64,000 nt of DNA, from NCBI GenBank assembly GCA_902590895.1, contig CACIYM010000001.1, positions 68,477 to 132,476 on the forward strand, in the 5' to 3' direction. Within the stretch, counting starts at the first letter, position 1. The number at the start of each line of letters is the position of its first letter. This document shows positions 1 through 64,000 of the stretch, in pieces. The notes under the pieces were generated by a model that was not told the origin of the DNA, made no database searches, and saw only the letters and a list, made by a program, of their open reading frames with translations. The position numbers and the translations under genes were made by a program. The stretch is from an uncultured Alphaproteobacteria bacterium. GTDB lineage: Bacteria; Pseudomonadota; Alphaproteobacteria; Methylaequorales; Methylaequoraceae.

Positions 1-1274
1 CAGATGAAAAGATTCAAAAAGGTTCAGATTTAGGAATTCTAGAAGGTATTCCAATTGGTATGAAGGACTTATTTTGTACAGACGGTGTTAAAACTACAGC
101 AGGTTCAAAGATGCTAGAAAATTTTGTTCCATTTTATGAATCAACAGTATCACAAAACCTATGGAAAAATGGAGCAATCATGTTGGGAAAAACAAATATG
201 GATGAGTTTGCGATGGGCTCGGCCAACACCACAAGTTTTTTTGGAAACGTTTTGAATCCAATCCGCTCTGATGATCAAAAAGACCTTGTGCCTGGTGGTT
301 CGTCTGGGGGATCAGCTGCAGCAGTGGCATCCGGACAATGTTTTGCTGCTACTGGTTCAGATACTGGTGGTTCCATAAGACAACCCGCATCATTTTGTGG
401 TTTGGTGGGTTTCAAACCAACTTACGGAAGGTGTTCAAGATTTGGTATGGTTGCATTTGCCTCTTCTCTTGACCAGGCAGGTCCTATCACAAAAACAGTT
501 AGCGATGCAGCATTAATGCTTCAATCTATGTGTAGTTATGATGATAAAGACTCTACAAGTTCAAAAAAATTAATACCAAATTTTAGTGATTATAAAAAAT
601 TTGATCTGAAAGGTAAAAAAATTGGCTTACCCAATGAGTATATTATTGAGGGATTAAATGAAGAAATAAAAAAAAAGTTTGATCAATGTATTAATATTTT
701 TAAAGACTGCGGTGCAGAACTAATTGACATAACCTTGCCCCATACTAATTACGCTCTTCCAACATATTATATCATTGCCCCTGCAGAAGCCTCAGCAAAT
801 TTAGCACGATATGATGGAGTAAGATATGGTCTAAGAGAAAACTCTGAAAATCTTGACGATTTGTATCAAACAACCAGAGCATCAGGTTTCGGTGATGAGG
901 TTAAAAGAAGATTGATTATAGGAACATATGTTTTGTCTGCTGGTTATTATGATGCATATTATTTAAAAGCTTTAAAAGTAAGACAGTTAATTTCAAATGA
1001 TTTTAAAAATGCTTTTGAAAAATGTGATTTAATCCTGACCCCAACAACTCCAAATGTTGCTTTTCCAATTGGAGAAAAGCAAAATGATCCATTAGAAATG
1101 TACCTTAATGATGTACTGACTGTGCCTGCAAGTCTGGCAGGTCTCCCTGCAATATCTGTATCAGCAGGAAATAATAACAACAACCTCCCAATTGGCATGC
1201 AGATTATTGGAAGACCATTTGAAGAGATTTCAGTATTAGCAGCCGGAAGCGCTATAGAATTAAGTAAGGTGTAA
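1..1274 (+). CDS. gatA: Glu-tRNA(Gln)/Asp-tRNA(Asn) amidotransferase subunit A, 5'-truncated by window edge
   Basis: The frame of ORF 60..1274 stays open back to position 3 ([24 protein letters not shown]). It has the amidase signature [12 protein letters not shown] and SIRQPA. gatB follows 2 nt downstream. Confidence 0.9.
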
Positions 1275-1276
1275 AA

Positions 1277-2725
1277 ATGAGTTTCTTTATTGAAGGAGAT
1301 ACTGGGAAATGGGAAGTAGTTTTAGGATTAGAGGTTCATGCCCAGATTAAATCTAACTCAAAACTCTTTTCAACAGCCTCAACAGAATGGGGTGGTGATC
1401 CTAATACTCATGTTGAGTTAGTTGATTGCGGTATGCCAGGAGCATTACCTGTTATAAACGAATTTTGCGTTAATCAAGCAATTCTTACAGGATTGAGTAT
1501 AAATGCTAAAATAAATGAAAAATCAATTTTTGATAGAAAGAATTATTTTTATCCAGATTTACCCCAAGGTTACCAAATTTCACAATTTGAATTTCCAATA
1601 GTCGGTAATGGTTTTTTAATGATCCAAACAAAGGAAGGTGAAAAAAGGATTGGTATAACAAGGTTGCACTTAGAACAAGATGCTGGAAAAAGTATACATG
1701 ATCAAGATATTAAAAATACATTAATTGATTTAAATCGATCTGGATGTGCTTTAATGGAGATTGTCTCGGAACCTGATTTGAGAAGTCCGGAGGAGGCGGC
1801 TTTATATGTTAAAAAATTAAGATCGATTTTGAGATGTATTGGTAGTTGTGATGGAAATATGGAAAAAGGTAATTTAAGAGCTGATGTAAATGTCTCTGTA
1901 AGAAAACCTGATTCTGAAATGGGAACGCGCTGCGAAATAAAAAACGTTAATTCAATAAAATTTATCCAGAAAGCAATAGAATACGAAGCTAGGAGACAGG
2001 TTGAAATAATTGAGAGTGGTAAAAAAATTATTCAAGAAACAAGATTGTTTGATCCTAATAAGGGTGAAACTCGTTCAATGAGAGGTAAGGAAGAATCGCA
2101 TGATTACAGATATTTTCCTGACCCTGATCTACCGCCTCTAATAATTAGTAAAGAAAAAATTGAAGAATTAAAAAGATCACTGCCTGAGTTACCTGATGAA
2201 AAAAAAAGCAGATTTATAAGCGAATATAGTTTAACTGATTATGATGCGGAAGTATTAACAGATGATCAATATGTTTCAGACTTTTTTGAAGAAGTTGTAA
2301 AAAATCGTGATTCAAAACTTGTAGTTAGTTGGATAAGTGTAGAATTATTTTCTTATTTAAAGAAGAATAGCATTGAGTTATCTGAATCGAAAATTACTTC
2401 GAAAAAGATTGCTGGTTTATTAGATTATATAATTTCTGGAAAAATATCTAACAGACAAGCTAAAGAATTATTTGAACCTTATCTAAAGTCTAATTTAGAA
2501 GCCAAAGATTTTATTGAAAAAATGGGTGTAGAGCAAGTTTCTGATGAGGGAGAAGTAGAGGGGTTAATAAATAGAGTTTTACAAGAAAATCCAAAAATGG
2601 TAGAGGATTATAAAAACGGTAAGGATAAGCTCTTTGGATTTTTTGTTGGCCAAGTTATGAAAGAGTCTAAAGGTAAGGCAAATCCTCAGGTCGTAAATAA
2701 AATCTTGAAGGATAAGCTCACATGA
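1277..2725 (+). CDS. gatB: Glu-tRNA(Gln)/Asp-tRNA(Asn) amidotransferase subunit B
   Basis: 482 aa. WEVVLGLEVHAQ and HLEQDAGK motifs typical of GatB. Adjacent to gatA. Confidence 0.9.
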   Translation: MSFFIEGDTGKWEVVLGLEVHAQIKSNSKLFSTASTEWGGDPNTHVELVDCGMPGALPVINEFCVNQAILTGLSINAKINEKSIFDRKNYFYPDLPQGYQISQFEFPIVGNGFLMIQTKEGEKRIGITRLHLEQDAGKSIHDQDIKNTLIDLNRSGCALMEIVSEPDLRSPEEAALYVKKLRSILRCIGSCDGNMEKGNLRADVNVSVRKPDSEMGTRCEIKNVNSIKFIQKAIEYEARRQVEIIESGKKIIQETRLFDPNKGETRSMRGKEESHDYRYFPDPDLPPLIISKEKIEELKRSLPELPDEKKSRFISEYSLTDYDAEVLTDDQYVSDFFEEVVKNRDSKLVVSWISVELFSYLKKNSIELSESKITSKKIAGLLDYIISGKISNRQAKELFEPYLKSNLEAKDFIEKMGVEQVSDEGEVEGLINRVLQENPKMVEDYKNGKDKLFGFFVGQVMKESKGKANPQVVNKILKDKLT

Positions 2726-2733
2726 TTTTCTTA

Positions 2734-2825
2734 GGAGAGGTGGCCGAGTGGCTGAAGGCGACGGTTTGCTAAACCGTTATAGGTGGTAACATCTATCGAG
2801 GGTTCGAATCCCTTCCTCTCCGCCA
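2734..2825 (+). tRNA. tRNA-Ser (anticodon GCU)
   Basis: Hand-folded cloverleaf. Acceptor GGAGAGG/CCTCTCC. Anticodon stem ACGGT/ACCGT with loop TTGCTAA. Long variable arm. T-loop TTCGAAT. Encoded CCA. Confidence 0.9.
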
Positions 2826-2851
2826 TAAATTTGTAGTAGAATTATGGTAGT

Positions 2852-3271
2852 TTATTGCTTTATAAGTATAAAGATTAATTGACTAATATAAAATAAAACT
2901 CCAAAAAGCTGTATTTTAATTGAAACCATGGTTAATTTCATTCCTTTTACCCTTTTTTTTAGATCCTCGTTTATATCAGATATTGCATTTGCGTGAATTG
3001 TCCTGCCAATTGAGAGCAAAATTATTGCTGGAACTGAAAAAAATAGTAGATTATTGAAATAAAGTAGCAAACTTAAAAATAAATTTATGGGAACAGTTTC
3101 ACAAAAATTAGCATGCGCCCTAATTGCTCGTTCAAGTTTAATGTCCTTTGACCCAATTGGCGACTTAGTTAATCTTCTTTGATTAACAACATTTCTAAAA
3201 AGTTTTATATAAAAAAGTGATAAATAAATAACTAAAAAAAAATATACAATCTCAAGATAGGTTTTTAACAT
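2852..3271 (-). CDS. MAPEG-family small membrane protein (glutathione-transferase-like)
   Basis: 139 aa with several hydrophobic helices. ERAIRAHANFCETVP resembles the MAPEG RAHxNxxE motif. Confidence 0.5.
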   Translation of the reverse strand: MLKTYLEIVYFFLVIYLSLFYIKLFRNVVNQRRLTKSPIGSKDIKLERAIRAHANFCETVPINLFLSLLLYFNNLLFFSVPAIILLSIGRTIHANAISDINEDLKKRVKGMKLTMVSIKIQLFGVLFYISQLIFILIKQ

Positions 3272-3329
3272 TGAAAAAAAATAATATTATTTAAATATTA
3301 TAAACTATTATCATTATTTAAATGTTCAT

Positions 3330-4751
3330 ATGAAAAAAAAAATTGCTATACACTGGTTTAGATTTGATTTGAGAGTTTCTGACAACCCTTCACTAAATTA
3401 CCTTTCTAAAAATTACGATAATATAATTGGAATCTATATTTTTGATGATATTAACTCTGATCCAAAACTTGGTTCAGCCAGTAAAGTCTGGCTGCATTCA
3501 TCACTAGATTATTTAAATAAACAATTGGATGGAAATCTTATTCTTTTGAAAGGTGATGCAAAGGGATGTATTGACCAATTGATCGATTCTTTCGACGTTG
3601 AAGAGATCTCATGGAATAGATCTTACGAACCATGGATTGTGAAAAGAGATAAAAGTTTAAAAATGTATTTAAAGAGTAAAGTAAATGTAAACTCATTTAA
3701 TGGTTCTCTTTTGTGGGAACCATGGGAAGTGTTAAAAAACGACGGTACTCCTTATAAAATATTTACTCCATTTTATAAACGTGGATGTCTTTTAGCTAGA
3801 GAACCTCGGGTTCCAAAATCTGAAAAAATTAATTTTTTTAAACATAACTTTTGTTCATTGAAACTCTCTGATCTAAAATTATTAGAAAACAAAAAATGGG
3901 AATCAAAGATTTTAAGTCAATGGGATGTTGGTGAAAACTCATCTCTTGAGATCATGAAGTCATTTTATCTTAACGGCGTCAAAGATTATTCAGATGGTCG
4001 AAATTTTCCCATTAAGAAAAATGTTTCAAGATTATCACCCTATCTTCATTGGGGTCAGATTTCTCCTAATATTCTATGGTATGAACTTAAAAGGTTAAAA
4101 AATTTAAGAGAAAACGATATTGAAGTTTTTAAAAGTGAATTAGGATGGAGAGAATTTGCTTACTATTTAATATATCATTTCCCGCACTTGCAAAAGAAAA
4201 ACTTAAAAAGTAATTTTGATAATTTTCAATGGTTAGATGATCAAGTTAATTTTACGAAGTGGTCTAAAGGTCTTACAGGCATCCCAATAGTAGATGCAGG
4301 TATGAGAGAGTTATGGCAAACAGGATACATGCATAACAGATCCAGAATGATTGTAAGTTCATTTTTGGTCAAAAATTTACTTATTCACTGGAGGAGGGGA
4401 GAGGAATGGTTTTGGGACTGTCTTTTCGATGCAGATGCAGCCAGTAATTCTGCTAGTTGGCAATGGGTAGCAGGGACAGGTACTGATTCAACTCCATATT
4501 TTAGGATTTTTAACCCTGTAACCCAAGGTCAAAAATTCGATCCTAATGGTGATTATGTAAAAAAATATGTTCCTGAATTAAAAAATTTCCCATTAAAATT
4601 TTTATTTTGTCCATGGGAATGTCCAGCAGATATCTTAAAAAATTTAAACTTTGAATTAGGGAAAAATTATCCCTACCCCATAGTAGATTTGAAAGAATCA
4701 AGAAACAGAGCACTTTCAACATATAATTTGTTAAGACAAGAAAGAAATTAA
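3330..4751 (+). CDS. phrB: class I CPD deoxyribodipyrimidine photolyase
   Basis: 473 aa. TGIPIVDAGMRELWQTGYMHNRSRMIVSSFLVKNL and the WQWVAGTG..D..PYFRIFNP FAD-binding motifs. Confidence 0.85.
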   Translation: MKKKIAIHWFRFDLRVSDNPSLNYLSKNYDNIIGIYIFDDINSDPKLGSASKVWLHSSLDYLNKQLDGNLILLKGDAKGCIDQLIDSFDVEEISWNRSYEPWIVKRDKSLKMYLKSKVNVNSFNGSLLWEPWEVLKNDGTPYKIFTPFYKRGCLLAREPRVPKSEKINFFKHNFCSLKLSDLKLLENKKWESKILSQWDVGENSSLEIMKSFYLNGVKDYSDGRNFPIKKNVSRLSPYLHWGQISPNILWYELKRLKNLRENDIEVFKSELGWREFAYYLIYHFPHLQKKNLKSNFDNFQWLDDQVNFTKWSKGLTGIPIVDAGMRELWQTGYMHNRSRMIVSSFLVKNLLIHWRRGEEWFWDCLFDADAASNSASWQWVAGTGTDSTPYFRIFNPVTQGQKFDPNGDYVKKYVPELKNFPLKFLFCPWECPADILKNLNFELGKNYPYPIVDLKESRNRALSTYNLLRQERN

Positions 4752-6244
4752 TGAAAAAAAAAATTTTCGTTATCCTAGGTAATCAGTTGTTTAATCCTTC
4801 TTTTTTTTCACAATTTAAAAAGGATCATACTTTTTTTCTAGCTGAAGATTTTGGTTTATGTACATACGAAAAACATCATAAACAAAAAATATTATTATTT
4901 TTATCTGCAATGAGATCATTTCGAGACGAGTTGCAAGAAAATGGTTTTGAGGTAATTTACAAGACTATTGAAGAAGATGATTTTAAAATTAGTTACACTG
5001 AAAAGTTAAACAAGTTAGCCAATGAATTTAATTTTGATTCTATCTCAATTTATGAAATTGAGGACAAACCTTTTGAAAAAACTTTTTTGTCTAATCTTCC
5101 CAAAAATGTACACCTAAATTATTTACCTTCCCCAATGTTTTTAACATCGAGAACTGAATTTAAAGATTATTTATCTAATACAAAAAAACCATTCATGGCA
5201 AATTTTTACAAATTACAAAGAAAAAAAAATTGTTTTCTTATTGATGATAACAATAACCCAGTAGGCGGTAAATGGAGCTTTGACGAAGAAAACAGAAAAA
5301 AAATACCTAAAGAAATAATTTTCCCAAAAAAATTTGAATTTCAGGAAAGCAAACATACCAAATACCTAAAAAAAATTATTGAAGAACAGTTTAAAGATCA
5401 TGTTGGGTCTACTGAAAATTTTTGGATTTGTACAACAAGAAAAGATGTTTGGAAACAATTTGATTATTTCACAAAGCAAAAAATAAACTTATTTGGTGAT
5501 TATGAAGATGCAGTTGATCAAAGAGATAATTTTCTTTTTCATTCTTCGTTAAGTCCTCTTATTAACATGGGTTTAATTACTCCAGGAGAGATAGTTGAAA
5601 AACTAAAAAAAATTGTGGGAAAAGTCAAAATTAACTCTTTGGAAGGTTATTTTAGACAAATAGTTGGTTGGAGAGAATTTATAAAAGGAGTTTATCAAAG
5701 CTATGATCAAGAATTTGAGAAAAATAATTTCTTTAATCACCAAAGGTTGATGAAAAAAAGTTGGTATGATGGATCTACAGGTGTGGAACCACTGGATTAT
5801 TCAATTAGAAATGCTTCTAACTTTGCATGGACTCATCATATAGAAAGGTTAATGATTCAAGCAAATATTATGAATCTGTGTGAAATAAAACCTTTATATG
5901 TTTATAAATGGTTTATGGAGCACTATATGGATTCTTCTGAGTGGGTGATGTACCCAAACGTTTATGGTATGGGCTTATTTAGTGATGGAGGTATATTTTC
6001 AACTAAACCTTATATATGCGGCTCATCATATTTTAGAAAAATGATGGATTTTAAAAAAGGTGAATGGTGCGATGTTTTAGATGGCCTATACTGGAGATTT
6101 ATTGAAAACAATAGAGATTTTTTTGGCAAAAACCCAAGACTATCAATGATGATTAGAGTATTAGATAAAATGAACCAAGATAGAAAAAAAAAAATAATTA
6201 CTCTTGCTGATAAGTTTATTGAAGAAAACACTTATAAAACATGA
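4751..6244 (+). CDS. photolyase-related protein of the COG3046 / FeS-BCP ((6-4) photolyase-like) family
   Basis: 497 aa. GWREF, HHIERLM and KPY..SSY...M motifs typical of CryB/PhrB-type proteins. TAATG overlap with phrB. Confidence 0.75.
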
Positions 6245-6372
6245 AAAATAAAGAAATAAAGTTTTGTAAAACTTGCAATAGGCCATTTGAATGGCGAAAA
6301 AAATGGGAGAGAAACTGGGAAAACGTTTTATATTGTTCAAAAAAATGCTCTAAGAATCGTCAAGTTTTGTAA
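6241..6372 (+). CDS. DUF2256-like 43-aa zinc-ribbon protein (not in ORF track)
   Basis: [43 protein letters not shown], with CxxC-x19-CxxxC. ATGA overlap with the preceding photolyase-like gene. This family is typically photolyase-linked. Confidence 0.6.
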
Positions 6373-7003
6373 ATCTTAAATAAGGCTTAATTTTTTCAAA
6401 CTCCCCAAAAGTTTCTTTTGCCTCTTCATCAGAAACGGCTGGAACTATAATTACTTTTTCATTTTTTTTCCAATTAGCCGGAGTTGCCACTTTTCGCTTA
6501 CTTGTAAGTTGGACTGAATCTAAAACTCTTATAATTTCCTCAAAGTTTCTTCCGGTTGTCATAGGGTAGGTTAACATCATTCTAATTTTTTTATCTGGGT
6601 CAATTAAAAAGACTGACCTGACAGTTGCATTATTCATTGCCGTTCTAGAACTGTCAGCTTTCTCATCTGCTGGAAGCATATTATATGATTTAGCAATCTT
6701 AAGATCTTCATCTGCAATTAATGGATAATTTACAGAGGTACCTTGTACATCCTCTATATCTTTTTTCCATAAGTTATGATCTTCAACGGAATCAATGCTT
6801 AAGCCAATTAGTTTACAATTTCTTTTTGTAAATTCGTTTTCTATACTGGCCATGTAACCTAATTCTGTGGTGCATACTGGGGTGAAATCTTTAGGATGTG
6901 AAAATAATATTACCCAAGACTCTCCAATCCAATCATGAAAATCTATTTCTCCATGAGTTGTGACAGCCATAAAATTTGGTGCAATTTCATTAATTTTTAA
7001 CAT
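6350..7003 (-). CDS. 1-Cys (Prx6-type) peroxiredoxin
   Basis: 217 aa. The [13 protein letters not shown] active-site motif and length fit the Prx6 subfamily. Confidence 0.85.
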
Positions 7004-7112
7004 TAATTATTTATAACAAAAAAAAACTAAAAAAAGTTAATTATTTTCTTGATATTTAAAAAAAAGAATTTAAAACAAAATCACATTATTAACAATTAAC
7101 AAGGGGGAGTTT

Positions 7113-8294
7113 ATGTTGCCTTCTGTAAACGACATAAATCTCAAAGAGATTAGAGACCCCTTTTTTGTGTACAAACCTAAAAATTTAAAAAAAAGCATTA
7201 AAAGTTTTTTAAGTTACTTTCCAGGTGAAACACTCTATGCCGTTAAAACCAACCCAATTGATTTCGTTTTAAAAAATATTTACGATCATGGAATAAAATC
7301 TTTTGATGTAGCGTCTATTAATGAAGTTAAATTAGTAAGAAACTTATTTAAAAATGCAAATATTTATTTTATGAACCCCGTCAAATCAAGGTATGCCATC
7401 AAAGAAGCTTATTTTAATTATGGTGTAAGACACTTTTCATTAGATACCGATGAAGAATTAGAAAAAATAATTCAATGTACAAACTTTGCTAGTGATTTAA
7501 ATTTACATTTAAGGATTTCTATACCGAATGATTTCGCTGAAATAAATTTATCAAAAAAATTTGGAGTGGATGGACCTGATGCGAAAAAGCTTTTAATAAA
7601 AATGAAAAAGCTTTCAAAAAAAATTGGTGTTTCTTTTCATCCTGGATCTCAATGTATGAACCCTTTTGCCTATAAGTTTGCAATAAGTAAAACTGCTTCT
7701 TTAATAAAAGAATCTTGCGTAAATGTAACTTATTTTAATGTAGGAGGTGGTTTTCCCTCCAAATACCCTGGTATGGAGCCTGAACCACTTAGAAAATATT
7801 TAAAAGTAATAAGCGAAGAATTTTCAAAGTATTTTCATAAAAACTCTGATATTATTTTACTGTCAGAACCTGGAAGAGTGCTAGTCTCTAATTCAATGTC
7901 ATTGGTTGTAAGAATAGACTTAAGAAAAAAAAATTACTTGTATATCAATGATGGAACCTATGGTTACATGCATGATGCTGGAGTAACTGGTTTTACTTAC
8001 CCTGTAAGAAAATTTAGAGAAGAAAAAAAAATTAAACTTGTTCCATTTAGTTTTTATGGTCCAACTTGTGACTCCAAAGATTTTATGAAAGGTCCATTTT
8101 TTCTTCCTGAATCAATTGCAGAGGGCGATTATATAGAGCTAGAACAAATGGGTGCTTACTCCATTACAATGAAAAATAATTTCAATGGTTTTTATTCTGA
8201 ACCAAAAATTTTTATACAGGATTCTTTAAAAAATAAAATTCATTTCCTTGGTTTAAAAAATGGAAATAAGATCACAACTAATTTAGGTTTTTAA
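7113..8294 (+). CDS. PLP-dependent ornithine/arginine/lysine decarboxylase (alanine-racemase fold, group IV)
   Basis: 393 aa. YAVKTNP (PLP lysine), GGGFP and EPGR motifs. SD GGGGGAG lies upstream. Confidence 0.75.
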   Translation: MLPSVNDINLKEIRDPFFVYKPKNLKKSIKSFLSYFPGETLYAVKTNPIDFVLKNIYDHGIKSFDVASINEVKLVRNLFKNANIYFMNPVKSRYAIKEAYFNYGVRHFSLDTDEELEKIIQCTNFASDLNLHLRISIPNDFAEINLSKKFGVDGPDAKKLLIKMKKLSKKIGVSFHPGSQCMNPFAYKFAISKTASLIKESCVNVTYFNVGGGFPSKYPGMEPEPLRKYLKVISEEFSKYFHKNSDIILLSEPGRVLVSNSMSLVVRIDLRKKNYLYINDGTYGYMHDAGVTGFTYPVRKFREEKKIKLVPFSFYGPTCDSKDFMKGPFFLPESIAEGDYIELEQMGAYSITMKNNFNGFYSEPKIFIQDSLKNKIHFLGLKNGNKITTNLGF

Positions 8295-8295
8295 A

Positions 8296-9339
8296 ATGGA
8301 TGATAACGCACAAAAAGATTTAATTTTAAAGAGATCACTTTTGAAAGATGAAGTTAAGCATATTGATATTACTTCTTTTGACTCGAGAGTTATAATCAAT
8401 CAAATGCAATCAATGTCCTTCGTTGCACGAGAGATTGGTAAAGCTGCAGAGATTTTAAATTTGATGGTAAAAGATAATGAATCTGTAAATATATTGGTTA
8501 TCGCTGGTTCAAGTTCAGCTGCGGGGTGTTTAGATGTATATCAAAAAATGGCCGAGTGCAACATTATAGATGCTGTAGTTGCAACGGGTGCATCAATTAT
8601 TGACATGGATTTTTTTGAGGCCTTGGGATTTAAACATTATCAAGGAAGTCAATTCTCAGATGATAATTTATTAAGATCTTTAGATATTGATAGAATATAT
8701 GATACTTTTATTGATGAGGATGAACTTCAAAAATGTGATCATATAATTTATGAGATAGCTAATTCTTTAGAACCTAAGGTTTATAGCTCAATGGAGTTTA
8801 TTAAAGAACTGGGTAGATGGTTGAATAAAAGTAAAGAAAAAAAAAAATCTTTGATTCAAACTTGCTTTCAGAAAAATGTTCCAATATTTTGTCCTGCTTT
8901 TTCTGATTGTTCAGCTGGATTTGGTCTAGTCAAACATCAGAGTGAAAATTTATCCTCTCATATTTCAATTGATTCTGTTAAAGATTTTAGACAATTAACT
9001 GACATAAAAATTAAATCAAAAAATACAGGCTTATTTATGATAGGTGGAGGAGTTCCAAAGAATTTCATACAGGATACAGTTGTTTGCGCAGAAATGATAA
9101 ATAAAAAAGTAAATATGCACAAGTATGCAATTCAAATAACTGTAGCTGATCAACGTGATGGTGCATGTTCTAGTTCAACATTGAAAGAAGCAAGCTCTTG
9201 GGGTAAAGTTGACACACAGTATGAACAAATGGTTTTTTCTGAGGCAACAGTTGCAGTGCCATTAATAATAAGTGATGTTTATCACAGAGGCTTTTGGAAA
9301 AAACGAAAGCAAAAAAATCTTCTAAATATTTTTGAATAA
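8296..9339 (+). CDS. deoxyhypusine synthase-like protein (probable homospermidine synthase)
   Basis: 347 aa. IGGGVPKNF and a C-terminal EASSWGKV containing the catalytic Lys of the DHS family. Confidence 0.75.
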   Translation: MDDNAQKDLILKRSLLKDEVKHIDITSFDSRVIINQMQSMSFVAREIGKAAEILNLMVKDNESVNILVIAGSSSAAGCLDVYQKMAECNIIDAVVATGASIIDMDFFEALGFKHYQGSQFSDDNLLRSLDIDRIYDTFIDEDELQKCDHIIYEIANSLEPKVYSSMEFIKELGRWLNKSKEKKKSLIQTCFQKNVPIFCPAFSDCSAGFGLVKHQSENLSSHISIDSVKDFRQLTDIKIKSKNTGLFMIGGGVPKNFIQDTVVCAEMINKKVNMHKYAIQITVADQRDGACSSSTLKEASSWGKVDTQYEQMVFSEATVAVPLIISDVYHRGFWKKRKQKNLLNIFE

Positions 9340-9344
9340 AAAAA

Positions 9345-10241
9345 ATGAACAATTTTTATTCATCTAAAAGAGGTTTTTTGGGTCTAGAAAAAAATATTTC
9401 ATTTAATAAATCAAAAATAGTCATTGTGCCCTATGGACTTGAAAATACAGTTTCTTATAAGGGCGGAACATGTAAAGGTCCACAGGCAATTTTGAAGGCA
9501 AGTCACGAAGTTGAACTTTTTGATGAAGAACTATGGTCTGATAATTCAGAGAGATTAAGAATTTTAACAATGAAAGAACCAAGAATTCCTAGAAGTTTGA
9601 GTAAAGCATTAAAACAATTATCAACGATTGTTAATTATTTACTTTTTCAAAATAAATTACCTGTTGTTTTCGGTGGAGAACATTCAATTACCCCCGCAAT
9701 ATTAGAAAGTTATAAAAATCAAAAGTTTATTATTATTCATTTTGACGCTCATGCAGATTTGAGGGATGAATATAATGGAGAAAAATTCAGTCATGCCTCA
9801 GCTCTAAGAAGATGCTTAGAAAATGAAAATGTAGAATTAATATCCTTTGGTATAAGAAATATCTCAGAAGAGGAGGTAAAATTTTATGAAAGAAATAAAA
9901 AAAGAGTAGAGATTTTTTTTATGAAAGACAAAGATAATTGGGATTTAGAAAAGGTATTTAGAAAAATAAAAAACAAAAAAATATATATTAGTTTTGATGT
10001 AGACTGTTTTGATGTCTCGATTATGCCAGCAACTGGAACTCCAGAGCCTGGTGGTATGTTATGGGATGATTGTTTAAAAATTCTAAAAGATATTATTTTT
10101 AAATCTAATTTAATAGGGTTGGATATTAATGAGTTATCACCGATTTCTGGGGGTCATGCTTATGATTTTTTAGTTGCTAAACTTGTTTATAAGATCTTAA
10201 ATTATAACTTAATATCCCAAAATAAAGTAAACACCCATTGA
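9345..10241 (+). CDS. speB: agmatinase / ureohydrolase family
   Basis: 298 aa. Mn-ligand motifs GGEHSIT, DAHADL, SFDVDCFD and TGTPEPGG. Confidence 0.8.
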   Translation: MNNFYSSKRGFLGLEKNISFNKSKIVIVPYGLENTVSYKGGTCKGPQAILKASHEVELFDEELWSDNSERLRILTMKEPRIPRSLSKALKQLSTIVNYLLFQNKLPVVFGGEHSITPAILESYKNQKFIIIHFDAHADLRDEYNGEKFSHASALRRCLENENVELISFGIRNISEEEVKFYERNKKRVEIFFMKDKDNWDLEKVFRKIKNKKIYISFDVDCFDVSIMPATGTPEPGGMLWDDCLKILKDIIFKSNLIGLDINELSPISGGHAYDFLVAKLVYKILNYNLISQNKVNTH

Positions 10242-11075
10242 TAAAATAATCACTCCTGAAATTTTTGATTTTGTAATGTCCTCATTAAAAAAGAATCTTC
10301 CAAGAAAAACTGAGCTTATTTGTCCTACTGATCTTTTAATTGATTCCATGATTGGAACATAGTTACTTAAAATCGCGTAAAATTGTAAAACAGTGGCTAA
10401 AGTCCCAATTAAAACTGTAAGAAAAATTAATTTCCAATATCTTTTTATTTTGCTAATTTCTTCATTGCTATTTTTTTTTAAAAGAAAAATTAACAAAATT
10501 ATCATTCCCAGTGATTGAATAAAACCGTGAATATTAATCGAACTATTTGCAAGGCACAATTTATCTAGTACTGGCGTTAAGCTCCAAATAATTGAAACTA
10601 AAATCATCATTCTTGCACTATCATTAGTTGAGATGATTTTAAAACTTTTGAGAATTTCAGTAATAGTCAATTTTTTTGAATATAGTGTTAAAGTCCCAAG
10701 AATTATTGAAAAGATACCTATGTATTGAATATTTGATAACTTTTCATGCAAAAAAAAAAAAGAAAATAATGAGCTAAACATTGGAGATAGAGATAAAAGA
10801 GGAATTGTTAAACTAAGATCCGATTGTTTAATTGCCTTTAAAAAAAGCAATGCAGACAATAAACCGATTAGAATTAATATTAACCCTGGAAAAAGATAAG
10901 GAATTAAATTTATCGAAAAATCACTGTAAAACAGCCAGATAAGAAAAACTACTAATTGTGTTAGAGTGAACATTAAAAGTAAACTCGTTGAAGTAATTTT
11001 TTTTAGGGAGAGCTTTCTTGTTAAGTCAAATGTAGCCCAAAAAAAGGCGGATATAATACAAATTAAAATTGGCAT
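10209..11075 (-). CDS. EamA/DMT-family permease
   Basis: 288 aa with ~10 hydrophobic helices in a two-fold repeat architecture. Its 3' end overlaps the speB 3' end by 33 nt. Confidence 0.6.
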   Translation of the reverse strand: MPILICIISAFFWATFDLTRKLSLKKITSTSLLLMFTLTQLVVFLIWLFYSDFSINLIPYLFPGLILILIGLLSALLFLKAIKQSDLSLTIPLLSLSPMFSSLFSFFFLHEKLSNIQYIGIFSIILGTLTLYSKKLTITEILKSFKIISTNDSARMMILVSIIWSLTPVLDKLCLANSSINIHGFIQSLGMIILLIFLLKKNSNEEISKIKRYWKLIFLTVLIGTLATVLQFYAILSNYVPIMESIKRSVGQISSVFLGRFFFNEDITKSKISGVIILSMGVYFILGY

Positions 11076-11274
11076 TAATTAAAATTATTAAAAAAGAATT
11101 ATTTTACTTATTTAGTTTTATCATTTTCATCAAAGATATCAAAATGAGTAAATATACATAATAAATATGTGCAAAAATTATGTTAATGGTAACTTGAGTG
11201 AAAAAAAAAAATAAAGAACTAATTTAAAAAAATTTTTTTTTGAAAAAGAATTGAAACTTTTGATTTGGAATTGT

Positions 11275-12063
11275 TTACATACCAGGAAGTCTCATTAAAC
11301 TTGTACCTGCGGTATCTAATTCTTCAGTCATTTGGATAAGCTTAACATGCATTTCAAATTTTCTCATTTGATCTATCGTGTTAACCATTTCCTCTATTGC
11401 ATTAACGTTACTTTTTTCAAGAAATCCTGAAATTATTTTACCTTGCTGGTTAGGTTCGATTGGAATATTTTCAGCCTCACCATTTGCGTTAACAACTTCA
11501 GCAAATCTAATATGTCCATCAAGAGATTTTTTGAGAGTGTTGTCGCCGTTTGGAACAAAAGTAGCAATGTTTGCTACATTTACTGGTAAAGCACCTGGCT
11601 CAGCTGCAATTGGTTGAATAAGAATTTCTCCTTGCGAAGATATATTTATTTCTCTAAATGCAGGGATAACAATTGGTTGCATGCCTGCATCTAAAACAAG
11701 GTTTCCAGCACCATCAAGTAATTCTCCATTTTCATTTATATTTAGATCTCCACGTCTAGAAAAAGCTGGTATACCATTTTGTGGTTGAATTACAAAATAT
11801 CCATTACCGTCAATAGCTATATCTGTTGGATTATTTGTGTTTTCCATCGTACCTTGCTCGATACTAAATTTCCCAACCTCTCTACCGGCAACAATTCTAG
11901 GCTCAAGACCTTTATTTCTGTTTAAATATAATGCACTAAAGTCTGTTATAACATCCTGTCTGTAACCTGGAGTAACTAGATTAGATAAATTGTGAGCAGT
12001 AGCCATCTGATTTTCCATCAGGTTTTTCATACTATTTAGGGCTGTTTGTGCCATTCTATCCAT
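11275..12063 (-). CDS. flgF: flagellar basal-body rod protein FlgF
   Basis: 262 aa. MDRMAQTAL..TAHNLSNLVTPGYR at the N-terminus and LEKSNVN..RKFEMHVKLI at the C-terminus parallel E. coli FlgF. It is last in the flgBCDEF order. Confidence 0.8.
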   Translation of the reverse strand: MDRMAQTALNSMKNLMENQMATAHNLSNLVTPGYRQDVITDFSALYLNRNKGLEPRIVAGREVGKFSIEQGTMENTNNPTDIAIDGNGYFVIQPQNGIPAFSRRGDLNINENGELLDGAGNLVLDAGMQPIVIPAFREINISSQGEILIQPIAAEPGALPVNVANIATFVPNGDNTLKKSLDGHIRFAEVVNANGEAENIPIEPNQQGKIISGFLEKSNVNAIEEMVNTIDQMRKFEMHVKLIQMTEELDTAGTSLMRLPGM

Positions 12064-12096
12064 AAATAAAACTCCTTTATATCTTATTTAAAATAA

Positions 12097-15000
12097 TTAC
12101 ATTCTGATATTTACAATAGCCTGCGTTGTAGCAGCAGTTGTTTCAATCGATTTAGCATTAGCTTGGAAGTTTCTTTGAGCTGTAATCAAATTAACCAGCT
12201 CTTCAGTAATGTCCACGTTAGATCTTTCCAAAGAACCTGATAATACGGTTCCAAAGCCTTCAGCACCTGCTTCACCAACTGTCGCTGTTCCAGAAACAGC
12301 TGTTTCAACATAAGTTGCGTTACCAATCTGCTTAAGACCATTTTGGTTATTAAAGTTTGCAAGAACAATTTTTCCAAGAGGATTATTCTGTCCATTCGTG
12401 TAGTTTGCTCTTACTGTGCCAGAGGCATCAACTTCAAGTCCATCCAATCTTCCTGATGTAAAACCATCCTGATTAACAGTCGATACGAAGAACGGTTGTG
12501 CTAACTGAGTGGATTTAGTGAAGTCAATATCTAGATCAATACTAAATCCAGCTTCTTGTTTTTCGTAATGAACACCTTGTTTAGGACTCACGATTGCACC
12601 AGATTTATCAAATGTTAATTCTCCCTCGTCGATATATAATGGGAAATAACCTTCAACAAGGTTTGCAGGAGGAGTGGTAACTTTATTGCCATCTGCATCT
12701 ACAAATAAATTTAAACCTTCTGAATTGGTTGCTTGTTTTAAATTGTAAATCTGTGGTACTGATCCAACACCTAAATCCACGTTATCCAATCCAAATTTTG
12801 ACGCTCCTCTAACTTTAATTGTTGATTCTCTTCCTGTTGTACCATTAATAAAAGTAAAATTGTTGGTTGCAGAATTATACTTGACAGTAATACCACCACC
12901 AACTGTACCGGCAGAATCTTCAATTTGGTTAATACGTTCTTGAAGAGCCTCTGCAAGTGTAGTTCCTACATAAAACCCCTGTGGTATTTCAATAACACCT
13001 GCTACTCCATTAACTGAAACGTTAAATATATTCTCATTTCCTTGATTAGAAAGTCTAAATACTTGTGTCAAATCCTCTGTTGCTGAAGCACCAATTGCTT
13101 GAGCAGGTTGAGCTGCAAGTCCTTTTGCATCTGTTGTAATAGCATTTGTTTTTGTTACACCTATTCCTAACAAGTTATTATCTCCTGAAAAGAAATCAGT
13201 TGAATCTGTAACTGAGCCATTAGTAGTTGAGAGAAGATATCTTCCTACTACTATACTAGAAGCAGTTTGAGCCTCTGTTACACCAATTGCACCATTAGCA
13301 GCAATCGTTTCACCGGTAGTTCCACTACTAAATTCAAAAGCTTTTAATTCACTATTATAACCAACTTTGACTCCAAATCTTTTATCGTTAAGTTGGATCT
13401 CTGCACCATCAGCAACAAAAGTATTTGCTGAAAACTTTTCTCCACCTCTAATTAATGTTTCAGTGGTATCATCAGCAGTCGGAATTCCTAAATTATTTTC
13501 TGAGGTTGCTGTTGATGAACCAAAAATTTTGAAACTATTAAAGTTACTATTTGTACCTGTACCAATGAGGTTCCTGTCCACTTCAAATTGAAGTCTCTGA
13601 TTTAAAACATCATAAGTCACTTCTATTGGTGGATCCTTTTCATCTACCCAATGAGTTGCTGGTTTAGTTTTATCTGTTGATGTACCATCTCCATTTAGAT
13701 ATAAATCTCTTGATGCTGTATTTGTATTTTCACCTAATCCAGTTAATTCATAGGTATCTAATGCTGTACCAGATGCGGTTTCTGTATCAGTGAGAGGGAA
13801 TACTTCAACTAAATCATCAATAATATTTTTTGCCGCTCCAGCTGCTGTAGTTTTTGTAACCATACTTGCATTTGTATAATCATGTTTAGTTGTTGAACCA
13901 ATTTCTCTTATTACAATCTTTGAGCTACTGAAGTTTACAGGCGCTCCTTGATAAACATTTTGCGCACCCTCAAAAAATGCCTCTACGGCAGTTGATTCTT
14001 CAGAATATATATTTGCTGAATCATTTGCATTAGCTACTGACAAGGTAAAGTCTGAATCAGGAAAACTCATTCCTGCAGTACTGGCTTCTATATAGTGATA
14101 TGTGGTACCTCCTGTAGTTTCAGAACCAATTGAAGCAATGGTAAACTCTCTGCCATTAACAAAATCTGAATTAGAATTAAATGTTGTATCAGAGTAAAAT
14201 TTTCCGACGAATCTAACTTTTTCATTTGCAGTAAGTCCAGGGTCACTCGAGCCAAAATAAAATCTCACAGTATTTTCTGATTGATCATAGGATACAGCAG
14301 TTGTACTGGCATTATCTCCCAAGGAATCCACCTCATCGTAAACATGAAGTTCAGGTGTTTTTCCGTAGTATGAATATGTGAGATGTCGGCCAGTAGTAGT
14401 AGGTCCACTGGCTGTAAGGGTAGCTGCGTCAGCTGCTGTTCTGTGGTTAAATGTAAAAGCTTGACTTTGAGTCAGTATAGTTGATATGGCTTTTCCAGAG
14501 GCTCTGTAGAATAAACTATCTCCAACACCTAAAGCAGTTGCACTAGCTACCGCATCATTAGCTGGGTTAACAGCATATTCATTCAGAGCGGCATTCAAAC
14601 GAGCTTGGGTATGCGCTAAAAATTGTTCTCTTGTAAAATCCGGTGATGCACCAGTCAAAACTATTCCCTCTAGATCAGAAACATATGAATCACTTAATAA
14701 ATCTACAGAAACTGGTGTAGTCAAACCTGTGGATGTTCCATCAGCGTTCAATTTCAGTAAATCTATAGTCAAAGTATCGTCTACGTTTTGGACAATTTGA
14801 ATTTTTTTATCATCTCCATATGCAGCATTTACTGCTCTTTGAATTTCAGCAGATAATTGAGTTGCATTATAAGAACCTGGTCTAATATCGATATTTACCG
14901 GTTGGTCACTATTGTCGACATTTATAGTCATGAAATTAGTACCCCAATAAATATTAGAAGATGTATCCCCGCTTTCTCTTGTTGAATTAAATTTCATAGG

Positions 15001-15969
15001 GTCGGTAACAATGGTTACAGTTTTATCACCTTCCTCACCAAAATCGAATGCGCTGGATTCACCTGTTACTTTTGCAGGGGTTGAATCTACAAGTGTCTGT
15101 AAATCGTCTAATTTATAAAGAGCGGAACCTTTTCCCTCCAAGAAGTAGTTATCATCAGGAACCTTTGTTGTTTGTTGACCAAATCTATCAATAAATATTG
15201 GTTGTTGAGTGTCTGTTACAGAACGAACTAGATCTGGATCAATGACTGTGTCATTAATCACTAAACGAGTTTCAAACTTATTTGTCGGATCAGCTGCAGA
15301 TGCTGCTTGAGTTCTAATGAAAAATATTGTTGCAATTGTAGGGTTACCTAAGTCATCAAAGATTGTAATGGATGTTGAGTTATTGTAGGTAGTTGGATCG
15401 TTAGGATCAAAAACATATCCATTTTCAAATTGAGGTTTATCAGTAATAATCTCACTTGTAGCGGAAACGTTTACACCCAACTCAATCGAAGTTGTTGCTT
15501 TTGGAGTTCCTGAAGTAACTGGGAGCTGAAGAGGTACAGCACTAACTAAATCTTTCGCTGTGACTGAACCATCTTCGTTCACTGGGAATGTAAGCAAAAA
15601 CTGACCAGATGAATCTGTAACATATCTATCATTATTCACATTGAATGAACCATTTCTTGTATAAACCGTTTGACCGGATGTAAGTGAAGGTTTTAAGGAG
15701 AAAAAACCTTGACCCGAAATTGCTATGTCTAGAACATTAAGAGAAGATGTAATGTTACCCTGAGTAAACTGCTGTTTTACACTTTTTAAAATTGTACCTG
15801 AACCAATTGATGAGGATGCATTCTGTAATGGTGAAGTTGCAAATATATCACCAAATTCAGCTCTTGATCTTTTAAAACCAGTTGTGTTAACGTTTGCAAT
15901 ATTATTCGACGTAGCGGATATATCCGACTGTGCTCCATTAAGACCTGTTAGTGCTGTGTAAAATGACAT
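12097..15969 (-). CDS. flgE: flagellar hook protein FlgE, giant 1290-aa form
   Basis: N-terminus MSFYTALTGLNGAQSDISATSNNIANVNTTGFKR. C-terminus LERSNVDITEELVNLITAQRNFQANAKSI. It follows flgD. The central ~850 aa are a T/S/N/G/D-rich insert. Confidence 0.85.
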   Translation of the reverse strand: MSFYTALTGLNGAQSDISATSNNIANVNTTGFKRSRAEFGDIFATSPLQNASSSIGSGTILKSVKQQFTQGNITSSLNVLDIAISGQGFFSLKPSLTSGQTVYTRNGSFNVNNDRYVTDSSGQFLLTFPVNEDGSVTAKDLVSAVPLQLPVTSGTPKATTSIELGVNVSATSEIITDKPQFENGYVFDPNDPTTYNNSTSITIFDDLGNPTIATIFFIRTQAASAADPTNKFETRLVINDTVIDPDLVRSVTDTQQPIFIDRFGQQTTKVPDDNYFLEGKGSALYKLDDLQTLVDSTPAKVTGESSAFDFGEEGDKTVTIVTDPMKFNSTRESGDTSSNIYWGTNFMTINVDNSDQPVNIDIRPGSYNATQLSAEIQRAVNAAYGDDKKIQIVQNVDDTLTIDLLKLNADGTSTGLTTPVSVDLLSDSYVSDLEGIVLTGASPDFTREQFLAHTQARLNAALNEYAVNPANDAVASATALGVGDSLFYRASGKAISTILTQSQAFTFNHRTAADAATLTASGPTTTGRHLTYSYYGKTPELHVYDEVDSLGDNASTTAVSYDQSENTVRFYFGSSDPGLTANEKVRFVGKFYSDTTFNSNSDFVNGREFTIASIGSETTGGTTYHYIEASTAGMSFPDSDFTLSVANANDSANIYSEESTAVEAFFEGAQNVYQGAPVNFSSSKIVIREIGSTTKHDYTNASMVTKTTAAGAAKNIIDDLVEVFPLTDTETASGTALDTYELTGLGENTNTASRDLYLNGDGTSTDKTKPATHWVDEKDPPIEVTYDVLNQRLQFEVDRNLIGTGTNSNFNSFKIFGSSTATSENNLGIPTADDTTETLIRGGEKFSANTFVADGAEIQLNDKRFGVKVGYNSELKAFEFSSGTTGETIAANGAIGVTEAQTASSIVVGRYLLSTTNGSVTDSTDFFSGDNNLLGIGVTKTNAITTDAKGLAAQPAQAIGASATEDLTQVFRLSNQGNENIFNVSVNGVAGVIEIPQGFYVGTTLAEALQERINQIEDSAGTVGGGITVKYNSATNNFTFINGTTGRESTIKVRGASKFGLDNVDLGVGSVPQIYNLKQATNSEGLNLFVDADGNKVTTPPANLVEGYFPLYIDEGELTFDKSGAIVSPKQGVHYEKQEAGFSIDLDIDFTKSTQLAQPFFVSTVNQDGFTSGRLDGLEVDASGTVRANYTNGQNNPLGKIVLANFNNQNGLKQIGNATYVETAVSGTATVGEAGAEGFGTVLSGSLERSNVDITEELVNLITAQRNFQANAKSIETTAATTQAIVNIRM

Positions 15970-15991
15970 TTTTCTTCTCCTCTATTTAATG

Positions 15992-16696
15992 TTAATCATT
16001 TGTTTTTAGTTTGATGGCGTCATTGGCTGAAATTTCACCATAATCTTTTGTTTCTAGGATTACATCCTCACTATTTTTAGGTGCTGAGGCTGCAATTACT
16101 TTGTTATAAACGGCTGTACTTATTCCGTCACTGGCTTCGCCGTTTCCAGCATATGCTTGAATAGTTAATCTTGTTTTACTTTTTTTAATTTCATCTGGTA
16201 TATCTATCCAGCTAAAACCAACTAAACCTTTTTCTTGTGATCCAAGAGAAAGTGAATGAACTATTTCACCTGAAGGACTAGTAAATGTTAAACCAACATC
16301 GTTTGAGTAAGATGGCAAATCAACGACTCCATGAATCTCTCCATTATCATCTGGACTTACCACCTGACCTGGAACTAATACCGAGTGTCCTAAGAATTGA
16401 GCTGCAGTAGCCACTCTATTAGGTTCAAGTTTAGATCCTAAATTTGTTAAATTGTTATTAATTTCAGTAATACCCGTTACTGTTGAAAACTGTGCCATTT
16501 GAGCAATAAAATCACCGTTGTCCATTGGAGCAAAGGGATCTTGATTTTGCAATTGTGTTGTCATAAGTTTGAGAAAATCCTCTTGTCCTAAAGAATTTTT
16601 ATTTGCTGGTCTTTTTGCTTCTTCTTGAGTTTTCACTCCAAGCTTATTAAGAATGTTATTTAAAGATTGTTCAGATGATTTTGATATTTCTGTCAT
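15992..16696 (-). CDS. flgD: flagellar hook capping/assembly protein FlgD
   Basis: 234 aa. LGQEDFLKLMTTQLQNQDPFAPMD motif. Synteny supports the call. Confidence 0.85.
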   Translation of the reverse strand: MTEISKSSEQSLNNILNKLGVKTQEEAKRPANKNSLGQEDFLKLMTTQLQNQDPFAPMDNGDFIAQMAQFSTVTGITEINNNLTNLGSKLEPNRVATAAQFLGHSVLVPGQVVSPDDNGEIHGVVDLPSYSNDVGLTFTSPSGEIVHSLSLGSQEKGLVGFSWIDIPDEIKKSKTRLTIQAYAGNGEASDGISTAVYNKVIAASAPKNSEDVILETKDYGEISANDAIKLKTND

Positions 16697-16702
16697 TTTA
16701 TT

Positions 16703-17116
16703 CTACTTTCCTAAATTAGCTGTTTTGAGCATAAGTGCTTTGATTGTTGAAATTACCTCTACATTATTTTGATACTGTCTAGAAGCTTCAAGCATATCTA
16801 CATATTCTTCTTCAATGTTTACTGGAGCTTTATAAATAAACCCATCTTTGTCAGCCATAGGGTGACCGGGTTTGTATTGTTTAATAGGCTCGATATCCAT
16901 CTTCTCAACTGTTACGGCATCAACTGTTGATATCCCTTTTTTTCTAATTAGATCAAAATATTTAGTTTCAAAAACTGGTTTGACTGGTTTATATGCATCT
17001 TGTGGGTTACCAGCAATATTATCGGCATTTGCTAAATTACTGGCAATAGCATTTAATCTTACAAGTTGAGCACCCATGGCTCTTTGCGCGATATGATAAA
17101 TATTTTTAATTTCCAT
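16703..17116 (-). CDS. flgC: flagellar basal-body rod protein FlgC
   Basis: 137 aa. NAIASNLANADN at the N-terminus and VNIEEEYVDMLEASRQYQNN at the C-terminus. Confidence 0.85.
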   Translation of the reverse strand: MEIKNIYHIAQRAMGAQLVRLNAIASNLANADNIAGNPQDAYKPVKPVFETKYFDLIRKKGISTVDAVTVEKMDIEPIKQYKPGHPMADKDGFIYKAPVNIEEEYVDMLEASRQYQNNVEVISTIKALMLKTANLGK

Positions 17117-17505
17117 TATTCACCTCTAATAGCACTCATTAGTCCTGTTAACTTTGAATTTATAAAGTTTAAGGTAGTTTGATATCTAACTGAATTTTCA
17201 GCAAATTCCATTTGCTCAACTGATAATTCCACAGTATTACCATCCATTGAAGGAGTTAAAGGGTCTCTATATTGAACCTTTCCAGGTAAATTTTTTGAAG
17301 CTAACGAAATATGTCCTTTATCGGACGTTTTTAAAGGTCCTACACTCAGTACTCTTGCTAATTCAACTTCAAAGTCTACGTCTCTAGCTTTGTAGTTTGG
17401 TGTTGCAGCATTAGCAATGTTAGAGGCTAGAATTTCATTTCTTTTATTTCTTATGCCTAATGCATTGCTGTATACTTCAAATTGTTGTTTAATACTATCA
17501 GTCAT
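17116..17505 (-). CDS. flgB: flagellar basal-body rod protein FlgB
   Basis: 129 aa. RNEILASNIANAATPNYKARDVDF motif. First gene of the operon. Confidence 0.85.
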   Translation of the reverse strand: MTDSIKQQFEVYSNALGIRNKRNEILASNIANAATPNYKARDVDFEVELARVLSVGPLKTSDKGHISLASKNLPGKVQYRDPLTPSMDGNTVELSVEQMEFAENSVRYQTTLNFINSKLTGLMSAIRGE

Positions 17506-17540
17506 TTTCTATTAAAATTTATTACTTTTGGTTTGGAATT

Positions 17541-17556
17541 TGCAAATTGAATGCCA
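17541..17556 (-). promoter_or_regulatory. sigma-54 (RpoN) -24/-12 promoter for flgBCDEF
   Basis: The minus strand reads TGGCAT-TCAAT-TTGCA, matching the consensus TGGCAC-N5-TTGCW. The predicted TSS is ~25 nt upstream of the flgB ATG. Confidence 0.7.
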
Positions 17557-18534
17557 AAAGAAAGGCAAATGAATATGAATGAAAAAAATAACCTGGAAAA
17601 CGATCTAGATCCTGAGGTAATTAAAGTAAGAGATAAAATAATTACTAAAATCGGTGATAAACCATTAGAGGAAGTTAATTCAATAATTAAAAAATTATTA
17701 AATGAACAGATGGATGAGGTTACTAGAATAGGCGCATTAGCTGCTAGACTCAAAATTATAAGGTCTAAAATTGACCTTTTATATGAAAGAAAAGTAAAAA
17801 TTAATAAAGAACCAGTGCCTAAACCTACTCCGGAGAAAAAAGAGGATATGGTTTCAGTTGAAGAGCAGTGGGTAAGAGTGAAAATGGTTGAAACAGGTGA
17901 TGTTAACGGAAAGCAAATTGATAAAGGAGTTGTATTAGACGTTAAGGAAGATGATGCACAGAAATTAATAGATGCAAAAAAAGCTATACTTGACGTAGAT
18001 AAGCCAAAAAAAGAAGAAAAAAATGAGGTAAAAGCGGAAGAGAAAGATGAATCAAAGACAGAAGAAAAAGTTAAATCAAAAACAGAAGAAACAGAAGAAA
18101 CAGAAGAAACAGTTGAGTCAATAGCAGAAGAAACAGTTGAATCAAAAACAGAAGAAAAACCTGAATCAAAAACAGAAAAAACAGTTGAAACAAAAAATGA
18201 TCAAGAAGTAACAAACGAAAATAAAGCTGTTGAAAAAAAAGAGGATTCAATGGAGGAAAATTCTACAGATGAGAAAAAAGAAGACCAGTTAGGAAAAAAA
18301 GATTTATTAGAACTTCATAAAGAAAAAGAGGATCAAAAAGATTCTGATGAAGTTGACCAAAATAATACTGAGCAAAAATCAGAGTCTACGAGTCAAGCAA
18401 ATACATCAGATCAAAATAGTGAAAAAAGCTCTGAAAAGGATAATGAGTTGATATCAAATGATAAAAAAGAAGACTCTCAAGCTGAAAACAGTGCATCCGA
18501 AAAAGAAGATAAAGATGCTGACGAAAAAAAATAA
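17551..18534 (+). CDS. hypothetical acidic protein with an E/K/T-rich low-complexity C-terminal half
   Basis: 327-aa ORF with no TM segment. It contains ESKTEEK/TEETEETEE repeats. The true start may be M7 or M9, because ATG 17551 lies inside the flgB promoter motif. Confidence 0.5.
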   Translation: MPKERQMNMNEKNNLENDLDPEVIKVRDKIITKIGDKPLEEVNSIIKKLLNEQMDEVTRIGALAARLKIIRSKIDLLYERKVKINKEPVPKPTPEKKEDMVSVEEQWVRVKMVETGDVNGKQIDKGVVLDVKEDDAQKLIDAKKAILDVDKPKKEEKNEVKAEEKDESKTEEKVKSKTEETEETEETVESIAEETVESKTEEKPESKTEKTVETKNDQEVTNENKAVEKKEDSMEENSTDEKKEDQLGKKDLLELHKEKEDQKDSDEVDQNNTEQKSESTSQANTSDQNSEKSSEKDNELISNDKKEDSQAENSASEKEDKDADEKK

Positions 18535-18871
18535 AACATTAATTTTCTTTTTAGTTTGGTTACCATTTTTAATAAGTTGTGAAGACTTATTTACAAGATT
18601 TAAATATGAAACTTATGAATGTGATAAAAATCCCACAAGGTTAAAGAAAATATTTATTAAAAATTATGAGGTGGGTGAAATAGTAGAGGTTGAGTTTGAA
18701 AATGAGGGGTATGAACTAAAAATTACTGAAAATACAGATTTATTAATGAAACTAAAAAGATCTAATCCAGAAATAGAAATAAAAATTGATAAAAAGAGTA
18801 GTTTTATAAATGTAAATTTAAAAAATCACATCTCAAATTTTAAATGCACTAATTATATTTTTAAAATGTAA
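18515..18871 (+). CDS. small lipoprotein, unknown function
   Basis: Internal start giving MLTKKNKTLIFFLVWLPFLISC with lipobox L-I-S-C. The track start at 18458 would add a K-rich extension overlapping the upstream gene. Confidence 0.5.
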   Translation: MLTKKNKTLIFFLVWLPFLISCEDLFTRFKYETYECDKNPTRLKKIFIKNYEVGEIVEVEFENEGYELKITENTDLLMKLKRSNPEIEIKIDKKSSFINVNLKNHISNFKCTNYIFKM

Positions 18872-18876
18872 CGATT

Positions 18877-19299
18877 CTATTTACCGTGAAATTTTATTAT
18901 AGGCTCAATTTCCTCTTTTGACATACCAGTCATTTCAGAAATTTCTTCAATTGTTTTTCCTTCACTAGCCATTTTGATGGCATTAGTAATGTTGGAGTCT
19001 TCCTTAGAAGTATCAGCTAGTCTTGATGTTTCTTGTTCTAATCTCTCTAAAGTATATTTATAGTCTTGTAAAATTTTTTTTTGATCAGAAAATAAAAGTT
19101 CGAAAGATCTGAACTCTTCAATTAAATCTTTTATTGCTCTTTCTAACATTGATATTTTTTTTTCATTAAGTTTATTTTTTTTTAAATCGTAATAAAAAGC
19201 CACAGAAACTGTTATGAAAATAAAAATAAAGAATATTATTACAACTGACGATAAGGTAGAGGAGGGGTCCTTTTTGAACAAATTACCTAAAAAATCCAT
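18877..19299 (-). CDS. DUF2802-like flagellar-locus protein (N-terminal TM, coiled coil, C-terminal HTH-like tail)
   Basis: 140 aa. TM segment VVIIFFIFIFITVSVAFYY. The tail NAIKMASEGKTIEEISEMTGMSKEEIEPIIKFH matches my recollection of the DUF2802 C-terminus found in Pseudomonas/Vibrio flagellar clusters. Confidence 0.45.
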   Translation of the reverse strand: MDFLGNLFKKDPSSTLSSVVIIFFIFIFITVSVAFYYDLKKNKLNEKKISMLERAIKDLIEEFRSFELLFSDQKKILQDYKYTLERLEQETSRLADTSKEDSNITNAIKMASEGKTIEEISEMTGMSKEEIEPIIKFHGK

Positions 19300-19335
19300 A
19301 ACCTATATTATGTTTTTAAATCTAAATCGACAAGG

Positions 19336-19617
19336 TTAATTAATTTTTCTATTTTTTAAAAAATTGTTAAAATCATCTAAAAAGTTTTTTTTGGCGTCTT
19401 GTTTATTATTAAGTTTTTCTAAAAGAACTTTAAGTTTTTTGAGTTTCTCTTCTATCAGATTTTTTTGTGTTTCGGTTTGATTAAATAAGTCAACTTTTAG
19501 TTCTTGGAATGACATCGATATTTCTTTTTCGGTTTCTTGGATTTTTTCCGAGTTTTCGAGATCAGCACTTATTTCAATTAAATTAATTAGGCGATCTAAT
19601 TGATCTTTAACATTCAT
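19336..19617 (-). CDS. small coiled-coil protein in the flgN position (possible FlgN-like chaperone)
   Basis: 93 aa, helical. Positioned directly after flgM as in the enteric flgA-flgM-flgN order. I recognised no sequence motif. Confidence 0.3.
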   Translation of the reverse strand: MNVKDQLDRLINLIEISADLENSEKIQETEKEISMSFQELKVDLFNQTETQKNLIEEKLKKLKVLLEKLNNKQDAKKNFLDDFNNFLKNRKIN

Positions 19618-19625
19618 TTAATGTA

Positions 19626-19940
19626 TTAATCTTTCATTTCCTTGTAAGCATCAAATAATGCATCAGCGATTTTATCTAAGTCAATGGGATAAGATCCATT
19701 AGCTATGGCATTTTTAATTCTTGTGGTTGAAACTTTATCAATCGGAGGTTGCTTTGCCATGTCCTTAATTGTTTCCTTACTTACAAATTGTGATACTTTA
19801 CCGCTATCAACGTCTACTTTTGTTCTAGTAGGATCAACTTTCTGTACTGAAGCTTTGGCATGTTTAGTATCAGTTCTCGTTACATTGTTACTTCCTGAAC
19901 TGCTCAAACTGTTTAACTTACTTTTTAATTGATCTATCAT
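19626..19940 (-). CDS. flgM: anti-sigma-28 factor FlgM
   Basis: 104 aa. The C-terminus IKNAIANGSYPIDLDKIADALF is typical of FlgM. It follows flgA. Confidence 0.75.
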   Translation of the reverse strand: MIDQLKSKLNSLSSSGSNNVTRTDTKHAKASVQKVDPTRTKVDVDSGKVSQFVSKETIKDMAKQPPIDKVSTTRIKNAIANGSYPIDLDKIADALFDAYKEMKD

Positions 19941-19975
19941 AACTATTTATCCTTTATTATATATACGACAACTGT

Positions 19976-20665
19976 TTAATTTTGTTTAGCTTTTAATACA
20001 ACTTTTTTTTGATTTTTTGCAAAACCATATATAACTTTACCACTTTTAATATTTTTTACCTTCAAAACATCCATAAAATCTGCATTTTCTAATGCTATAC
20101 CCTGATCTTTAACCGTTATGCTACCTATTTTGTTTTCTATTATTATAGAGCTATTTTTTTGAATTAGCCAATCTTTTTCAAGATTTGAATGATAAATAGG
20201 TCTGTTGGAGTTAATTGATTTCTTAAGTTTTTTTCCAATAAGATCTGTTTTATTTTTAACCAAATCATTTTTATTATTAACACGCTTTTTAATTACAATG
20301 ACATCGTCTTCATTTATAATTGTTCCACTTTTCATACTATTTTTTAAAGCTAATACATTTACGTTGTTTTTTGTCTTATTATTAGACTCTACATTTTGTT
20401 TGTTTCTGACAATAAAACTCCATTTATCCTCACCAATGCAATTAACTTTGATTAATCTATAGCTACCAGAGATATCAGAAATTAAAAGATCTTTCTCATT
20501 ACAATATGGATATTTAATATTATCTAAAATTTCTATTTGGGTTTTAGCTCCTTTAGTTTTTAACCAGTTCGAAATTCTTTCTTTTAATTCAAAGCCATTT
20601 ATGGTGGATGCGTTTGAATAATTAAAAATAAAACACAAAATAAATGAATAAATAAATTTTCTCAT
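19976..20665 (-). CDS. flgA: flagellar P-ring assembly chaperone FlgA
   Basis: 229 aa with a signal peptide. C-terminal SAF-like segment (GKKLKKSINSNRPIYHSNL...VKNIKSGKVIYG). Confidence 0.7.
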   Translation of the reverse strand: MRKFIYSFILCFIFNYSNASTINGFELKERISNWLKTKGAKTQIEILDNIKYPYCNEKDLLISDISGSYRLIKVNCIGEDKWSFIVRNKQNVESNNKTKNNVNVLALKNSMKSGTIINEDDVIVIKKRVNNKNDLVKNKTDLIGKKLKKSINSNRPIYHSNLEKDWLIQKNSSIIIENKIGSITVKDQGIALENADFMDVLKVKNIKSGKVIYGFAKNQKKVVLKAKQN

Positions 20666-20670
20666 TAAAG

Positions 20671-21102
20671 TTAATTTCCGTAAAAGTAAATGTGATTTTT
20701 TTTATTATCAAAGCTTGTTTTCTTATCAGGCTTATTTTTTACTAAATTCATTATTTGATTAACAGATGGTATAGCAATCCTTTTTCCCGAGAATAAGTAA
20801 TTAGGATTATTTCTTACAAATGCATGTTTATTAATCTCAACAAGAGAAAGTTCCACTATTCTCATGTTTAAACCAGAGTTACCATAATATTTTTTAAGAA
20901 TTACACTCAATGATTCTCCATCTTTAACTAAGTGTGAGGTTGAATAATTTTGATCTTTAATAAATTTATTATTTTTATTAATTTTTGATGAGGCATTGCT
21001 TGACATGTTACCTTTGTATTCAAGTACGACAAAAGGTTCGTTTGATTTTGAAACTGTAAAGTTTAAAAAAAATACAAAAATAATAAAGTAAAATTTTTTC
21101 AT
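20671..21102 (-). CDS. secreted FimV/HubP-type LysM-domain protein
   Basis: 143 aa with a signal peptide. HLVKDGESLSVILKKYY...LVEINKHAFVRNNPNYLFSGKRIAIPS resembles the FimV N-terminal LysM pattern (..NP.AF...N.L..G..L.iP). Confidence 0.5.
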   Translation of the reverse strand: MKKFYFIIFVFFLNFTVSKSNEPFVVLEYKGNMSSNASSKINKNNKFIKDQNYSTSHLVKDGESLSVILKKYYGNSGLNMRIVELSLVEINKHAFVRNNPNYLFSGKRIAIPSVNQIMNLVKNKPDKKTSFDNKKNHIYFYGN

Positions 21103-21110
21103 GGTTTTTC

Positions 21111-22289
21111 CTAATTCATAAATCTAATTAATTTTCCGTTAATATCCTCTTTTTTATTTGCAGGATTTAGAATTTCTAAAACAGAGAAATCTCCACTTGA
21201 ATCTTTAACTGTAACAACGATCCAATCTCTCATTGAATGATTAGGGTTATTGTTAGATGCAAATCCAACCTTTCCTATTTGAACACCTTGATTAATACCA
21301 AGTGGAATTGTTAAAACATCTTTCACAAGTTCAGCTCTTGCCTCAAGTGGGTAACATTTTAATCTATCTTTGACTCTAAATTGCATTTTAGAAATACTAT
21401 TTTGAACGACTTCTTCAATTTTGTCATATGGTATTTTATAAAAGCCATCCACATGTTGATAGCCTGTTTCAATACCCAATAACACCGAAAAATTATAATT
21501 TAGGGTATCTATAATATTAAAATTAGTTCCCTCAAAAAGATTGATTGTTAGTGCAACATCAACTTTATTTAAAAATCTTGTCAACGTTCCTTTGCTGCGT
21601 TTCAGTTCAATTAGAGTGTGCATACCAAATTCACCTGATTTAAGAGAACCTGATTTTCCTTCAACTAACGCCTGATAATCCAAACTTATAGGTAACGCAG
21701 AAAATTTCTTTGGATTAAAATCAAAATTTGTTGAATCCTTTAATGAAATTTGATCAAAACTAGTTAAATTCTCAAATATTTTTTGAGATATTAACAGGGG
21801 TAAACTCTGTAATTGAGCAGGAAGTTTACTTGAAACCACAAAATTTGGTTTAAAATAACTTAAGTTAATATTACTTCTCGCTGAACAGTCTAGTAAACTA
21901 TTTATACTTACTAAAATAGCCTTAATTTTTACAGTGTAGTGAGTTTCGTCTTTGCTTTCCTCTAAAATTACAAAGTCCTTAATTGATGATGATGGTCTAA
22001 TCAATAAATTTTCATTTAATGAAGTATTGGTGTCAACCGTTGAATAGCCGTCTATTTTAGCACCAGCTTGCAGACTAGCCAAATACAAAGCATCGTCTAG
22101 AGCTCTTTTTTTTGCAATCATTTCATTTCCATCAACAATTACAGCTCTTCCTTCTGAAATAATAGCTTTGTGAGAAATTTCTTGAGCAACTAGCAATGTT
22201 GATGCAAAAAGAAAAAATAGCAATGTAGTTACAAAAACTATTAATTCTTTTATTACAGAATCAACTTTATTATAAGTAAACTTTTTCAA
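21111..22289 (-). CDS. flgT: FlgT-like flagellar H-ring/assembly protein
   Basis: 392 aa with an N-terminal signal/anchor. AKKRALDDALYLASLQAGAKIDGYS and the C-terminal beta-rich region resemble Vibrio FlgT. Adjacent to flgP. Confidence 0.55.
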   Translation of the reverse strand: MKKFTYNKVDSVIKELIVFVTTLLFFLFASTLLVAQEISHKAIISEGRAVIVDGNEMIAKKRALDDALYLASLQAGAKIDGYSTVDTNTSLNENLLIRPSSSIKDFVILEESKDETHYTVKIKAILVSINSLLDCSARSNINLSYFKPNFVVSSKLPAQLQSLPLLISQKIFENLTSFDQISLKDSTNFDFNPKKFSALPISLDYQALVEGKSGSLKSGEFGMHTLIELKRSKGTLTRFLNKVDVALTINLFEGTNFNIIDTLNYNFSVLLGIETGYQHVDGFYKIPYDKIEEVVQNSISKMQFRVKDRLKCYPLEARAELVKDVLTIPLGINQGVQIGKVGFASNNNPNHSMRDWIVVTVKDSSGDFSVLEILNPANKKEDINGKLIRFMN

Positions 22290-22320
22290 ACTTATTTCCT
22301 TTATACTTTATTAATAACTC

Positions 22321-22824
22321 TTAAATTGATTGTGCTTGTCTAAATAAATATGCGACCATATCCTGATCGATTTCTAATACTGTTTCATATGTATCAGAGC
22401 CAGTTGGATTAATTCTAACTGTTCGTGCGCCTCTTATTACGCCTGAAACGATGCCTCTGAAAGTATCATTTTGAACCATTAAATCTATAACTGTAGTATT
22501 ACTATCAACCTTTAAACCATGTATTTGCTCTGCTAATTCTCTCATCGCCGACATTCTTGCTGCCCTGATAGCCATTAAACGTCTTTGTTCGATGCTTTGA
22601 CCAGGTTGTGTTGATACAACTGCATAACCTGTTGCTGTTAAGGTTGGAAATGTTATCGATGCACCATCAAGTAATTCTCTAGTTTTATTTAATTGATTTG
22701 TTGGAGCAGAATATTCGTCATCGGTTTGAGCAAAGCTTGTTTGATTTAATCCTAGATTTCCCAACATGCCTGGGGCACAAGACTGTGTTATTAAAATTAA
22801 TATAGCTAAAAAAGTTTTTTTCAT
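22321..22824 (-). CDS. flgP: FlgP / LPP20-family flagellar outer-membrane lipoprotein
   Basis: 167 aa. Lipobox LITQSC. RRLMAIRAARMSAMRELAEQIHGLKVDS...GVIRGAR is the LPP20/FlgP pattern. Confidence 0.65.
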   Translation of the reverse strand: MKKTFLAILILITQSCAPGMLGNLGLNQTSFAQTDDEYSAPTNQLNKTRELLDGASITFPTLTATGYAVVSTQPGQSIEQRRLMAIRAARMSAMRELAEQIHGLKVDSNTTVIDLMVQNDTFRGIVSGVIRGARTVRINPTGSDTYETVLEIDQDMVAYLFRQAQSI

Positions 22825-22870
22825 TTTTTTTTCCTTATGATAGTTATTTAGTTATTCTGGAAAGTCTTTT

Positions 22871-22885
22871 GCATAATTTATGCCA
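22871..22885 (-). promoter_or_regulatory. sigma-54-type promoter for the flgP-flgT-...-flgA operon
   Basis: The minus strand reads TGGCAT-AAATT-ATGC, with correct GG-N10-GC spacing. The predicted TSS is ~35 nt upstream of the flgP ATG, followed by an AAGGA SD. Confidence 0.55.
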
Positions 22886-22921
22886 TTATTTCTTTTTATT
22901 CCGTTTGCAAATCTTTGTCCG

Positions 22922-22937
22922 TGGCATACGCCTTGCA
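22922..22937 (+). promoter_or_regulatory. sigma-54 promoter for flhA-flhF-flhG-fliA
   Basis: The plus strand reads TGGCAT-ACGCC-TTGCA. The predicted TSS is ~76 nt upstream of the flhA ATG. Confidence 0.7.
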
Positions 22938-23023
22938 TCAATTGAGTTATGAAAAAAAATAAAAAAAAACCCTTTATTATTGGGACTTTTTCTTGTCAAT
23001 ATTTTGACCAAAAAGGAAATTAG

Positions 23024-25156
23024 ATGGATCTAGTATTAAAAAGCTTTCAAAAAGAAAATTTTTTTAATTTTTTAAGAACATTTAGCATTCCAATTGGAAT
23101 TATGGTTTTAATCGCGATGATGGTTATTCCATTGAGTCCCACAATGCTGGATATTCTCTTTACTTCAAATCTATTAGTTTCTTTACTTGTTTTAATGGTA
23201 GCATTACAGACCTTCCGACCTCTAGACTTTTCAAGTTTTCCAACTGTTTTGTTATTTGCTACCGTTTTAAGACTCGGACTAAATGTCGCTTCAACCAGAG
23301 TAATTTTAAAAAATGGTCATAATGGTACAGATGCTGCTGGAAGCATTATTGAAGCCTTTGGTGAATTCGTTATGTCGGGGAGTTATGCTGTAGGCCTCTT
23401 TGTTTTTGCAATTTTAGTGATTATTAACCTTATTGTAATCACAAAAGGAGCTGGGAGAGTTTCCGAGGTTGCCGCAAGATTTACTTTGGATGCGATGCCT
23501 GGAAAACAAATGGCAATTGATGCTGACTTGAATGCAGGAGTTTTATCTACTGAGGAGTCAAAACAGAGAAGAAAAGAAATTGCTAAAGAAGGAGAATTTT
23601 ATGGAGCTATGGATGGTGCAGCAAAGTTTGTAAAGGGAGATGCAATAGCCGGAATTTTAATTTTAATTATCAATATCATCGGTGGGTTAATTATTGGTAC
23701 TGTTAATCACGACCTTACCATATCTCAATCTGCTGAAAGTTATATTCTTTTAACAGTTGGTGATGGTTTGGTAGCCCAAATTCCTTCATTACTATTAGCA
23801 ATGGCAACTGCAACGATTGTTACAAGAATTTCTTCAGATGAACATGATCTAGCTGGACAAATTTCAACTCAAATGGGTTTATCGAAGGCTTGGGTACCGG
23901 TTTCTGGTGTATTATTATTATTTGGTCTTGTTCCTGGAATGCCAAATACCTTGTTTTTAGCTGGTGCAGTTATATCAGCTACAATTGCTTGGTACACATC
24001 AAAGAATTCAGAGGCAATTGATAAAGAGACTACAGAAGAAGAAAAAGAAGAAAATCATGGTAAAATTGATATTGAAGAGGTGTCAGATAACTCTTCGGTA
24101 TCTTTAGATCTTGGATATGGACTAATTTCAATGGTTGATTCAAATGAAAAAAAGTCAGCTGGCCCTCTAATTTCAAAGATAACTGGAATAAGAAAACAAG
24201 TATCAAAAGATTTAGGGTTTGTGATTCCAAATGTAAGAGTAAGAGATGATTTATCTTTAGATGCAAATGCTTATCAAATTAAAATTGGGCATACAATTGT
24301 CGCAGAGGATAAAATATATGTTGACAGAAAGCTTGCAATGCCAAGTGACGAAACACAACTTAAAATTCAAGGTATTCAAGTAAAAGATCCTTCTTTTGGT
24401 TTAGATGCTTATTGGATTGAAAAGCATTTGGTTTCAAAAGCTGAGTCACATCATTATATGATTATCGAACCTGAGGCAGTCATTGGGACTCATCTAAATC
24501 AAGTTTTACTCAAATATGCTGGAGATCTTTTAAGTCAAGACGATGTTCAACTCTTGTTGGATAATCTGGCAAAAATCAATCCACAGTTAGTTCAATCAGT
24601 GATACCTAAATTGATTCCTTTGCATCACCTAACAATTATTTTGAGAAATTTATTAGTAGAGAGAGTGCCAATTAATGATTTAAAAAAAATCTTAGAAGCA
24701 TTATCAAATCTTTCCGACAAAAAATTAAGTCCTGACGAACTTTCAGAAGCTGTGAGACCAGCAATCTCGTCGTTATTAATTCAAAAAATTTCAAGTGTAA
24801 AAGAAGCTTTAAACATAGTAACTTTTAATCCTGACTTAGAGCAAATGCTAATTTCAATGTCAAAAAAAAGTACCTCTGAAGGACTTTTAATTGACCCTAA
24901 CCTCGCTAAACAAATGATTAAATCAATACTAGAGATAAACGAAAAGACTTCCTCAGATGGAAATCCAGTAGTAATAGTTACATCACCTATTATTAGGAAA
25001 GACCTTTCAATTTTACTTCGTCAGCACATCGAGGATATCGTAGTTTTAGCTTTCACCGAACTTCCTGAAAGTAAAAGGGTTAAAGTAATTGCTACTGTTG
25101 GCGAAAAAATAATCACTGAAGAAAAGGAGAAAAACAATGAAAACGCAAACGTTTAA
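23024..25156 (+). CDS. flhA: flagellar export apparatus protein FlhA
   Basis: 710 aa. FHIPxR-region equivalents (RVSEVAARFTLDAMPGKQMAIDADL, AMDGAAKFVKGDAIAG) and a cytoplasmic C-terminal domain. Confidence 0.9.
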   Translation: MDLVLKSFQKENFFNFLRTFSIPIGIMVLIAMMVIPLSPTMLDILFTSNLLVSLLVLMVALQTFRPLDFSSFPTVLLFATVLRLGLNVASTRVILKNGHNGTDAAGSIIEAFGEFVMSGSYAVGLFVFAILVIINLIVITKGAGRVSEVAARFTLDAMPGKQMAIDADLNAGVLSTEESKQRRKEIAKEGEFYGAMDGAAKFVKGDAIAGILILIINIIGGLIIGTVNHDLTISQSAESYILLTVGDGLVAQIPSLLLAMATATIVTRISSDEHDLAGQISTQMGLSKAWVPVSGVLLLFGLVPGMPNTLFLAGAVISATIAWYTSKNSEAIDKETTEEEKEENHGKIDIEEVSDNSSVSLDLGYGLISMVDSNEKKSAGPLISKITGIRKQVSKDLGFVIPNVRVRDDLSLDANAYQIKIGHTIVAEDKIYVDRKLAMPSDETQLKIQGIQVKDPSFGLDAYWIEKHLVSKAESHHYMIIEPEAVIGTHLNQVLLKYAGDLLSQDDVQLLLDNLAKINPQLVQSVIPKLIPLHHLTIILRNLLVERVPINDLKKILEALSNLSDKKLSPDELSEAVRPAISSLLIQKISSVKEALNIVTFNPDLEQMLISMSKKSTSEGLLIDPNLAKQMIKSILEINEKTSSDGNPVVIVTSPIIRKDLSILLRQHIEDIVVLAFTELPESKRVKVIATVGEKIITEEKEKNNENANV

Positions 25157-26294
25157 AGCTAAAGATGTTAAGTCTGCTATAAATCTGGTAAACACAGAAT
25201 TTGGAGATAAAGCAATAATTTTATCAACAAAAAAAAATAATGGTTTTGTAGAGGTCGAAGCATCTGATAATGACGATATTATTTTTGATCATAAAAAAAA
25301 AGTTGAAGAAAATAAAAACTTTTCAAACGTTTTTTTGAAAGAATTAAAAACAAAAAATATTAATTCAACACTTAATGATAAAAATAAAGTTTCTTATCTA
25401 AATAAAGAAAATAGTAATATTAAAAAAGATAATATTTCAAAAGATTCAAAAGAAATCTTTGAAAAAATTAGAGACGATATAGCTTCATTAAGAAAAGAAA
25501 TGAATGGGATGATTGTTACAGATCAGTCAGGAATTTCTGATGAACTTTCTCATCAAACACCTATCAAGTTAAGACAAGAAAAATTTTCACCTGAAATAAT
25601 TAACAAACTTAATTACTCATTTATTGGAAAAAGTTTAGAAGATGGTAGAGTTTCATTTTTTAGAGAATTATCAAGAAAACTTGCATCAAATGATTTCTCA
25701 AGGTTATTAAAATCAAAAAATATATTTATATTTGGCAATTCTGGTTCTGGAAAATCCACTTTGGCTGCTAAACTTGCTTCTTTTCTATCAGATGCGAAAC
25801 AAACAAAAAAAATAAATTTTTTTGAGGTCTCTAACTCTAGTACTGGGTTATCTGACGTTCTCAAGTCCTATAGCAGGGTTTTGGGATTTAATTTAAATGA
25901 TTACAATACGTTTGATTTCAAGAATTATAGTGATACCAGCGAATGGATAAATATTTTTGATTTTTCTGGTGAATTGAATTTTAGTATTCAAAAAATAAAA
26001 GAGATCAAAAATTCATTTCCGTCTTTTGATTTTTGTTCTATATTGACAATACAAAGTGGTTCAAATTCAGAAATGATAAATGGGATAACAAAAAAAGTTG
26101 AAGAAATAAGACCAATGGTTGCGATTACAAAGCTTGACGAATGCTGGGTAGGTGCCGAGGAATTTTCTTCACTTGCTATTAATAATGCTAGAATTGGAAT
26201 GGTGACTGGAACAAAGATCATAATTGATTCAATTATTGAAGCAAATGAAAATGCTTTAACAAAATATATGAAAGATAATTTTGAAAATGTCTGA
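25137..26294 (+). CDS. flhF: flagellar SRP-type GTPase FlhF
   Basis: 385 aa. The N-terminus MKTQTFKAKDVKSAINLVNTEFGDKAIILS is FlhF B-domain-like. G1 is GNSGSGKST, G3 is DFSG, G4 is TKLDE. Confidence 0.75.
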   Translation: MKTQTFKAKDVKSAINLVNTEFGDKAIILSTKKNNGFVEVEASDNDDIIFDHKKKVEENKNFSNVFLKELKTKNINSTLNDKNKVSYLNKENSNIKKDNISKDSKEIFEKIRDDIASLRKEMNGMIVTDQSGISDELSHQTPIKLRQEKFSPEIINKLNYSFIGKSLEDGRVSFFRELSRKLASNDFSRLLKSKNIFIFGNSGSGKSTLAAKLASFLSDAKQTKKINFFEVSNSSTGLSDVLKSYSRVLGFNLNDYNTFDFKNYSDTSEWINIFDFSGELNFSIQKIKEIKNSFPSFDFCSILTIQSGSNSEMINGITKKVEEIRPMVAITKLDECWVGAEEFSSLAINNARIGMVTGTKIIIDSIIEANENALTKYMKDNFENV

Positions 26295-27084
26295 TTCAAT
26301 TGCAATAACTAGCGGAAAAGGTGGAGTTGGAAAAACAACAATTGCTGTAAACTTATCAATAGCTTTAAAAAAAATTTCCTCAGAAGTTTATCTTCTAGAT
26401 ACCGATTTAGGAATGGCCAACTCACATGTTTTGTTAGGTGTTAACCCAGCTCATTCAATTTCTGATGTAATAAATAATAAAAAAAAAATTTCTGAAATCA
26501 TCGTTCCAAGTAAAAGCGGGGTACAACTTATATCTGGAGGAACCGCTTCCAATAACTTACTGAATGTTGAGAACAAGAAAAGATACTCCATTTTAAATCA
26601 AATCGATAGCCATTTAAAAGATCAAAACGACGTTAAATTAGTAGTTGATATAGCTGCTGGTGCGGAGGACAATGCATTAGTGTTTGCAATGGCTTGCGAC
26701 AGAGTTGTGATTGTGATTATTGGAGAACCAACAAGTTTCGTTGACTCTTATGCACTTCTAAAGGCAATTTTTTCGAAATCATCATTTAAAAATTATTGTG
26801 TTGTTGTTAATCAGGTTCAAGATGAGGATCAAGGAAAAGATCTTTTTCTGAAATTTCAAAAAATTACTACAAGGTTTTTAGACGTTAATTTGCATTACGT
26901 AGGTTCAATTAAAAATTCTCCCAAAATAAGAAAGTCAATTATTAATAGGATCCCAATAGTTTCAGAGGAACCAAAATCCGATATTTCACAGAGCTTTCTC
27001 AGTGTTGCAAAGAATATTTACAACACTCCAACAAATGAGTGGGGAGGCCTAACATTTTTATCAAAAGTAAAAAAAAGAGCTTAA
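26281..27084 (+). CDS. flhG: MinD/ParA-type ATPase FlhG (FleN)
   Basis: 267 aa. Deviant Walker A SGKGGVGKTT almost at the N-terminus. Positioned between flhF and fliA. Confidence 0.8.
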   Translation: MKMSDSIAITSGKGGVGKTTIAVNLSIALKKISSEVYLLDTDLGMANSHVLLGVNPAHSISDVINNKKKISEIIVPSKSGVQLISGGTASNNLLNVENKKRYSILNQIDSHLKDQNDVKLVVDIAAGAEDNALVFAMACDRVVIVIIGEPTSFVDSYALLKAIFSKSSFKNYCVVVNQVQDEDQGKDLFLKFQKITTRFLDVNLHYVGSIKNSPKIRKSIINRIPIVSEEPKSDISQSFLSVAKNIYNTPTNEWGGLTFLSKVKKRA

Positions 27085-27091
27085 TGTCTAG

Positions 27092-27790
27092 ATGGCAAAT
27101 TATTATACAGACAAATCAAAAATTTCAATAAATCAACTTATTGAAAACAACCTTGAATTAGTTAAAAAAATTGCTTGGCAAATTTTTGGAAGAGTCCAAA
27201 GAGTTGTTGAGGTTGAAGATCTTATTCAACAAGGAATGGAGGGTTTAGTCTCTGCTGCTCAAAAGTATTCTCCGAAAGAGGGTGTAAATTTTCAACAATA
27301 TGCTCAGTTAAGAATTAGGGGCTCAATAATTGATTTTCTCAGAAAAAATTCAAATTTATGTAGGACCACTATTAAAAAAAAACAAGAATTTGAAAAATGT
27401 AAGGTTTCATTACAAAAAGAATTAAGTCGAGAGCCTAGTAAATACGAATTAATTGAAAAATTAGGTATTACTGATGATGAGTATAACTACTGGGAAAAAG
27501 CTTTTGAAGCCAATACTCTTCAAAGTTTAGATCAGGCATATGATGAGTACTCAGTAATATATGCAAGTTCATCAAATGATCCAGAAATATCACTTCAGGA
27601 TAAACAGTTGAAAGACCAAATTAAAAAAGCATTAAGTGTCCTAAACCAAAGAGAGGCAATGGTTGCACAGCTATATTATGTGGAAGAATTAAATATTTAT
27701 GAAATATCAGAAATCTTAGAGATTAGTACTGGAAGAATATCACAAATAAAAAAAGTAATAATTGAAAAATTAAGGCATGAAATTAGTTGA
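27092..27790 (+). CDS. fliA: flagellar sigma factor FliA (sigma-28)
   Basis: 232 aa. Region 2 (DLIQQGMEGLVSAAQKY, YAQLRIRGSIIDFLR) and a region 4 HTH (LNIYEISEILEISTGRISQI). Confidence 0.85.
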   Translation: MANYYTDKSKISINQLIENNLELVKKIAWQIFGRVQRVVEVEDLIQQGMEGLVSAAQKYSPKEGVNFQQYAQLRIRGSIIDFLRKNSNLCRTTIKKKQEFEKCKVSLQKELSREPSKYELIEKLGITDDEYNYWEKAFEANTLQSLDQAYDEYSVIYASSSNDPEISLQDKQLKDQIKKALSVLNQREAMVAQLYYVEELNIYEISEILEISTGRISQIKKVIIEKLRHEIS

Positions 27791-28193
27791 CCCAAAAAAA
27801 GAAAACTGGAAAGAGATAAATAAAATTGTATTAATTGTTAATGCTGTTGACTTTGATTACTCTGAAAAACTTGCTATAAATCTTAACTGTAACTTTGAAA
27901 ATATTTCCAAAGGAAGATGTACAGTGAGAATAAACGAAAAAAAAAATAAGTGTACAAATTCATTATCAGTTCTATCAAATCAAGCACTAATGATGGTTAA
28001 TATTTTTTATGAATATTTAGAGATTGAGAAGTTGGTTAACTTTATAATTTTAAACAAAAATAATAAAAAAAAAATAAAGGGTTTTATAGAAATTTTTGAT
28101 AATCTAATGGTTAACGACTCAGGTTATTTGTATGTAAATAATGAAATGGAAATAAAAATTAAAAAAATTTCTTGGAATATACCTATTATCTAG
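27777..28193 (+). CDS. hypothetical protein coupled to fliA
   Basis: 138-aa ORF overlapping the fliA end by 14 nt. N/K/I-rich, with no motif recognised. Confidence 0.35.
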   Translation: MKLVDPKKENWKEINKIVLIVNAVDFDYSEKLAINLNCNFENISKGRCTVRINEKKNKCTNSLSVLSNQALMMVNIFYEYLEIEKLVNFIILNKNNKKKIKGFIEIFDNLMVNDSGYLYVNNEMEIKIKKISWNIPII

Positions 28194-28980
28194 CTGATAA
28201 CTTCTTAGTAACATCAATATCAGATTGCATCATTTTAGAACATCCATTAAATGCTTGTTGTGTTCTTAACATTAGTATAATTTCATCTGTGATATCTGTG
28301 TTAGATTTTTCTAAAAAACCGGCTTGAAGTTTTCCTAATGTTCCTTCCTTGGGAGCAGCAAATGTTGGAACTCCACTTTCTCCTGTCTCTTGAAATCTAG
28401 CACTACCGATATTTTGCAATCCAAATTCATTTACAAAGTCTGCAAGTGCAATTCTTCCTACAATATTTTTGGTATCTAATCCATATGTTGCTTCTATTGT
28501 ACCATCATTATCAACTTTAATTTCTGTTAGAATTGCTTCTCCATCATCGGTCGCAGATTTGAATGGTATATTAATTAATGCTTGTCCTTCGCCTAATAAA
28601 GGTAAACCATCTGTTGTAACTAGGTTTCCTTGTCTATCAAGTTGAAATGACCCATCTCTTGTGTAAGTTAATGCTTGATTTGCCAATTCTCTTCCGACAG
28701 GAGAACCTAATACAAAAAAACCTTCTCCCATAATTGCTAGGTCAAGACTACCATTTGTCTGTTGAAGGGAGCCTTGAGAGAAGTTTTGTCTTGGTTTAAT
28801 TGCTTTTACACCAATCCCTCTTGCAACTTCTTGAGATCTGTTATGATGGGAATGGTACATATCTTCAAATTGTGCCTCACTTTTTTTAAAACCATTAGTA
28901 CCAGCATTTGCAATGTTGTTAGATATTACTGCCAAATCCTTATTAGCTGCGTCTAAACCTGTTCTTAGTATGCTAAACAT
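28186..28980 (-). CDS. flgG: flagellar distal rod protein FlgG (or FlgG/FlgE-family paralog)
   Basis: 264 aa. NNIANAGTNGFKKSEAQFEDM, YTRDGSFQLDRQGNLVT and LEKSNTDITDEIILMLRTQQAF parallel E. coli FlgG. Confidence 0.65.
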   Translation of the reverse strand: MFSILRTGLDAANKDLAVISNNIANAGTNGFKKSEAQFEDMYHSHHNRSQEVARGIGVKAIKPRQNFSQGSLQQTNGSLDLAIMGEGFFVLGSPVGRELANQALTYTRDGSFQLDRQGNLVTTDGLPLLGEGQALINIPFKSATDDGEAILTEIKVDNDGTIEATYGLDTKNIVGRIALADFVNEFGLQNIGSARFQETGESGVPTFAAPKEGTLGKLQAGFLEKSNTDITDEIILMLRTQQAFNGCSKMMQSDIDVTKKLSAR

Positions 28981-28992
28981 AAATAGTTAAGA

Positions 28993-29007
28993 GCAATTTA
29001 TATGCCA
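28993..29007 (-). promoter_or_regulatory. sigma-54 promoter for flgG
   Basis: The minus strand reads TGGCAT-ATAAA-TTGC. The -12 C is only 12 nt from the ATG, so the predicted TSS lies 1 nt upstream of the start codon. Confidence 0.6.
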
Positions 29008-29051
29008 TTTTAAGTTGTTGATAATTTATTTTAATTGTATATTTAAATTTC

Positions 29052-29127
29052 GGGCGGATAGCTCAGCTGGGAGAGCAATTGCTCGACACGCAATAGGTCG
29101 CAGGTTCGATCCCTGTTCCGCCCACCA
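29052..29127 (+). tRNA. tRNA-Val (anticodon GAC)
   Basis: 76-nt canonical cloverleaf. Acceptor GGGCGGA/TCCGCCC. D arm GCTC-AGCTGGGA-GAGC. Anticodon stem ATTGC/GCAAT with loop TCGACAC. T-loop TTCGATC. Encoded CCA. Confidence 0.85.
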
Positions 29128-29138
29128 TTATTTTAATT

Positions 29139-30224
29139 ATGAAAAGAAGAAAATTTTTAAAAAAAACATTTACATCTGGTCTTGCAGCAGGAATAGCTAG
29201 CTCTGGTTTACTTTTCCCAAACATTGCTTCCTCTAAGAAAAAACACACCTGGGTTGCTGTTTCTGCATTTGACAAGGCTGGAATTTTAGGTAGAGCTTTT
29301 TCAAATATTTGTGATGAGATCACAAGGATTTCCAATGGGGCATTAAATATTCGACTCTTTCACGCTAATGAACTTGTAAGCGCTTTCGAATCTTTTGACG
29401 TTGTGCAAAGTGGAACCTGTCAGATGGGATTTGGTTCGCCTTATTACTGGGCTGGAAAATCTCCCTCAATCTCACTTTTATCTGGAATTCCATTTGGTAT
29501 GAATTATCAAGAAATGAGTTCATGGTTTTACAATGGAGGGGGGATAAAGCTAGCAGATGAGATATATAATCAATTTAATTTAAAATTTTTTCCAGCTGGA
29601 AATACAGGTAATCAAATGGGTGGATGGTTTAATAATAAAATTATCTTACCCTCTGATTTTAAAGGATTGAAGTTTAGAATGCCTGGACTAGGCGGAGAAG
29701 TATTAAAAAGTTTTGGTACAAATGTTGTTCTATTACCTGGTCCTGATGTAGTGCCTGCAATTTCATCAGGTACAATTGATGGCACAGAGTGGATTGGTCC
29801 TGCAGCTGATTTGGGTAAAGGTCTTCATAAAGTTTGTAAATATTATTATTATCCCGGTTGGCATGAACCAGGTACTTGTTTGGAAGCATTCATTAATCTA
29901 AACTCCTGGAACTTATTAGATAACGATTTAAAAAGATTAATAGAGGTTTGTTGTATGAAATCCAACTCTGCAATTGCCTCTGAATTTTTTGCCAGAAATA
30001 GTTTTGCTATTAAAAAGCTCAAAGATGAATATAAAGTAAATTTTGTAAAATATCCTAAAGATCTATTAAAATTATTAAATCAAAGATCTGACGAAGTTGT
30101 TCGGAATTATGCCAACAAAGACAAATTGGGAAAAAAAATACTTGATAGTATAATAACTTACAGAAAACTATTCATTTTTTGGTCTGATTATTCAGAAAAA
30201 AGTTTTCTTGAATCACGAGTTTAA
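29139..30224 (+). CDS. TRAP transporter substrate-binding protein (DctP family) with Tat signal
   Basis: 361 aa. Twin-arginine signal MKRRKFLKK. DctP-like body. Convergent with the dctQM-like genes. Confidence 0.75.
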   Translation: MKRRKFLKKTFTSGLAAGIASSGLLFPNIASSKKKHTWVAVSAFDKAGILGRAFSNICDEITRISNGALNIRLFHANELVSAFESFDVVQSGTCQMGFGSPYYWAGKSPSISLLSGIPFGMNYQEMSSWFYNGGGIKLADEIYNQFNLKFFPAGNTGNQMGGWFNNKIILPSDFKGLKFRMPGLGGEVLKSFGTNVVLLPGPDVVPAISSGTIDGTEWIGPAADLGKGLHKVCKYYYYPGWHEPGTCLEAFINLNSWNLLDNDLKRLIEVCCMKSNSAIASEFFARNSFAIKKLKDEYKVNFVKYPKDLLKLLNQRSDEVVRNYANKDKLGKKILDSIITYRKLFIFWSDYSEKSFLESRV

Positions 30225-31601
30225 TTACAGTTTATTAGGTAGCCAAGTAACTATTTCAGGAAATTTAAAAAGAATAAAAAGTGTAAATATTTGAATGCAA
30301 ATATAGGGAATTACGCCTGAATAAATTTCAGAGGTTTTTATTTCCTTCGGTGCTACTCCTCTTAAGTAAAAGAGAGCAAAACCAAATGGTGGTGTTAAAA
30401 AACTGGTTTGAAGATTTATGGCAAACATAATAGCCAGCCAAACTGGATCGTAACCCATGGAAATTAAAGACGGACCAACAATTGGAACAATCACAAAAAC
30501 AATTTGAAAAAAATCAAGAAAAAACCCAAGAACAAAAATTGTTAGCATAACTATGATTAAAGAATTTATTTTGGCACCAGGAATATCAGTCAAAAAGTTT
30601 TCAACCATCAAATCGCCACCAAAACCCCTAAAAACTAGAGAAAATAAAGAGGCTCCAAATAAAATGAAAAAAACCATCGAATTTATTTTTAGTGTTTCGA
30701 TGCAAACCAATTTAACGGTATCTTTATTAATTCCTCTTTTTACCGCGATAATCAAAGATCCTAATGCACCCAAAGAAGCAGACTCAGTTGGTGTTGCCAC
30801 TCCAAAAAGAATTGAGCCAAGTACTAAAACAATCAAAATAACTGGAGGTAAAATTGTTAAAAACAAGCTTTTTAAATTTACTTTTTCTGTTGAGTCTTTT
30901 TTTATTGGGAAGTTTTCTGGTTTGTAAATTGAGCAAAAAAATATCCAAATAGTGTACATTATTACTAGCAGTATTCCTGGTATAATAGCCCCAGCAAATA
31001 AATCTACACTACTAACAGGTGTTGGAGCTAGATCTCCAGTAATTTGTGATGCTTGCTCGTTTGCTCCTTGAAAAATATCGGCTAGTAATACCAAAACTAT
31101 AGAGGGTGGAATTATTTGCCCTAATGTTCCGCTAGCACAAATAATACCAGCAGAAATTTTTTTGTTGTAACTCCACTTAAGCATCAGAGGCAGACTTAAT
31201 ATTCCCATAGTCACAACAGTTGCGCCAACAATTCCTGTAGATGCAGCCATTAAAACTCCAACAATTAAAATAGAGTAGACTAAGCCACCTCTTATTTCAC
31301 CCCACATTTTACTCATATTCTCTAAAAGAGAAACGGCTATCCCAGATTTTTCCAACATAACACCCATAAAGATAAATAATGGCACAGCAATCAGAGTTTC
31401 ATTAGTAACCAACCCAAAAATTCTATTTGGTAAAACATTTAAAAGCACTATAGGAAACAAATCAACAAGGTAACCAACAAAACCAACAATTATTGCAGTT
31501 CCAGCTAGAGTTAATGAAACTGGATAACCTGCAAGAAGAAAAAATGCAAGAAGTACAAATAAAAGAGTTGCAAAAAACTCGTGACTAAATATATCAATCA
31601 T
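30225..31601 (-). CDS. TRAP transporter large permease (DctM family)
   Basis: 458 aa, polytopic membrane protein. Overlaps the small-permease gene. Confidence 0.8.
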   Translation of the reverse strand: MIDIFSHEFFATLLFVLLAFFLLAGYPVSLTLAGTAIIVGFVGYLVDLFPIVLLNVLPNRIFGLVTNETLIAVPLFIFMGVMLEKSGIAVSLLENMSKMWGEIRGGLVYSILIVGVLMAASTGIVGATVVTMGILSLPLMLKWSYNKKISAGIICASGTLGQIIPPSIVLVLLADIFQGANEQASQITGDLAPTPVSSVDLFAGAIIPGILLVIMYTIWIFFCSIYKPENFPIKKDSTEKVNLKSLFLTILPPVILIVLVLGSILFGVATPTESASLGALGSLIIAVKRGINKDTVKLVCIETLKINSMVFFILFGASLFSLVFRGFGGDLMVENFLTDIPGAKINSLIIVMLTIFVLGFFLDFFQIVFVIVPIVGPSLISMGYDPVWLAIMFAINLQTSFLTPPFGFALFYLRGVAPKEIKTSEIYSGVIPYICIQIFTLFILFKFPEIVTWLPNKL

Positions 31602-32088
31602 TTTTGTTAAAATAACTTAAGATTTGTCTGCAAATTTCAACAAGAAGCAAAATTCCTAGAAAAAAAATGAAAAATTTCAAAATGTATATATTTGGTAAAC
31701 CTCCACTTTCTTTTGAACCCTCATCTACGTTGTATGACCTTGTGAAATAATCCAATCCATTTACCAACAACAAATAAGTTAGAGGAATTCCAAAAATAAT
31801 TAAACCAATTAAGTTAATTAAATTCTTTTTTTTTTTATTAAAATTTCTATACAAAAGATCTATTCTTACATGATTATCCATTTTTAATGTATAGGAAACT
31901 CCTAATAAGATGAAAATTGCATGAATCCAAATGTAGAGGTCTTGAATCCAAATAAATCCAATAGAAAAAACGTATCTTAATACAACTGAAACAGAAACTA
32001 GTAAAATTAAAAAAAGAACAAGAAGTGAACTTATCACACCAATTTTTTCACTGAAAGTGCTAAGAATTTTGATAATAAATCTTGTCAT
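31594..32088 (-). CDS. TRAP transporter small permease (DctQ family)
   Basis: 164 aa with 4 TM helices. Immediately upstream of the DctM-like gene. Confidence 0.7.
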
Positions 32089-32150
32089 TAAATGATATTA
32101 ATATATTTTCTATGATTGACAAATTTTTAGAATTAATTATTTTACAAACC

Positions 32151-32276
32151 ATGAAAGTATTAAGATCTATAAAGTCTGCTAAACAGCGTCACAGAGATTG
32201 CAGGGTTGTAAAGCGTAAAGGAAGACTTTATGTGATTAACAAAACCGACTCTCGTTTTAAGGCTAGACAAGGTTAG
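32151..32276 (+). CDS. rpmJ: 50S ribosomal protein L36 (Cys-poor, zinc-independent type)
   Basis: An internal Met of track ORF 32082..32276 gives [41 protein letters not shown] (41 aa), a typical alphaproteobacterial L36. Confidence 0.85.
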
Positions 32277-33688
32277 TTTATTTTTGCAATTCTTAAATTG
32301 TTTGTCGAACCCGACACTCCAATGGGGGCCCCAGCCGTAACAACAACATAGTCACCTTTTTTAACAATCCCTTCTTTTTTTGCGAGATCGCATGCATTTT
32401 CAATCATCCCCGAAAAACTTTTAGGCTCCAATGCATGAATTGTATGAACACCCCAAATTAAAGCTAGTTGTCTTGCGGTTATTCTATCAGGTGATAAACC
32501 TATGATTGGAACTGTTGGTCTTTCTCTTGCAGCTCTTTTGGCAGTTGCTCCAGACCTTGTGTAGGTAAAAATTGCTTTTGCTAAAACTGTTTTAACAACT
32601 TGTGAAGCGGCAGAGCTTATTGCATCAGAGGTTGTTTCCTCTAGTGTAATTTTTTTACTTTCTAAAATTTGTCTGTAAGAATTATCATTTTCAACTCCTC
32701 GAATAATTCTGTCCATTATTTGAACAGACTGAACTGGAAATTTACCTGATGCAGTTTCAGCTGATAACATCAAAGAATCAGCTGCATCAAAAACAGCAGT
32801 TGCAACGTCTGACGCTTCCGCTCTAGTTGGAGATGGAGAATTAATCATTGAATCGAGCATTTGAGTAGCAACAACAACTGGTTTTCCAAAATCTCTACAT
32901 GATTGGACAATCCTTTTTTGTATTATAGGAACTTCTTCAGGAGGCATTTCAACTCCAAGATCACCCCTAGCTACCATTGCGGCATCACAATGAAATAAAA
33001 TTTCATCCATTCTTTTAATTGCTAATGGTTTTTCAAATTTTGCCATCACACCTGTTTGACTTCCAATATGTTTCTTGAGATCAATTAAATCTTTTGCTTT
33101 TTGAACGAATGATAAAGCAACATAATCAAGACTTAGGTCTAAGCAAAATTCTAAATCTTTAATATCTTTTTTTGTTAGTGATGACATTTTTATAAAAACG
33201 TCTGGGATATTTACACCCTTCATATTTGAAATCTTTCCTCCATTGAGAACTTCGGTTGTTATTTTTTCTGAGTTTACCCCAACTATATTTAGTAAAATTT
33301 TTCCATCATCAATAAGTACTTTTGTATTTTTTTTTACAGATTTGAATATTTCAGGATGTGGGAGAAAAACACGTTTTTCATTTCCAGGCTTCGGATCTAA
33401 ATCAAGATCAAATTTTTGATTATTAACTAAGGTAACTGATTTTTTCTTAAAAGTTCCAATTCTAATTTTTGGACCTTGTAGATCACCAAGAATTGCTATT
33501 GGTCTTCCTAGTCTTTTCTCATATTGTCTTATGTGAAACACTCTTTTTCTGTGGTCGTTATGTGTACCATGGCTAAAATTCAATCTAAAAATATCAGCAC
33601 CTGCCTGAAATAAAGAGTGGATTTTTAAAGGTGAAGATGAACTTGGGCCTAATGTTGCGATAATTTTTGTGTTTCTTTTTCTTAACAT
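32273..33688 (-). CDS. pyk: pyruvate kinase
   Basis: 471 aa. [21 protein letters not shown] and ATQMLDSM motifs. Confidence 0.9.
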
Positions 33689-33735
33689 AAGATAAGTTAA
33701 TAATATTGTAATTTAAGAGAATTGTAATCAAAAAT

Positions 33736-34470
33736 ATGAATGATGTTTATACAATAAAGGAATTTGAAAAAAAAAATAGAAAAAACCACTTAATTTTTAT
33801 TTGTGATCATGCATCAAATTTTATCCCAAAAAAATATAATTCACTGGGATTAAACAAAAAATATATGACATCTCACATAGCATACGATATTGGTGCAAGA
33901 GAATTTTGTATTAAAATAACTAAACTTTTAGAACAAAGTTGTTTTTTAGCAAATTTTTCTAGATTATTAATTGATCCTAACAGAGATGAAAATTCTAATG
34001 AGCTAATTTTGTCATCATCTGCAGGAATTAAAATACCAGGAAATTTAGAAATTAAGTGTGAGGAAAAAAAATTACGTTTAAAGAAATTTCATCAAGAATA
34101 CCATTGCAACTTAGCAAAGTTTGTGAAAAAGAAAAAAAAAAAATACAAAAAAATTTTTCTCATATCAATTCATACCTTTACAAAAAAAATTGGACACGTT
34201 AATAGAGGTATAGAAATTGGTCTTCTTTGGAATAAAAATATGAACTTATTAGTTCCAATTCAAAAAAAATTAATTGATAAAAATATTTTTTATGGAAGAA
34301 ACTTTCCATACTCTGGTTTTCATTTTAATTACACGTTGGATAGACACTCTAAGAATGGATTGATTGATAATATTTGTATAGAATTGAGAAACGATTTGAT
34401 TTGTTCAAAAAAAAGAATTAATAAATATATTGAAATATTTACTGATATATTTTCACTATTATTGAAATGA
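33736..34470 (+). CDS. N-formylglutamate amidohydrolase-family protein
   Basis: 244 aa. FICDHASNFIP resembles the FGase CEHAS..iP N-terminal motif. Followed by DUF1244, a pairing I recall from Alphaproteobacteria. Confidence 0.5.
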   Translation: MNDVYTIKEFEKKNRKNHLIFICDHASNFIPKKYNSLGLNKKYMTSHIAYDIGAREFCIKITKLLEQSCFLANFSRLLIDPNRDENSNELILSSSAGIKIPGNLEIKCEEKKLRLKKFHQEYHCNLAKFVKKKKKKYKKIFLISIHTFTKKIGHVNRGIEIGLLWNKNMNLLVPIQKKLIDKNIFYGRNFPYSGFHFNYTLDRHSKNGLIDNICIELRNDLICSKKRINKYIEIFTDIFSLLLK

Positions 34471-34724
34471 TTGAAGAAGAATTAAAAAAAAAGTTAGAGT
34501 CCGCAACATTTAAGAGGTTAGTCTCTCACTTGCAAAAAAATACAGATTTGCAGAATATTGATTTGATGAATTTGGCTGGTTTTTGCAGAAACTGTTTATC
34601 CAAATGGATGGTTGAGGAAGCTGAAAAAATGAATATTACTCTAGATTATGAAGAAGTGCGCTCGGACATTTATGGAATGCATTATTCAGAATGGAAAAAA
34701 AAATATCAAAAACCAATAAAGTAA
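34467..34724 (+). CDS. DUF1244-family small protein
   Basis: 85 aa with the GFCRNCLSKW motif. Confidence 0.5.
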   Translation: MIEEELKKKLESATFKRLVSHLQKNTDLQNIDLMNLAGFCRNCLSKWMVEEAEKMNITLDYEEVRSDIYGMHYSEWKKKYQKPIK

Positions 34725-35684
34725 ATGAATGTAGTCTTAACTGGTGCAGCAGGTTTTATTGGTTTTCACACTAGTTTAGCATTGCTAAAAAAAAAAATTT
34801 ACGTTTACGGTATTGATGACATTAATCCATATTATGATGTTTCTTTGAAAAGAGATAGGTTATCAATCCTAAGAAAATATAAAAACTTTTACTTCATAAA
34901 AAAAAAAATTGAAGATAAAAAAATCCATTCATTTTTTAATAAAAAGAAAATAGACGTAATCATCAATTTAGCTGCACAGGCAGGGGTAAGGCACTCATTA
35001 AAAAACCCTTATGTCTACATCGAATCTAATGTATTAGGACAAGTAAATATGCTTGAGCTGGCAAGACTATTCAACGTAAAAAAATTTATTTATGCCAGCT
35101 CATCATCTGTTTATGGGGGAAACAAGAATATGCCTTTTTCTGTTAGTCAACGCGTAGATAATCCAATTTCGTTGTATGCAGCCTCTAAAAAATCAACAGA
35201 ACTAGTAGCAGAATGTTATTCTCATTTATTTAATATCAAGTGTACAGGTCTAAGATTTTTTACAGTATATGGTCCGTGGGGAAGGCCCGATATGGCTACA
35301 TTTATTTTTACCAAAAATATTTTAGAGAATAAAACTATAGAAATCTTTAATTATGGAAAAATGGAGAGAGATTTTACGTATATTGACGATATAGTACAGG
35401 GAATTTTAGGAGCTTTAAAAAATAATAATGTTTCTAATCATAAAATCTATAATCTAGGTAATAGTAATCCTGAAGTATTGATGGAATTTGTTGAGCTTAT
35501 TGAAAAAACATTAAAATTAAATGCAAAAAAAAAGTTATTACCTATTCAACCTGGTGATGTTTCTAAAACATATGCTGATATAGAAGAAAGTAAAAAAGAT
35601 CTTAAGTTTTTCCCAAAAGTAAAAATCTCAGAAGGTATCCCAAAATTTATTCATTGGTATAAAAAATACTATAAGTTACCGTAA
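34725..35684 (+). CDS. NAD-dependent nucleotide-sugar epimerase (UDP-glucuronate 4-epimerase-like)
   Basis: 319 aa. TGAAGFIG Rossmann motif and YAASKKSTE (YxxxK). Confidence 0.7.
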   Translation: MNVVLTGAAGFIGFHTSLALLKKKIYVYGIDDINPYYDVSLKRDRLSILRKYKNFYFIKKKIEDKKIHSFFNKKKIDVIINLAAQAGVRHSLKNPYVYIESNVLGQVNMLELARLFNVKKFIYASSSSVYGGNKNMPFSVSQRVDNPISLYAASKKSTELVAECYSHLFNIKCTGLRFFTVYGPWGRPDMATFIFTKNILENKTIEIFNYGKMERDFTYIDDIVQGILGALKNNNVSNHKIYNLGNSNPEVLMEFVELIEKTLKLNAKKKLLPIQPGDVSKTYADIEESKKDLKFFPKVKISEGIPKFIHWYKKYYKLP

Positions 35685-37372
35685 AGTTTTCCAATCTCTT
35701 TTTTATAACGAAGGAAAATTTTTTTTTTTTTTAATTTCATCGTTTGTGTCATTAACCCGTTTTCATAAGTCGGTTCTAAATCCATAACGATAAATTTTCT
35801 TATTTTTTCAATTGAATTCAAATTACAATTTAAACTTTGAATTAACTTTTTTAGATCAGTTTTTTTATATTCGTCATTTAATTTTATTAAGGCAATAAGA
35901 AATGGCTTTCCATCTCCATAAACAATCGCTTGATTAATTTCATCGAAACTTAAAAGCATATTTTCTATTTTTTGAGACGAAATATTTTCTCCACCTGAGG
36001 TTACTATTAATTCTTTTTTTCTACCGGTGATTATAATCCTTCCTTGTTCGTCAATTTTTCCTAAGTCACCTGTGTGAAGCCACCCACTTTTTATTGTTTC
36101 ACTAGTTAATTTTTTGGATTTCCAATACCCTTGCATTAAATTTTCACCAGAAACAAGTATTTCTCCATTATTTGAAATTTTCACTTTAACACCTTTAACT
36201 GGTTGACCAACGGTATAGGGATCATTATTTTTTTTTCTATTACAACTAATTAATGGAGATGCTTCAGTTTGACCATATCCTTGTAACAATGAAATACTTA
36301 ATTTGTTAAAAAAAATACCGACATCTGGGTTTAGTGCTGCTCCACCAGATATTAAAACTTTTATTTTTTTCCCAAAAATCTGTAAAACTTTTTTTTTAAG
36401 AATATATTTCAAAAAAATAGTGACTAAAAATTTTTCAAAAAAGTTTATATTTTCCTTTGGATTGTTTTCTATTAATAGAAACGTTTTCTTTAAAAGATAA
36501 GAAACCAAAAAATTTGTTTTATTAATCTGAAATTTAATTTTTTTAAATATATTTTCATATAGTCTAGGAACCGCTGACAAGATTGTGGGTTTTACTTCTT
36601 TGATTTCTGAAAGTAATTTATCAGTTGTACTACAAAAATAAATTTCTGCACCAATCAAAATTGGAAAATATAAACCAGCCATCCTTTCATAAGAGTGTGA
36701 TAATGGTAAAAAAGAAAAAAATCTCTCATTTTTTAAATTAAAATCGTTTATAAGCTCTATTGCTCCCTGCAAATTGTGCATAATAGATTTGTGCGTAAGT
36801 ATTACACCTTTTGGGTTCCCAGTAGTTCCAGATGTATAAATTATTGACGAAATATCTTCCTTCTTTACTGTGATCTTTTTTATGTGTTTATCTTTATGAG
36901 ATGTTATTTCTTTATAATCTGTAAAATTTTCTGAAGGTTCTATTAAAACAATCTTAGTCTTAAATTTATTTAAGAATCTTTTATTTTTTTTAAAAACTTT
37001 TTCATCTTCAAGAACTATAAATTTGGGTTGGCAATCTTTAATGATAAATTCATTGTCAGTTGTGTTATTAGTAACAAAACTTGGAACTGTAACCCCTCCT
37101 GACATCATTATAGCTAAGTCAAACTCAACCCATTCAATTCTGTTGTTTGATAGTAAGAAAACTCGGTCACCTTTTTTAATTCTATTTTTTATTAAAAAAA
37201 AAGATATTTTTTTTATTCTTTTTGATGTTTCAATAAAATTGCTCGAATCCCAAATTTTCTCTTTCTTAAAAAAGACTTTTTTGTGTGGGGTTTTAGCTAA
37301 ATGATAATTGAATATTTCAAAAAGATTATTACAAGAATTTAAAATACTTGAAATTTCATTTTTTTTGTTCAT
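35669..37372 (-). CDS. long-chain acyl-CoA synthetase (AMP-binding family)
   Basis: 567 aa. YTSGTTGNPKGV and GWLHTGDLG motifs. Confidence 0.8.
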   Translation of the reverse strand: MNKKNEISSILNSCNNLFEIFNYHLAKTPHKKVFFKKEKIWDSSNFIETSKRIKKISFFLIKNRIKKGDRVFLLSNNRIEWVEFDLAIMMSGGVTVPSFVTNNTTDNEFIIKDCQPKFIVLEDEKVFKKNKRFLNKFKTKIVLIEPSENFTDYKEITSHKDKHIKKITVKKEDISSIIYTSGTTGNPKGVILTHKSIMHNLQGAIELINDFNLKNERFFSFLPLSHSYERMAGLYFPILIGAEIYFCSTTDKLLSEIKEVKPTILSAVPRLYENIFKKIKFQINKTNFLVSYLLKKTFLLIENNPKENINFFEKFLVTIFLKYILKKKVLQIFGKKIKVLISGGAALNPDVGIFFNKLSISLLQGYGQTEASPLISCNRKKNNDPYTVGQPVKGVKVKISNNGEILVSGENLMQGYWKSKKLTSETIKSGWLHTGDLGKIDEQGRIIITGRKKELIVTSGGENISSQKIENMLLSFDEINQAIVYGDGKPFLIALIKLNDEYKKTDLKKLIQSLNCNLNSIEKIRKFIVMDLEPTYENGLMTQTMKLKKKKIFLRYKKEIGKLYGNL

Positions 37373-37406
37373 TTTATTTTAATAAAAACTTTTATAATTT
37401 CTTACA

Positions 37407-39152
37407 ATGACATTACCATCTTGGAACCTTAATCAATTTTACGAAAGTATTGAAGATAATCAAATTAATAAAGATTTTAAAAATCTTAATTCCATTTCAA
37501 AAAAATTTCAAAACAAATATAGAGGGAAGTTAGCTTCTTTAAGCTCTGAATCATTATTAAACTCATTAAAAGAGTATGAAAAGGTTGAGGAAGTTATTCA
37601 AAAAATTCAAAGTTTTGCTTACTTAAGTTATTGTACTGATCAACTAGAAAATAAAATTAAAAAATTTTATCAAGAAGTCGAAGAAAAATTATCAAATATT
37701 GAAAAAAATTTAATTTTTTATGGAATTGAACTAAACAACCTGCCTACAAAGAATTTAAAGTGTTTTGATAATACTAAATACGTTAACTGGATCGAAAACC
37801 ACAGAAAGTTTAAGAAATATCAAAAGTCTGAAGATAACGAAAAACTCCTTATGGAGAAATCTATTACGAGCTCCTCTGCATGGGTGAAATTTTTTGACCA
37901 GTCAATGGCGAGACTGAAATTTAAATTTAATGCAAAAAATCTCACCGAAACTGAAATATTAAATTTATTAAGTTCAACTAACGGTAAAGTTAGAAAAAAA
38001 GCAGCGAAAGTATTTGGAGATACATTAAAAGAAAACATTTTTAACTTTTCTTTCATAATGAATACAATTTCAAAAGACCTTGATATAAATAAAAACATAA
38101 GAGGATTTGAATTTTCAGAATCCTCAAGACACCTATCAAATCAGATAGATAAATCAGATGTAGATTGTTTGGTGGAAACAGCTTCTAATAATTATTCAGA
38201 AATTTGTCATAGATATTATAAATACAAGGCAAAATTCTTTGGTGGAAAAAAACTAAATTATTGGGACAGAAATGCCCCATATCCAAAGCAAAAAGAATTA
38301 AAAATAAATTGGAATGAGGCAAAAAGTATTGTGGTAAATGCTTACAGTGAATTTGATGATAGGTTTGGAAAAATCGCAAACCTTTTTTTCGAAAACTCAT
38401 GGATTCATGCTAAAGTAAAAAAAGGAAAGACTTCTGGAGCTTTCTCGCACCCTACAGTACCTAGTTGTCACCCTTGCATATTAATTAACTATCAAGGAAA
38501 AATACGAGATGTCATGACCCTGGCTCATGAGCTTGGACATGGGATTCATCAGTACCTTGCAAATAAAAATGGTGTTCTACTTGCTGACACACCTTTAACT
38601 TTGGCAGAGACAGCTAGTGTATTTGGAGAAATGTTAACATTTAAGTCTCTGCTAAAAAAATCAGAAAATAAAAACCAAAAAATTTCCCTACTTAGGTCAA
38701 AAATCGAAGATATGTTAAACACTGTTTTTAGACAAGTTGCTTTTTTTAAATTTGAAAGAGAAGTTCATTTGAAGAGATCCTCTGGAGAATTGACTGAAGA
38801 AGAAATTGGAAAAATTTGGATGGATACCCAAAAAGAGTCGTTAGGTCCATCAATAAAATTTAACGATAATTATAAATATTTTTGGGCTTACATACCTCAT
38901 TTTATCCATTCTCCTTTTTATGTATATGCCTACGCGTTTGGAGATTGTCTTGTGAATTCTTTATATAAAAAATATGAAGATGGTGACGACGATTTTATAG
39001 AAAAATATTACGCACTTCTTGAGGCAGGCGGGTCAGTTCATTATCAAAATCATCTAAGTAAATTTAAGCTAAATCCTAAAAGGGGAGATTTTTGGCAACT
39101 TGGAATGAATTTAATTAAAAATTTGATGGATGATTTAGAAAAATTAAGTTAG
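37407..39152 (+). CDS. pepF: oligoendopeptidase F (M3B family)
   Basis: 581 aa with the HELGHGIH zinc motif. Confidence 0.8.
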   Translation: MTLPSWNLNQFYESIEDNQINKDFKNLNSISKKFQNKYRGKLASLSSESLLNSLKEYEKVEEVIQKIQSFAYLSYCTDQLENKIKKFYQEVEEKLSNIEKNLIFYGIELNNLPTKNLKCFDNTKYVNWIENHRKFKKYQKSEDNEKLLMEKSITSSSAWVKFFDQSMARLKFKFNAKNLTETEILNLLSSTNGKVRKKAAKVFGDTLKENIFNFSFIMNTISKDLDINKNIRGFEFSESSRHLSNQIDKSDVDCLVETASNNYSEICHRYYKYKAKFFGGKKLNYWDRNAPYPKQKELKINWNEAKSIVVNAYSEFDDRFGKIANLFFENSWIHAKVKKGKTSGAFSHPTVPSCHPCILINYQGKIRDVMTLAHELGHGIHQYLANKNGVLLADTPLTLAETASVFGEMLTFKSLLKKSENKNQKISLLRSKIEDMLNTVFRQVAFFKFEREVHLKRSSGELTEEEIGKIWMDTQKESLGPSIKFNDNYKYFWAYIPHFIHSPFYVYAYAFGDCLVNSLYKKYEDGDDDFIEKYYALLEAGGSVHYQNHLSKFKLNPKRGDFWQLGMNLIKNLMDDLEKLS

Positions 39153-39153
39153 A

Positions 39154-40281
39154 TTGGCTGCTATGAAATTAGTTGTACCTTCTGAAATATTAGAAAACGA
39201 ACACAGGGTTGGAGTTACGCCAGATTGTGTCTCAGCTTTAGCTAAAATGGGGTTCAAAGTTTTTGTTCAATCTAACGCAGGAATTAATTCATCATATTCG
39301 GATGACGATTACAAAAAAGCGGGGGCAAAAATCTCAAGTAAATTAAATGAACTTTATTCTAAAGCCGATGTTGTTGTAAAGATTCAAAGACCCTCAAAAA
39401 ATAAGAAAGTTAATGAATTTAAATACTTAAAAAATGTGAGTGTTTTAACTTTATTGTATGAACAGAAATTCAAAACAGAATTTAGCAGTTTAAAAAAACT
39501 TAATATTAATGTTTTTGCATTAGAGAGAATGCCAAGAATTTCTCGAGCACAAAGTATGGACGTTTTGTCATCTCAGAGCAATTTATCAGGATATAAAGCC
39601 GTTATTGATGCAGCTTCAATTTTTAATAAAGCATTTCCACTAATGATGACCTCAGCAGGAACGGTAGCTCCAGCTAAAGTATTGGTTGTAGGTGCCGGTG
39701 TTGCAGGGCTTCAAGCGATAGCTACGGCAAAAAGACTAGGCGCAGTGGTTTCCTCATTTGATGTAAGATCTTCAACGAAAGAGCAGGTTGAGAGCTTAGG
39801 GGCTAAGTTTATTGAAGTCAAAGGTGAAGACTCTGGAGAAACAGCAGGCGGGTATGCTAAAGAAATGTCAAAAACTTATAAAAAAAAACAAGCAGTGTTG
39901 CTAGCAGAAAGCTTGAAAAAAACAGATATAGTTATAACGACTGCTTTAATTCCAGGAAAACCGTCACCAAAAATAATCACTAAGAAAATGGTTGATGGAA
40001 TGAAGATTGGGAGTGTTATAATGGATTTAGCTTCAGAATTCGGGGGTAACTGTGAGCTAACAAAGCACGGGGAAACTGTTGACTATAAATCAAAAAAGAT
40101 AGTTGGTCCCTTAAACCTTCCGGCGTCTGTAGCGCAAGACTCATCAAGACTTTTCTCAAAAAATGTTCTAAATTTTTTAATGAATTCATGTAATGATGGA
40201 AAGTTTGAAAATTTTAATTGGGAAGATGAAGTTGTAAAAGAAACATGCATAATAGATAATTTGAAAAAGAAGGAGAAATAA
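39154..40281 (+). CDS. pntAA: NAD(P) transhydrogenase subunit alpha part 1
   Basis: 375 aa. Alanine-dehydrogenase-like, with VVGAGVAGLQAIATAKRLGA. The track start is TTG 39154; ATG at 39163 is an alternative. Confidence 0.85.
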   Translation: MAAMKLVVPSEILENEHRVGVTPDCVSALAKMGFKVFVQSNAGINSSYSDDDYKKAGAKISSKLNELYSKADVVVKIQRPSKNKKVNEFKYLKNVSVLTLLYEQKFKTEFSSLKKLNINVFALERMPRISRAQSMDVLSSQSNLSGYKAVIDAASIFNKAFPLMMTSAGTVAPAKVLVVGAGVAGLQAIATAKRLGAVVSSFDVRSSTKEQVESLGAKFIEVKGEDSGETAGGYAKEMSKTYKKKQAVLLAESLKKTDIVITTALIPGKPSPKIITKKMVDGMKIGSVIMDLASEFGGNCELTKHGETVDYKSKKIVGPLNLPASVAQDSSRLFSKNVLNFLMNSCNDGKFENFNWEDEVVKETCIIDNLKKKEK

Positions 40282-40286
40282 CAATT

Positions 40287-40592
40287 ATGGAAAATATTGA
40301 TCCAATTATAAACCTAATAATGATATTTGTTTTAGCATGTATTATTGGTTATTACGTAATCTGGGGAGTAACCTCTGCCTTGCACTCTCCATTGATGGCT
40401 GTTACTAACGCAATATCAAGCGTAATAATTGTAGGTGCTTTGATAGCAGCAGGTCCTGAAGACTTAAATTTCTCATCCATAATGGGTTTCTTTGCTATTA
40501 TTTTGGCCTCCGTAAATATTTTCGGCGGTTTTGTAGTTTCTCATCGAATGCTTTCAATGTTTAAAAAGAAAGAAAAAAAGGATAACAAATAA
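40287..40592 (+). CDS. pntAB: NAD(P) transhydrogenase subunit alpha part 2 (membrane)
   Basis: 101 aa with 3 TM helices. Lies between pntAA and pntB, as in the Rhodospirillum-type three-gene arrangement. Confidence 0.85.
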   Translation: MENIDPIINLIMIFVLACIIGYYVIWGVTSALHSPLMAVTNAISSVIIVGALIAAGPEDLNFSSIMGFFAIILASVNIFGGFVVSHRMLSMFKKKEKKDNK

Positions 40593-41983
40593 TGAGTGAA
40601 AATATAACAGCTATAAGTTACCTCGTTTCCGCTATATTTTTTATTTTGGCTTTAAAAGGTCTGTCCCATCCTGAATCAGCAAGAAATGGTAATATCATGG
40701 GTATTGTAGGGATGATCATCGCTGTAATAACAACTTTGTTTAATCCGAATGTACTATCTTACGAAATGATTATTCTAGGTATTTTAATAGGAGGTGGAGT
40801 TGGAACATATATCGCTTTAAAAATAGAAATGACAGCTTTACCTCAGCTTGTTGCTGCATTTCACTCGTTGGTTGGCTTAGCTGCAGTGTTCGTAGCAACC
40901 AGTGCTTTTTATGCTCCAGAAAGTTACGGCATTGTTGGTGACAACGGAAAAATATTTGCTTCAAGTCTTGTTGAAATGTCTATAGGTGTAGCCATAGGAG
41001 CAATTACATTTACTGGGTCGATTATAGCATTTTTAAAACTACAAGGTCTGGTAAGCGGAGCACCCACTACTTTTTTCGGTCAGCACTTCCTAAATCTTTT
41101 GATTTTTGTATCTTTGGTAGTTTTGACTGTAATTTTTACCATTGACACTTCCACAAATACATTTTGGCTAATAGTAGGGTTGTCGTTGTTATTGGGAATT
41201 TTGTTAATAATTCCAATAGGTGGTGCAGATATGCCTGTTGTAGTTTCGATGTTAAACTCATATTCAGGATGGGCAGCTGCAGGAATCGGATTTACACTTT
41301 CTAATCATTTATTGATAATCGTGGGCTCCTTGGTTGGTGCCTCAGGCGCAATACTTAGTTATATAATGTGCAAAGGAATGAATAGATCATTTATCAGTGT
41401 TATTCTCGGTGGTTTTGGAGTAGAAGAAGGTACCACTGTTGATAAGAATCAAGGAAAAACAGTTAAAACAGGAAGCCCTGAGGATGCAGCATTCATAATG
41501 TCAAATGCGAGTAATGTAATTATTGTTCCAGGTTATGGCATGGCTGTTGCTCAAGCTCAACACGCACTAAGAGAAATGTGTGATATATTAAAGAAAAACG
41601 GTGTTACAATAAAATACGCTATTCATCCAGTAGCTGGAAGAATGCCGGGTCATATGAATGTTTTACTTGCCGAGGCTAACGTACCATATGATGAAGTTTT
41701 CGAGTTAGAAGAAATTAATAGTGAGTTTTCTAATACTGACGCTGCTTTCGTTATTGGGGCAAATGATATCACCAACCCTGCTGCTAAGACTGATAAAAGT
41801 AGTCCAATATATGGTATGCCAATACTTGATGTCGAAAATTCTGGTACCGTTTTGTTTATAAAGAGATCGATGGCGTCAGGCTACGCAGGCGTCGATAATG
41901 AACTTTTTTTTAGAGACAACACTATGATGTTATTTTCAGATGCAAAAAAAATGGTCGAAGATATTGTTAAAAGCTTAGACTAA
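40592..41983 (+). CDS. pntB: NAD(P) transhydrogenase subunit beta
   Basis: 463 aa. Membrane domain plus the dIII domain (PGYGMAVAQAQ, HPVAGRMPGHMNVLLAEA). Confidence 0.9.
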   Translation: MSENITAISYLVSAIFFILALKGLSHPESARNGNIMGIVGMIIAVITTLFNPNVLSYEMIILGILIGGGVGTYIALKIEMTALPQLVAAFHSLVGLAAVFVATSAFYAPESYGIVGDNGKIFASSLVEMSIGVAIGAITFTGSIIAFLKLQGLVSGAPTTFFGQHFLNLLIFVSLVVLTVIFTIDTSTNTFWLIVGLSLLLGILLIIPIGGADMPVVVSMLNSYSGWAAAGIGFTLSNHLLIIVGSLVGASGAILSYIMCKGMNRSFISVILGGFGVEEGTTVDKNQGKTVKTGSPEDAAFIMSNASNVIIVPGYGMAVAQAQHALREMCDILKKNGVTIKYAIHPVAGRMPGHMNVLLAEANVPYDEVFELEEINSEFSNTDAAFVIGANDITNPAAKTDKSSPIYGMPILDVENSGTVLFIKRSMASGYAGVDNELFFRDNTMMLFSDAKKMVEDIVKSLD

Positions 41984-42030
41984 GAAAAATATAATCTATT
42001 AAGGGTGATGTTTAAAAAAACAACTTTAAG

Positions 42031-42237
42031 CTAGTAACCTTGTATCTCCAGTTTCTTTCTGAGCATCTTTTTACACCTTCGTGTTGATTCGTTTAATAAC
42101 CTAGCTTTCTTTTCAGAGGGTTTTTCGTAGGCTCTTCTTTGTTTCATTTCTTTGAACACGCCTTCTCTTTGAAGCTTCTTCTTCATAGCCCTCATAGCTT
42201 TTTCAAGATTATTATCTCTTACTTGAACTCTAATAAT
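42031..42237 (-). CDS. rpsU: 30S ribosomal protein S21, apparent non-canonical ATT start (not in ORF track)
   Basis: The minus strand translates to (I)IRVQVRDNNLEKAMRAMKKKLQREGVFKEMKQRRAYEKPSEKKARLLNESTRRCKKMLRKKLEIQGY. AAGGAG lies at 42250..42245, 7 nt upstream of the ATT. There is no in-frame ATG/GTG/TTG before residue 15. An in-frame stop lies at 42255..42253. Confidence 0.8.
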   Translation of the reverse strand: MIRVQVRDNNLEKAMRAMKKKLQREGVFKEMKQRRAYEKPSEKKARLLNESTRRCKKMLRKKLEIQGY

Positions 42238-42316
42238 TTTAATACTCCTTAATTATGAAGTTTATTTATATAAAAATTTATAATAATGTAAACTTTTTTA
42301 TTTAATAATTTAAATT

Positions 42317-42913
42317 ATGAAAATTGATAGAAATAAAATTCTTTTACGCCTTCTCAAAAATATTACTGAGTATAAAGATTTAGATGATGCTTTACTAAGC
42401 ACTCTCTCACAATTAAAGATTAATCAAGATAAATTTTACGATATTAAGCAAGATTTACTTCCCAAAGGACTTTCATCGTTAATGAACGAGCTAAATTTAC
42501 TTATCAACCAAATAATAGATAAAGAACAAAAACCAAGTAAATTTAAAAACTACAAGATAAATGAAAAAATAAAATATTTTGTCATTAGAAGGTTGATGGT
42601 TTTTCAAGATTTAGTAAATAAAAAAAAATTTTTTAAGAAAATTTTAAAACCGAACTTGATTGTTAGTTCTAACAAAACTTTGTTCAAGATAGCAGATGAA
42701 ATTTGGTTTTTGGCTGGGGATAAATCAACAGATTATAATTACTATACAAAAAGAATTATATTGATGAATGTATACGCTATTACATTTTCCTTTTTTGTTT
42801 TTGATAATTCAAAAGATTTAGAAAGAACTAAAAAATTTTTAGATAAAGAAATAAGTACAGTTTTAAAGTTTGGTAATTTAAAAAATAAATTAAAAAAAAG
42901 AATTAAATTTTAA
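42317..42913 (+). CDS. COQ9-like 'rpsU-divergently transcribed' family protein
   Basis: 198 aa. The call is mainly from conserved divergent synteny with rpsU, known for this alphaproteobacterial family. Confidence 0.45.
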   Translation: MKIDRNKILLRLLKNITEYKDLDDALLSTLSQLKINQDKFYDIKQDLLPKGLSSLMNELNLLINQIIDKEQKPSKFKNYKINEKIKYFVIRRLMVFQDLVNKKKFFKKILKPNLIVSSNKTLFKIADEIWFLAGDKSTDYNYYTKRIILMNVYAITFSFFVFDNSKDLERTKKFLDKEISTVLKFGNLKNKLKKRIKF

Positions 42914-43937
42914 AAGTGTAGTGTCCCATTTTTCTTGAATCCTTGATTTCTTTCTTAAAATAGTCATAAAATTTAAATTTTTTTTTGAGTTTTTCTTTAT
43001 TTAAAAATTCATCACCTATTACATTTATCATTTTACACGAGACATGTGGACTTGGGCATTTTGGTGAATTAAAAAAAATAGTATTTATTAAATTCTGAAA
43101 TTGACTAACATCACAATAATCCAGAGTCCAATGACCAGAGTTGTGCGGTCTAGGTGCTAATTCATTAACTATAATTGATTGATCTTTCATAAGAAACATT
43201 TCAACAGCTAGTATTCCATTTAGTTCAAGTTGGTTTGCAATCTGAATAGCCATTTTTAATGCTTTATTGGATACTCCTTTACTTAAATTAGCGGGGTAGA
43301 TCGTCTCTCTTAAGATAGAGTTTTTATGAATATTTTCTACGACTGGATAGGCTTCCACTTTTTTATTTTTTCTACATACAATAACGGATATTTCTTTTTC
43401 AAAATCTAATATCTTTTCTAGAATAAAATTTTTTAAATTTAAATTTTTAAGCTCATCGATTTTTCCATCAATAATTTTGTATTGCCCCTTACCATCATAA
43501 CCTAATTCTGATGTTTTTAAAATTCCATTACTACCTATGAGAGTAATTTTTTCTTCTAAATCTTTAAAGCTGTTAATTTCAAAATAAACTGCTGTTTTTA
43601 TATTTTTTAATGAATTTAAAAATCTTTTTTCTTTTAACCTATTTTGACAAATCTTTACAATATTTGGATGAGGAAATATTTGTTTTACTGATGCAATTTT
43701 GTCTAATACTTCAAAAGGTATATTTTCAGTTTCAATTGTAAAATAATCTGCTGAGTTTATGAAATTTTCTAAAACTTCATGATTATTGAATTTTCCAATA
43801 AAACATTGATCACAAAATTTTTTTGCACTAAAATCTGAGTTTTCTGAAAAGATTGAGGTTTTAATTCCAAAAGTTTTTGCAGCTTGGCAAATAAACATTC
43901 CTAACTGTCCTCCCCCAATAATACCTAAACTACGCAT
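42903..43937 (-). CDS. purK: N5-carboxyaminoimidazole ribonucleotide synthase
   Basis: 344 aa. ATP-grasp fold with N-terminus GIIGGGQLG. Overlaps purE. Confidence 0.85.
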
Positions 43938-44421
43938 CTTTCGGAGTTTTTTTTATAGATTTTGTGATTTTTGATCTATAGAGTTTTAATTTCTTCAATA
44001 TTCGTGGATATTTATTTCCTAATATAGAGATAGCTGCGAGTGAAGCATTTATTGCTCCTGCTTTACCTATTGCAAGGGTAGGTAAAGGAACTCCAGCTGG
44101 CATTTGAACAATTGAAAGTAGACTATCAATTCCCTTTAACACTTTTGACTCTACAGGAACACCAAGCACTGTGGTAGTAGTAAGTGATGCTATCATTCCC
44201 GGCAAATGAGCTGCTCCACCAGCACCTGCAATTACAACTTCAATTCCTCTATATTCAATGTTTTTTGCATACTCATAGAGCCTTTCTGGAGTTCTATGCG
44301 CTGAGATTATTTTTTTTTCGTAACTTATGTCAAAGTTTTTTAAGATCTCCTCACAATTTTTTAAAGTTTCCCAGTCAGATTGGCTACCCATTACTATTGA
44401 AATTAAAATTTTTTTTTTCAT
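43930..44421 (-). CDS. purE: N5-carboxyaminoimidazole ribonucleotide mutase
   Basis: 163 aa. MGSQSDW, SAHRTP and [10 protein letters not shown] motifs. Confidence 0.9.
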
Positions 44422-44469
44422 TTTAAATTAATTGTAGATAAAAATAAAAAAACATATTAACATTAAATA

Positions 44470-44646
44470 ATGGATAGACTTGCATTAAAAGAAAAAAAAA
44501 TTAAGTCTCTTGTCTCAAAACATCAAAAATTTGAAAATCAACTAAAAAAAGCTTTTAGAAGTATAAGCACTGATGATTTAACAATAACAAGTTTGAAGAA
44601 AAAGAAACTTAAAATTAGAGATGAAATATTAAGACTTACTGCTTAA
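44470..44646 (+). CDS. DUF465 (YdcH-like) small protein (not in ORF track)
   Basis: 58 aa: MDRLALKEKKIKSLVSKHQKFENQLKKAFRSISTDDLTITSLKKKKLKIRDEILRLTA. The LKKKKLKIRDEI ending is typical of DUF465. Confidence 0.5.
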   Translation: MDRLALKEKKIKSLVSKHQKFENQLKKAFRSISTDDLTITSLKKKKLKIRDEILRLTA

Positions 44647-45172
44647 TAGTTTCGTCTTTATTAAATTTTTCAATTATTTTTTGAAGTTCTTCTCTTGAAC
44701 ACAAACCAAGTTCTTGGGGGTTCTGCGCTCTTATATTTTGAATATTCCAATAAGTTCTATCTCTTATAGATTGGACTGTTTTCTTTGTAGTCCCAATTAT
44801 TTTACATATTTTGGAATCAGGTAAGTTAGGGTAGTGTTTTATTAACCAGTAAATTCCATTAGGTTTGTCAGCTCTTTTAGATAAGGGAGTATATTTTGCA
44901 CCTTTTGTTTTTGTTTGAGGCATGGGAATTTCAGAGTGTTTAATTTGTAGATCACGTTTTTCATCTTTTTCGCATTTTTGAATTTCCTCATTTGTAAGTT
45001 CACCGTTTTCAAGAGGGTTTCTCGAAAGTATTCCACTAGAAACCTCTCCATCAGCTATAGCTTGAATTTCAAGAATGTGTAAACCAACGAAGTTTGAAAT
45101 TTGCTTAAATGAAAGCGAAGTATTTTCAATTAACCAACTAGCAGTGGCTTTGGGCATTAGGGGTTTTCTCAT
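44636..45172 (-). CDS. DUF1013-family protein (alphaproteobacterial)
   Basis: 178 aa. PLMPKATASWLIENTSLSFKQISNFVGLHILEIQAIADGEV matches the conserved DUF1013 N-terminus. Confidence 0.6.
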   Translation of the reverse strand: MRKPLMPKATASWLIENTSLSFKQISNFVGLHILEIQAIADGEVSSGILSRNPLENGELTNEEIQKCEKDEKRDLQIKHSEIPMPQTKTKGAKYTPLSKRADKPNGIYWLIKHYPNLPDSKICKIIGTTKKTVQSIRDRTYWNIQNIRAQNPQELGLCSREELQKIIEKFNKDETIKQ

Positions 45173-45181
45173 AATAAATTC

Positions 45182-46156
45182 CTATGGGTTGAGTATAATT
45201 TTTCCAATGTGTTTGCCTTCGTCTATTCTTTCGTGGGCTTTTATTACATCATCAAACTTAAAAACAGAATCTACAAAACACATGATCTTTCTTTCAACTA
45301 ATAGAGGAAAAACAAATTTTTTAAGCTCTGATAAAACCTGACCTTTAAATTTATTGCTCCTAATTCTAAGTGTTGAACCAGTTATCTGCAACCTTTTTAA
45401 CATTATCTTCATCAAATTTATTTGGGCTGTTGAACCTTCTAAAAATCCAATATTAACCAAGGTACCTTCAGTATCAAGTAAATTTATATTTTTTAAAATA
45501 TATTCTCCACCGACATAATCTAAGATTAAATTGACATTTTTAACATCTGATTTTTTAATTATTTCAAAGAAATCTTGTTTTTTATAATTAATAACTTCAT
45601 TAACTCCTAGGTTCTTACAAAATTTAGCTTTTTCTTCATTCCCAACAGTTGTAATTATGTAAGAGTTAAATATTTTTGCAATTTGTATAGCAGCTATCCC
45701 AATACCGCTTGTTCCACCATGAATCAAAACCTTTTGGTTCTTGGTTAGTCTACCTCTTTGGACTAAATTAGACCATGCAGTAAAATAACATTCTGGAATA
45801 CATGCTGCTTCGTTAAATGACAAATCTCCTGGAATTTTAAATGTTGATTCTTGCTCAGCTAAACAAAACTCTGCATATCCACCTCCATTTACTAAAGCAG
45901 CCACTTTGTTATTTAAAGAAAAATTTTTAACATTTTTCCCAATCTTTTCAATATAACCAGAAACCTCTAAGCCTAAAATTGGGGAGTGATTCTCTGGTGG
46001 AGGGTAGTTTCCTTGTCTTTGTATAACATCTGGTCTATTAACTCCGGCAGCCATAACTTTTATAAGTATTTGGTTATCATTAGGTACTGGAATCTCTGAA
46101 TTTACAACCTGTAATACGTCAGGTGAACCTGGTTGATCATAATAGATCGCTTTCAT
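45182..46156 (-). CDS. qor: NADPH:quinone oxidoreductase (MDR/zeta-crystallin family)
   Basis: 324 aa with the IHGGTSGIGIAAIQIAK nucleotide-binding motif. Confidence 0.75.
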   Translation of the reverse strand: MKAIYYDQPGSPDVLQVVNSEIPVPNDNQILIKVMAAGVNRPDVIQRQGNYPPPENHSPILGLEVSGYIEKIGKNVKNFSLNNKVAALVNGGGYAEFCLAEQESTFKIPGDLSFNEAACIPECYFTAWSNLVQRGRLTKNQKVLIHGGTSGIGIAAIQIAKIFNSYIITTVGNEEKAKFCKNLGVNEVINYKKQDFFEIIKKSDVKNVNLILDYVGGEYILKNINLLDTEGTLVNIGFLEGSTAQINLMKIMLKRLQITGSTLRIRSNKFKGQVLSELKKFVFPLLVERKIMCFVDSVFKFDDVIKAHERIDEGKHIGKIILNP

Positions 46157-46167
46157 TTGTAGTATAT

Positions 46168-46395
46168 TTACTTTTTAAAATTTAAGTTTTGGAATCTTTT
46201 GTTGAATTTAGCGACTTGACCGTCAGAGTCCATTAATTTCGAGGCTTCACCCGTCCATGCTGGGTGTGATATAGGATCGATATCTAACTTTAAAGTATCA
46301 CCTTCTTTACCATAGGTAGATTTAGTTTCAAAGCTGCTTCCGTCTGTCAGTTGAACTTTGATTGTGTGATAATCCGGATGTATTTCTTTTTTCAT
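46168..46395 (-). CDS. rpmE: 50S ribosomal protein L31 (Cys-free type)
   Basis: 75 aa: [14 protein letters not shown]...HPAWTG...KFNKRF. Confidence 0.9.
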
Positions 46396-46460
46396 AATTC
46401 TTGACTGAATTTATATAACTATTACATTTAGATTGCAAGCAATTTACTTTCAGTTTTAAC

Positions 46461-46757
46461 ATGAGCAATTTCAAAGAAGCAGCTAACAAAACACTTAACT
46501 TAATTTTTGATATGGTAGAAAAAAATTATGACTTCCTCGACGTTGATTATGAGGACGAAAATCTCAAAATTGAAAAAGAGGAAAAAGTATTTATTGTAAG
46601 TATTCACAACCCTACATCGCAAATTTGGCTGTCTTCTCCAATAAGTGGTGCGCATCATTTTGAGCTCATGCATAACACAAACAACTGGATTGGAACAAGA
46701 GATAAAAATTTAGATTTAATTAAAGTTCTCGAGAAGGAATTGGGTTCATTACGGTGA
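46461..46757 (+). CDS. cyaY: frataxin-like iron donor CyaY
   Basis: 98 aa. Acidic N-terminal helix and the QIWLSSPISGAHHF motif. Confidence 0.7.
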   Translation: MSNFKEAANKTLNLIFDMVEKNYDFLDVDYEDENLKIEKEEKVFIVSIHNPTSQIWLSSPISGAHHFELMHNTNNWIGTRDKNLDLIKVLEKELGSLR

Positions 46758-47059
46758 GTCAAAAACTGCTAAAGTTATTTAAAGTTGATAACTATTTTAG
46801 ATTATTAATTATTTTCACAGTTTTTGGTATCACTGGCTCGCTTTCAGTAGTTTTAGGAAAATATGTACTGATCAGTATTTTTTCTTCAAATATTCTAAAT
46901 AATGAGTTTTATTGGTTAATCAGAATATTATTAATTTTTCCCCTATATCAAATTTTATTAATTATTATAGGAACTTTATTCGGAGAGTTTAAATATTTTT
47001 GGGCTATTGAGAAAAAGATACTTGTAAGATTAAAAATTTTGAAATCACCTCCTAGTTAA
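46754..47059 (+). CDS. small integral membrane protein, unknown function
   Basis: 101 aa. GTG start in a GTGA overlap with the cyaY stop. 2-3 TM helices. Confidence 0.45.
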   Translation: MSQKLLKLFKVDNYFRLLIIFTVFGITGSLSVVLGKYVLISIFSSNILNNEFYWLIRILLIFPLYQILLIIIGTLFGEFKYFWAIEKKILVRLKILKSPPS

Positions 47060-48109
47060 CTTTATCTCTATTCTTCTATTTTTTTTGTATGCTTCTTCGT
47101 TTTCCTCACTTATTAATGGAGAGTGTTCCCCAAAGCCTGCAGCAACTAATCTGTTTGGTGAAATCCCATTTTCAATTAATAATTTTACAATATTTATTGC
47201 TCTTGAACTAGACAGATGCCAGTTAGAATTAAACTTTTCATTATATATAGGGATTTTATCAGTATGGCCGTCAATTCTAAGTACCCAATCAATTTTACTA
47301 GGAATTTTTTCAGATATTTCATTTAAACTTTTTGCTATATCAGATAGCTTCTTTATTCCTTGAGCTTGGATAACATCAGATCCAGATTCAAAAAAAATTT
47401 CAGATGGAAAAATAAACCTATCTCCTTCCACTTTTATATCTTTTCTATCACCCAGAGCTTCTTTGATTTTTTTAAAAAAGATTGACTGATATTCACTTAG
47501 TTCTTGTAACTTTCCTGCTAAAGCTTGATTTAATTTTTTTCCTAAATTTTCAATTTTTATCTTTTTCTCTCTATCCTCCTCTTCTGCAGATATCAACAAT
47601 TTTGATAATTCTTCTAACCTATTGTTTAGTTTTTCGACATTTCTATTAAGTTCAAAAATTTCTAGACTATTTTTTTCTTTTATTTCACTGAGATCTTTCA
47701 AATCTTCATTTTGTTTTTGAATTTTACCGAGTAAATTACTTCTTTCACTAATAACTTGATCTAATTCTTTTTCTTTGATCTTTATATTATATTGACTTTT
47801 AGACAGTTCCTCATCTAATTTATTTTTTTGTTTATTAAGATCTTTGTACTCGATTGTTAGTGTTGCGAAACTTTTATCAATTTTTTTTTTCTCAGTGTTT
47901 AAAAGGCTTAGTTGATTTGCGAGATTTGTGATTTGATTATCCAAACTAGAGATTTCACCACGTTTTATCTCTAATTGATCATTAAAATATATTTGGGTAA
48001 CGGTTGATATCAAAACTGTGAAGATTGTTACGATTAGTAAAGTTCCTAATACATCAACAAATCCTGGCCAAATGTTTACTTCATATAAATTTTTCCGAGA
48101 TGCTCTCAC
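47045..48109 (-). CDS. MotB/OmpA-like peptidoglycan-anchored protein with a long coiled-coil linker
   Basis: 354 aa. TM segment NIWPGFVDVLGTLLIVTIF with a conserved Asp. ~190 aa of heptad-like coil. C-terminal OmpA-like domain (RIDGHTD, SSSRAINIV, NRRIEIKL). Confidence 0.75.
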   Translation of the reverse strand: MRASRKNLYEVNIWPGFVDVLGTLLIVTIFTVLISTVTQIYFNDQLEIKRGEISSLDNQITNLANQLSLLNTEKKKIDKSFATLTIEYKDLNKQKNKLDEELSKSQYNIKIKEKELDQVISERSNLLGKIQKQNEDLKDLSEIKEKNSLEIFELNRNVEKLNNRLEELSKLLISAEEEDREKKIKIENLGKKLNQALAGKLQELSEYQSIFFKKIKEALGDRKDIKVEGDRFIFPSEIFFESGSDVIQAQGIKKLSDIAKSLNEISEKIPSKIDWVLRIDGHTDKIPIYNEKFNSNWHLSSSRAINIVKLLIENGISPNRLVAAGFGEHSPLISEENEEAYKKNRRIEIKLTRR

Positions 48110-49050
48110 TATTTTTTACTTATATTTGCAATTGTTTTAGATAACACTTTTATTTCGTCCTTGATTTCTTTATTGAGTGCAATGTTTTCAGATAAAAAAC
48201 TATTCACTTCATAAAGTGATTTCGAAATTGATTCTTGGTAATCATTTTGTTTATCAATGACTGATGTTGATTTCTTTAAATTTTCTGTTGTGACCTCAAT
48301 CAGAGATTCAATGTAAGCCGGCCCAAGGTTTTTTTTATCATTTTCATCCATATTCATAAGTGTAAACTTAGTATGTTGTGATAATTTTTCTTCAACCTCG
48401 TTGTAAAAGCGATTTTGTGCTTGACTAGATTGAAGATCCAAAAACCCAAGAATAAGTGATCCACCTAAACCGAATAAAGATGAACTGAATGCGGTACCCA
48501 TCCCACTTAAAGGTTCCTCAAGTCCTTGTTTGAGAACTTTGAATAACCTTTGGGTATCTTCAGAGAAGTTCAAACTACTTACAGTTATTCCAACAGAGTT
48601 TATTGTTTCAAGAAGTCCCCAAAATGTACCAAGTAGTCCTAAAAAAATCGTTAAGCCTATTAGATATCTCGAAATTTCTCTTGATTCGGTCAACCTTCCA
48701 TCTAAGCTTTCCATAATTGATTTCATAGCTGATTGTGAAAAGATAAACTTTCCTGAATGTTCCTTTAAAAATGTATCTAGATATTTTAGAAGGTTTGGTG
48801 ACTTTACACTTAGCTTCGAGGGCTGTTTGGAGCTAGTTGATTTTATAAGCCAATTATATTCATTTTTTAATAATAATATTTGTCTTAAAATATAAATAAT
48901 ACCAACGGTTATAATGAATATTATTATTGAATTAAGGGTTTGGTTTGTTAAGTAAAAATCTTTAAGCTTTTCTGCATACAAATATAACAATGAAGATATT
49001 AAAACTAAAAATAAAAGAATTCTTAGTATATATTTCCCAACAATTTTCAT
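48109..49050 (-). CDS. MotA/TolQ/ExbB-family ion-channel protein
   Basis: 313 aa. LGLLGTFWGLLETI and GMGTAFSSSLFGLGGSLILGFL TM motifs. ~100-aa helical tail. TAATG coupling on both sides. Confidence 0.75.
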   Translation of the reverse strand: MKIVGKYILRILLFLVLISSLLYLYAEKLKDFYLTNQTLNSIIIFIITVGIIYILRQILLLKNEYNWLIKSTSSKQPSKLSVKSPNLLKYLDTFLKEHSGKFIFSQSAMKSIMESLDGRLTESREISRYLIGLTIFLGLLGTFWGLLETINSVGITVSSLNFSEDTQRLFKVLKQGLEEPLSGMGTAFSSSLFGLGGSLILGFLDLQSSQAQNRFYNEVEEKLSQHTKFTLMNMDENDKKNLGPAYIESLIEVTTENLKKSTSVIDKQNDYQESISKSLYEVNSFLSENIALNKEIKDEIKVLSKTIANISKK

Positions 49051-51713
49051 TACAGCCCTATGAAATTTAACACTATCTCATTTTCCCACTTTTTAGAATC
49101 TTTTACTTTATTAAATTTAATTCCAATTCTGTTGTGAGAGATCCCTTGATTAATTAGAAAAGTTCTAATATACAATAACCTAGATTTTTGTTTTTTTTTA
49201 AAATCAGAATCTTTTAGATTATTTTTTGGGATTGAAGCAACAATCTCTATTCTTATTTGTTTGTCTATAATAGCTTTTACATATTCTTTAACATTTTTTT
49301 TATGTTTAAAACCTAGCTCAACTTCATTCTCATTAAATATAATTACTTCACTTGTTTTATTAACTTGTTTTTCTTTAATTTCAACAATTGAGGTAGGTGC
49401 ATTCAAAGCAGATAATAAATTAACATTTTTTGAATTTTGATCTCCATTGGTCTCATCGGAAGACGACTTTTTTTGTAACTTTTTTTTAAAATCTTCAGAT
49501 TTTTCAGATTCTGTTATTTGTTTCTTTTTCTGAAAAGATTGTTTAATCATATTTTCATCAAAAAACAGTTTAGTTTTATCTTCCTCTACTAAATTTTTTT
49601 TTTGATTTTCTTTGAAATAAGAGTATTTTCTTTTTTTAATCTCCTCTTCTCTTTGTCTCGCCAACTCATTTCGTATTAGTTTATCTTCAATATTTTGTTT
49701 AACCTTATTTACATCTTTTTTAATCTCAAGGATTTCGTTGGAATTAACTTTTTTTTCTTCAACATTAGACTTCAAGTTTGACTTATTAATAACTGTAACC
49801 TGAGTTAGTTTATTAATATTTTCACCAGATTGTTTCACTTTATCCTTTAGATCCTGTATGCTCGCTTTTATTTCATCTATTTGTTCTTTATTCTTGATTT
49901 GTTTTTGTAAAATAACTTCTTTTTTTTCCAAAATTTTTTGTTTTTCCTCAATTTCTTCAAGCAACTTAATTTTTTCTCTTTCTTTTTTTAAATTTTCTTC
50001 CTTTTGAGCAATTCTCATTAATTGCTTTTGTTTTTCAATTTCTTTTTGCTTCTTTTTTATTTCTTCTCGAAATCTTTTCTCATCAGCGATTCTTTGTTTT
50101 TCTTTGATTCTTCTTTCTTGTTCTTGTTTTTTTTCAAGAGCTTTTCTTTCTCTTCTTTCTCTTTTCATTCTTTCTTGATCAGCGATTTTTTGTAATTTAA
50201 TTTTTTTTTCAAGTTCTTTTTGTTTTCTTTTAAGCTCTTCTCTAATTTTTTTTTCTTCAGCTAACTTAAGTTTTTCATTTAACTTTTTCTGTTCTTGAGC
50301 TTTTTTTTCCAATAATTTTCTATCAGCTCTTTCTTTTTTAAGTTTTTCCTGCTCTGCTATTTTTTGTTTTCTTATTTCAATTTTCTTTTTTTCTTGCTCC
50401 TGCTTTCTTTTTATTTCATCAGCAAGTTTTTTCTTTTCCTCAAGTTTCTTTTTTTCTTCTTCTGTAAACTTTTTTATAGATTCCAATCTTTTTTCTTCCT
50501 CGAGAAGTTTTCTGGCTTGCTTTATCTCATTTCTCTGTCTTTCTTTTTCGGCTTTTCTCAGCTCTTTTAATTTCTTTTCTTCTTTTTGCTTAGCTAACTG
50601 TTTCTCTTTAAGTTTTTTTTGTTCTTCTTTTTTGGCTTTTTCAATTTCCTTTTTTAAACGTTTTTCTTCCTTTAGACGAGCAGCCTCTTGTTGCTTTAAT
50701 TTCTTTTCTTCATCCTTTTTGGCCTTTTCAAGCTCCTTTTTTAAACGTTTTTCTTCCTTTATACGAGCAGCCTCTTGTTGCTTTAATTTCTTTTCTTCAT
50801 CCTTTTTGGCCCTTTCAAGCTCCTTTTTTAAACGTTTTTCTTCCTTTAAACGAGCAGCCTCTTGTTGCTTTAATTTCTTTTCTTCATCCTTTTTGGCCTT
50901 TTCAAGTTCCTTTTTTAAACGTTTTTCTTCCTTTAAACGAGCAGCCTCTTTTTGTCTTTTTAATTCTTCAGCTTTTTTAATTGCTTCGAGTTCTTTTTGT
51001 TTTTTTAATTCCTCTGCCTTTTTAGCAGCTTCCAGTTCTTTTTGTTTTTTTAACTCCTCTGCCTTTTTAGCAGCTTCGAGTTCTTTTTGTTTTTTTAACT
51101 CCTCTGCTTTTTTAGCAGCTTCGAGGTCTTTTTGTTTTTTTAACTCCTCTGCCTTTTTTGCAGCTTCTAGCTCTTTTTGTTTTTTTAACTCCTCTGCCTT
51201 TTTTGCAGCTTCTAGCTCTTTTTGTTTTTTTAACTCCTCTGCCTTTTTTGCAGCTTCGAGTTCTTTTTGTTTTTTTAACTTCTCTGCCTTTTTTGCAGCT
51301 TCTAGCTCTTTTTGTTTTTTTAACTCCTCTGCTTTTCTAGCGGCTTCTAGCTCTTTTTCTCTTTTATCCTTAAGAGCTCTTCTCTTTTCTTCTTGGGCTT
51401 TTCTCGCAGCCTCTATCTCTTTATTTCTTTGTTTTTCTAAAGTTTTTCTCTTTTTTTCTTGGGCATCCCTAATGGCTTTTATCTCCTTGTCAAGATCCTC
51501 TTTTTCAGATTCTGATTTTATAACTGACTTGGGAGGTATAAGTTTAATTTTTTCATCTTTATTTTCAATTGATGGAATTAATAATCTTTTATTAGAATTT
51601 GGATCTATTATTATTTTCTTTATAACGTCTTTTTCTTGAGAAAATGATGTTTTTACCGAAAGTAAAAACAAAATTGGAATAATTAACAACGATGTTTTAA
51701 CAAAATAATTCAT
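49050..51713 (-). CDS. 887-aa secreted/anchored K/E-rich repeat protein with a possible degenerate OmpA-like C-terminal domain
   Basis: N-terminal hydrophobic signal (SLLIIPILFLLSVKTSFSQE). ~600 aa of charged helical repeats. The C-terminal ~110 aa carry a beta-alpha-beta pattern. Confidence 0.7.
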   Translation of the reverse strand: MNYFVKTSLLIIPILFLLSVKTSFSQEKDVIKKIIIDPNSNKRLLIPSIENKDEKIKLIPPKSVIKSESEKEDLDKEIKAIRDAQEKKRKTLEKQRNKEIEAARKAQEEKRRALKDKREKELEAARKAEELKKQKELEAAKKAEKLKKQKELEAAKKAEELKKQKELEAAKKAEELKKQKELEAAKKAEELKKQKDLEAAKKAEELKKQKELEAAKKAEELKKQKELEAAKKAEELKKQKELEAIKKAEELKRQKEAARLKEEKRLKKELEKAKKDEEKKLKQQEAARLKEEKRLKKELERAKKDEEKKLKQQEAARIKEEKRLKKELEKAKKDEEKKLKQQEAARLKEEKRLKKEIEKAKKEEQKKLKEKQLAKQKEEKKLKELRKAEKERQRNEIKQARKLLEEEKRLESIKKFTEEEKKKLEEKKKLADEIKRKQEQEKKKIEIRKQKIAEQEKLKKERADRKLLEKKAQEQKKLNEKLKLAEEKKIREELKRKQKELEKKIKLQKIADQERMKRERRERKALEKKQEQERRIKEKQRIADEKRFREEIKKKQKEIEKQKQLMRIAQKEENLKKEREKIKLLEEIEEKQKILEKKEVILQKQIKNKEQIDEIKASIQDLKDKVKQSGENINKLTQVTVINKSNLKSNVEEKKVNSNEILEIKKDVNKVKQNIEDKLIRNELARQREEEIKKRKYSYFKENQKKNLVEEDKTKLFFDENMIKQSFQKKKQITESEKSEDFKKKLQKKSSSDETNGDQNSKNVNLLSALNAPTSIVEIKEKQVNKTSEVIIFNENEVELGFKHKKNVKEYVKAIIDKQIRIEIVASIPKNNLKDSDFKKKQKSRLLYIRTFLINQGISHNRIGIKFNKVKDSKKWENEIVLNFIGL
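50642..50965 (-). repeat. in-frame 87-bp tandem repeat, ~3.7 units (29-aa unit KKELEKAKKDEEKKLKQQEAARLKEEKRL)
   Basis: Unit anchors at 50642, 50729, 50816 and 50903 (period exactly 87). Only a few substitutions between units. Confidence 0.9.
50948..51360 (-). repeat. in-frame 45-bp tandem repeat, ~9 units (15-aa unit KKQKELEAAKKAEEL)
   Basis: The anchor CTTTTTGT recurs at 50948, 50993, 51038, 51083, 51128, 51173, 51218, 51263, 51308 and (degenerate) 51353, with a period of exactly 45. Confidence 0.9.
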
Positions 51714-52478
51714 TTAATTTAAGCTTTTTTCTACCATTTCAGTTACTATCTTATCAACAAATTTGTTACCAGCTATAAATATTTTTGTATCTTTTAGCTC
51801 AATAGCTTTAAAATCACCACCAGTTGAGTTTATGATTAACCCAGCTTCAATAATAAGTTTTTTTGGTGGATTTATGATGACGCAACAATCAACTTTTCCA
51901 CATGAAAGATTACTTAGGTCAGAATAACATGAACCAGATTCAATTAATGAAAAATTATTTTCAGAAAATTTCTTTTTTATTATACCTTCATAAATCAGAC
52001 TTGAATCATCCTTATAATTAAAAATACTTATCAATGATTCTTCTTTTTTTTTCTTATTAGAGACTCTTATTCTTGTCTCATTTTTGAATGCACCAGTTAC
52101 TTTTTCATAATAAAAAACTTCGTCTTTTAATGGATTATAAAACAAATTAGTTATGATTAAATTTTTTTCAAACAGTGATATATTAATCCCAAAATTTTCG
52201 TTAGCTCTGGCAAAGTTAAGATTTGAGTCAATAATATTAATTAACCAAAAGTCTTGAATATCAATTTCTAAATCCTTGATTATTTTAAAATTTGGCTTAA
52301 TTTTTGTTAAAAAACTAATTACCTCTGCTTCAATTTTATTTTGAGACTTTTGTATAAAAATCTTTGAATCTTTCACTGAACTTTGAAGCTCTTCAATTTC
52401 ATTATAATCTCTTATAATATATTTTCTTAAATCTCTTAAATTTCTTTTTAGAACATTAGCCAATGGCGTGTAACTCAT
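51714..52478 (-). CDS. inositol-monophosphatase (SuhB)-fold protein with degenerate catalytic motifs
   Basis: 254 aa. Collinear with SuhB, but WVIDPLDGTTNF is replaced by WLINIIDSNLNF, ITEESG by IIKDLE, and WDFAAG by KKLIIEAG. Confidence 0.6.
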   Translation of the reverse strand: MSYTPLANVLKRNLRDLRKYIIRDYNEIEELQSSVKDSKIFIQKSQNKIEAEVISFLTKIKPNFKIIKDLEIDIQDFWLINIIDSNLNFARANENFGINISLFEKNLIITNLFYNPLKDEVFYYEKVTGAFKNETRIRVSNKKKKEESLISIFNYKDDSSLIYEGIIKKKFSENNFSLIESGSCYSDLSNLSCGKVDCCVIINPPKKLIIEAGLIINSTGGDFKAIELKDTKIFIAGNKFVDKIVTEMVEKSLN

Positions 52479-52479
52479 T

Positions 52480-53046
52480 TTAATCTCTCGATTTTTCTAA
52501 ATACTCTAGACTTTCAGTATTAATGATTATCTTATCACCTTCTTTGATATGTGCTGGGACTAAAATTTTGATATCTCTTGTAGTGGTTGCGTTTTTAAAG
52601 GATGAAGATGCTGTTTGTCCTTTTACAACCGCGTCAGCTTCTCGAACCTCTACTTTAATGATTTTGGGGAGTCTAATTCCAACAATCTCTTCAGCAATTA
52701 TGTCAAGAAAAAGCTGGACACCATCCTCTAAAAAACTTTTATTTCCATTTAGAAGTTCTTCGTTCAACGTAATTTGCTCATAATTTTCATTATTCATGAC
52801 TGTTATCATATTATTCTCCGAAAATAAAAAGGTGACACTCACTTCGTTAACATTAAGTTTTTCAACATTTTCAGATGTTCTTAATCTTTCATTTACCTTA
52901 GCCCCACTTTTTAGATCTCTCATCTCAAGTTGTATAAATGCTCCACCTTTACCAGGTTTGATTGTGTTTGTATTCATTACTTGTAACGTTTTATCTTTGT
53001 ATTTAATTACATTTCCAACTTTTATAAGATTAGCTATCATTTTCAT
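52480..53046 (-). CDS. efp: translation elongation factor P
   Basis: 188 aa with the KPGKGGAFIQLEMRDL loop motif. Confidence 0.9.
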   Translation of the reverse strand: MKMIANLIKVGNVIKYKDKTLQVMNTNTIKPGKGGAFIQLEMRDLKSGAKVNERLRTSENVEKLNVNEVSVTFLFSENNMITVMNNENYEQITLNEELLNGNKSFLEDGVQLFLDIIAEEIVGIRLPKIIKVEVREADAVVKGQTASSSFKNATTTRDIKILVPAHIKEGDKIIINTESLEYLEKSRD

Positions 53047-53674
53047 AATTTTTATCCCTTAAAATTTTTTTAAATTGATATGCTGAATTCTGAGTTCCGT
53101 CTTTAAAATTCCATAAACTGTCAATAATTGCAATGTAATTCGGTTCTAAATGAAATAAGTTTTTTATATTTTTGTGGTTAACACCACCTATTAAAACAAA
53201 TGGTAATTCTATTCTTTTTATAATTTTTTTTAAATTACCTAAATTAATTGATAACCCTTTTTTGGTTTTTGAATCAAATGCTGGACCAAATGCAACATAA
53301 TCAGCACCATCACTTTTGGCTTTTTTATACAAATTTTCAGAATTTGAGCAACTTACACCAACTATAAATTCTTTTCCAAATTTTTCCTTAGCATCTTTAC
53401 AACTTTTATCATTTTGACCTAAATGAATCCCATTAAAAGAAAACTCTTCAGCGATTTCAAAGTCATCATTAATGATTAACTTTATTTTTTTCTTTTTACA
53501 AATTCTTGAGAATGATTCGTAATGCTTCTCAACAAAACTTAATCTATCTTTAAGTAATTTAAATTTCGGCCTGAATTGAAAATACTCTACAGGTATTACA
53601 TCGGTAATTGTATCAAAAACTTTTGAGTTAAAAGACTTTATTAATTTTGGAGGAGAAATGAGATAAATTTTCAT
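53030..53674 (-). CDS. thiE: thiamine-phosphate synthase
   Basis: 214 aa. GIHLGQND, GADYVAFGPAFDSKTK and LIGGV motifs. Confidence 0.7.
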   Translation of the reverse strand: MKIYLISPPKLIKSFNSKVFDTITDVIPVEYFQFRPKFKLLKDRLSFVEKHYESFSRICKKKKIKLIINDDFEIAEEFSFNGIHLGQNDKSCKDAKEKFGKEFIVGVSCSNSENLYKKAKSDGADYVAFGPAFDSKTKKGLSINLGNLKKIIKRIELPFVLIGGVNHKNIKNLFHLEPNYIAIIDSLWNFKDGTQNSAYQFKKILRDKNYENDS

Positions 53675-53676
53675 TG

Positions 53677-54057
53677 TTAAAAGTCTTGCATTAACTCACT
53701 AATAGTTTGAATTTTTTTAAATTTCTGTGTGGTAAGAATCTCTATCCCTTGCTTTCTAGCCAGTGATTCGATTTTTTCTCTCAAACTTTTATTTAAATTA
53801 GAACTTACCGATATTTTTTTGATTTCAAGCTCAATAAGTGTTAGCGCTAAACCAATATCCTCTCCAACCTCCGCAATAAAGTTTACTCTTTTATAATTTA
53901 GTAATAGATTGAACTGTTTCATCATGTGGGGGCCTTGCCACGATAAAGATTCAAAGGGCCAAATGATATTGACCTGTGAGTTATTAAATTTTTTTAAAAC
54001 TGTTTTGACTTCGTCTAAGTTAGAGAATTTGATTGTCAAATATTCATAAATCTTCAT
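53677..54057 (-). CDS. hypothetical protein
   Basis: 126-aa ORF tightly packed between gap and thiE (4-nt overlap, 2-nt gap). No motif recognised. Confidence 0.4.
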   Translation of the reverse strand: MKIYEYLTIKFSNLDEVKTVLKKFNNSQVNIIWPFESLSWQGPHMMKQFNLLLNYKRVNFIAEVGEDIGLALTLIELEIKKISVSSNLNKSLREKIESLARKQGIEILTTQKFKKIQTISELMQDF

Positions 54058-55055
54058 CTAGATAAAGTCGAAATAACATCTACTAACCTATTTGAAAACC
54101 CCCATTCATTATCATACCATGCAAGAATCCTACAAAATTTTTTATTTAAAACTTTTGTTTCATTTAAGTCAACTATTGCACTGTTCGGATTATGGTTGAA
54201 ATCATTTGAGACAAGTGGATCGGAAGTTGTTTGAATAATATTTTGAAAACTATCTTTTTCTGCTTTTAAAAAAAGGTTATTTAGACCGTCCTCAGAAGTT
54301 TCTTTTTTTGAAAAAAATTTAAAATCTACTAGTGATACATTTACAGTTGGCACTCGTATTGCGCTTCCGTCTATTTTTCCTTTGAGATTTGGTAAAACCT
54401 CTGAGACTGCCCTGGCAGCACCTGTGGACGTAGGTATTATAGAAATCAAAGAATTTCTTGCCCTCCTTAGATCTTTATGAACTGTATCAATTGTGTTTTG
54501 GTCACCCGTAACTGCATGAACTGTAGTCATATAACCAGAATCAATACCAAGGTTTTTTTCTATTAAAAAAGCAAGTGGAGCTAAGCAATTTGTTGTACAA
54601 GAGCCGTTTGAAATAATCTTGTGATCTTCTTTTATTGAATTGTGATTGATACCGTAAACCACTGTGATATCAGGATCTGTAGCTGGGGCAGAAATTAGGA
54701 CTTTTTTTGATCCTGAACTAAGATGCTTTTGTGCATCATCTCTTTTGGTAAAAAAACCAGTACACTCTACTACTAAGTCAATATTTAATACACTCCAATT
54801 AATATTAATCGGATCGGGTTCACTGAGGAATTGAATGTCATTATTCCCAATCTTTACGGTTTGGGAGGATTTGTTAATATTTTGGGTAAAGGTTCCGTGA
54901 ACAGAGTCATATTTGAATAAGTGTAGGTTACTCTCAAGCTTACCCAAATCGTTAATTGCAACAACTTCTATATCATTCGGGTTTTTCTCAAGCAAAGCTC
55001 TAAGCGTAAGTCTTCCGATTCGTCCAAAACCATTAATTGCAACTCTATATGCCAT
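54054..55055 (-). CDS. gap: glyceraldehyde-3-phosphate dehydrogenase
   Basis: 333 aa. INGFGRIGR and SCTTNCLAP motifs. Confidence 0.92.
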   Translation of the reverse strand: MAYRVAINGFGRIGRLTLRALLEKNPNDIEVVAINDLGKLESNLHLFKYDSVHGTFTQNINKSSQTVKIGNNDIQFLSEPDPININWSVLNIDLVVECTGFFTKRDDAQKHLSSGSKKVLISAPATDPDITVVYGINHNSIKEDHKIISNGSCTTNCLAPLAFLIEKNLGIDSGYMTTVHAVTGDQNTIDTVHKDLRRARNSLISIIPTSTGAARAVSEVLPNLKGKIDGSAIRVPTVNVSLVDFKFFSKKETSEDGLNNLFLKAEKDSFQNIIQTTSDPLVSNDFNHNPNSAIVDLNETKVLNKKFCRILAWYDNEWGFSNRLVDVISTLSR

Positions 55056-55298
55056 ATCAATTATTTTATAGTTATTGATTAATGAATAATTATAATAATG
55101 TAAAGAAGATAATAAATTGTATCTATGAGCAAAGAAAAGATTAAAATAGTTTTTAAAAAAATAAGTACACTTAAGAAAAAAGTTAATAAAATCTCACATA
55201 ATAAAGAAAATGAATTGCTAAAAAAAAAATTATTAAAAGTTTCCACATACATGAATAGAGTTATAAAATTTTTAGAAAAAATAAAATAAAGAGAATTT

Positions 55299-55589
55299 AT
55301 GCCAATATTAAGATTAGACATTGATGACATCAAATATGAAGTTGAATGCAAGGAGGGTGAGGAAAAATTATTAAGAGAATCTGAGCAACTTTTAAACAAT
55401 AAATTTGAGCAAAATAAACAAATTAAAAATTTACCTCAATCAAAGAAATATTTAATGATTTCATTAATACTTGCTGGGGAAATTAATCTTTTAAAAAAAC
55501 AAAATGAAAGAGAAGTTTGTGATTTTGACAAAATCATTAGTGAATTAGAAGAATTAGAAAATTTAGTAGAAAAAAAAATAAATGGATAA
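55299..55589 (+). CDS. zapA: cell-division protein ZapA-like
   Basis: 96 aa. N-terminal beta segment LDIDDIKYEVECKEGEEKLLRESEQLLNNKF followed by a coiled coil. Located upstream of the 5-FTHF cyclo-ligase gene, as in E. coli zapA-ssrS-ygfA. Confidence 0.5.
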   Translation: MPILRLDIDDIKYEVECKEGEEKLLRESEQLLNNKFEQNKQIKNLPQSKKYLMISLILAGEINLLKKQNEREVCDFDKIISELEELENLVEKKING

Positions 55590-56127
55590 AGCAATATTAC
55601 GATCAAAATACCTGGATTTAAGAGAAAATGTCAACAACAGAATAGAAAAGGAAAAAAAAATTAATAATTTGTTAATGTCTCTTAATATTTCTTCAAAAAA
55701 GATAGTGTCTGGTTATTTTCCGGTAAGAGGGGAGGTAAATATACTTCCTTTTATTGATTTTATAACTGATAATAAAAACATAGTTTGTATGCCTTTTATA
55801 AAAAAAAACAATTATCATTTACTATTTAAAAGTTGGAAAAAAGGTCAAAAAGTTTTCAAGGGTAAATTTAATATTCCCACACCACTTAACGGAAGGTTTT
55901 TAACCCCGAACGTTATGTTGGTTCCCCTTTTAGCATTTGATAAATACAAAAATCGACTAGGTTATGGTGGGGGTTTTTACGACAGAACAATATCAAATTT
56001 AGAAAACAAAAAATCTTTAGAGACAATAGGAATTGCCTTTAATGAACAAGAAATAGAATCTCTACCTTCAATGAATTTTGACAAAACTTTAAACAAAATT
56101 ATTACTCCTAAGGGAATAATTCAATGA
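55582..56127 (+). CDS. 5-formyltetrahydrofolate cyclo-ligase
   Basis: 181 aa. VPLLAFDKYKNRLGYGGGFYDR motif. Confidence 0.75.
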   Translation: MDKAILRSKYLDLRENVNNRIEKEKKINNLLMSLNISSKKIVSGYFPVRGEVNILPFIDFITDNKNIVCMPFIKKNNYHLLFKSWKKGQKVFKGKFNIPTPLNGRFLTPNVMLVPLLAFDKYKNRLGYGGGFYDRTISNLENKKSLETIGIAFNEQEIESLPSMNFDKTLNKIITPKGIIQ

Positions 56128-56921
56128 GAGTTCTAATATGCGGTGATATAGTCGGAAAATCTGGAAGAAATGCAATAAGAAGAGAATTACCAAATCTAAA
56201 ACAGTTAAAACAAATAGATTTTGTCTTGGCGAATGGAGAAAATGCTGCAAATGGCTTTGGTATTACAAAAAAAATTTGTGAGGAATTTTACTCTTTGGGT
56301 GTTGATGTTATTACTTCTGGTAATCATATCTGGGATCAAAAAGAAATTGTAGAATATATAAAGCTTGATAAAAGATTAGTTAGGCCCTGTAATTTTTCCG
56401 AGGGCACACCGGGTAACGGGTATGCAATTTTTGAAATGAAAAATGGGGAAAATATTGTAGTGATAAATGTAATGTGCAGACTTTTTATGGAGTCTGTAGA
56501 CGACCCGTTCAAATCTATTGCTAATTTATTGGAACTAATAAATTCTAAAATAGATAGCGCAATAATTTTGGTTGATGTTCACGGCGAATCAACTTCAGAG
56601 AAGATGGCTATTGCGCACTTTCTTGATGGTAAAGTTACTGGTGTTTTTGGTACACACACCCATATTCCAACATCAGACCTCCATTTTCTTGAAAAAGGGA
56701 CTTTTTATCAAACAGACTTAGGAATGTGTGGTGACTACAATTCAGTTATTGGTATGAAAAAAGAACTTTCAATAAAAAGATTTACCCAAAAGCACTTAAA
56801 AACTAGACTCGAACCAGCTGATGGTGAAGGAACATTATGTGGTACAATTCTAGACATTGAGAGTAAAAGTGTTAAAGCATTTGAACAAATAATTTTAGGA
56901 GGTAAACTCCAAAAAGATTAA
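56124..56921 (+). CDS. YmdB-like metallophosphoesterase (TIGR00282 family)
   Basis: 265 aa. MRVLICGDIVGKSGR, ANGENAANGFG and VDVHGE motifs. Confidence 0.75.
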   Translation: MRVLICGDIVGKSGRNAIRRELPNLKQLKQIDFVLANGENAANGFGITKKICEEFYSLGVDVITSGNHIWDQKEIVEYIKLDKRLVRPCNFSEGTPGNGYAIFEMKNGENIVVINVMCRLFMESVDDPFKSIANLLELINSKIDSAIILVDVHGESTSEKMAIAHFLDGKVTGVFGTHTHIPTSDLHFLEKGTFYQTDLGMCGDYNSVIGMKKELSIKRFTQKHLKTRLEPADGEGTLCGTILDIESKSVKAFEQIILGGKLQKD

Positions 56922-56922
56922 A

Positions 56923-57672
56923 ATGGCAGGTCATTCAAAATTTAAAAATATTATGCATCGTAAAGGTGCTCAAGATAAAAAGCGAGCAAAACTTTTCTCA
57001 AGATTGATTAGAGAAATCTCTGTATCTGCCAAGTTAGGTTCACCTGATCCAACCTCTAACCCAAGACTGAGGGCAGCAATTAACAATGCTTTATCTTCTA
57101 ATATGACCAAAGATACTATAGATAAAGCTATAAAAAAAAATTCAGCTCAAGATGATAAAAATTCAATTGAGGAGATAACTTATGAGGGTTTTGGTCCCTC
57201 AGGTATTGCAATAATTGTTGAATCTATGACTGATAACAAAAATAGAAGCGCATCTGAAATTAGATCAACATTTTCAAAATATAACGGTAATTTGGGAATA
57301 AGTGGTTCTGTTAAGCATAATTTTAAAAAAGTTGGTATTATTACTTATGCAAAGGAAGTTACAACATTTGAAAACTTTTTTGAATTTTGTGTTAGTCTAA
57401 ATATTAATGACGTAATAGAAAATGATAATTCTTTTGATGTTGAAACTGATTTAGAGGTTTTTAGTCAAACACTTGAGGCTTTGGAAAATAAGTATTCAGT
57501 TCCACAGTTCTCATCCTTAGAGTGGAAACCTCTAAACACTATCGAAATATCAAATCAAGATGACGCCAAAAGTCTTCTGGTTTTGTTGGAAAAGTTAGAG
57601 GAATTGGATGATGTACAAAATGTATTTGCTAATTTTAATATCAATGAAACACTAATGGAAAAGTTAATTTGA
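56923..57672 (+). CDS. yebC: YebC/PmpR-family transcriptional regulator
   Basis: 249 aa with N-terminus MAGHSKFKNIMHRKGAQDKKRAKLF. Confidence 0.9.
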   Translation: MAGHSKFKNIMHRKGAQDKKRAKLFSRLIREISVSAKLGSPDPTSNPRLRAAINNALSSNMTKDTIDKAIKKNSAQDDKNSIEEITYEGFGPSGIAIIVESMTDNKNRSASEIRSTFSKYNGNLGISGSVKHNFKKVGIITYAKEVTTFENFFEFCVSLNINDVIENDNSFDVETDLEVFSQTLEALENKYSVPQFSSLEWKPLNTIEISNQDDAKSLLVLLEKLEELDDVQNVFANFNINETLMEKLI

Positions 57673-58172
57673 TTCGTAGTAAAAACTTAATTATGGGTTT
57701 TGATCCTGGCTTAATAAATACTGGTTGGGGTGTTTTGCAAAAAAATGATAAATTAGAAACCTGTATTGATTATGGTTGTATATCTACGTCAAAGAACGAC
57801 CATTTAGGTGTGAGACTAAAAAAGATTTATGAAGAAAGTTTGTTTTTATTGAGAAAATATACTCCAAATTGTATTGCTGTTGAAAAAATTTTTGCTAATA
57901 AAAACCCAGAATCTACAATGAAATTAGGTAAAGCAAGGGCGATGATATTTCTTGTTGCTGCTAAAGAGAATGTTGATATCTTTGAATATTCACCAAATAC
58001 GGTGAAGAAAAATTTAGTTGGTTATGGACATGCAACAAAGCTACAAATACTAAAAATGCTTGAAAGAATTTTTCCAAATCTAAAAATTGATGATGAAAAC
58101 GCCGCAGATGCATTGGCTGTGGCAATGTGTCATTCGATGCAAAAAGGGTCTAAAATTTTTTTAAGAGAATAG
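57669..58172 (+). CDS. ruvC: Holliday junction resolvase RuvC
   Basis: 167 aa. MGFDPGLINTGWGV motif. The track start is TTG 57669; ATG 57693 is an alternative. Confidence 0.85.
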   Translation: MIRSKNLIMGFDPGLINTGWGVLQKNDKLETCIDYGCISTSKNDHLGVRLKKIYEESLFLLRKYTPNCIAVEKIFANKNPESTMKLGKARAMIFLVAAKENVDIFEYSPNTVKKNLVGYGHATKLQILKMLERIFPNLKIDDENAADALAVAMCHSMQKGSKIFLRE

Positions 58173-58173
58173 A

Positions 58174-58779
58174 ATGATAGTAAAGTTAAAAGGGTTTATT
58201 GAGTTTTGCAGTGAAGAATACATCGATTTAGATGTAAATGGTATTGTTTTCAGAGTTTTTATATCAAATAAAAGTATTGATAAAATATATCCTTCTAAGT
58301 CTTTGGTAAGTATTTTTGTTTATGAAATAATTAAAGAAAATGAAAGATTATTTTTTGGTTTTTTGGAGTATCAAGAAAGGGAGATATTTTCTGATTTACT
58401 GAGTGTTCAGGGAGTCGGGGGTAAAATGGCTTTAAATATAATGTCTAAGCTTGAAATAAATGAGATAATAGGATCTATAAATAATCAAAATTCAAAAATT
58501 TTTTTAAGCGTTACTGGCGTAGGAAATAAACTGGCAAACAGAATAATTATTGAGTTGAAAGAAAAAATTAAGAAAAAATCTCTAGGTATTTCTTCAAGCA
58601 TTACAACGGTTAACAAAGACAATTTTAATGATTTAGTTTCATGTCTTTTTAATTTAGGGTACCCAAGAAAAATTTGTGAATTGACGGCAGACAAAGTTAT
58701 AAATGATAATAATCAGATGAATTTAGAAGAATTAATACCAATAGCGTTAAAATATCTATCAAAACCGAAAGTAAATTAA
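58174..58779 (+). CDS. ruvA: Holliday junction DNA helicase RuvA
   Basis: 201 aa. LLSVQGVGGKMALNIMS and VTGVGNKLANRII HhH motifs. Confidence 0.85.
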   Translation: MIVKLKGFIEFCSEEYIDLDVNGIVFRVFISNKSIDKIYPSKSLVSIFVYEIIKENERLFFGFLEYQEREIFSDLLSVQGVGGKMALNIMSKLEINEIIGSINNQNSKIFLSVTGVGNKLANRIIIELKEKIKKKSLGISSSITTVNKDNFNDLVSCLFNLGYPRKICELTADKVINDNNQMNLEELIPIALKYLSKPKVN

Positions 58780-58781
58780 TT

Positions 58782-59777
58782 ATGTCTGATGAAGAAAAAA
58801 TTAATTTAGAATCAAAAGAAACTTTGGAAGATAAAAAATTGAATTTAAGACCAAGAAATCTTGATAAATTTGTTGGTCAAGATAACTTAAAATCAAATTT
58901 GAAGACGTATATAGAGTCATCTAAAAAAAGAAAAAATAATTTAGATCACATTATTTTGTATGGTCCGCCTGGTTTAGGAAAAACTACATTATCACACATA
59001 ATATCATATGAAAAAAATGTCAATATTCACTCCACATCAGGACCAGCCTTTACGAAAAAAGGTGACTTAGTAACACTTTTGACAAATCTAGCTGAGGACG
59101 ATATTTTGTTTATTGATGAAATCCATAGGCTTTCTCCTATTGTTGAAGAAACCCTTTATCCTGCAATGGAAGATTATAAATGTGACTATATTATTGGATC
59201 AGGGCCATCTGCAAGAGTTATGCAAATTTCAATCGAGAGGTTTACCCTAATTGGAGCTACTACTCGATTAGGCTTGCTATCAAGACCCTTGAGAGACAGG
59301 TTTGGAATTCAATTACAACTCGATTTTTATAACCCGGCAGATTTAAAAAATATAATTTTATTAAGTTCTAAGAAATTTAATACAAAAATTGATGAAAGCG
59401 CAGCTTTTGAGATTGCAAAAAGGTCGAGAGGGACTCCTAGGATTGCTATTAGACTTTTGAAAAGAATTATCGATTTTTCTGTCGTACAAAATTTGCCTAC
59501 AATAACTAACATGGTTGTTGAAGATTCTCTAAAAAAAATGAGAATTGATTCAGAGGGCTTAGATGATATGGATAGGAAATATTTAAAATGCATTGCTATT
59601 GATTATAATGGTGGTCCAGTTGGAATAGAAACTCTAAGTGCTTCACTACTAGAGCAGAAAGACATAATTGAAGATGTTATTGAACCTTATTTAATGCAAC
59701 AGGGTTTAGTGCAAAGAACTTCAAGAGGGAGAATTTTATCAGAAAAGGGGCACAATCATATTCAAATAACTTTATAA
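58782..59777 (+). CDS. ruvB: Holliday junction DNA helicase RuvB
   Basis: 331 aa. LRPRNLDKFVGQ, GPPGLGKTT, IDEIHRL and RGTPRIA motifs. Confidence 0.92.
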   Translation: MSDEEKINLESKETLEDKKLNLRPRNLDKFVGQDNLKSNLKTYIESSKKRKNNLDHIILYGPPGLGKTTLSHIISYEKNVNIHSTSGPAFTKKGDLVTLLTNLAEDDILFIDEIHRLSPIVEETLYPAMEDYKCDYIIGSGPSARVMQISIERFTLIGATTRLGLLSRPLRDRFGIQLQLDFYNPADLKNIILLSSKKFNTKIDESAAFEIAKRSRGTPRIAIRLLKRIIDFSVVQNLPTITNMVVEDSLKKMRIDSEGLDDMDRKYLKCIAIDYNGGPVGIETLSASLLEQKDIIEDVIEPYLMQQGLVQRTSRGRILSEKGHNHIQITL

Positions 59778-59782
59778 AGAAT

Positions 59783-60196
59783 ATGAAAAAAATTCATTCA
59801 TCTTTAGTTTCTGTTTATTATGAAGATACTGATTTGACTGGATTTGTTTATCATACCAACTATCTGAAATATGCTGAGCGAGCGAGAAGTAATTTACTTA
59901 GAGAACATTTTCCTGAACTGCAGCAAATACTAAATTCCAACAAATTTTTTTTTGTAGTGAACCAATTAAATGTAAACTTTATAAAACCAGCATCTTTAAG
60001 TGATAATTTGACTGTTGAGACTTTTTTTTTGGAAAATTCTTTTTGTTCATTAAGTTTAAAACAAAAAATTTTTAAAAATAAAATATTACTTACTGAAATT
60101 AGTTTAAAACTTGTGTGGATAAATGGGTTGAACTCTAAACCTTCAAAAATTCCAGAAAATATAATTGCTAGATTTAATGCACTCGAAGTAGTATAA
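59783..60196 (+). CDS. ybgC: Tol-Pal-associated acyl-CoA thioesterase YbgC
   Basis: 137 aa. YYEDTDLTGFVYHTNYLKY (4HBT fold). Located upstream of tolQ. Confidence 0.8.
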   Translation: MKKIHSSLVSVYYEDTDLTGFVYHTNYLKYAERARSNLLREHFPELQQILNSNKFFFVVNQLNVNFIKPASLSDNLTVETFFLENSFCSLSLKQKIFKNKILLTEISLKLVWINGLNSKPSKIPENIIARFNALEVV

Positions 60197-60202
60197 AAAA
60201 TT

Positions 60203-60916
60203 ATGGATGAAACTATTGAAAAAAAAGTGATAGAGGAGGGAGCAGATTTTTCCATATTTTCGATGTTTCTTCAGGCCGATATTGTTGTAAAAATTGTTAT
60301 TATAATTCTAATTTTTTCTTCCGTATGGTCATGGGCAATAATATTCTCGAAGTATACCTCACTCAAAAATATCCTCATAGATTCAGAAGATTTTGAAGAA
60401 AATTTTTATTCTAGTGAAACCTTAAGTAAGTTATCAAAAAGACTTGGCTCTCAACCAACACATCCCATGGAATCAGTTTTTTTTTCAGCCATGGTTTATT
60501 TTGAAAAAGTAAAAACTGGTTTTTCAAATAAAAATAGCGAATTTAAACAGAAGTTTTGCGATAATGTAAAAAAAGAAATGGAAATTGTAATAAATAAGGA
60601 ACTTTCAACTTTGGAAAAGGGCCTAAATTTTCTTGCCTCTGTTGGTTCTACGGCCCCATTTATCGGACTTTTTGGAACGGTATGGGGAATTATGAATAGT
60701 TTTACGGCAATAGGTATATCTCAAAATACCAGTTTAGCTGTAGTTGCACCTGGAATAGCAGAAGCACTTTTTGCAACTGCTTTGGGTTTAGTTGCTGCAA
60801 TACCTTCGGTTTTATTTTTTAATAAATTTAACACTATGCTTGATGATATCTCGAATAAGTTAGATGTCTTTTCAGAAGAAATCATACTTATAATTTCAAA
60901 GGAAATATTTAGGTAA
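60203..60916 (+). CDS. tolQ: Tol-Pal system protein TolQ
   Basis: 237 aa. APFIGLFGTVWGIMNSF and APGIAEALFATALGLVAAIP motifs. Confidence 0.9.
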   Translation: MDETIEKKVIEEGADFSIFSMFLQADIVVKIVIIILIFSSVWSWAIIFSKYTSLKNILIDSEDFEENFYSSETLSKLSKRLGSQPTHPMESVFFSAMVYFEKVKTGFSNKNSEFKQKFCDNVKKEMEIVINKELSTLEKGLNFLASVGSTAPFIGLFGTVWGIMNSFTAIGISQNTSLAVVAPGIAEALFATALGLVAAIPSVLFFNKFNTMLDDISNKLDVFSEEIILIISKEIFR

Positions 60917-60921
60917 CAAAC

Positions 60922-61323
60922 TTGAAAAAAAATTACAAAAAAAGAAAATCAATTTCCGAAATAAACGTTACACCTTTTGTTGATGTAATGCTAGTTCTAT
61001 TAATAATCTTTATGGTTACAGCACCATTATTGACTGCCGGAATAAAAGTTAACCTTCCAGAAAGCACTTCTATCCTTAAAAATGAAAAAAATGATCCTGT
61101 AACCGTAACAATAAATTCAAAAGGTGAAATTTTTCTCCAAAAAAAAAAATTTTCAGCTAATGGTTTAATTAAAAAATTAAGGGCACTCAAATCACAAAAT
61201 AAAGATTTAAAGATATATATAAAAGGAGATAAAAAACTTAACTATGGTAAGGTTATGGATTTAATGAGTTTTATTAATAAATCTGGATTTAAAAAAGTTG
61301 CACTAGTTACTAAATTAAAATAA
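60922..61323 (+). CDS. tolR: Tol-Pal system protein TolR
   Basis: 133 aa. ISEINVTPFVDVMLVLLIIFMV with the conserved Asp. TTG start. Confidence 0.85.
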   Translation: MKKNYKKRKSISEINVTPFVDVMLVLLIIFMVTAPLLTAGIKVNLPESTSILKNEKNDPVTVTINSKGEIFLQKKKFSANGLIKKLRALKSQNKDLKIYIKGDKKLNYGKVMDLMSFINKSGFKKVALVTKLK

Positions 61324-61328
61324 TCAAA

Positions 61329-62105
61329 ATGACCAAAGGTCTTCTAAAATCAATGTTTCTTCATACAGGAATTTTAATGATGTTCATGTATGGTGCAGAA
61401 ATTTTTAAAAAAAATAAAAGATTTGAGATTTATGAAATACCACTTGATATCGTTGACATTTCAGAAAAAACTGTAAATAAAATTGAAAACAAAAAAAAAG
61501 CTTTTGAAAAAAAAAGCAAAAAGCAAAACGAGACTTATTCTCCTCCTTTACCAAAATCTAAACCAAAACCTCCAGAATTTGCTTTAAAAGACGAGAAAAA
61601 AAAGTCATCTGCTAAAAAAACAAAAAAAAAAGAAGAAACAAAAAAAAAGGAAGAAAAAAGATTAGATAGTATTTTAAAATCAATTGAAAAAATAAAATCA
61701 CAAAGAAAAGTAGAGATAGAAACAGAGGAGAAAGATGATGAGAAATTAGTTGATAAAAAAGAAGAAGATTTAAAAGAATTAAGTTTAGGAGATAAACTCT
61801 CTATATCTGAGAAAGATGCAATTCGAAGACAGTTTTATAGATGCTGGATTGTTCCGGCCGGAGCTAAAAATCTAAAAGATTTGTTCGTATCAATTAAAAT
61901 TAAGTTAGATAAAGAGGGAAACGTAATTTACTCAAAACTGATAAATGATAATAAATTAAACGAAAGTTTTTTTAGAGCAGCGGCTGAAAGTGCTCTAAGA
62001 GCGGTAAATCACCCAGAATGCAAAAAACTTAAAGTTCCTGAAAAAAAATACGCAACCTGGAAAGAAATAATTTTAGATTTTGATCCTTCACAAAGTATTA
62101 ATTAA
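61329..62105 (+). CDS. tolA: Tol-Pal system protein TolA
   Basis: 258 aa. N-terminal TM, K/E-rich helical domain and a TonB/TolA-like C-terminal domain. Synteny supports the call. Confidence 0.75.
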   Translation: MTKGLLKSMFLHTGILMMFMYGAEIFKKNKRFEIYEIPLDIVDISEKTVNKIENKKKAFEKKSKKQNETYSPPLPKSKPKPPEFALKDEKKKSSAKKTKKKEETKKKEEKRLDSILKSIEKIKSQRKVEIETEEKDDEKLVDKKEEDLKELSLGDKLSISEKDAIRRQFYRCWIVPAGAKNLKDLFVSIKIKLDKEGNVIYSKLINDNKLNESFFRAAAESALRAVNHPECKKLKVPEKKYATWKEIILDFDPSQSIN

Positions 62106-62156
62106 AAAAAGTAAATTTTGATTTTTTAATTCATAACTTTATAATGTTAAAATTAA

Positions 62157-63467
62157 ATGTTAAGACGCCTAGCCATATACTTTTTTTTCATATTATGTCC
62201 AGCGACAAGTTTTTCAGAACTTCGGATAGACATAACACGTGGTAATACAGAACCAATTCCAGTTGCGTTAGTACAATTAGAGACAAAAAATGATACTGAG
62301 GAAAAAATTTCATCTGATATTAGTAAAGTAATTACAAATAATCTTCAGAGATCTGGACTTTTTAAAATGCTACCGAGGAGAGTTTTTTTAACTGAAAAAT
62401 TAAACTTCGATTCAAAGCCTTCTTTCTCAGACTGGAAAATTACATCTGCGCAAGGTTTAATTCATGGAAATTTATCTGTTTCAGGTAAGAAATTAAATTT
62501 AAAATTTAGGCTCTGGGATGTTTTTTCAGAAAAACAAATGGTTGCACAACAACTAACAACTGAGACAAACAACTGGAGGAGAATTGCTCATGTAATCTCA
62601 GATATCATTTATAAAAGAATTACAGGTGAGTCAGGGTATTTTGACAGTCGTATAGTGTATATATCTGAGTCTGGACCTAAAAATAACAGAAAAAAAAGAT
62701 TAGCTATTGTTGATCAGGATGGAGAAAATCACAAATTTCTTACAGATGGTTCGTACCTTGCTTTAACACCAAGATTTTCCCCAGCTGCTCAAGAAGTTGC
62801 TTACTTGTCTTACAATAACACAATACCGAGAATTTTTTTACTTGATTTAAATACTGGTTTACAAAAAATACTCGGTGACTTTCCAGGCATGACTTTTAGC
62901 CCAAGGTATTCACCTGATGGAAAAAAATTAGTAATGAGCCTCGCAAGAAATGGTAACACAGACATTTATGAAATGAATCTTAAAACACAAAAGCTTGAAA
63001 GGCTAACGAAGTATCCAGGAATTGATACTGCTCCATCATATTCTCCAGACGGTGATTTTATAACTTTTGAGTCTGATAGAAGTGGAAGTCAGAAAATTTA
63101 CGTTATGAATTTGAAAACTAAAAAAATTAAGAGAATTAGTTTTGGAAAAGGAAAATACGCAACTCCCGTTTGGTCACCAAGAGGAGATCTTATTGCTTTT
63201 ACAAAGCTGTTGGGCGGTGAGTTTTACATTGGTGTTATGTACACTGATGGAAAGGGAGAGAGAGTAGTTTATAAATCTTATTTGGTTGAGGGTCCAACTT
63301 GGTCGCCTAACGGAAGAGTATTATCATTTTATAGTCAAACCAAGTTTTCTAAAGGGAAAATATCGTCTCCCAAAATAAAACTTGTTGATTTAACAGGAGT
63401 AAATCTTAGAGAACTAATTACCCCATCTGATGCATCTGATCCGTCTTGGTCTGGATTATTACCTTAA
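62157..63467 (+). CDS. tolB: Tol-Pal system beta-propeller protein TolB
   Basis: 436 aa with a signal peptide. Repeated P.(W/Y)SPDG propeller motifs. Confidence 0.9.
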   Translation: MLRRLAIYFFFILCPATSFSELRIDITRGNTEPIPVALVQLETKNDTEEKISSDISKVITNNLQRSGLFKMLPRRVFLTEKLNFDSKPSFSDWKITSAQGLIHGNLSVSGKKLNLKFRLWDVFSEKQMVAQQLTTETNNWRRIAHVISDIIYKRITGESGYFDSRIVYISESGPKNNRKKRLAIVDQDGENHKFLTDGSYLALTPRFSPAAQEVAYLSYNNTIPRIFLLDLNTGLQKILGDFPGMTFSPRYSPDGKKLVMSLARNGNTDIYEMNLKTQKLERLTKYPGIDTAPSYSPDGDFITFESDRSGSQKIYVMNLKTKKIKRISFGKGKYATPVWSPRGDLIAFTKLLGGEFYIGVMYTDGKGERVVYKSYLVEGPTWSPNGRVLSFYSQTKFSKGKISSPKIKLVDLTGVNLRELITPSDASDPSWSGLLP

Positions 63468-63516
63468 AGTTTCTTTGTGTGTCAAAATTAAATATCATCA
63501 AAAAAAAGCTTTATGA

Positions 63517-63546
63517 TTGACTTATGATGATACAGAATGTAAAAAT
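63517..63546 (+). promoter_or_regulatory. sigma-70-like promoter (TTGACT-17-TAAAAA with upstream TG) for the 59-aa lipoprotein gene
   Basis: TTGACTTA-N11-AATGTAAAAATGT. The same composite motif recurs upstream of pal. Confidence 0.5.
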
Positions 63547-63579
63547 GTTAAATATTAAACTTCCAAGGGTGAGTTATTT

Positions 63580-63759
63580 ATGAAATTAAAACTTTTAGCT
63601 TTATTATTTGCTGCGTTCATTGTTTCCGGATGTGGATTAACCGACAAAGTAGGTGGGGCCGACACTTTGTTAGTTGATGACTCTTTTAAAGAGATTCCAA
63701 CTCATGATAGCGTTGACTGTCGAGGTTCTTGTACTGTAAAGATTTACAACAGAAATTAA
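63580..63759 (+). CDS. 59-aa lipoprotein inserted between tolB and pal (not in ORF track)
   Basis: MKLKLLALLFAAFIVSGC lipobox, with SD AAGGGTGAG upstream. The mature 42 aa has two further Cys. Confidence 0.55.
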   Translation: MKLKLLALLFAAFIVSGCGLTDKVGGADTLLVDDSFKEIPTHDSVDCRGSCTVKIYNRN

Positions 63760-63817
63760 TAAAACGCCATTTAGGTTATTGCTAATTACTGATCTTTCAC
63801 AAAAATCAATGTTATCG

Positions 63818-63847
63818 TTGACTTACACACCCTCAAAATGTAAAAAT
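63818..63847 (+). promoter_or_regulatory. sigma-70-like promoter for pal (duplicate of the 63517 element)
   Basis: TTGACTTA-N11-AATGTAAAAATGT with spacing identical to 63517..63549. Confidence 0.5.
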
Positions 63848-63879
63848 GTATTAAAAAACTATTAATTAAGGATATTGTC

Positions 63880-64000
63880 ATGAAAAATAAATATTTATCA
63901 CTATTATTTGCATCTTTTTTAGTTATTTCTGGTTGCGAAACAATAGGCGGCTCATCATCATCAGATTCTCCATCATATGAGTACGGGGACTCAAGACAAG
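63880..64000 (+). CDS. pal: peptidoglycan-associated lipoprotein Pal, 3'-truncated by window edge
   Basis: MKNKYLSLLFASFLVISGC lipobox followed by an S-rich linker. It sits after tolB. The OmpA domain lies beyond the window. Confidence 0.6.
   Translation, partial: MKNKYLSLLFASFLVISGCETIGGSSSSDSPSYEYGDSRQ

What the first reader, a model, noticed from the sequence alone, without database searches (positions are those of the whole stretch)
47045..51713. Orphan three-gene envelope module: ExbB/MotA-like channel, coiled-coil MotB/OmpA anchor and an 887-aa charged-helix repeat protein
Three minus-strand genes are translationally coupled by single-nucleotide TAATG overlaps at 49050 and 48109. (i) 48109-49050 (313 aa) has two N-terminal TM helices, then LGLLGTFWGLLETI and GMGTAFSSSLFGLGGSLILGFL, which is the TolQ/ExbB/MotA channel signature, plus a ~100-aa helical tail. 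(ii) 47045-48109 (354 aa) has one TM (NIWPGFVDVLGTLLIV) with an Asp where MotB/TolR/ExbD carry the protonatable Asp. It then has ~190 aa of heptad-like coiled coil and a clear OmpA/MotB peptidoglycan-binding domain (RIDGHTD..SSSRAINIV..NRRIEIKL). (iii) 49050-51713 (887 aa) has a signal or anchor helix and ~600 aa made almost entirely of K/E/A/Q/R/L. Its C-terminal ~110 aa (IIFNENEVEL..IRIEIVASIP..SRLLYIRTFLINQGISHNRIGIKF) look like a degenerate OmpA-like fold without the usual GHTD ligands. The window also holds a complete canonical ybgC-tolQRAB-pal cluster, so this is not Tol. No TonB/ExbD-like partner is present. No Zorya-type effector genes are adjacent. A ~190-aa coiled coil between the TM/plug and the PG domain is not a feature of canonical MotB/PomB. 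The architecture suggests a wall-tethered ion-driven 5:2-type motor paired with a very long helical envelope spacer. I know of no characterised system with this composition.
Basis: partly seen in the sequence, partly recalled or inferred. Interest (0 to 1): 0.8.

Follow-up and report, generated by a model that had tools for sequence, protein, structure and literature searches.

The report
Conserved non-flagellar ZorAB-like envelope motor module
An AT-rich marine alphaproteobacterium carries three adjacent genes for what looks like a wall-anchored, ion-driven membrane motor plus a secreted partner protein; the module is conserved across Alphaproteobacteria, is neither a flagellar, Tol/Ton nor phage-defence motor, and its job is still essentially unknown.

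Summary
The three minus-strand genes are real. I call them X (49050-51713, 887 aa), A (48109-49050, 313 aa) and B (47045-48109, 354 aa).

- **B** is a full-length member of NCBIfam PRK09039 "peptidoglycan-binding protein". It has one TM helix with an invariant Asp, a heptad coiled coil of about 150 aa, and a canonical OmpA/MotB domain.
- **A** is a 4-TM member of the MotA/ExbB/TolQ/ZorA superfamily with a cytoplasmic helical tail. Its only family-level sequence matches are weak ones to ZorA models. Its predicted fold matches ExbB, ZorA and TolQ, not MotA.
- **X** has a signal peptide, a short conserved N-terminal motif, a K/E-rich repeat spacer, and a diverged OmpA-like domain that lacks the ligand Asp.

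In 80 genomes, mostly alphaproteobacterial, B follows A in 72 of 77 loci and an X-family gene precedes A in 49 of 80. efp and an IMPase-family gene usually lie upstream. No Zorya effector genes are nearby.

Primer-encoded termini show that the "motA/motB" genes studied in non-flagellated Komagataeibacter hansenii belong to this family. There the proteins were polar, overexpression elongated cells, and disruption mutants were obtained.

Best reading: a housekeeping, peptidoglycan-anchored 5:2-type proton motor of a distinct, mechanistically uncharacterised family. Stoichiometry, ion flow and output are inferred, not shown.

The parts
49050..51713 (-). Gene X (887 aa): secreted periplasmic partner protein made of a signal peptide, a short N-terminal motif, a K/E-rich repeat spacer and a C-terminal OmpA-like domain
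   Evidence: ORF. Clusters with the gene immediately upstream of A in 49/80 related loci. No Pfam or PADLOC hit for the whole protein; the only NCBIfam match is a weak compositional one to tolA_full, 19.3 bits against a cut-off of 59.45.
51639..51713 (-). X residues 1-25: Sec-type signal peptide (MNYFVKTSLLIIPILFLLSVKTSFS|QEK)
   Evidence: Read directly from the sequence. Orthologues show classical AxA|Q-type signal peptides. No SignalP run, so the cleavage site is inferred.
51579..51626 (-). X residues 30-45 (VIKKIIIDPNSNKRLL): near-match to a conserved N-terminal motif, hydrophobic-x-hydrophobic-(D/N)-x-x-x-hydrophobic
   Evidence: The motif is found 5-24 residues after the signal-peptide core in 26/35 X proteins, against 0.34 expected in shuffles (the pattern was defined post hoc). 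It is conserved between the window and the relative L083, whose A protein is 86% identical to the window's. The window copy itself fails the strict pattern.
49614..51488 (-). X residues 76-700: K/E/A/L-rich helical spacer with 15-aa and 29-aa tandem repeats
   Evidence: No Pro and one Gly; hydrophobic periodicity is not heptad. DNA repeats of 45 nt x9.3 (50946-51365) and 87 nt x4 (50606-50959). Repeat copy number differs among close relatives, giving 858, 887 and 968 aa.
49053..49352 (-). X residues ~788-887: diverged OmpA-like domain lacking the GHTD Asp but keeping the conserved Arg
   Evidence: 33.9 bits, E=1.8e-12 against the X-family profile built without the window. 31/32 aligned domains, all but the window copy, hit Pfam OmpA. 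AF2 pLDDT 65, and the Foldseek top 50 are all OmpA-like peptidoglycan-binding domains. Arg91 of the alignment is 32/32; the GHTD position is A-Y-A-[G/S/A].
48109..49050 (-). Gene A (313 aa): channel/rotor-type subunit of the MotA/ExbB/TolQ/ZorA superfamily, in a distinct family
   Evidence: Pfam MotA_ExbB 20.7 bits, below the 22.9 cut-off. PADLOC ZorA1 E=1.1e-16. AF2 pLDDT 84. Foldseek matches ExbB, ZorA and TolQ. 2173 clusters at 50% identity.
48430..48669 (-). A residues 128-207: conserved TM hairpin (GLLGTFWGL ... GMGTAFSSSLFGL) that would line the ion path
   Evidence: G138, L139, G141, T142, F143, G145, L146, A187, F188, S191, G194 and L195 are invariant in 35 diverse members. This is the only segment alignable to the window's own TolQ.
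48112..48369 (-). A residues 228-313: cytoplasmic helical tail ending in a family-conserved motif (IKDEIKVLSKTIANI)
   Evidence: AF2 helix 243-312. Tail length varies (family 300-620 aa overall) and the conserved C-terminal motif is ELRxEIxLLxRTIA. Periodicity about 3.55.
47045..48109 (-). Gene B (354 aa): MotB/ZorB-like stator/anchor subunit, NCBIfam PRK09039 family
   Evidence: NF006543 340.7 bits against a cut-off of 305, covering residues 6-354. Follows A within about 0-50 nt in 72/77 loci.
48002..48073 (-). B residues 13-36: single TM helix with WPGFVD motif; Asp19 is the candidate proton-carrying residue
   Evidence: W14, V18 and D19 are 72/72 in the B alignment.
47525..47992 (-). B residues ~40-195: periplasmic heptad coiled-coil stalk
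   Evidence: A sharp peak at period 3.5 and no Pro in residues 37-200. SMC-like coiled-coil HMM hits. B length varies from 314 to 620 aa in the family.
47075..47395 (-). B residues 239-345: canonical OmpA/MotB peptidoglycan-binding domain
   Evidence: Pfam OmpA E=1.2e-16. PDB MotB and PomB matches. G281, D284, R303, R345 and R346 are 72/72.
51714..53046 (-). Conserved upstream neighbours: IMPase-family gene (51714-52478) and efp (52480-53046). This is context and probably not part of the machine.
   Evidence: Pfam and NCBIfam hits. Upstream of A in 46 and 44 of the 62 loci with at least 3 kb of flank. The IMPase stop abuts the X start (TAAATG).

Best explanation
X-A-B is a vertically inherited housekeeping module found mainly in Alphaproteobacteria. 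It encodes a peptidoglycan-anchored, ion-driven motor of the 5:2 class. Its closest sequence relatives are the ZorAB cores of Zorya, but it is a separate family.

**Proposed working (inferred by homology)**
- Five A subunits (4 TM, N- and C-termini in the cytoplasm) surround a dimer of B TM helices.
- Protonation and deprotonation of B Asp19 against the conserved Thr/Ser-rich A hairpin drives rotation of the A ring around B.
- B is held still because its dimeric coiled-coil stalk of about 150 residues (roughly 20 nm) ends in a canonical OmpA-type domain bound to peptidoglycan.
- The A C-terminal helices form a short cytoplasmic bundle. Its conserved tip would couple rotation to an unknown cytoplasmic or membrane partner.
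- X is exported to the periplasm. It is an accessory that joins the wall-proximal end of the machine through its Asp-less OmpA-like domain, by pairing with B's domain or by non-canonical wall binding, and/or through its short conserved N-terminal strand motif. Its spacer is free to vary in length.

**Proposed role**
- The cellular role is most likely in envelope organisation at poles or division sites, not motility or phage defence.

**Shown versus inferred**
- Shown: gene structure, domain identities, residue conservation, fold class, gene-order conservation.
- Inferred: 5:2 stoichiometry, ion flow, rotation, topology, the X-B contact, and the physiological role.
For: **B**
- Full-length PRK09039 equivalog match above cut-off.
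- Asp19 and the OmpA ligand residues are invariant in 72 sequences, and there is a strict heptad stalk.

**A**
- Pfam MotA_ExbB hits in 28/35 members.
- PADLOC ZorA1 and ZorA3 hits in 35/35 members.
- NCBIfam ZorA models hit 16-18 of 35 members, MotA 1 of 35, TolQ and ExbB none.
- AF2 model at pLDDT 84 with ExbB, ZorA and TolQ as best PDB folds, and no MotA or PomA in the top 50.
- Invariant GLLGTFWGL and AFSSSLFGL hairpin.

**Module conservation**
- A-B adjacency in 72/77 loci, X family directly upstream in 49/80, efp and IMPase upstream in 44-46 of 62.
- Neighbours are housekeeping or transporter genes, not nucleases or helicases.
- Base composition of the region matches its flanks.

**X**
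- Signal peptide, motif and OmpA-like domain.

**Experimental hint**
- Family members in non-flagellated K. hansenii are polar. Overexpression elongates cells, and disruption mutants were obtained and make denser cellulose (PMC6570709 and PMC7347698). Membership was shown from the primer-encoded termini MTRPTTY and ...EFRLTDR.
Against: - No multimer model or biochemical data, so stoichiometry, ion specificity and rotation are untested.
- A profile of the A TM core finds no significant match to any solved A-subunit sequence; the best is ExbB at E=0.22. The ZorA affinity therefore rests on one-directional HMM hits far below curated cut-offs (18.8 bits against 100).
- Foldseek E-values are modest (about 1e-3) and TM-scores are 0.3-0.6.
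- X is absent next to A-B in about 10 loci where the IMPase gene abuts A, so X is not obligatory or may be encoded elsewhere.
- The window copy of the X N-terminal motif fails the strict pattern.
- The Komagataeibacter phenotypes come from overexpression and were read by the authors as motility-related.
- The organism's lack of flagella is an inference, since it is only labelled "Alphaproteobacteria bacterium".
Confidence: 0.55

Rival explanations
1. Tol/Ton-like trans-envelope force transducer. The motor's work is delivered in the periplasm, with X as the load. The conserved N-terminal strand of X would be captured by the motor or by B, as the TonB box and the TolB N-terminus are captured in their systems. 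Pulling on X would then remodel or tether the wall and outer membrane at division sites. The cytoplasmic tail would be only structural or regulatory.
For: - X has a short conserved N-terminal strand-like motif followed by a length-variable linker and a wall-type domain.
- The linkers are Pro/Ala-rich or K/E-helical, like TonB and TolA domain II, with weak tolA_full compositional hits.
- X is tightly linked to A-B.
- B and mature X lengths correlate weakly (rho 0.36, p=0.04, not corrected for phylogeny).
Against: - X has a cleavable-looking signal peptide rather than a TolA/TonB-type membrane anchor, and no SHLS-like motif.
- X is missing beside A-B in some genomes.
- B already carries its own wall anchor, unlike TolR and ExbD.
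- The A tail tip is conserved, which suggests a cytoplasmic output.
Confidence: 0.2
2. A static envelope tether or spacer. B (coiled coil plus OmpA domain) and X simply link the inner membrane to the wall and set periplasmic geometry. The A/B channel would be vestigial, or act only as an ion-gated or mechanosensitive anchor without rotation.
For: - Long coiled-coil stalk and wall-binding domain in B, and a second OmpA-like protein with a length-polymorphic spacer.
- Disruption mutants were obtained in K. hansenii.
Against: The Asp in the B TM helix is invariant and the A hairpin is strictly conserved across very divergent genomes, including a highly streamlined one. That argues for a working ion pathway rather than a relic.
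Confidence: 0.1
3. An anti-phage Zorya-like sensor whose effector genes are unknown or encoded elsewhere.
For: The best family-level sequence hits of A are to ZorA models, B hits ZorB models, and A has a cytoplasmic helical tail as ZorA does.
Against: - Scores are far below ZorA cut-offs.
- The tail is 85 aa here, against several hundred residues in ZorA (PMC11946911).
- No zorC/D/E/F/G-like genes within 7 kb in 80 loci; neighbours are efp, IMPase, ABC and MFS transporter genes.
- The same chromosomal context recurs across alphaproteobacterial orders, which is the pattern of a core gene and not a defence island.
- B has a long coiled coil not described for ZorB.
Confidence: 0.07
4. A flagellar (or gliding) stator pair, or its relic, as many database names suggest ("flagellar motor protein MotA").
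For: - 4-TM topology, and a B subunit with a MotB-type OmpA domain; the best PDB sequence hits of B are MotB and PomB.
- Some sources name A "MotA".
- Polar localisation and altered colony spreading in K. hansenii.
Against: - Only 1 of 35 A members touches a MotA model, at E~0.006.
- No MotA or PomA structure is in the top 50 fold matches.
- The cytoplasmic loop is about 65 aa.
- The family is present in K. hansenii, which lacks flagella, and in a genome type with contigs of about 1.2 Mb and 29% GC that is probably SAR11-like.
- No flagellar genes lie near A-B in 80 loci.
Confidence: 0.03

Closest known systems
ZorAB core of Zorya anti-phage systems (ZorA5B2; PDB 8qyd, 8vvn)
   Same: - A is in the same superfamily and has a C-terminal cytoplasmic helical tail.
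- B has a TM Asp and a peptidoglycan-binding OmpA-type domain.
- ZorA and ZorB models are the best family-level hits.
- ZorA is among the best fold matches (TM-scores 0.44/0.58).
   Different: - Scores are far below ZorA cut-offs.
- A has 4 predicted TM helices, whereas ZorA has 3.
- The tail is 85 aa here and variable in the family, against several hundred residues in ZorA.
- B has a coiled-coil stalk of about 150 aa.
- There are no ZorC/D/E effectors.
- The housekeeping gene order is conserved, and there is a secreted OmpA-like partner X.
TolQR-TolA / ExbBD-TonB energisers
   Same: - Fold class of A: ExbB and TolQ are among the top structural matches.
- The GxxGT(V/F)WG hairpin motif is shared with the window's own TolQ.
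- There is a third component with a length-variable linker and a C-terminal domain.
   Different: - No TolQ or ExbB model hit.
- B carries an OmpA domain and a coiled coil instead of a TolR/ExbD fold.
- X is secreted rather than TM-anchored.
- A canonical ybgC-tolQ-tolR-tolB cluster exists separately at 59783-63467.
Flagellar stators MotAB/PomAB, with MotY as an OmpA-like periplasmic partner
   Same: - 4-TM A topology (hydropathy and AF2; TMHMM on the K. hansenii homologue).
- B has a TM Asp plus an OmpA domain.
- The X-family profile also matches the MotY OmpA-like domain.
   Different: - A does not match MotA or PomA models or folds.
- The cytoplasmic loop is short.
- B has a long coiled coil.
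- The family is present in non-flagellated bacteria, and no flagellar genes are nearby.
"MotA/MotB" of Komagataeibacter hansenii (Jacek et al. 2019, PMC6570709)
   Same: - Same family. The primer-encoded termini (M)TRPTTY, MARRSR and ...EFRLTDR* match Acetobacteraceae A/B loci.
- Same sizes and topology (348 aa with 4 TM; 321 aa with 1 TM plus OmpA) and the same adjacency.
   Different: - That work treated them as motility genes. It did not note the ZorA affinity, the B stalk, the partner X or the conserved synteny.
- It gave phenotypes (cell elongation on overexpression, polar foci, cellulose texture) but no mechanism.
NCBIfam PRK09039 "peptidoglycan-binding protein" (NF006542-NF006546)
   Same: B is a full-length member above the curated cut-off.
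   Different: The database family names only B, and only generically. I found no NCBIfam, Pfam or PADLOC model that names A or X as a family.

Membership tests
NCBIfam PRK09039.1-2 (NF006543) peptidoglycan-binding protein [B] | Full-length HMM score at or above the curated cut-off (305 bits) | tested here: met
   340.7 bits, residues 6-354 on model positions 9-350 of 350.
MotB/ZorB-type stator subunit [B] | Single N-terminal TM helix with a conserved Asp | tested here: met
   WPGFVD motif; D19 is 72/72 in the family alignment.
MotB/ZorB-type stator subunit [B] | C-terminal OmpA-like domain with peptidoglycan ligand residues (GHTD Asp, LSxxRA Arg, NRR) | tested here: met
   Pfam OmpA 61.2 bits against a cut-off of 27.2. 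D284, R303, R345 and R346 are 72/72. Actual peptidoglycan binding was not tested.
MotA/ExbB/TolQ/ZorA superfamily (Pfam PF01618) [A] | Pfam gathering score (22.9 bits) | tested here: inconclusive
   The window copy scores 20.7 bits, just below the cut-off. 28/35 family members match at E<=0.01, best 9.8e-7. The fold matches ExbB, ZorA and TolQ.
5:2 ion-driven rotary motors | A5B2 stoichiometry with the B Asp inside the A pentamer | not testable with these tools
   No multimer prediction is available. Inferred from homology only.
Zorya ZorA | ZorA model score at or above the curated cut-off (100 bits for NF033915) | tested here: not met
   18.8 bits. Family members reach at best E~1e-7 on NCBIfam ZorA models and 4e-17 on PADLOC ZorA1.
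Zorya system | Adjacent effector genes (zorC/zorD, zorE, or zorF/zorG) | tested here: not met
   The window neighbours are IMPase, efp, DUF6787 and frataxin genes. Across 80 loci the recurrent neighbours are efp, IMPase, ABC exporter and MFS genes.
Zorya ZorA | Very long cytoplasmic tail (hundreds of residues) | tested here: not met
   The tail is about 85 aa here. The family is 300-620 aa in total. The E. coli ZorA tail extends to residue 729 (PMC11946911).
Flagellar stator MotA/PomA | Match to MotA/PomA family models or fold | tested here: not met
   No MotA hit for the window protein, and 1/35 family members at E=0.0058. No MotA or PomA chain in the top 50 Foldseek matches.
Flagellar stator MotA/PomA | Co-occurrence with a flagellar rotor (FliG and others) in the genome | not testable with these tools
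   Only 64 kb is available. The K. hansenii homologues occur without flagella (PMC6570709).
TolQR / ExbBD | TolQ/ExbB and TolR/ExbD model matches | tested here: not met
   No TolQ or ExbB hit for A. B has an OmpA domain. Bona fide tolQ (252.5 bits against 221) and tolR (140 against 127.3) lie elsewhere in the window.
TolA/TonB-type transducer [X] | Uncleaved N-terminal TM anchor with an SHLS-type motif that docks on the motor | tested here: not met
   The X N-terminus looks like a cleavable signal peptide and has no His-containing motif. This is by inspection only.
OmpA-like domain (Pfam PF00691) [X C-terminus] | Pfam match, and the ligand Asp and Arg | tested here: inconclusive
   The window copy has no direct Pfam hit, but 31/32 aligned domains (all but the window copy) match. 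The window copy scores 33.9 bits on their profile and the fold matches OmpA-like domains. Arg is invariant. The GHTD Asp is replaced in the whole X family.

The most novel reading that the evidence does not exclude
This is a further housekeeping 5:2 motor system alongside Mot, Ton and Tol, ancestral to and near-universal in Alphaproteobacteria and retained even in extremely streamlined marine genomes. It would couple proton flow to a rotating cytoplasmic tail while being fixed to the wall by a long coiled-coil stalk and a secreted OmpA-like partner. It would act in pole or division-site envelope organisation. It would also represent the housekeeping stock from which the Zorya ZorAB sensor was recruited, or the reverse.
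Probability: 0.3. Interest if true: 0.85.

Novelty: new variant of a known kind. Interest (0 to 1): 0.68.

Why it matters
Known 5:2 motors power flagella, gliding, TonB-dependent uptake, Tol-Pal envelope constriction, a type I secretion adhesin system and Zorya phage defence (listed in PMC12204202).

This module would add a widely conserved, non-flagellar, non-defence member with an unusual layout: a ZorA-like tailed ring, a stator on a coiled-coil stalk of about 20 nm, and a secreted Asp-less OmpA-like partner.

It sits in at least 599 species-level genomes. It is also kept in a very small, AT-rich marine genome where little dispensable DNA survives, so its function is probably important. Working it out could show how Alphaproteobacteria organise their envelope at poles and division sites. 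It could also show where the Zorya sensor came from.

In practice, many database entries call A "flagellar motor protein MotA" or "hypothetical protein". Both labels are misleading.

Tried and rejected
1. **Rgs proteins.** I followed a recalled lead that these might be Rgs growth-pole proteins of Sinorhizobium. The paper contains no MotA, MotB, OmpA or ExbB terms, so I dropped it.
2. **Literature searches.** Searches for ZorAB-like or MotAB-like systems in Alphaproteobacteria, for PRK09039, and for new 5:2 motors found nothing relevant. The Zorya papers do not mention stand-alone ZorAB relatives. The MotAB evolution paper left ZorAB out of its trees.
3. **Full-length A profile against PDB.** It was swamped by coiled-coil matches to the tail. 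The TM-core profile found only non-significant ExbB hits. I therefore cannot rank ZorA, ExbB, TolQ and MotA from that direction.
4. **AF2 of the X domain with the broad alignment.** It was redone with a shallow alignment of close relatives, which gave moderate confidence.
5. **Promoter and terminator scan.** Promoter-like sites are at chance level (41 found, 37.4 expected). No minus-strand terminator-like site lies inside the gene run, so it says nothing firm about operon limits.
6. **Length correlations between A, B and X.** They are weak and not corrected for phylogeny.
7. **Organism name.** Attempts to name the organism gave only "Alphaproteobacteria bacterium". There is no rRNA in the window.
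8. **Upstream genes in loci without an X-family hit.** They are unrelated: integrase-like, phosphatase, GST and amidase genes.

Full report
**Observation**

The three minus-strand ORFs exist exactly as reported:
- X: 49050-51713, 887 aa
- A: 48109-49050, 313 aa
- B: 47045-48109, 354 aa

The X stop and A start overlap as TAATG. The upstream IMPase-family gene abuts X (TAAATG). efp, thiE, a 126-aa ORF and gap continue the same-strand run. GC content (27-30%) matches the flanks. Promoter-like sites are at chance level, and no minus-strand terminator-like site lies within the run.

**Protein B**

B matches NCBIfam NF006543 (PRK09039.1-2, "peptidoglycan-binding protein") over its whole length, above the curated cut-off (340.7 against 305 bits). 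It also matches Pfam OmpA. Its best solved relatives are the MotB and PomB periplasmic domains.

In an alignment of 72 orthologues:
- The TM motif WPGFVD is essentially invariant (W14, V18 and D19 are 72/72).
- The OmpA ligand positions are invariant (G281, D284, R303, R345, R346).
- Between the TM helix and the OmpA domain, residues 45-195 show a sharp 3.5-residue hydrophobic periodicity, and residues 37-200 have no proline. This is a canonical coiled coil of about 150 residues.
- Family length ranges from 314 to 620 aa, so the stalk length varies.

**Protein A**

*Sequence.* Pfam MotA_ExbB scores 20.7 bits, just below the gathering score. The only NCBIfam hit is a ZorA model at 18.8 bits against a cut-off of 100. 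PADLOC ZorA1 gives E=1.1e-16.

*Family size and shape.* An exhaustive HMMER search of 1.84 billion representative proteins finds 2173 clusters at E<=1e-3 and 398 at E<=1e-30. Members are 300-620 aa. An alignment of 35 diverse members (A1) shows:
- two N-terminal hydrophobic helices;
- a loop of about 65 residues;
- an invariant hairpin (GLLGTFWGL ... GMGTAFSSSLFGL);
- a helical tail of variable length ending in a conserved motif (ELRxEIxLLxRTIA; IKDEIKVLSKTIANI here).

*Family-level model hits.* All 35 members hit PADLOC ZorA1 and ZorA3 models. 16-18 hit NCBIfam ZorA models, one hits MotA and none hit TolQ or ExbB. 28 hit Pfam MotA_ExbB.

*Structure.* An AF2 model (pLDDT 84) is all-helical. 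Its best PDB matches are ExbB, ZorA (TM-scores 0.44/0.58) and TolQ, with no MotA or PomA chain in the top 50.

*Limits.* A profile of the TM core alone finds no significant match to any solved chain; the best is ExbB at E=0.22. The window's own TolQ aligns only over the hairpin.

A is therefore a separate family within the MotA/ExbB/TolQ/ZorA superfamily. It is nearest to ZorA by family models but is not a ZorA. Hydropathy, the positive-inside pattern and the model suggest 4 TM helices with both ends in the cytoplasm. This is inferred. TMHMM on the K. hansenii homologue gave the same topology.

**Protein X**

The window protein has four parts:
- **N-terminus.** It reads as a Sec signal peptide (...LLSVKTSFS|QEK).
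- **Spacer.** Residues 76-700 are K/E/A/L-rich, with no Pro and one Gly, and show no heptad periodicity.
- **Repeats.** The spacer contains nine 15-aa and four 29-aa repeats, encoded by 45-nt and 87-nt tandem DNA repeats of 92-94% identity.
- **C-terminal domain.** The last ~100 residues have no Pfam hit of their own.

In related genomes the gene directly upstream of A forms one homologous cluster that includes the window protein through this C-terminal domain. Evidence that the domain is OmpA-like:
- 31 of the 32 aligned domains, all but the window copy, hit Pfam OmpA.
- The family profile matches solved OmpA-like domains, including MotY.
- A profile built without the window copy scores it at 33.9 bits, E=1.8e-12.
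- An AF2 model from a shallow alignment (pLDDT 65; 70-85 in the core) gives only OmpA-like peptidoglycan-binding domains as its top 50 PDB matches.

In the whole X family the GHTD motif is replaced by A-Y-A-[G/S/A], while the Arg of LSxxRA is 32/32. From established knowledge of OmpA-like domains, where that Asp and Arg hold the diaminopimelate moiety, canonical wall binding by X is doubtful.

Orthologues are 141-578 aa and have classical AxA|Q signal peptides and Pro/Ala-rich linkers. A short motif, hydrophobic-x-hydrophobic-(D/N)-x-x-x-hydrophobic (for example VTVDLSVI), lies 5-24 residues after the signal-peptide core in 26/35, against 0.34 expected in shuffles. I defined the pattern after seeing the data, and the window copy (IIIDPNSN) is only a near match. 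No NCBIfam model names the X family.

**Conservation of the module**

The best 80 are mostly Alphaproteobacteria: Rhodospirillales, Azospirillum, Acetobacteraceae, Kiloniellales, Kordiimonas, Hyphomicrobiales and Maricaulales. A few are gamma-, beta- or deltaproteobacterial or other bins.

From my own ORF calls:
- B follows A on the same strand in 72 of the 77 loci with enough downstream sequence, mostly within 0-50 nt.
- An X-family gene lies immediately upstream of A in 47 loci by the automatic criterion, plus 2 where it overlaps the called start of A, making 49 of 80.
- Among the 62 loci with at least 3 kb upstream, an IMPase-family gene is present in 46 and efp in 44.
- In about 10 loci the IMPase gene abuts A with no X.

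Other recurrent neighbours are a convergent ABC exporter gene (28 loci) and an MFS transporter gene. No nuclease- or helicase-type Zorya effector gene appears. Close relatives of the window show the same order, gap-thiE-efp-IMPase-X-A-B-DUF6787-frataxin, with X of 858 and 968 aa. These differ from the window by whole repeat units.

**Prior work**

Reviews and surveys of 5:2 motors list Mot, Pom, Laf, Agl, Zor, Sii, Tol and Exb systems only (PMC12204202; PMC12505986).

One applied study examined "motA/motB" of the non-flagellated Komagataeibacter hansenii: 348 aa with 4 TM, and 321 aa with 1 TM plus OmpA, encoded by adjacent genes (PMC6570709). Its cloning primers encode (M)TRPTTY, MARRSR and ...EFRLTDR*. 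These match the A N-termini and B termini of Acetobacteraceae loci in my set (MTRPTIYLVRM...NRRIEFRLTDR). Those genes therefore belong to this family.

That work reported:
- elongated cells, more colony spreading and looser cellulose on overexpression;
- polar GFP foci, bipolar in long cells;
- disruption mutants, which were obtained and make denser cellulose (PMC7347698).

No mechanism, partner or relation to ZorAB was proposed.

**Interpretation**

The best-supported reading is a housekeeping, wall-anchored, ion-driven motor of the 5:2 class, from a distinct family nearest to ZorAB.

- Shown: domain identities, the invariant Asp and hairpin, the OmpA ligands in B, the fold class, and the conserved X-A-B order in a core-genome context.
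- Inferred: A5B2 stoichiometry, proton flow through Asp19, rotation of A around a B dimer fixed to the wall by a stalk of roughly 20 nm, a rotating cytoplasmic tail with a conserved docking tip, X joining the wall-proximal end, and a role at poles or division sites.

Rivals:
1. Periplasmic, Tol/Ton-like force delivery to X.
2. A static tether.
3. A Zorya-like defence sensor.
4. A flagellar stator or its relic.

The last two are disfavoured by failed membership tests and by gene context.

The organism is labelled only "Alphaproteobacteria bacterium". Its 29% GC, its marine metagenome sources, and contigs of about 1.2 Mb carrying close homologues suggest a SAR11-type genome. That is an inference, so I do not lean on its presumed lack of flagella.

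**Verdict**

Corrections are the second overlap sequence, the stalk length, the incompletely verifiable Tol-Pal claim, the lineage-specific nature of the long spacer, and the existence of limited prior work. I class it as a new variant of a known kind of machine, the 5:2 motors: widely conserved, poorly annotated and mechanistically uncharacterised.

Noticed in passing
window 50606-51365; L081 3425-6001; L083 3095-6001: Gene X is length-polymorphic among close relatives (858, 887 and 968 aa) by whole 15-aa and 29-aa repeat units. The non-repeat parts, including residues 400-700 and the N-terminal motif, stay well conserved. The spacer is 2-5 times longer than in other Alphaproteobacteria.
   Followed up: partly
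window 51714-53046 and loci L001-L080: The gene order efp, IMPase-family gene, (X), A, B is conserved across several alphaproteobacterial orders (44-46 of 62 loci). No functional link between EF-P or the IMPase and the module is evident.
   Followed up: partly
window 50632-51639 (+): A 335-aa antisense ORF rich in S/F/A/C lies opposite the X repeats. It is almost certainly an artefact of the purine-rich repeats, which also cause the extreme AT and GC skew in 50001-52000.
   Followed up: no
window 46754-47059 (+) and 47045-48109 (-): The DUF6787 gene and gene B converge and overlap by 15 nt at their 3' ends. The same arrangement is seen in the sister genome L081.
   Followed up: no
window 61329-62105 (+): The 258-aa ORF in the tolA position between tolR and tolB has no NCBIfam hit at E<=1e-5, so its identity as TolA rests on position only.
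   Followed up: no
window 63580-63759 and ~63883-64000 (+): After tolB there is a 59-aa ORF with a lipoprotein-type signal (LFAAFIVSGC). A second lipoprotein-type start (MKNKYLSLLFASFLVISGC...) follows and runs off the window end. It is presumably pal, but that cannot be confirmed here.
   Followed up: partly
window 53677-54057 (-): A 126-aa ORF between gap and thiE has no NCBIfam hit, and its counterpart in the sister genome L081 carries no precomputed Pfam family. It is conserved in position in that genome and in L083-L085.
   Followed up: no
loci L003, L005, L058, L070 and 24 others, downstream of B: A convergent fused ABC exporter gene (about 610 aa, ABC_membrane plus ABC_tran) follows B in 28 loci. 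An MFS transporter gene follows B in a Rhodospirillales subset. Neither is present in the window.
   Followed up: partly
public annotations of A homologues: The same family is variously named "flagellar motor protein MotA", "biopolymer transport protein ExbB/TolQ" or "hypothetical protein". None of these names fits the evidence.
   Followed up: partly
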